Under the pieces are notes generated by a model, which was not told the DNA's origin, ran no database searches, and saw nothing but the letters and a program-made list of their open reading frames with translations. 20,000 nt of DNA, taken from the IMG/VR virus record IMGVR_UViG_3300028572_000010, positions 107,353 to 127,352 of that record; one strand, written 5' to 3'. The stretch comes from an uncultured virus (IMG/VR IMGVR_UViG_3300028572_000010). Its lineage: Duplodnaviria; Heunggongvirae; Uroviricota; Caudoviricetes. Both the position numbers and the translations under genes were made by a program. Shown piece after piece: positions 1-20,000 of this stretch (positions are counted from its first letter, which is position 1; each line of letters opens with the position of its first letter).

Positions 1-166
1 CAAATATAGGACGATCCAGACCTAAGTGAATGTTATAAGCTACACTAGTTGCAAAAGCCATTCTAGTACCGGTAGTGTCATCGATATTCTCTAATTGATT
101 TAAAACTGCCCAAAGAATGGCATCTTTAGGGTCAGAGACTAGGGCTGGTAATGGTGATATAGGCAT
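1..166 (-). CDS. Hypothetical protein, 5' part (runs off window start)
   Basis: Hand translation from ATG at 166: MPISPLPALVSDPKDAILWAVLNQLENIDD..., open to position 1; A/C-rich leader upstream. Not in ORF track. Confidence 0.6.
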   Translation of the reverse strand, partial: MPISPLPALVSDPKDAILWAVLNQLENIDDTTGTRMAFATSVAYNIHLGLDRPIF

Positions 167-199
167 AATATTAGTTTGTTGGTTTGTTGGTTTGGTTGT

Positions 200-679
200 T
201 TACTTTTTGGTTTTTGGTTTAATAGCATCCTGGAAATTCTTGAGTTCTTGCTGAGCTGTTTTTATGCTTCTGGTAGTTAGTTTAGCATAATGTTTCTTCT
301 TCTTTTCAATATCTTTTGCTTTTCGGATCAATGCTGGAATAACACTACTATAATGTACAATCGACCTTTGTATTTTAATCAGACTATTATCAACTTCTAT
401 ATATTCCGAACCAGGACTAAAATAGTGGTAATTATAGGTTAATCTATCAAACTCAAAATATAGAAGAGAACTTATTATTGGAATCTCTAAATAGATGTTA
501 ATGTCTCTACATTGACCTACTTTTAATTTATTGTTATTTTTTTGTTCTATCCCACCAAAAGTTAAATTAGAATAAGTATTATTAGTATTCCATATTTGAA
601 CCAATCTATTAACTAAATCTATATTAATTTTAACTATTGTACTATTATGGTCTTGGAAGCATTGTTCTAGGAAAGTCAT
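200..679 (-). CDS. Hypothetical phage protein (159 aa)
   Basis: ORF in a tightly packed minus-strand array; 4-bp overlap with the upstream gene. Confidence 0.7.
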   Translation of the reverse strand: MTFLEQCFQDHNSTIVKINIDLVNRLVQIWNTNNTYSNLTFGGIEQKNNNKLKVGQCRDINIYLEIPIISSLLYFEFDRLTYNYHYFSPGSEYIEVDNSLIKIQRSIVHYSSVIPALIRKAKDIEKKKKHYAKLTTRSIKTAQQELKNFQDAIKPKTKK

Positions 680-996
680 ATAAACAATATTTTAGGGTGT
701 ATTCTACATTTATTCAATTTAAGCTCAGCATAAATCTGTGTAGCTAATTCAAAATCATCTTTATCTATTACTTTATAATAAGTGGAATCTACTTTAGCAG
801 CTAAATAGACTGTATCATTATTATCAAGTTCCACCTTCTTTAGTGATTCTTTACTCGAAATTCTAATATATACGGTTGATTCGTCCAATACCTTTGAAAT
901 ATTTGTAGATCCACTAAATCCATCAAACAAATCTTTTATAATACTAAGTGGGACTAGCTCTTTGGTAGGTTTGGCTACGATGAGGAAATAATTCAT
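676..996 (-). CDS. Hypothetical phage protein (106 aa)
   Basis: ATGA overlaps on both sides. Confidence 0.7.
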   Translation of the reverse strand: MNYFLIVAKPTKELVPLSIIKDLFDGFSGSTNISKVLDESTVYIRISSKESLKKVELDNNDTVYLAAKVDSTYYKVIDKDDFELATQIYAELKLNKCRIHPKILFI

Positions 997-1250
997 ATAT
1001 TTATCATTTTTATATTAATACTTTGTTTAGTTGGTAAAATTTTAATCTTTTCTAGGAAGGAATTCATCATCCTTAAATTCATATCAGCTTCCATGAATAC
1101 TGTTTCATTAGGTATGAAGTTTGTAAATTCTAGGTGATCTGGTTCAGTTATAATAGCTGTTTCTTCAGGTTTAAGCTTAAATTCTGAGGTTATAGTATTA
1201 CCATTTACTATATTTTTAGCTATAACTATTGATATGTTTGGATTGTTCAT
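993..1250 (-). CDS. Hypothetical phage protein (85 aa)
   Basis: ATGA overlaps on both sides. Confidence 0.7.
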   Translation of the reverse strand: MNNPNISIVIAKNIVNGNTITSEFKLKPEETAIITEPDHLEFTNFIPNETVFMEADMNLRMMNSFLEKIKILPTKQSINIKMINI

Positions 1251-1699
1251 AAGTCTGGTTCTAATAGTCTGTTAGTACAGTCTATAAATGGTCTAATTAC
1301 CGGTTCATATTTCATGTTATTAGTCCAGTCATTACAACCACTACAACTACTACAATTATTACAATTAATACAATGATCACACCAACTACTACAACTATTA
1401 CAACCACTACAATTATAACAAGTACTACAACCACTACAACTATTACAACCACTACAACTACTACAACTACTACAATCACTACAAACACTACAAACACTAC
1501 AACTAATACAACCTCTACAAGTACTACAACCACTACAATTACTACAATCATCACAATAACTACAATCATCACAATTACTACAACCTCTACAATCTCTACA
1601 ATTAGTTAGGGTAGGTGAGTATTGAGTAGCTGCTTCTTCTGATAACCAGCTATTATTGTTTTCGTCATACCATCTATTGTTTATTTTTGTTATTGTCAT
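1247..1699 (-). CDS. Cysteine-repeat protein, copy A (about 30 Cxx units; C-terminal RLLEPDL)
   Basis: N-terminus TITKINNRWYDENNNSW..EE.AT.YSPTLTNC is shared with three other ORFs; 9-nt repeat TGT-NNN-NNN. Confidence 0.85.
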   Translation of the reverse strand: MTITKINNRWYDENNNSWLSEEAATQYSPTLTNCRDCRGCSNCDDCSYCDDCSNCSGCSTCRGCISCSVCSVCSDCSSCSSCSGCNSCSGCSTCYNCSGCNSCSSWCDHCINCNNCSSCSGCNDWTNNMKYEPVIRPFIDCTNRLLEPDL

Positions 1700-1707
1700 A
1701 TATTAAG

Positions 1708-1730
1708 GGGAAGATAGTAACTATCCTCCC
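1708..1730 (-). promoter_or_regulatory. Intergenic hairpin 8 nt upstream of the copy A start
   Basis: Minus strand GGGAGGATAG-TTA-CTATCTTCCC: 10-bp stem with one G-U pair that works only on the minus strand. Confidence 0.45.
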
Positions 1731-1739
1731 ATCTTATTT

Positions 1740-1958
1740 TTAGCTATCAACACCTCTAGCCGCAACATAAAGTTGATTATCTTTATTTACGCTTAGCAAT
1801 ACCCATTTAGGTTTATCTGTATTCAGTATCATTCCAAATACTACTGGCATTTCATCGTCAATCATACTTTTAGCTTTGGTAACTAACTCTGCTGGAGCAT
1901 TAGTCACACCATAATTCCAACCTTTACTAGTTATTTCTTCACAGATTTTATAAGTCAT
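1740..1958 (-). CDS. Hypothetical protein (72 aa)
   Basis: ORF with ATGA overlap to the vWA gene. Confidence 0.7.
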   Translation of the reverse strand: MTYKICEEITSKGWNYGVTNAPAELVTKAKSMIDDEMPVVFGMILNTDKPKWVLLSVNKDNQLYVAARGVDS

Positions 1959-2767
1959 ATTTTAGTATCATTAGTTGAAGTTGGATTAGTGATGAAACTT
2001 ATCTGACTAGTACTTGTGACTTTATCCAGGGCATCAATAGAACAAGTAAACATGGCAACAGTATCGACACAACGCTTTTGTAGGACATTGGAAGAAGCTA
2101 AACTATAAGCATATGCAATACCACTACTAGTTTGCTGATAATTCAAACTTTGCCCTGGAGCTACACTATATTGTGAACTTTCTTGAATTGCATCCTGATT
2201 AGCACCTAGATAGATAAACTGCCAATTAAGACTTTGTTTATCCGCTATCCTTCTAGACAGATCATCCTTCTTAAACTTAGTACTGCTATTTTCCGCCCCA
2301 TCAGTAATGACTAGAAAAATAATCCTACCAGGCCTGTCTTCTTCTTTAGTCACATTAATAAACTGTGTGCAATCATCAATAGCTTTACAAAATGCATCTA
2401 TTAATGGAGTTCCACCTACAGGACTTATCTCTTGAATAGGAGTGATGTCGTTAATATTAACTTTATCGAAATGAACTACATAATTGAAATTAACATCAAC
2501 AGGTTCTCCATGATTAGAATTATAGTTAGTAAACCAATTACTAGGATGACTAACACTACTAAAGAATACTACCGAAGTAGTACATTTAACATTATTACTA
2601 CTATCACTTAAATCTTCTGCAAAACTAAGATTTCTATCCTGGCTTGGCAATACCTTCTGTTGATTCAAGAAGTTATTTATGCCATCTACGGTAGCTTGTC
2701 TAGTATTAAACATGCTACCACTATTGTCTACTAATACTACGATATGTGTATAATTTGTATTACTCAT
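1955..2767 (-). CDS. von Willebrand factor A (vWA) domain protein
   Basis: MIDAS motif IVVLVDNSGSM, plus GGTPLIDA, IIFLVITDGAENSS and WQFIYLGANQDA, typical of stand-alone phage/bacterial vWA proteins. Confidence 0.9.
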   Translation of the reverse strand: MSNTNYTHIVVLVDNSGSMFNTRQATVDGINNFLNQQKVLPSQDRNLSFAEDLSDSSNNVKCTTSVVFFSSVSHPSNWFTNYNSNHGEPVDVNFNYVVHFDKVNINDITPIQEISPVGGTPLIDAFCKAIDDCTQFINVTKEEDRPGRIIFLVITDGAENSSTKFKKDDLSRRIADKQSLNWQFIYLGANQDAIQESSQYSVAPGQSLNYQQTSSGIAYAYSLASSNVLQKRCVDTVAMFTCSIDALDKVTSTSQISFITNPTSTNDTKI

Positions 2768-3135
2768 AAGTCTGGTTCTAAAAGTCTCTGGGCCGGGTCA
2801 AATTCTTCTCTTAAAGTTGATTCACGAACAATTTCTTGGGGTTCTAGGTTTATTTTATTTAAATAATTAGCGCAATGTATGCAACTTCTACAAGCATGAC
2901 AAGCATAACAATCTCTGCAATTACTACAATCATAACAATTAATACACGCAATACAATCATTACACCAACTACAACGACTACAATCTCTACAATCTCTACA
3001 CTCTCTACAATAACTACAATCTCTACAACTACTACAATTAGTTAGGGTAGGTGAGTATTGAGTAGCTTCTTCTTCAGTTATCCAACTATTATTGTTTTCA
3101 TCAAAGTATCTATTATTTCTTTTAATTATTGTCAT
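2764..3135 (-). CDS. Cysteine-repeat protein, copy B (19 Cxx units; C-terminal RLLEPDL)
   Basis: Same N-terminal domain as copy A, with 36 identical nt before the repeat. Confidence 0.85.
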   Translation of the reverse strand: MTIIKRNNRYFDENNNSWITEEEATQYSPTLTNCSSCRDCSYCRECRDCRDCSRCSWCNDCIACINCYDCSNCRDCYACHACRSCIHCANYLNKINLEPQEIVRESTLREEFDPAQRLLEPDL

Positions 3136-3659
3136 AGATTTGGATCTAAATTTCTATCTTCATCTGAATACATAGTTCTAGTAGTAGATTGCTCGTCTAC
3201 TGGTCTTACTGTAGGTCTTAGAGAGGCTGTATAATTTGTAGGATCTTCATTTAATGATGGAACAACACTTCTAGTATCAACTACAATTTCAGATCCTCTA
3301 ATTCCTTGTAGTACTCCTCCTACGCTAGCAGGAACTCCAACGACAGTATCTCTTCTCATAATATTGCTTACCTGCCTTATATATTCCATCTCTGTCCTTA
3401 AAGAATTAATCGAATTTGCTAATAATTCTATATTAGATCTTAGTTCACATACGTCTCTATAACGACTATCTAAATTACTTTTAAGTCCTTTTAATTCAGA
3501 CTGGGCCGAAAATTGATGAGTAGGTAAACTACATACTTCATTACTCTTACCTATGTAAATTATATGCTTACCTACATAAGTTATATCAGCGCCTTTAGTT
3601 TCAGGTTTAATACTGTTGAATAACCAATTAATGAATTTAGCTTTGAGTTTGTTTAACAT
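3132..3659 (-). CDS. Hypothetical protein with central coiled coil; C-terminal DRNLDPNL
   Basis: Heptad-like segment LKGLKSNLDSRYRDVCELRSNIELLANSINSLRTEM; overlaps the next gene. Confidence 0.75.
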   Translation of the reverse strand: MLNKLKAKFINWLFNSIKPETKGADITYVGKHIIYIGKSNEVCSLPTHQFSAQSELKGLKSNLDSRYRDVCELRSNIELLANSINSLRTEMEYIRQVSNIMRRDTVVGVPASVGGVLQGIRGSEIVVDTRSVVPSLNEDPTNYTASLRPTVRPVDEQSTTRTMYSDEDRNLDPNL

Positions 3660-3662
3660 AAA

Positions 3663-3836
3663 TTATGAATTTACCCCCAACCCTCCAGCCCCTTTAGATT
3701 TAAGCTTAATATTTGATATTTTAAGCCTAAGTTGTTGATTTATAAGCAGAGTATTGTCTGCTAATGAGTTAATTTTTATCGTATAAAATAGTAGAGCTGA
3801 ATCAAATAAGCCAATACTTAATATTTGATCCAGCAT
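3663..3836 (-). CDS. Small hypothetical protein (57 aa)
   Basis: Hand translation MLDQILSIGLFDSALLFYTIK...GAGGLGVNS* fills the gap exactly; below the ORF-track cutoff. Confidence 0.45.
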   Translation of the reverse strand: MLDQILSIGLFDSALLFYTIKINSLADNTLLINQQLRLKISNIKLKSKGAGGLGVNS

Positions 3837-3842
3837 TAAGGA

Positions 3843-3870
3843 AATCTATACTAACCTATTTATATGTCAA
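3843..3870 (-). promoter_or_regulatory. Possible sigma70-type promoter for the left accessory array
   Basis: TTGACA (3870-3865), 16-nt spacer, TAGATT (3848-3843) just upstream of the 3836 start. Confidence 0.35.
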
Positions 3871-4265
3871 GGAGAGACAGTAATTGAGGAACTATTGATG
3901 GTAACGGTTTCAGGAGTGGATAAAGTACTTAAATCATCCGTTTGTTGACATAGAATTTGAATGTCAGAATATATGTGTGTACTTATATCAGTTAATAAAG
4001 TGGGATCTTCTGATATTAAAGATATGGCACTATCTCTGAAAAACATATTGCCTTGATTAGGACTACTATAAGGCAAATCCTCCATCTCAGTAGGTGAAGC
4101 TACAGTATAGAAAGTATCGTCAAAAGTACCATCAGCTCTAACAATACGTTGTTTGACAAATATATGAGAATCTATATTATTAGAAGAAGTGACGGTAATA
4201 TTTAATAAGTAGTTGCTCGGTCTGGTTGATTGAGCAGTCTGTTGTGTTAATGTTATGGATGTCAT
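3867..4265 (-). CDS. Hypothetical Ser/Thr-rich protein, possibly virion-associated
   Basis: ORF track gives 3867-4289. The second ATG (MTSITLTQQ, 4265) is more plausible because it leaves room for the divergent gene at 4293. Confidence 0.7.
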   Translation of the reverse strand: MTSITLTQQTAQSTRPSNYLLNITVTSSNNIDSHIFVKQRIVRADGTFDDTFYTVASPTEMEDLPYSSPNQGNMFFRDSAISLISEDPTLLTDISTHIYSDIQILCQQTDDLSTLSTPETVTINSSSITVSP

Positions 4266-4292
4266 ACCACAAATTATTATATTAAACAAATT

Positions 4293-4949
4293 ATGGCAAG
4301 TATTTTAAGCATACCTTATGACCCGGAAATCGTTGAAGTAAGCCCTGATGCTTCTGCTCCACCTAAAAGTTATATTGTTCCTAAATTCGATAATTTTGGT
4401 AAAAAGAAAGTAAATGGTGAAATGGTAGGTGGTAGTAAAGAAGCAGAGAAACTAAAAAGATTAATGTTAGATAGTATGCAGAATAGAGGTTCTTTGATGC
4501 CGGGGTTTGTAATGACTCCTACTGGCCCTATAAAAGCAGTACATGCTAAGCAGGAACCTTTAACTATTAAATTTACTAAGCAAGCAACTGAAGAAGTACA
4601 AAACTTAACCAAACCTAAAAAAGGTAAGAAAGCTAAACTACAAGAAATTGAATCATTACCTATTATGGAAGAAACTATGCCTACTAAAACAGAATACCCT
4701 GTCACTTTCATTATTGAGTCAGGTAAGATCAAGGGTATGATAGATGCAGTATTGGAAGATGAATTATTCCTGGCACTAGTATTTAATAATGAGGGATCAG
4801 TAACTTATGTACCAGAACAAGGCAGTCCATTAAAATTATTGTTACCTGATAAAAGACAATTAAATGTAGTTTTTTCAGGCTCTCAATTAGATTGGTACAA
4901 TACTAATCAACAAATATTATTATTCCTTAAACAGGAAAAAGTTAGCTAA
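4293..4949 (+). CDS. Hypothetical protein (218 aa), first gene of the virion block
   Basis: Long ORF with normal composition; Lys-rich linker and compact C-terminal domain. Confidence 0.8.
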   Translation: MASILSIPYDPEIVEVSPDASAPPKSYIVPKFDNFGKKKVNGEMVGGSKEAEKLKRLMLDSMQNRGSLMPGFVMTPTGPIKAVHAKQEPLTIKFTKQATEEVQNLTKPKKGKKAKLQEIESLPIMEETMPTKTEYPVTFIIESGKIKGMIDAVLEDELFLALVFNNEGSVTYVPEQGSPLKLLLPDKRQLNVVFSGSQLDWYNTNQQILLFLKQEKVS

Positions 4950-4978
4950 ACATAAGTAATGATGCTATAATTAATTCT

Positions 4979-5170
4979 ATGATTGATATTAATGATTTAA
5001 TCAAGATGGCAATGGAACCAGAACCTGAAAAACTAGAAGAACAACATTCTCCTACCAGAAAAGTATATGATGCTGTATCTAATAGTGCTACAGTTTTAGG
5101 TAGTGGTGTAGTGGCAGGTATTGCTAGTCTAAATTCATTAGATCAAAAAGCACCACCAAAAACTATATGA
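4979..5170 (+). CDS. Small hypothetical protein (63 aa)
   Basis: ORF whose stop overlaps the next ATG (ATGA). Confidence 0.6.
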   Translation: MIDINDLIKMAMEPEPEKLEEQHSPTRKVYDAVSNSATVLGSGVVAGIASLNSLDQKAPPKTI

Positions 5171-5337
5171 TTAAATATGGCATCGTAGATAAAGACTCTC
5201 ATTCAGATTTCGACCTTACTAAAAAGGCCAAGTACTATGATGAACTAGGTACTGAGATTGCTGATGAGCAGAACAAAGATAAGCTTAAAGAACCTAAATT
5301 GATAGAAATTGAACCTACTAAGCAAAAATCTTCTTGA
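5167..5337 (+). CDS. Small charged hypothetical protein (56 aa)
   Basis: Hand translation MIKYGIVDKDSHSDFDLTKKAKYYDELG...KQKSS*; ATGA overlap; not in ORF track. Confidence 0.65.
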   Translation: MIKYGIVDKDSHSDFDLTKKAKYYDELGTEIADEQNKDKLKEPKLIEIEPTKQKSS

Positions 5338-5460
5338 CTTTTATTTGTTATCTGATACCGTAAAACATTAAGTTATCTAGTTAAAAAAGCTACCTGTTTC
5401 TGTTGCATCAGGACCCTAGTTTGGGAGTTAATGCAACTAACTAGATAACTACAATAATAT

Positions 5461-5685
5461 ATGAATAATCCAATAATGAGAGCTAAGCTTAAAGTAGATT
5501 CAATCACTTTAACTGAATATGGACAAATACTAAACTTAACTGTTAAGTATTCTGACAATCCTGAAGATAATAGCTATTCTAAATATACACCCGTAGCTTC
5601 AGCTTCACTTACTATTACTAATCCAGCTTTAACAGACAAGTTTAAACCAGGACAAGTGTTCTATGTAGATTTTAGTGAAGCGTGA
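5461..5685 (+). CDS. Conserved small phage hypothetical protein
   Basis: Pattern RAKLKV...EDNSYSKYTP.AS..LTITNP....F.PGQVFYVDF matches, from recall, a widespread small phage protein of unknown function. Confidence 0.75.
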   Translation: MNNPIMRAKLKVDSITLTEYGQILNLTVKYSDNPEDNSYSKYTPVASASLTITNPALTDKFKPGQVFYVDFSEA

Positions 5686-5821
5686 ATAACAATTCTGAAG
5701 AAATGAAAGAAGAGTACTTAAGTTAAACTACACTAATTTACAACCATTATGGATAGCTATGTAGGGAATTCAGAGAAAAGTAATAAATCATTGGTAATCC
5801 ACAAATTATAAAGAATAATAT

Positions 5822-7576
5822 ATGAGCCAAGGCCACTTAACTGAAATTGATAATGCACAGATACCTAACTTTTTTGGAGCTGGTGCAGGACCATTAAGAT
5901 ATTCTAATCCCTTCTACGGGGTCCCGCAGCAATTTCTACCATTAAATATTGACCATCAAATTTGGTGGTCTGCACATTTTTTGGTACGCTTTGGCTTTTA
6001 CAGAACCGCATTGGAGAGAATAGCTAACTATTTCATTACTTCTCTTAAGATAGAATGTGATGATATTGATACTAAACAGAAATATGAAGATGCCTTTGAA
6101 AAACTTAAGTGGAAAGAAAGACTTGCAGAATCAGGATTAAACTTGTTGTCTTCCGGCAATCTTATGGTCTCTGTAGCCCAGGGATTTGATAGATTCCTTC
6201 AATGTCAGACTGAAGGTTGTAAGAGAATTACTAATATACAAAAGATAGACAATTATGAATTTACAGCAAAAGGACATTATATTCTTCAATGCCCTCAATG
6301 CCAGGTTAAAGGTGATCATTTATGCATAGATAAACCTAGTAAAGATCTGGAAAGACTTAACCTTATTTTCTGGAATCCTAGGGAAATTCAGATTAGATTT
6401 GATAGAACTACCAATACCTCAGAATACTTGTGGGATATTCCTCAAGAATACAGCAGTAAAGTCACTCAAGTAAACAATAAGTTTTTTAGCAAGGTTACTC
6501 CTAAACCTATATTTGATGCTATTTATAATAAAAGATTGTTTGCATTTAACAATAAGAACTTTGTACATATTAAAACACCTACTCCAGTTCTTATGCCTCA
6601 AACTGGTAAGGGTATTCCACTTTGTATTTATTTATGGGATTCGTTCTTCATGCTTAAAGTATTAGAACGTTATAATGAAACTATAATGTTTGAAGATATA
6701 GTTCCTTTTAGAGTATTTAGCATGGCTCAACCTGGTGGAGATAATAGGCAAACAAGTCCTGTTATTCATCAAAATGCAAGTCAATGGAAGGCACACATAA
6801 ATAATATGATAGAGAAGCATAGACAAGACCCAGGTGCTTATCATATGTTCCCCTTTCCATTTCAATATGACCATTTAGGTGGTGATGGTAAACAAATTGC
6901 ACCTACTGAGCTTATTCAGAACACTATAGGTAATATTCTTAATGCCCTTAATATACCTCAAGAACTATATACCATGAATCTACAAGTACAAGCTATGAGT
7001 CCAGCACTTAGATTATTTGAGAATAGCTGGTCTTTTATGATTGATGTATATAATAACTTATTACAAGAAATAGCAGATATCATTAGTAAAATTCAAGGAT
7101 ATGCCAAGGCTAAGGTGAGTATATTGCCAGTCACTCTTTCAGATGATATTGAACGTAAGAGTATTATTGGTCAATTAGTCAGTGCTAATTCAATTGCTAG
7201 AAGTACCTTGCTCGACATTTACCATCTCGACTTCAAAGACCAGCTCAAGAAGAAGATGGAAGAAGATGAGATTACAAAAGAATTGCAGGAAGAACAACAA
7301 ATTAAAGATCAACTTAAGCAAATGGCTGAATCTGGTCAATCTAATCAACAAGGTGGTTCTAGTCCAGGTGATGTATTGCAACAAGCCCAGACTATTGCTC
7401 AACAACTATTCCCGTTAGATGGAGCACAACGCAGAACTGAATTGCAGAAGATTAAAGCTACTAATCAAACATTATGGTCTAGTGTTAAATCTGCTTTGGA
7501 CGATATGACTAGTCAGGCTAAGTCACAGGGAGTACAAGGAAGCAAACAACAAGCTCAAGGCGGGCAGCAACAATAA
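5822..7576 (+). CDS. Probable portal protein with a CxxxxC/CxxC Zn-ribbon insertion and a Gln-rich tail
   Basis: 584 aa. N-terminal YSNPF..PQQFLP...YRTALERIANYFITSL, mid WNPREIQI and FVHIKTP, and IGNILNALNIPQEL follow the layout of large-phage portals; identified by recall only. Confidence 0.65.
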   Translation: MSQGHLTEIDNAQIPNFFGAGAGPLRYSNPFYGVPQQFLPLNIDHQIWWSAHFLVRFGFYRTALERIANYFITSLKIECDDIDTKQKYEDAFEKLKWKERLAESGLNLLSSGNLMVSVAQGFDRFLQCQTEGCKRITNIQKIDNYEFTAKGHYILQCPQCQVKGDHLCIDKPSKDLERLNLIFWNPREIQIRFDRTTNTSEYLWDIPQEYSSKVTQVNNKFFSKVTPKPIFDAIYNKRLFAFNNKNFVHIKTPTPVLMPQTGKGIPLCIYLWDSFFMLKVLERYNETIMFEDIVPFRVFSMAQPGGDNRQTSPVIHQNASQWKAHINNMIEKHRQDPGAYHMFPFPFQYDHLGGDGKQIAPTELIQNTIGNILNALNIPQELYTMNLQVQAMSPALRLFENSWSFMIDVYNNLLQEIADIISKIQGYAKAKVSILPVTLSDDIERKSIIGQLVSANSIARSTLLDIYHLDFKDQLKKKMEEDEITKELQEEQQIKDQLKQMAESGQSNQQGGSSPGDVLQQAQTIAQQLFPLDGAQRRTELQKIKATNQTLWSSVKSALDDMTSQAKSQGVQGSKQQAQGGQQQ

Positions 7577-7578
7577 TT

Positions 7579-7914
7579 ATGTCTAAACCAAACAAACCCA
7601 AAACTACAACTACTGACGCTATTCTAGGTAAGGCTAAAATACTTAAAGAAGTAACTTATCCTACTACCTGTCTGATCTGTGAAAAGACCATACCAGCTGA
7701 AAGGTTAGAGGCACTTAAGTTAATGAATACTACTAGAGATAGATGGACTTGTATTGGTTGTAGTCAGGTAAGTAAAGTTAAAGGTTTATACTTGGGTGAG
7801 AGTGGAACTAGTCAATTACAGATCTGTACTAGAGTATATAATGACTCAGTTAGAAGTGTATTTAAGAGTGCAGAGACTGATTTAGAAGATAATAGTGAAG
7901 AGGAAAAAGTCTAA
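7579..7914 (+). CDS. DksA/TraR-type C4 zinc-finger protein
   Basis: CLICEKTIPAERLEAL...WTCIGC matches the CxxCxxxIPxxRLxA...CxxC signature. Confidence 0.8.
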   Translation: MSKPNKPKTTTTDAILGKAKILKEVTYPTTCLICEKTIPAERLEALKLMNTTRDRWTCIGCSQVSKVKGLYLGESGTSQLQICTRVYNDSVRSVFKSAETDLEDNSEEEKV

Positions 7915-7917
7915 CCT

Positions 7918-8712
7918 ATGTCTAGTCCATCACTACAAGAAATACTTAGTAGATTAAATATAAATGGTGCCACAACTTTAGGTGGCATCAATTTTCCCAA
8001 CTATCTTGTATCTACTAATAACTCTGGAGTAATAGATGCAACCTTATTCACTAGTACCCAATCAGTATATCAAGTAACGACTATTGGTGGTGGATTAGGA
8101 AGTATTACTAGTCCTAAAACTTGTGAAATAGCTATATTAGATAGTTCTTCAGTCTATGTTTACTCCTTAAGTGGTTGGTTATTGATAAGCTATACTGGTT
8201 CTGGAGTATTACCTTTTACTGGAGCTGGGTTTTCCAGCACTAATGTTCAAGCTGCGATAAATGAATTAGCAGGGAAAACCTTGCTTAATACTGGAGGTAC
8301 AATAACAGGTTTAGTCTCATTCACTAATAATCCTCCATTCAGTGTTTCTAATGCTAGTCTAGTAACTAATTTAACAGCAAATTATCTTTATGTTAATAGT
8401 GTAATTGGTAGTCAGCGAGGAGATTACTTTACTAATGCATCTAATCTAGTTAATGGTACTATCGGATCAAGCTTGCTTAGTGGTGCATATAATATTAGTG
8501 TGCAATCTGCCAGTACTGCTGTTACTGCTAATAATGCTCTACACGCTAATTCGGCTACTACTTTAGATACCGGACTACCCTTCAATCAAGTTACTGTAGG
8601 TGGCAATAACGCATTATCATCTACTAATACTACCTTAACCATAGTTGCTGGGGCTAATATTACATTAAGTTTAAATCCAGCTACTAATACCTTAACTATA
8701 TCTGCTAGCTAA
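7918..8712 (+). CDS. Tail fibre-like or virion structural protein
   Basis: Rich in S/T/G/N/A; contains TNVQAAINELA, GGTITG and ASTAVTANNALHANSATTL segments typical of fibre proteins. Confidence 0.6.
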   Translation: MSSPSLQEILSRLNINGATTLGGINFPNYLVSTNNSGVIDATLFTSTQSVYQVTTIGGGLGSITSPKTCEIAILDSSSVYVYSLSGWLLISYTGSGVLPFTGAGFSSTNVQAAINELAGKTLLNTGGTITGLVSFTNNPPFSVSNASLVTNLTANYLYVNSVIGSQRGDYFTNASNLVNGTIGSSLLSGAYNISVQSASTAVTANNALHANSATTLDTGLPFNQVTVGGNNALSSTNTTLTIVAGANITLSLNPATNTLTISAS

Positions 8713-8798
8713 AAAATAAAAATGAGCTGGAAAACTTATAGAGAAAATTTCCCTACAGTTCTCCATCTTGTAGTCAAACTAAAGCAGTTCAATACTAG

Positions 8799-8826
8799 GC
8801 CCCTCCTACTAAAGAATAGGAGGGGC
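8799..8826. terminator. GC-rich hairpin between convergent transcription units
   Basis: GCCCCTCCTA-CTAAAGAA-TAGGAGGGGC: perfect 10-bp stem, no clear U-tract. Confidence 0.55.
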
Positions 8827-8832
8827 GCAAAA

Positions 8833-9063
8833 TTATGTTTTGTTCCTTTTAGCCAGTTTTTCTGCCAAAGGTGCAGGAAGTTTCACTTTCTCTCTAGGTT
8901 TTTTGATTGTATCAGCAGCACACCAATCATACTTAAAAATCGCCCACATTATTTTTATGGAAAATACTATAACTACTACTTTAAATAACAAACCAGTTTC
9001 ATATAAACCAGCTACTAGAATAAATAATGCCAACCAACCAGAGGAAGTTAACTTCTTGTTCAT
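8833..9063 (-). CDS. Small membrane protein (76 aa)
   Basis: Two hydrophobic segments and a basic tail; ends just before the hairpin; overlaps the plus-strand ORF. Confidence 0.5.
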   Translation of the reverse strand: MNKKLTSSGWLALFILVAGLYETGLLFKVVVIVFSIKIMWAIFKYDWCAADTIKKPREKVKLPAPLAEKLAKRNKT

Positions 9064-9346
9064 TTTCTTATTAGGTATAATTGCCTCTAAATGGTGTATA
9101 AACCATAATAAGAAACGAATGCGAATTTATCTACCTGAAACTAAAAGGTATTTGGCTCTAGCTTTGCAGCAAGAGTGGGGTGGGACGGTTAGTAGAATAA
9201 ACCGTGATAAACACCATAATGTTATGTGGCAAATAACCAGCACACGTTCCTTACAAGCAATTCGGGAGGCAGCTTTAGCTATTAAAACCTGGCTACCTCC
9301 CGAATTCTATCAGCAATTAATGATGTTTCTACAAGAACATATCTAG
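8957..9346 (+). CDS. Degenerate LAGLIDADG-like DNA-binding protein
   Basis: FLLGIIASKWCI...LQQEWGGTV...VMWQITS parallels the LAGLIDADG helix, FGG turn and W-x-I strand; acidic catalytic residue absent. Start at 8957 chosen by inspection (track start 8840). Confidence 0.45.
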   Translation: MENTITTTLNNKPVSYKPATRINNANQPEEVNFLFIFLLGIIASKWCINHNKKRMRIYLPETKRYLALALQQEWGGTVSRINRDKHHNVMWQITSTRSLQAIREAALAIKTWLPPEFYQQLMMFLQEHI

Positions 9347-9573
9347 GCCTTTTCAGGCTTTGATTTGTGACCGGTATTGTGATTAAGCTTTTGGGCTTTC
9401 CGATCAGCCAAACTCAACACTTTCTTACCATTCTTCTTCACACCCTTCTTAATCCACATATCCCGTTTAGCAACTCGTTTAGCCAACTGCTGCTTTTTAT
9501 GACGGATAGTGACTGATTTTTGGGCTTCGTAGTAGGACCTTTTCCAACCTGATCCCTTTTTATGTTTAGGCAT
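9343..9573 (-). CDS. Small highly basic protein (76 aa)
   Basis: Very K/R-rich; directly follows the upstream minus-strand gene. Confidence 0.65.
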   Translation of the reverse strand: MPKHKKGSGWKRSYYEAQKSVTIRHKKQQLAKRVAKRDMWIKKGVKKNGKKVLSLADRKAQKLNHNTGHKSKPEKA

Positions 9574-9584
9574 GTAGGAGAAGG

Positions 9585-10373
9585 TTATGATTTGTGCTGT
9601 TCAGATTCCTCCAACACCTTATCCAAATCCGCCATAGCCTCCTGCATCGAGTTGATTGGAGGAGGGGCAACGAACTTGATTTTGGGCTTGGATTTCACCT
9701 TGCTGAAGTTATAGCTCCCTTTAAACTGGTTGCGCCGGAATTCGTTCCGCTTCTCGTAATCCACGCCGATATGTACCTCCAACTCTCCTATATCGATATT
9801 ACCATTCTTGGAGAGAAGAGTATGCACATTGCTGGGTGTCCATATTTTCTTCGGTTTACCGCAGAACCAGGCCAGGAAAGTCTGCTGGTCCTGGGATGTG
9901 ATGATCGTAATCACATCACACTTCAAGAACCTGAACCCGGCTGCATGGGCTACATAGGAGTAGGTGTTATGCTCCGGATCATAGTCCTTGGCAATACCCA
10001 AAGATTTGCCCCAGTTCGCCTTTTCGATTTCCGCAATAGTAGCGATGGTGCTGTGACCTTTCCCCTTATAAGAATCCACCAAGTTGAAGACCCAGGCCAT
10101 GTCACCATCAGCCGTAACAGAGGTCAAATTCTTATCCATACTGGTAGGATGAGAAATGACCTCCATAAACATGGCTTCTACTGAGAGGAAGTCAGTAACA
10201 CCAACAACCGCAGAGCCTTCCCGGTATCCATGAGCTAGCCGGATTTTCTCAATTTCGAATTCCTCCTTGCTTTGAATGTTTTCCAGGTTGTTCACTGCAT
10301 TACGATAAGCAGTGAGAATGACCTCTGTAAGAGAGGGTGTGACTTCAGTTTCCGGCAAGTTTTGTGTTTCCAT
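9585..10373 (-). CDS. Hypothetical protein (262 aa)
   Basis: Long ORF with an A/C-rich leader; visibly higher GC than the flanks. Confidence 0.8.
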   Translation of the reverse strand: METQNLPETEVTPSLTEVILTAYRNAVNNLENIQSKEEFEIEKIRLAHGYREGSAVVGVTDFLSVEAMFMEVISHPTSMDKNLTSVTADGDMAWVFNLVDSYKGKGHSTIATIAEIEKANWGKSLGIAKDYDPEHNTYSYVAHAAGFRFLKCDVITIITSQDQQTFLAWFCGKPKKIWTPSNVHTLLSKNGNIDIGELEVHIGVDYEKRNEFRRNQFKGSYNFSKVKSKPKIKFVAPPPINSMQEAMADLDKVLEESEQHKS

Positions 10374-10407
10374 ATACTATTTTTGTTTGTGGTTTACTAA
10401 CTTTGGT

Positions 10408-11058
10408 TTACTGGTTTTGTGTGTTTTGTGTGTGTTCCGTAGAATCATTAACTATCTGTTTAACCATCCGCTTCGCTAACTTTTTACCGGTAGGAAAATC
10501 TTCGAGAAGTGACCCGTAAAGCTGACCCCAGGCACTTTGCAAACCTTTCGTATGATTAAAAGGATCAAGAACAAAACATTTAGACTCTCCAGTATATACC
10601 TTACCAGTAACTGGATGTGTAAATGATACTTTGGTTGATCCGCCGTTAGGAAAAATATAATTAGTATGCCGGGCATAATTTTCAGCTATACCACCAGCAA
10701 TTTCATTCAGAACATCCAATTCTCGTCTTGCATGAAGTTGATGTACTGGTTGAAGTACATCCTGGCACATACGCTTAAACTTTGAAAGGGCATGGACATA
10801 TTGAGCTTTATTGGTTGCCCCCAATCTTCTCAATTTTTCCTTCCACACATTTGTCAATGATACACCATCCCAGTCACTAAACCGCTTTACTTCAACGTTT
10901 ACAGTGTAATTCAATTTTTCCAGAGTAGTACGAATTGTGGTTGGCTTTTCCAGATTCTCAAAAATGTCAGCCAGCACAATCACATTTGTATCTGTAACTT
11001 TGCCAAGCCATTTCCTTTTTGCTGGTTTCTTTTGTTTGTCTTCTACTTTTTCATTCAT
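10408..11058 (-). CDS. Hypothetical phage protein (216 aa)
   Basis: ATGA overlap; C-terminal GESKCFVLDPFNHTKGLQSA resembles the GxAxCxxxDxFxxxxGxxxA motif common in phage proteins. Confidence 0.8.
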   Translation of the reverse strand: MNEKVEDKQKKPAKRKWLGKVTDTNVIVLADIFENLEKPTTIRTTLEKLNYTVNVEVKRFSDWDGVSLTNVWKEKLRRLGATNKAQYVHALSKFKRMCQDVLQPVHQLHARRELDVLNEIAGGIAENYARHTNYIFPNGGSTKVSFTHPVTGKVYTGESKCFVLDPFNHTKGLQSAWGQLYGSLLEDFPTGKKLAKRMVKQIVNDSTEHTQNTQNQ

Positions 11059-12041
11059 AATTCATTTTGTTTGGTTGCTGCTATTGCTAGTTTTGTTGCT
11101 CCTTCTATTGTTTTTGCGGTTGCCAGGAATTGAGCAGAATGACAGAATATTGCCTCTTCTACTCCCGAAATTGCTTGAAGTTTTTGGTCAGTTAATCCTG
11201 CCCATTCTTTAGGAAATGGTATTCTAAGATTTTCCGGGCCATTACTTTGATTGCCATCCATTCTGACTGCTGTGACTACATGAGCAGTTTTTTCCTGGTT
11301 AGGAAATATTACATGGGTTATATGAGGATGGTCTTTTACCACATCATACCAAGTACAAAACTCCTCTAAGTATAAGAAAGGACTATGCTTGCTAATCCTA
11401 GCTTCGATATAAGGCTTGGCCAGAATCTCACTAGCCTTCTTTAAGATCAATCTAGTAAGCACAATACCAGCAGTACCAACCGCTAGTTTAAATGCATCAT
11501 CATCTAAATCATAGCCTACTAAAGGAATTGGATTAAAACTACTTATAATTGATTGAATTGTAGCTACTTCACAAATGAGTTCTGAATGACTACTATTTCT
11601 AGCTACAATGTTTAGTTGACCTTGGTCCTGCCAATCAATACTTTTGACGAAGTTATCAACTTTATCAACAACATCAAATTCTAAGTTGGAGTCATAAATC
11701 TTTAACTTCTGCATACAATCATAAAGAAGATAACTTACAACTTGCCAACCATGAGCTAACCAGACTAGACCAAATGAGCTATAGAGTGTCCCATCCTCCC
11801 TACAACTATTAAATCCAGGTTGGTGATGATCAAACTTACCATTAAGAGCATCATACTCACCCCCAACGTCTACCAAATAATCAGCACCTATCCAATCAAC
11901 AGGATCACGACTTCTTATTACCGTTACAGGGATCTCTTCAGAATAAAGTAGTTGAAGGGTGGCACAAGCAAATACTTCATCGGCGTGAAAAATTCCTGTA
12001 TGGGTCACTATAGTTATTTTTTCAGTTTTTGGCTCTTCCAT
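11055..12041 (-). CDS. MYG1 (UPF0160) family metal-dependent hydrolase / putative exonuclease
   Basis: IVTHTGIFHADEVFA, RSRD, VDVGGEYD....FDHHQ, YSSFGLVW, PKEWAGL and IFCH..F.A are MYG1 signature motifs. Confidence 0.92.
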   Translation of the reverse strand: MEEPKTEKITIVTHTGIFHADEVFACATLQLLYSEEIPVTVIRSRDPVDWIGADYLVDVGGEYDALNGKFDHHQPGFNSCREDGTLYSSFGLVWLAHGWQVVSYLLYDCMQKLKIYDSNLEFDVVDKVDNFVKSIDWQDQGQLNIVARNSSHSELICEVATIQSIISSFNPIPLVGYDLDDDAFKLAVGTAGIVLTRLILKKASEILAKPYIEARISKHSPFLYLEEFCTWYDVVKDHPHITHVIFPNQEKTAHVVTAVRMDGNQSNGPENLRIPFPKEWAGLTDQKLQAISGVEEAIFCHSAQFLATAKTIEGATKLAIAATKQNEL

Positions 12042-12044
12042 AAA

Positions 12045-12560
12045 TCAGATTTTGGTTTTGATAATGTGTTCAACCAGATTGATTAACTTCTTATACTGCT
12101 TACCAAACTTATTGTTTTTATGAGTCTTTTCTACTTTGTTTTTGAACTCAGTCAAATTTCCTGTAAAACAACCACAATCTACTTGAACATTCTTTCCTAC
12201 CCAATAAATGGTAGTTTGAGCGTTTCTAGAACCAATTTTAGAAGAAGTAAATCTTTGTGGGTTAGATTTGAAACCAATACAAGTAATACAACTTATACAA
12301 TCTCTACAATCTCTACAATAATTACAACTATTACAATCTCTACAATCATAGCAACCATTACAACCTTTACAATAAATACAATCATTGCAATATCTACAAT
12401 TACTACAATTATTACAACTACTACAATTATCACACCAACCACAATCAATACAACTAGTACAACCGGTTAGGGTAGGTGAGTATAGAGTAGCTAATTCTTC
12501 TGATAACCAGCTATTATTGTTTTCGTCATACCATCTATTATATCTTTTTGTTATTTTCAT
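12045..12560 (-). CDS. Cysteine-repeat protein, copy C (21 Cxx units) with a C-terminal IGSR...CGCF.G...EF...V..TH cap domain
   Basis: Start at 12560 (MKITKRYNRWYDENNNSW) aligns with the paralogs; 45 nt identical to copy A. The cap motif is one commonly found after beta-helix repeats in phage proteins. Confidence 0.85.
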   Translation of the reverse strand: MKITKRYNRWYDENNNSWLSEELATLYSPTLTGCTSCIDCGWCDNCSSCNNCSNCRYCNDCIYCKGCNGCYDCRDCNSCNYCRDCRDCISCITCIGFKSNPQRFTSSKIGSRNAQTTIYWVGKNVQVDCGCFTGNLTEFKNKVEKTHKNNKFGKQYKKLINLVEHIIKTKI

Positions 12561-12789
12561 AGTATTCAAAAGCTTCATCTAATTGTTTTAAAGCCTGGTC
12601 ACGTTTTGACCCTTCCTTATACTTGAGATTAATACCTTTATTACCAGTAAGTCCAATATACAACCATGCTTTAAGTAGATCTCTAGGTTGAGGTGATGGA
12701 CTATCAAACTCATTATATGCATAATAATTAGTTATAGCTGATAAAACTAACCTATGTCCATCTATAAATATAATTTTAGAATTTTTCAT
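12538..12789 (-). CDS. Hypothetical protein (83 aa)
   Basis: ORF directly downstream of tRNA-Cys, with an A/C-rich leader. Confidence 0.7.
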   Translation of the reverse strand: MKNSKIIFIDGHRLVLSAITNYYAYNEFDSPSPQPRDLLKAWLYIGLTGNKGINLKYKEGSKRDQALKQLDEAFEYYENNKKI

Positions 12790-12812
12790 TGTTTTAGTTT
12801 TGTTGCTTTGGT

Positions 12813-12886
12813 TGGAGACGGTAATAGGAATTGAACCTATGAAACTTGTTTTGCAGACAAGTGCTTTGCCATTCAGCCATACCGTC
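12813..12886 (-). tRNA. tRNA-Cys (GCA), CCA encoded
   Basis: Acceptor GACGGTA/TACCGTC, discriminator U, CCA; anticodon arm CTTGT-CTGCAAA-ACAAG; T arm ATAGG-TTCAATT-CCTAT; 74 nt. Confidence 0.95.
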
Positions 12887-12901
12887 TAGGATTAAAATTA
12901 G

Positions 12902-12962
12902 TACAGTACTTCAGCTTACGTGATGACTAAATATTTAGCAGGAACGAGTATGAAGTACTGTA
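12902..12962. other. Long intergenic stem-loop
   Basis: TACAGTACTTCA (12902-12913) and TGAAGTACTGTA (12951-12962) form a perfect 12-bp inverted repeat, with an inner CTAAATATTTAG palindrome. Confidence 0.7.
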
Positions 12963-12999
12963 ATATCATCATAATATTCGTGACCTATAATGATGAAAG

Positions 13000-13139
13000 C
13001 GGAGCCGTGGGCCGGATTTGAACCGACATCGGCCGAATTTACTTCGGTGCTCTTCTTATTGAGCTACTTTTTCAAAAGACATTAATTAGCTAGATTAACG
13101 CGCGCTCTAGCCAACAACGTACAGTTAATAATTCACGGC
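13000..13139 (-). ncRNA. tRNA-like element with a 66-nt insert in the acceptor stem and a 5-nt anticodon loop
   Basis: GCCGTG-[66 nt]-G-TA-GCTC-AATAAGAA-GAGC-A-CCGAA-GTAAA-TTCGG-CCGAT-GTCGG-TTCAAAT-CCGGC-CCACGGC-T-CCG. Confidence 0.7.
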
Positions 13140-13176
13140 ATTAAGGCCTGTCAAATAATGAAATTGACAGGGAAAG

Positions 13177-13588
13177 TGGTGGACGTGGTTGGATTCTCAC
13201 CAACGTGTTTACTTCAAAACAATATGATTTCTACAAGCTTAGCCAGAATTTTAATACTAGAATAAGGAACTGACTCAACCTTAGCTATTCCAGTATTTTG
13301 TCCTTGTTAATTAGATTGTAATAGTACATAGACTAAACTATCACAACTCACTTATAGATTACGGTTCGTTAGTCCCATAAGTTTCAGACCAGGAACCGGT
13401 ATTGGTTAAACCAACACTTCATTGACGGAGGGAACGAACTCATCCGCTTGCGCAGAAATCGCCATCGCTTCATCAAGAATGCTCATTTTGTTAGCATTTA
13501 ACGTTTGCATTCATTTTTAGGTAGCCGAGAATGCTTCTACCGCTTGCTGTCATATCTTTCTAAAATAAGTCGATTATGTTACACGCCC
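13177..13588 (-). ncRNA. ssrA: tmRNA (one-piece, 412 nt)
   Basis: Acceptor GGGCGTG/CACGTCC with G3-U70, discriminator A and CCA; 5' TCGAC motif; TAAAT-GCT resume context; tag ANKMSILDEAMAISAQADEFVPSVNEVLV* at 13495-13406. Confidence 0.92.
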
Positions 13589-13742
13589 ATAAAGCATATA
13601 AGAAAATGTTACACTACTAAATTATAATATGCTAGTATAATTTAGTTAAAGAAGGATTTGATTCTATTAAAGAACTTATCCTTTATTTTTGTTATTCTCC
13701 TGATAATTGAATCAGGTTTTCGACTAAGGGGGCTTTATTATT

Positions 13743-13879
13743 TAGTGCAGGAGGTAGGATTCGAACCTACAAGACGAATCTAATATCTTCAATGCTACGT
13801 TCGTCGACGGAGACCGGCTACTGATTGAAGTCAGGTAAGCCTACTATCCGTTGCGTCTGCCAATTCCACCACTACCTGC
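13743..13879 (-). ncRNA. Enlarged tRNA-Leu-like RNA (137 nt) with extended anticodon and variable arms
   Basis: D region TGGTGGAATTGGCAGACGC is Leu-type; T arm GTAGG-TTCGAAT-CCTAC; acceptor GCAGG(T)AG/CTCCTGC, discriminator A, 3' CTA. ACGGA/TCCGT encloses 35 nt and GACGAA/TTCGTC encloses 21 nt. Confidence 0.75.
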
Positions 13880-13883
13880 AAAA

Positions 13884-14387
13884 CTATTCCTTAGACTTAA
13901 ACTTACGTAATTGATACTGAGAAACACTAGAATAGACCTTACTGAGGTTGTTGTAAATTGCTTCAAATATATCACCGAACAAATTCCAAAACACACTCCA
14001 AGGCCAATAAGCAATCCAAGTTATAATCTTAGACTTCCAATAAGACAAGGATAGCTCACTTTTTAAACTCATTAATTGAACTTCACTTAATTCATTGCCG
14101 TATGCTGTTTTAAATTTTTCTATTATTTTTGCAGAAAACTTGAACCACCGAAAAATGGACCAAAGCATTCCTATCACTAAATAACAGAAAGAATAAAGAA
14201 TGACTGAACCCAAAGTTAAATGATGATGAATAGGTTCCCAACACATAAAAATCAAACTAGCCAGAACTATACTTCCAAATACTGGTTTATTGTGATCAAT
14301 AGCGGCTGCCAATATCAGATTGGCAATTATGAGTAGCAACCAGAAAGCTAAGGTGCCAACTGCGAACAATGTGAATAAAGTATGCAT
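13884..14387 (-). CDS. Multi-pass membrane protein (167 aa)
   Basis: Three hydrophobic segments; YLVIGMLWSIFRW and KIITWIAYWPWS motifs. Confidence 0.8.
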   Translation of the reverse strand: MHTLFTLFAVGTLAFWLLLIIANLILAAAIDHNKPVFGSIVLASLIFMCWEPIHHHLTLGSVILYSFCYLVIGMLWSIFRWFKFSAKIIEKFKTAYGNELSEVQLMSLKSELSLSYWKSKIITWIAYWPWSVFWNLFGDIFEAIYNNLSKVYSSVSQYQLRKFKSKE

Positions 14388-14396
14388 ATTGGTTTA

Positions 14397-14966
14397 TTAG
14401 AATTCAAGACCGATCCCTGCCTGCCAACGAACTCCATTATCACTCCCACTAGTACGCCAACTCTTACCTGATTCTTGAGTAAACAAGTCATAATTAGCGC
14501 CGGCATAAGAATAGGTATGATCGTTAAAATACCATTGCAGCAAGATTTCAGGCCCGGTTCTCCACAAATCAGAAACACCAGCACCATAAACGTTACCTAT
14601 ACTCCAACCTCCGTTAAAGTATAGGTTCCTCCAAATCTGCTGGTTCCAATCTGCATCAATATCTGTAGCCCCACCAAACAAAGGCTGCCAGTAAATGCTC
14701 TGACTAGCACCAACCCAGATACTCGGAACCTGTTTGAACGGATCAATAGAGAAGGAGGTATCAAATCCTACTGTATTGTGGTTGTTATATGAAGTACCGG
14801 CACCACCAAATGTAATGTCGATCTTATTATAGTCAACACTACCTACATTAGTTTCACTCAATGTAGGCGGACTGAGTATAATTGGTGTGTGGTTAGTATT
14901 GGTTTCGGCCAATGTTGTAATTGCTGACAATATAGTAATTGCCAGCAAGATTGTAGTTTTTATCAT
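14397..14966 (-). CDS. Putative small outer-membrane beta-barrel protein
   Basis: Signal peptide MIKTTILLAITILSAITTLA, alternating amphipathic strands, and terminal WQAGIGLEF (BAM-type C-terminal Phe). Confidence 0.7.
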   Translation of the reverse strand: MIKTTILLAITILSAITTLAETNTNHTPIILSPPTLSETNVGSVDYNKIDITFGGAGTSYNNHNTVGFDTSFSIDPFKQVPSIWVGASQSIYWQPLFGGATDIDADWNQQIWRNLYFNGGWSIGNVYGAGVSDLWRTGPEILLQWYFNDHTYSYAGANYDLFTQESGKSWRTSGSDNGVRWQAGIGLEF

Positions 14967-14981
14967 TGCTTTTGTTTTGTT

Positions 14982-16058
14982 TTAGTTTGAATTTACTGGG
15001 ATGATGGATTGTAGAATAATGACCTTAAAAAGCACCATCAATTGCTGCTTACTAATATTGTTACCTGTCAGATCAATTGTAACTGCTGAATGTGACGTTG
15101 CATCATCTACTAATGGCAACGTATCTTTATATTTTATCGTACCGGTCAATCCTGCAATCTTGGTATCAGTATCAAAGAAAGAGGATTCATCAGATGTTGA
15201 TACACTAAAAGCTGCATCAGGATTAGGTAGAGGTTCATTAACTCTGATATCGAAGTCATATTCACCCAAACCATTTGATTCTCGATTAGGATCAGGAACC
15301 CACCTAAAAATACCAGCAATTCGATCAATTTTCACACCACTTATATCATTGTATTGAGCAGTCAGATTATTAAGAAACCAACATTTCTTATCATAATCAT
15401 ATAACAGCTCACCATTGACAGTAACGGAATCATAATAACCTAACGGGCCTTGACCAATTATGACTTGATTAAACGACATCTTATCATACTTCTTTAGTTG
15501 TACTGTAGTTGTCTTACCATTAATACATCTGGTAATGTTAATCAGGCTTAGACTATCAGCCCAATTATCCGGTTTATTAGGTATCTTGCCAGCAGCAGTT
15601 CCTTTAAAGTAGCTAGTAAATCCTCCAGCTTGTCCCATTGGTAGAATATCAAATACTAGACTACCTGAATCATAGTTATATACCCCATTATCATTAATAG
15701 GTACAATACCATGTAATGATCCAATATTCTTGGTTTGAGCAGGATTATGTGGGTTAACTACATCACAATCAACGTTATAAGCCAATGCTCGATGTTGAGT
15801 CACAGCCTTGCTCACCCAACCACTAATGATTTGTGGAGTGTCTTGAATAGTACCGTGAAATAAGACACTATTGGCTACGTTGAAATTCAGATTATACACA
15901 TCCCTCACACCAGGTATGTTGGGTGAATTGAAGGTATTGAATTTAATGTCCATTGTCCCTTTAATGAATAAGGGTGAGGGAGGTGTTTGAGCCGATACTC
16001 CGAGCACAAAAAGAAGTGATAGGAGTAAGCTGTTGATTTTCCAAAGATGTGTGTTCAT
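14982..16058 (-). CDS. Secreted beta-rich protein (358 aa)
   Basis: Signal peptide ending GVSA|QT; beta-strand-like pattern throughout. Confidence 0.8.
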   Translation of the reverse strand: MNTHLWKINSLLLSLLFVLGVSAQTPPSPLFIKGTMDIKFNTFNSPNIPGVRDVYNLNFNVANSVLFHGTIQDTPQIISGWVSKAVTQHRALAYNVDCDVVNPHNPAQTKNIGSLHGIVPINDNGVYNYDSGSLVFDILPMGQAGGFTSYFKGTAAGKIPNKPDNWADSLSLINITRCINGKTTTVQLKKYDKMSFNQVIIGQGPLGYYDSVTVNGELLYDYDKKCWFLNNLTAQYNDISGVKIDRIAGIFRWVPDPNRESNGLGEYDFDIRVNEPLPNPDAAFSVSTSDESSFFDTDTKIAGLTGTIKYKDTLPLVDDATSHSAVTIDLTGNNISKQQLMVLFKVIILQSIIPVNSN

Positions 16059-16061
16059 GTA

Positions 16062-16196
16062 TTAGTTTTGTTGTTGGTTTTGGTCAGGCATAACAGCTTG
16101 ACTATCTTGTTGTTGTTGAGCACGGTTTAAGGCCAAAGCTACCAAAATCAAGATGACTATGATAACAATTGACCCCATCAGTTTATAGTGTTTCAT
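16062..16196 (-). CDS. Small single-pass membrane protein (44 aa)
   Basis: Hand translation MKHYKLMGSIVIIVILILVALALNRAQQQQDSQAVMPDQNQQQN*; ATGA overlap with the upstream stop; ends 3 nt before the next ATG. Confidence 0.65.
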   Translation of the reverse strand: MKHYKLMGSIVIIVILILVALALNRAQQQQDSQAVMPDQNQQQN

Positions 16197-16984
16197 GTGA
16201 TTTTTTGTTTAGGTATTCTCACGATGTCATTGTTACTAGTTGAAGTAACTTCCGCATCCCAAATCTCAGCATCTTTTAAGGCTTTAGGGGTTGAGCTAAC
16301 AATAGCTTTCTGTTTATCCGCCTCTTCCTCAGCTAGACTGATCTCCAAACTACTGAATGCCTGATTAAGACTAGTCTGCACGCTATCCAGAGCTGTAGTA
16401 GTCTTTATCTTGGCAAAAATATCATTATCATTGAATCCAGCTGCCTCATTAGCTTCTCTAGCAGCTTGAGCTAATTGCCATTCAGCATCGACTCTTTCAA
16501 TAGTCTTGCCAAACTTCTGCAATTCATCCTTAGCCGCCATTAATTTCTGGGTCCTGGCTTTATAGATTTGATGGAGTTTCACACTCTCATCCCGATAAGC
16601 TGCTGCTCTATCAGGATAGTCTTTAATAAAACCATCCAATTTACTGTCAAAATTCTTGCACTGGGCACCAATATTCTCTACTGCAACTTTAGCAGCATCC
16701 CACAATTTCTGCTTACGCTGCTGTTCCACTAATAGAGTTTCTACTGGGTTTTTATTAGCTTCAGCCCTAATAGCCTTCAACCTCCAATTAGCAAATTTCA
16801 TGCCGATATAAGGCCAGAAGTAGAGGGTGGAGTAACTGATACCGAAAGCAACTATCATACCCACCAATCCTTGGATAATGGTGAATATAAATGGAGCAAC
16901 TATCAATGCGGTTAAGCAAAGTCCTCCAATTTTTACAATTGCTTGAATTCTTTCTTTACGTTGTTCTGGTGTTAATGTGTTCAT
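16193..16984 (-). CDS. Membrane-anchored coiled-coil protein, PspA/IM30-like
   Basis: Two N-terminal TM helices, then NPVETL and about 130 aa of coiled coil ending LAQAAREANEA, similar in layout to PspA. Confidence 0.6.
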   Translation of the reverse strand: MNTLTPEQRKERIQAIVKIGGLCLTALIVAPFIFTIIQGLVGMIVAFGISYSTLYFWPYIGMKFANWRLKAIRAEANKNPVETLLVEQQRKQKLWDAAKVAVENIGAQCKNFDSKLDGFIKDYPDRAAAYRDESVKLHQIYKARTQKLMAAKDELQKFGKTIERVDAEWQLAQAAREANEAAGFNDNDIFAKIKTTTALDSVQTSLNQAFSSLEISLAEEEADKQKAIVSSTPKALKDAEIWDAEVTSTSNNDIVRIPKQKIT

Positions 16985-17016
16985 TATTTGTTTTGTTTTG
17001 GCTGTTGTTCAAAGGA

Positions 17017-17049
17017 GGGAGTGGACCCTTAGCACGGTATCCACTCCCC
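17017..17049 (-). terminator. GC-rich hairpin downstream of the permuted tRNA-like RNA
   Basis: Minus strand GGGAGTGGAT...GTCCACTCCC followed by TCCTTT; terminator or processing stem. Confidence 0.5.
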
Positions 17050-17071
17050 ATAATTATATTTCAGATATAAC

Positions 17072-17245
17072 GTCTAGGCTAATCAACTTATTAATCACAA
17101 TGCAACAAATGTTTAACTTAATCATAACGCTCTACCGCTAAGCTACCGGGCAATTCTGTGAAGTGGAATAAAATGGCTGCCCAGCTCGGATTTGAACCGA
17201 GGTCTTTACTTTAGTACATCTGTTATTGTAATTAACTACCTAAAC
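17072..17245 (-). ncRNA. Circularly permuted tRNA-like RNA (YrlA/Y-RNA-like architecture)
   Basis: 5' to 3': T arm CTCGG-TTCAAAT-CCGAG, 3' acceptor strand CTGGGCA-G-CCA, 21-nt linker, 5' acceptor strand TGCCCGG, D arm TA-GCTT-AGCGGTA-GAGC. The flanks pair into a long stem in place of the anticodon arm. Confidence 0.85.
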
Positions 17246-17268
17246 TAATTTTGAACTTAGGGTGAAAA

Positions 17269-17310
17269 CTTGAGCTTCAACCTTATCTTTAACTTTAACT
17301 TGAGCTTGAG
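17269..17310 (-). repeat. Seven tandem hexamers, consensus YTNAAG
   Basis: CTCAAG CTCAAG TTAAAG TTAAAG ATAAGG TTGAAG CTCAAG. Confidence 0.8.
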
Positions 17311-17357
17311 TTGCAGAGCATAGTATATCTATGTCTCTGCTCACCCAAATTGTTTGA

Positions 17358-18101
17358 TCACTTACCAAGGATGTATTTGACTATGTCCTGGCCGATTTTC
17401 TCGCCCACAACATCAATATTGTTGGCGCGTGCTTGTGCTGACTTGATAGCGGCCACCAAGTCCTCACAACGAGACAAAAGATCACTTTTTTCAGCTGGTG
17501 TGAGCATGCCAGACCACTCCGTTTCATGCTTATAACCTATTATCACATCCCTTACTTCTTTCGTAGCCTGGGCCGGATGTTGAGCTGTGGCAGGAACCAG
17601 TACGAAAGGATAGAACTCCTTGGTAGTCCTGGAAGTGACCCGAGGTTCAGCTTTATAAACATCTTCACCTTGATCATGGTCAGGCTTGAAGTTTTTGACT
17701 GGATCAAGAGTTGGGATCTTTTCGAGCAGACTTTTGAAGGTCTGAATATGCTTTTCAAGTTCCAGCAGACCAGTAGCCGGAATGTCCTTGAGTAGAACTG
17801 TACCATCCACAATTACATCTGCCTTAGCCAGACAATTTGTGGAATTGATTCGATTACAGACATCCAGAACATTAGCAAAATCATTGCCGATCCAGCTCAG
17901 TTCTTTCCGTACTGTAGTTTGCCGCTTCACGTTCTTCTCCACCACATCCTGTTGATTTTCGCCCAAAGGTTTGAATATAACATGTTCTTCAACAAAGTGA
18001 AGGTGCTTCTTAGTGAAGAGTTCAGTCAAGTCACTGATTAGCTTTGTGAGCTTACCAACGACACCTGACTTTACTGCCAGGATTTCATGTAGTTTAGCCA
18101 T
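17358..18101 (-). CDS. Conserved coiled-coil protein of the MAKLNQIIAVEKG-type family (DUF7873 as recalled; unverified)
   Basis: MAKLHEILAV, N..AKADVIVDG.VLL.DIPAT.LL.LEK, ATAQHPAQ, WSG and A.KSAQARAN..V motifs match this bacterial/phage family from recall. Confidence 0.8.
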   Translation of the reverse strand: MAKLHEILAVKSGVVGKLTKLISDLTELFTKKHLHFVEEHVIFKPLGENQQDVVEKNVKRQTTVRKELSWIGNDFANVLDVCNRINSTNCLAKADVIVDGTVLLKDIPATGLLELEKHIQTFKSLLEKIPTLDPVKNFKPDHDQGEDVYKAEPRVTSRTTKEFYPFVLVPATAQHPAQATKEVRDVIIGYKHETEWSGMLTPAEKSDLLSRCEDLVAAIKSAQARANNIDVVGEKIGQDIVKYILGK

Positions 18102-18148
18102 AATTAGTTTGAGTTTAATGTTTAGTTTGAGTTTTAGCTTAGTGTTAG
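18102..18148 (-). repeat. Hexamer-periodic leader directly abutting the ATG
   Basis: CTAACA CTAAG CTAAAA CTCAAA CTAAAC ATTAAA CTCAAA CTAATT ATG. Confidence 0.7.
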
Positions 18149-18149
18149 T

Positions 18150-18317
18150 TCAGGAATATACTTCCCGTTCTTCGTTTCTTTTTGTTTCACCAGTTCCTTT
18201 ACAGACTGGACATTTTTGCTTGTTTCTTTTGTTGGTTACGTGATGCTTGCCAACAATCCCTCTCCCACCACAATTAAGGCAGGTGGTTGGTACTTCGACT
18301 AGTTTTGTGTGTTTCAT
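18150..18317 (-). CDS. Small DnaJ-type zinc-finger protein (55 aa)
   Basis: Hand translation contains CLNCGGRG and CPVCKGTG (two CxxCxGxG motifs); not in ORF track. Confidence 0.8.
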   Translation of the reverse strand: MKHTKLVEVPTTCLNCGGRGIVGKHHVTNKRNKQKCPVCKGTGETKRNEEREVYS

Positions 18318-18463
18318 GATTTTAGTGTATTACTCCAAAATGTTTAAGGCACCAGAAAATAAAGTAAATAACCCCGCACAGTATAGTTAAATAGATTGTT
18401 ACTGTAATCACCCAACCTAAAATTAGGTATTTGATCGCTTTTTTCTTGTAGTCAAGCATAGTT

Positions 18464-18859
18464 TTAGTGTTTTGTTAAATAGTTTACTAACATAAGTATC
18501 AAGGTTCCTCCAAGCAATACAAGAAATAGTTTTAAAACGAAATAAGGATATTTATTTCGGTCCTGTATAGAATTGACGTTATGATGATAATCTTTACGAT
18601 CTCTACAATATGTACAACCACTACAATTATTACAATCACTACAATGACCACAATAACTACAATCAATACAACTACTACAATTACTACAATAAGCACAACT
18701 ACTACAACTACTACACCATCTACAATAACTACAACTACTACAATCACTACAACATCTACAATTAGTTAGGGTAGGTGAGTGTAGAGTAGCTAGTTCTTCC
18801 GTATCCCAACTATTATCGTTTTTGTCATACCATCTATTACCTCTTTTTGTTAGTTTCAT
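18464..18859 (-). CDS. Cysteine-repeat protein, copy D (18 Cxx units) with a C-terminal TM helix
   Basis: Same N-terminal domain; tail YFVLKLFLVLLGGTLILMLVNYL is hydrophobic. Confidence 0.85.
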   Translation of the reverse strand: MKLTKRGNRWYDKNDNSWDTEELATLHSPTLTNCRCCSDCSSCSYCRWCSSCSSCAYCSNCSSCIDCSYCGHCSDCNNCSGCTYCRDRKDYHHNVNSIQDRNKYPYFVLKLFLVLLGGTLILMLVNYLTKH

Positions 18860-19338
18860 AGTGTAGTAGTGTAAACTGCAAGTGTATTGCTAAAGAATTG
18901 TTCATAAGGCCAGGTAACCATATAATTAGTTCTGGTCCAAGGATTGTAAAGACCGTGTTTTAATACTACATATGTACTAGTAAAATAGACTAGACAAGCA
19001 TGTGGATTGGTATTGTAATAACCAACCCAAACATAAGGTTGATTAAATTTTATCTTACCTACGAATTTTAAAGTCTGTCCAGTCTGTTTAAACCAAGCTG
19101 CTTTTATAGCAGTCATTGGTTCATTAGTCAGATTCCATGTACTAGCCTCAATATCCATGTTAAGTCCCTCTGCTGCAAACATGGATAGAGTAGCAGGCCC
19201 ACAAAAAGGTTGGGTTTGTTCTTGATAACTAGGTGTAGGAATGTGTTTAAATTGGTGAATTGAGATGAGCCAGGCTACAAAAAATCCACACATCCAACCA
19301 AAACACATTAATAGACCAGAAATTGTTTCCTTTTTCAT
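18856..19338 (-). CDS. Membrane-anchored peptidase C39-like protein
   Basis: N-terminal TM; QEQTQPFCGPATLSM (Q-x5-CGPA) and downstream PHACLV provide the papain-like Cys/His pair. Confidence 0.6.
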   Translation of the reverse strand: MKKETISGLLMCFGWMCGFFVAWLISIHQFKHIPTPSYQEQTQPFCGPATLSMFAAEGLNMDIEASTWNLTNEPMTAIKAAWFKQTGQTLKFVGKIKFNQPYVWVGYYNTNPHACLVYFTSTYVVLKHGLYNPWTRTNYMVTWPYEQFFSNTLAVYTTTL

Positions 19339-19568
19339 CTTTTAGTAGGGAGTGAGAGAATTACAAATCCGATAGCGGCTAAAACACCACTAATTCCATC
19401 TTCAATCAGTTCTGCATCTGATTGTGGAAATATTTTGGAACCATGGAAAATTGTTTCGGTTAAACAATAATACAAGCCCATAAAAACAACCAACCAGCCT
19501 ATAAAATTAGAGTTTTTCATAAGCAGCATATTCATGATAATCCACTTCAACAGCTTGCGTACATGCAA
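19335..19568 (-). CDS. Small two-TM membrane protein (start uncertain)
   Basis: Two hydrophobic segments; ATGA overlap with the next gene. Confidence 0.65.
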   Translation of the reverse strand: MHVRKLLKWIIMNMLLMKNSNFIGWLVVFMGLYYCLTETIFHGSKIFPQSDAELIEDGISGVLAAIGFVILSLPTKR

Positions 19569-19627
19569 AGCTTTGATGCTGAATTATAGAAATTAACAGT
19601 TTATAAATATTAGGTTTAATCATATGT

Positions 19628-19867
19628 TTATATTCCAATTAACATTCGGTCAAAACCATCCTTTCTAAGATAGTTATAATGCTTTAGTTTTCTTGTATTC
19701 AATTTTTTACCTACATTTCGTTCCAATACTGTAAGTTTTACTCCAGCTCGTGTAACTTCCATGTTAACTACATTACCGAATGCATATATTTGTCCGTCCG
19801 TGTTAAACATCTGAACTAATTTTAAGGTTTTGTATGGCATATTTAGTTTATTGAACTTTAACTTCAT
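19628..19867 (-). CDS. Hypothetical basic protein (79 aa)
   Basis: ORF abutting the upstream stop. Confidence 0.65.
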   Translation of the reverse strand: MKLKFNKLNMPYKTLKLVQMFNTDGQIYAFGNVVNMEVTRAGVKLTVLERNVGKKLNTRKLKHYNYLRKDGFDRMLIGI

Positions 19868-20000
19868 TCAGTTTAGTCCTCTTTGTAGTTGATGTTGCTT
19901 AAATAAACCTGTATTCGCCTTAATTAAGTCAGCTGCCTCAAATGGTGAAATGGCCTGACTCGCACCAGCTTGTCTAAGGAATGCTCTAGTAATTTCCTTC
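19868..20000 (-). CDS. Hypothetical protein, 3' part (runs off window end)
   Basis: Open frame ...KEITRAFLRQAGASQAISPFEAADLIKANTGLFKQHQLQRGLN*, stop adjacent to the next ATG. Confidence 0.55.
   Translation of the reverse strand, partial: KEITRAFLRQAGASQAISPFEAADLIKANTGLFKQHQLQRGLN

Follow-up and report, generated by a model that had tools for sequence, protein, structure and literature searches.

On balance we lean towards the view that the gene for a 247-aa DUF7873 protein and the ~340 nt behind it constitute one conserved phage module, whose structured non-coding RNA is co-transcribed with the gene and forms a ribonucleoprotein with a tRNA-like head. The module is located on the minus strand of the window, a stretch of 20,000 nt from an uncultured tailed phage (IMG/VR IMGVR_UViG_3300028572_000010). 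The source record of 127 kb has a completeness of 58%, and its end lies 1.9 kb upstream of the DUF7873 gene. The RNA is built from two domains. In the first, helix P1 closes a loop comprising a hairpin and ~50 nt of mostly single-stranded 6-nt repeat (YTCARG-like). The second is a long rod, on top of which sits a circularly permuted tRNA-like head (T-arm, 7-bp acceptor with linker and NCCA, D-arm) of YrlA-type design. The RNA is a candidate for a new form of tRNA mimic, with DUF7873 as a candidate new protein partner. The pair of DUF7873 gene and RNA recurs in many phages, and is not universal.

The overall organization of the locus

Following the minus strand in its 5′ to 3′ direction, the locus begins with a zinc-ribbon ORF of 55 aa (18150..18317), of the CXXCXGXG type, that matches DnaJ_CXXCXGXG with E 8.8e-6, under the Pfam cut-off. 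It is not a conserved neighbour among the homologous loci. A leader array of eight ~6-nt units (CTNAAN; 18102..18148) occupies the entire spacer to the ATG of the DUF7873 gene (17358..18101). The 5′ strand of P1 (AAUUUGGGUGA; 17341..17351) begins 7 nt past the stop codon and is paired in the minimum-free-energy fold. It is followed by a hairpin within the P1 loop (17313..17340), with a 6-bp GCAGAG / CTCTGC stem and a 16-nt loop, and then by the 3′ array of seven hexamers (17269..17310). The 3′ strand of P1 (UCACCCUAAGUU; 17254..17265) pairs in the fold, and TTACCCGAAGGCT-type segments are found at the same place in the homologs. The strand then continues as the 5′ strand of the rod (17216..17245), passes through the permuted tRNA-like head (17124..17209) and an internal-loop motif GAUUAAGUUAA (17113..17123), and returns as the 3′ strand of the rod (17072..17112), which contains two more TGATTA repeats. 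The internal-loop motif is GATTA(A/G)G-like in most homologs as read by eye, with a consensus of ATTAAG at this position. The region 17011..17070 folds into a small AU hairpin (17070-17054) and a GC hairpin (17049-17017).

A sequence-only reading of this DNA had listed an array, gene, hairpin, second array, permuted tRNA-like RNA and GC hairpin in that order on the minus strand between 17072 and 18148, and all are present where it had placed them. It overlooked the similarity of the head to YrlA, the closing of the array loop by P1, and the long rod that carries the head.

The 348-nt RNA stretch folds with −103.5 kcal/mol (z −5.3). The GC hairpin forms in the minimum-free-energy fold and is followed by UCCUUUG; the AU and GC hairpins with their short U tract are a weak terminator. 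The terminator scan made no call at 17049-17017, and RNA contigs extend across the region of the two hairpins. No promoter-like site was found by the promoter scan from the stop codon of the DUF7873 gene to 17339. A Bacteroidota-type −7 box, considered by eye, was dropped because in phages whose hosts are unrelated the conserved TTCGGG segment changes together with its partner.

The DUF7873 protein

The protein matches Pfam DUF7873 (PF25283) with E 7.6e-63 and 212.9 bits against a curated cut-off of 27 bits, residues 1-245 aligning with profile positions 1-242 of 244. It had been labelled a coiled-coil protein from its sequence. This description does not fit the AlphaFold2 model (pLDDT 90.3), where five long helices are combined with three beta-hairpins. 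Neither a Foldseek search of the PDB with this model nor a search of BFVD produced a match with E 0.001 or lower, and in the wide VIA-align comparison the best matches (Z 9.2) were designed helical bundles, inside the helical background. The best hit of a PDB profile search had E 0.72, and NCBIfam and PHROGs held no family for the protein. To judge from the predicted model DUF7873 appears to have no known fold relative and no recognisable RNA-binding fold, the absence of a fold match being weak evidence. No match to the TRAP family was found, nor any TRAP or Sm likeness of sequence or fold; the only Anti-TRAP match was to the unrelated upstream zinc ribbon, under the cut-off.

The family is large: with an E value of 0.001 or lower it counts 2,615 representative clusters. 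All the matches in the ESM Atlas belong to DUF7873 clusters, one of which is mostly bacterial (Actinomycetota). A pattern scan of cellular genomes gave no confirmed relative. No longer or fused forms were found, which is weak evidence. There are 88 GenBank phage records with the gene, and their named hosts include Vibrio, Klebsiella, Rhizobium, Gordonia, Arthrobacter, Ralstonia, Rhodococcus and Prevotella. All the annotated genes among the matches listed are labelled 'hypothetical', and the RNA beside the GenBank genes is unannotated, in one case overlapping a suppressor-tRNA call. An identical DUF7873 gene is present on a 218-kb contig. No account of DUF7873 was found in the full-text literature, subscription journals being outside the scope of the search.

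DUF7873 might be an enzyme acting upon tRNAs or the module RNA (by repair, modification or cleavage) instead of a stoichiometric binder, with the RNA alone serving as a decoy against host tRNA nucleases. The gene is found within tRNA arrays in Rhizobium phage TM30, Arthrobacter phage Racecar, Gordonia phage GodonK and other phages. Moreover ~25 polar residues vary little or not at all in comparisons of 12-39 sequences, and RNA-repair-type genes (Thg1, Macro, NUDIX, a metallophosphatase and MYG1) are sporadic neighbours. However, neither a catalytic family nor a catalytic fold was detected for the protein, and the conserved length of the periodic array described below suggests a repeated binding surface. 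We consider this role quite unlikely.

The hexamer array and the P1 helix

The seven units of the 3′ array (17310-17269) are CTCAAG twice, TTAAAG twice, ATAAGG, TTGAAG and CTCAAG. The period-6 identity is 0.75, which was reached by 0/5000 shuffles, and this is the only site outside repeat proteins among the three clusters of at least 0.72 in the 127-kb record. The array lies in a stretch of ~47 nt extending from the hairpin to the 3′ strand of P1. The constant U in second place and A in fourth place of the units, which had been noticed in both arrays, are borne out: T2, A4 and G6 are invariant in the 3′ array, and T2 and A4 occur in 8/8 units of the 5′ array. The arrays had also been described as having no pairing partner. 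A few units containing AGCU do pair in the fold, and to that extent the description fails, but this pairing is weak.

The 6-nt periodicity is retained in the homologs. Period 6 was the best period in 12/14 hand-anchored arrays (P<0.05 in 12/14), and in 40/54 spacers that were taken automatically (P<0.05 in 35/54); Fisher-combined P values count kin loci as independent. These shuffle-based tests of the spacers took the place of a strict period-6 ranking within whole 5.7-kb loci, which was unconvincing for most homologs (median rank ~51 among 5,700 windows) because coding regions contribute signal at periods of 3 and 6. Three other functions of the array were considered by eye and rejected. As a Shine–Dalgarno-like ribosome sponge the units in the window lack GG, as CsrA sites the required GGA is rare, and the fit to Hfq ARN tracts is limited to alternate triplets.

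In P1 a TTCGGGT-type segment is conserved at the 5′ strand. The cognate strands pair with an average of −11.6 kcal/mol against −8.9 kcal/mol for non-cognate strands, in a test that requires no alignment (permutation P 5e-5). Covariation was not evident on a MAFFT alignment, in which two loci (L012 and L014) are off by one column at P1: 77.4% of cells were paired versus 75.3% when shuffled, with 94/500 shuffles as high.

The 5′ leader array

The units of the 5′ array (18148-18102) are CTAACA CTAAG CTAAAA CTCAAA CTAAAC ATTAAA CTCAAA CTAATT, that is eight units of which one has 5 nt. Measured against dinucleotide shuffles, their period-6 self-identity of 0.61 has P 0.0006, or P 0.01 when any period from 3 to 12 is allowed. 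It had been suggested that the protein represses its own translation through this array. The leader shares its A/C-rich, G-poor composition with five other leaders of the same phage, so that it resembles a generic leader and the suggestion is not supported by the window. Among the leaders of homologs period 6 was best in 3/24 and in 14/57. Since a minority of homologs have TCA-type hexamers adjoining the start codon, the idea of self-repression is weakened but not dead. The density of a loose motif A[AC]T[CT]A[AG] is 7.6 per kb for leaders, 5.7 per kb for the 5′ domain of the RNA and 2.2 per kb for the background; the pattern was derived from the window and was given no weight.

The rod and the permuted tRNA-like head

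Above the rod a 4-bp stub (17209-17206 with 17127-17124) leads into the head. The strand forms the T-arm (17201-17185), and then the 3′ strand of the acceptor (17184-17178), the discriminator G17177 and an encoded CCA (17176-17174). After a linker of 21 nt (17173-17153) it forms the 5′ strand of the 7-bp acceptor (17152-17146), and finally the D-arm (17143-17129). The element departs from a canonical tRNA in its permuted order and in having a rod in place of the anticodon arm, and ARAGORN made no tRNA or tmRNA call there. Nor is it a recognisable tmRNA. No Rfam tmRNA model or other member of the tmRNA clan matched the permuted element, inspection by eye revealed no tag-like reading frame, and the third acceptor pair is C:G and not G3:U70.

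The structure is supported by covariation. In the aligned heads 95.0% of cells are paired and both sides change in 19/20 pairs, a level that was reached by 0/500 shuffles, while slid controls gave 34-49%; nine independent heads, aligned by fitting to the model, gave the same figures. Despite their differing sequences, all 19 heads have acceptor strands that are complementary at 7/7 positions. Of these heads 14/19 encode CCA itself or a close variant. In the fold the 5′ strand of the rod pairs with 17112-17072; the duplex has z −4.0 in the window, and −1.5 or below in 20/28 heads. The linker is a closed hairpin in several heads as judged by eye, and some loci contain two or three heads. The acceptor sequences and the discriminator differ among loci (the third acceptor pair is variable elsewhere), so that no single aminoacylation identity is kept across them.

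Recurrence of the gene and the RNA in other phages

Homologous loci were found using an alignment of 12 sequences, an alternative alignment being too diverse. In 16/16 distinct distant viral loci, all of which were used for model building, the head is downstream of DUF7873 in the same orientation, at a distance of 43-575 nt from the stop codon and at protein identities of 29-44%. A covariance model (R1) was built from 19 heads, and scores the window head at 89.8 bits. Applied to cultured-phage representatives outside the training set it finds the head in 7/9 (43.5-61.9 bits), and applied to metagenome loci in 66/77 (at least 57.5 bits). In six of the 11 metagenome misses there is 206 nt of downstream sequence or less, giving 66/71 evaluable loci. 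There is no head behind DUF7873 in Lak-A1 or in loci L055, L113 and L098 (the same sequence as L101), and in L100 and the Microcoleus locus the head is uncertain. The latter (L034) has a possible head with a linker insertion of ~95 nt, seen by eye and left out of the counts. The suggestion that an uncharacterised gene and a non-coding RNA form a module is thus upheld by these counts, together with the retained periodicity of the 3′ array. In a survey of 97 flanking ORFs in the 16 loci no Pfam family appeared in more than two loci.

Junctions between adjacent tRNA genes can generate the order T-arm then D-arm and give weak YrlA or R1 matches, so the features might be a product of chance, or debris of tRNA-gene rearrangement or of an integration site. 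The authors of the YrlA study give the same caution that tRNA-tRNA junctions can imitate the element (PMC4201824). Most junctions score 31 bits or less with R1. One match of 40.5 bits (L021, 3921-4011) resembles a tRNA-tRNA junction by eye, so the R1 score alone separates heads from junctions incompletely. The complete acceptor complementarity argues against such an origin, which is refuted by the covariation and by the constant position behind one gene family, and we regard it as hardly credible.

RNA contigs and the possible processing of the head

In peat metatranscriptomes the piece from 17337/17339 to 17177/17180 has a word depth of 240 (run X2) and 519 (run X3), against 7-24 for the flanking contigs. 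The contigs of three runs stop at 17337-17339, within the start of the hairpin, and in run X1 an Illumina adapter abuts 17339. The other end of the abundant contigs (17177-17180) corresponds to the 3′ end of the acceptor. These data hint that an RNA of ~163 nt (17339 to ~17177) accumulates far above the flanking mRNA, contigs being a poor measure of RNA level and no proof of RNA ends or strand. The abundant piece begins 2 nt after the 5′ strand of P1, and hence the mature RNA may be without P1. Contigs on the 3′ half of the head have a depth of only 7-9, which does not demonstrate a stable two-piece RNA. There is no cover at 17340-17640 in any of the four runs, or at 17143-17176 in X2 and X3; such holes alone prove nothing.

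This pattern would also be expected if the head were a mere processing cassette that recruits RNase P or RNase Z and sets the 3′ end of a repeat-bearing small RNA or mRNA, with no role as a mimic in the mature RNA. The abundant contigs stop where the acceptor ends on its 3′ side, X2 and X3 have little or no cover over the linker and the 3′ half, and most heads encode CCA or a near variant. Processing of a 3′ end by a tRNA-like element has a precedent in MALAT1/mascRNA. Yet the rod, the stub and the GATTARG loop are conserved although needless for a processing signal. The occurrence of two or three heads in some loci, and of closed linker hairpins, also fits poorly, and the depth of contigs measures RNA level poorly. 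We think it unlikely that the head serves processing alone.

Relationship to Y RNAs and Ro60

YrlA is the only Rfam family that matches the head. The topology is that of YrlA, with T-arm, closed acceptor-like stem and D-arm carried on a stem formed from both ends of the RNA. The window head scores 32.0 bits (E 0.0016) with the YrlA model (RF02553) and the homologous elements 24.2-38.4 bits, whereas the gathering threshold is 69. The RNA might then be an ordinary YrlA-type Y RNA working with a phage or host Ro60 and an exonuclease (e.g. PNPase), DUF7873 being an accessory or operon-mate. Phage pairs of Ro60 and Y RNA have been published (PMC4201824 and PMC12135203), and are known from mycobacteriophages, CcrColossus and Bacillus phage G.

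In the Ro60-binding module the 5′ stem strand carries GNCGAAN0-1G (PMC4201824). This motif is absent from the window RNA, which contains no CGAA; 4/24 homologous RNAs contain it, and in only two of these is it located in the rod. No TROVE (Ro60) gene was found in the 127-kb record. A TROVE match is over the Pfam cut-off in only 4/24 related records searched, and in all four (G002, G003, G004 and Rhizobium phage TM30) the gene lies 1.5-6 kb from DUF7873. In view of this proximity, and of the incompleteness of the window record upstream of the gene, the RNA may have a link with Ro60. Against this, eight carrier genomes that are complete or nearly so lack TROVE (phiRSL1, FBKp24, Ronaldo, Racecar, D520, GodonK, G010 and G014), and it is DUF7873, not TROVE, that is the constant neighbour of the RNA. 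An ordinary Y RNA is in our judgement improbable.

DISCUSSION

The favoured reading, that gene and RNA form one module, suggests the following mechanism. By analogy with M. smegmatis YrlA, enzymes of tRNA processing would cut in the acceptor linker, namely RNase P together with either 3′ trimming or RNase Z. DUF7873, perhaps as an oligomer, would bind the repeat loop. The resulting ribonucleoprotein could offer its anticodon-less, tRNA-shaped head to tRNA-handling factors, as a decoy or a tether in the tRNA programme of the phage. In most phages the module would act without a phage Ro60.

We would extend this tentatively, as a possibility that we do not hold to be the probable one, to a hitherto unrecognised ribonucleoprotein that works independently of Ro60, occurs widely among tailed phages and is typically encoded in tRNA arrays. 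An oligomer of new fold would wrap the ~50-nt loop of 6-nt repeats, the CCA head cut by the host would engage or divert the tRNA machinery, and in some phages a matching repeat in the leader would let the protein regulate its own mRNA. The machinery concerned could comprise enzymes for processing, for repair or for decay, or else tRNA-targeting nucleases of anti-phage defence. Several of the carriers are cultured phages whose hosts are harmless, so that both a tRNA-mimic role without Ro60 and a reader of 6-nt-periodic RNA are directly testable.

Comparison with known systems

Two-piece tmRNA is permuted, with the 3′ strand of the acceptor and CCA ahead of the 5′ acceptor strand. The module RNA has the same order, and processing in the intervening segment would be expected in both. 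It differs in lacking a tmRNA match or tag frame, and the same phage has a separate one-piece tmRNA (13177-13588, Rfam).

TRAP and other ring proteins, the analogy drawn in the sequence-only reading, read periodic motifs, TRAP RNA comprising (G/U)AG repeats. The array similarly presents ARG-type triplets, seven to nine of them in ~50 nt of single strand, separated by 3-nt spacers, although DUF7873 is not homologous to TRAP.

The closest resemblance in design is to YrlA. In both a rod formed from the 5′ and 3′ ends is topped by a permuted tRNA-like domain. In M. smegmatis YrlA the acceptor has 7 bp, RNase P cleaves the RNA and CCA is added in vivo (Chen et al. 2014, PMC4201824); the acceptor here is also of 7 bp, and the CCA is encoded. 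The module RNA differs from YrlA in scoring below the threshold and lacking the GNCGAA motif, and a Ro60 gene is missing from the majority of carrier genomes. P1, the hexamer loop and the constant DUF7873 neighbour are additions that have no counterpart in the descriptions available in PMC4201824 and PMC12135203. The module resembles the phage pairs of Ro60 and Y RNA in that a small structured RNA encoded by the phage is the neighbour of the gene for its partner protein. The partner here is a candidate, and DUF7873 (247 aa) has neither HEAT nor vWA domains. In Thermus phage phiLo, which has Ro60 with Yrl1 and Yrl2, the RNAs were found through CGAA motifs upstream of Ro60 (PMC12135203), and these motifs are missing from the module RNA. 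As far as the available text of PMC4201824 goes, Y RNA-type tRNA mimics of bacteria and phages have hitherto been found by searching beside Ro60 genes. In the literature on YrlA, phage Y RNAs and permuted tRNAs, outside subscription journals, no title or opening of an abstract deals with the present module. Mostly without a phage Ro60, the module ties a YrlA-like head design to a different, uncharacterised and large protein family, and to an additional repeat domain.

Anatomy of the tRNA-like head

The features listed in the sequence-only reading (two hexamer arrays, a coiled-coil gene, a hairpin, a permuted tRNA-like RNA and a GC hairpin) are all present where it had placed them. The gene (17358–18101, minus strand) encodes a full-length member of the Pfam family DUF7873 (E 7.6e-63), and downstream lies a non-coding RNA that includes a circularly permuted tRNA-like element, termed the head. 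In the head a T-arm (CTCGG-TTCAAAT-CCGAG) precedes the acceptor 3′ strand (CTGGGCA), which is followed by G and CCA. A linker of 21 nt connects CCA to the acceptor 5′ strand (TGCCCGG), after which comes the D-arm (GCTT-AGCGGTA-GAGC); a 4 bp stub takes the place of the anticodon stem. ARAGORN makes no call at the head, and the sole matching Rfam family is YrlA (tRNA-like bacterial Y RNA, RF02553), at 32 bits compared with a gathering score of 69.

Association of the head with DUF7873

The viral-contig set comprised four identical copies of the locus and 17 distant loci (29–44% identity), one of them a duplicate. Sub-threshold Rfam YrlA matches lie just 3′ of DUF7873 on the same strand in 10 of the 17, and when the sequences are read directly a head follows the gene in all 16 distinct loci, with two heads each in L020 and L022. 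The acceptor strands are complementary at 7/7 positions in every head, despite their unrelated sequences. When 18 heads are aligned, pairing holds in 95.0% of cells, with changes on both sides in 19 of 20 pairs. None of 500 shuffles matched this pairing, and slid partners give 34–49%.

R1, a covariance model trained on 19 heads, was applied to loci outside the training set. It finds a head behind DUF7873 in seven of nine cultured-phage representatives (best score in each 43.5–61.9 bits), these being Rhizobium TM30, Vibrio D520, Arthrobacter Racecar, Ralstonia phiRSL1, Gordonia Ronaldo and GodonK, and Klebsiella FBKp24; some have a second head. The head is absent behind the gene in Lak-A1, and the Microcoleus locus has a divergent head at most. 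The nine independent heads from the cultured phages, in an alignment fitted to R1, likewise give 95.0% pairing, both sides having changed in 19 of 20 pairs. Among metagenome loci, a few of which repeat viral-contig loci, a head scores 57.5 bits or more in 66 of 77. Of the 11 misses, six offer at most 206 nt downstream; the other five (L055, L098 and L101, which share one sequence, L100 and L113) have at least 357 nt there and gave no R1 match even with filters off. Junctions between tRNAs mostly score ≤31 bits with R1; a match of 40.5 bits in L021 (3921–4011) is junction-like by eye. The expectation that homologous loci keep a tRNA mimic is borne out for most loci in all three sets.

In cultured phages DUF7873 typically lies inside a tRNA array, and an unannotated gap of 170–490 nt comes after it. 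A Pfam scan of 97 flanking ORFs (of 133 listed) found no family in more than two loci. In the FBKp24 record (L030) a feature annotated 'tRNA-OTHER / tRNA-Sup-TTA' (4518–4597) overlaps the R1 match at 4558–4666, and probably represents a misannotated part of the tRNA mimic. In L013 a Cys-rich ORF of ~130 aa (3290–3691) separates DUF7873 from the RNA, a similar ORF comes after DUF7873 in L100, and a different small basic ORF lies between gene and RNA in L017.

The 3′ array, the P1 helix and the rod

The 3′ array of the window (17310–17269) consists of seven hexamers in which T2, A4 and G6 are invariant. Its period-6 self-identity is 0.75, and none of 5000 dinucleotide shuffles was as high. Only three clusters in 127 kb reach 0.72, the two others being coding repeats. 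Most other period-6 signals in the genome come from the coding repeats of four paralogous Cys-rich repeat proteins (phrog_15341; 1247–1699, 2764–3135, 12045–12578 and 18464–18859, minus strand).

The stretch from stop codon to head is conserved among homologs. A TTCGGGT-type segment a few nucleotides from the stop codon is followed by a variable hairpin, whose place a second head takes in loci with two, then by periodic sequence of about 47–54 nt, and by a TTACCCGAAGGCT-type segment. The first and last of these are predicted to pair as the helix P1, with 11 bp and one bulge in the window. On a MAFFT alignment P1 exhibits no covariation (77.4% paired compared with 75.3% in shuffles); an alignment-free comparison does support it, cognate strands giving −11.6 and non-cognate strands −8.9 kcal/mol (permutation P 5e-5).

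Over the 50 nt preceding the P1 3′ strand, 12 of 14 loci have 6 as their best period among 3–12; comparison with dinucleotide shuffles gives P < 0.05 for 12 of 14. An automatic test of 54 distinct stop-to-head spacers (12 of 66 being left out as duplicates or for a length outside 60–330 nt) gave period 6 as best in 40, with P < 0.05 in 35; the loci are related, so combined P values overstate their independence. The 6-nt periodicity of the 3′ array is conserved, and homologous loci thus keep this array too, as had been anticipated. In phiRSL1 (L029, 4298–4395) the hexamer differs (AGCGTT AGCGTA GTCGTT AGCGTT), the period being kept and the word changed. Behind the array, the flanks of the head are predicted to pair as a rod in the window fold; 20 of 28 heads have a rod duplex z of −1.5 or lower (30 shuffles each).

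The DUF7873 protein

The AlphaFold2 model (39-sequence alignment; pLDDT 90.3, pTM 0.75) predicts five long helices and three β-hairpins, one with strands of 16–20 residues. The earlier description as a coiled-coil protein is therefore only partly right. Family searches with the window protein matched none other than DUF7873, and searches of solved and of predicted viral structures gave no match at E 0.001 or better; the best VIA-align Z of 9.2 lies inside the helical-bundle background. A word-index search yielded 94 DUF7873 clusters; with a full profile search at E ≤ 0.001 the number of representative clusters was 2,615, of which the best 150 are 244–275 aa long. Fused forms were searched for and none found. 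Some 25 polar residues are invariant or almost invariant. A rival scheme, in which DUF7873 is an enzyme and the RNA a free-standing decoy, we regard as improbable.

The 5′ leader

The 5′ array (18148–18102) has eight units, one of 5 nt, with a period-6 identity of 0.61 (P 0.0006; P 0.01 for any period of 3–12). Leaders of free-standing genes in this phage are A/C-rich and G-poor, without a Shine–Dalgarno sequence. From these the array is indistinguishable in base composition (A 51%, C 23%, T 23%, G 2%), but its period-6 identity is higher than their 0.37–0.49. The majority of homologs carry ordinary AGGAG-type leaders. Of 24 homolog leaders, 3 have 6 as their best period and 5, window included, reach P < 0.05; in a larger set the counts are 14 and 8 of 57. 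TCA-type hexamers lie beside the start codon in a minority (L016, L017, L037, L060, L068 and L096), and the downstream array of the Vibrio phage shares AAACTAAAACTCAAACTAAA words with the leader of the window. From these sequences, the proposed repression by the protein of its own translation is possible in some phages; since a periodic leader occurs in a minority of homologs, autoregulation is not a conserved property of the module.

Transcripts in peat metatranscriptomes

Part of the stretch occurs in twelve peat metatranscriptome runs, and the contigs of four were examined; as assembled contigs they are no proof of RNA ends, strand or level. Contigs of runs X2 (17180–17337) and X3 (17177–17339) have word depths of 240 and 519, with flanking contigs of the same runs at 7–24. 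In run X1 a contig of depth 137 ends at 17339, with an Illumina adapter immediately next to it. These end points fall at the first hairpin bases, 2 nt past the P1 5′ strand, and at the discriminator base before CCA. This pattern fits a processed RNA of ~163 nt that runs from the hairpin through the array, the P1 3′ strand, the rod 5′ strand and the T-arm to the acceptor 3′ strand. Across the head's 3′ half contig depth is 7–9, so a stable two-piece RNA is not evident. That the head serves as a processing cassette and nothing else seems unlikely.

Genomic setting

The window is the final 20 kb of a 127,352-nt IMG/VR record rated 58% complete, and hence belongs to a phage genome of about 220 kb that the record covers in part; the DUF7873 gene is identical in a 218-kb metagenome contig. 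At window position 20000 the record ends, ~1,890–1,900 nt upstream of the start codon of DUF7873, as do two further contigs of this phage (L003 and L005); the shared end may be a physical genome end or an assembly-breaking repeat. An RNA contig of X1 extends past 18318, just before the ATG of a zinc-ribbon ORF, and the first 30 nt of the continuation are the reverse complement of the leader (16061–16090) of gene 14982–16058; this could mean that the contig stems from a variant genome, that leaders were swapped or that the assembly is chimeric.

The region is rich in RNA, with a tmRNA, tRNA-Cys and two other tRNA-like stretches, together with a MYG1-type exonuclease homolog (11055–12041, minus; PF03690, E 9.5e-55). 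The one-piece tmRNA gene (13177–13588, minus) scores 78.1 bits with Rfam (gathering score 47) and is not reported by ARAGORN. The stretch at 13010–13067 (minus) has a D-arm, an anticodon-like arm and a T-arm, scoring 28.9 bits (gathering score 29); by eye a paired acceptor stem is absent. Just upstream of the tmRNA, ~127 nt with tRNA-like ends (~13750–13876, minus; T-arm GTAGGTTCGAATCCTAC) receive no ARAGORN call and may be a tRNA with a long insertion; R1 matches at 13674–13782 with 26 bits.

Comparison with Ro60-associated Y RNAs

The best-supported reading is that the module is a conserved phage gene with a non-coding RNA, whose head is a YrlA-like tRNA mimic. DUF7873 would bind the repeat loop, RNase P-type processing would open the acceptor linker, and the particle might then engage tRNA-handling factors. 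A full-text literature search for DUF7873 returned no paper; the papers listed for phage Y RNAs and permuted tRNAs, judged from those listings, covered only Ro60-linked Y RNAs and unrelated topics.

TROVE, the Pfam domain of Ro60, exceeds Pfam's cut-off in 4 of 24 related records (G002, G003, G004 and Rhizobium TM30), in each case 1.5–6 kb from DUF7873; G001 has a weak, distant match. It is absent from nine complete or near-complete carrier genomes (G010, G014, G005, phiRSL1, FBKp24, Ronaldo, Racecar, D520 and GodonK), and the module would therefore not need a phage Ro60. A host Ro60 may nevertheless play some part. A plain Ro60 Y RNA, for which the four TROVE neighbours have to be set beside these nine genomes, is in our view a doubtful explanation.

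Passages of PMC4201824 describe YrlA RNAs as tRNA mimics, that of M. smegmatis having a 7-bp acceptor stem, RNase P cleavage and CCA added in vivo, and confine the search to the neighbourhood of Ro60 (TROVE) genes. The phage YrlA RNAs in its Supplemental Table S2 might include members of the class of the window RNA. The window head shares its topology with YrlA. Unlike YrlA, it falls below the Rfam family threshold; its RNA lacks the GNCGAAN0-1G Ro60-binding motif (present in only 4 of 24 homologous RNAs), with no CGAA anywhere. The 127-kb record, at 58% completeness, contains no TROVE gene.
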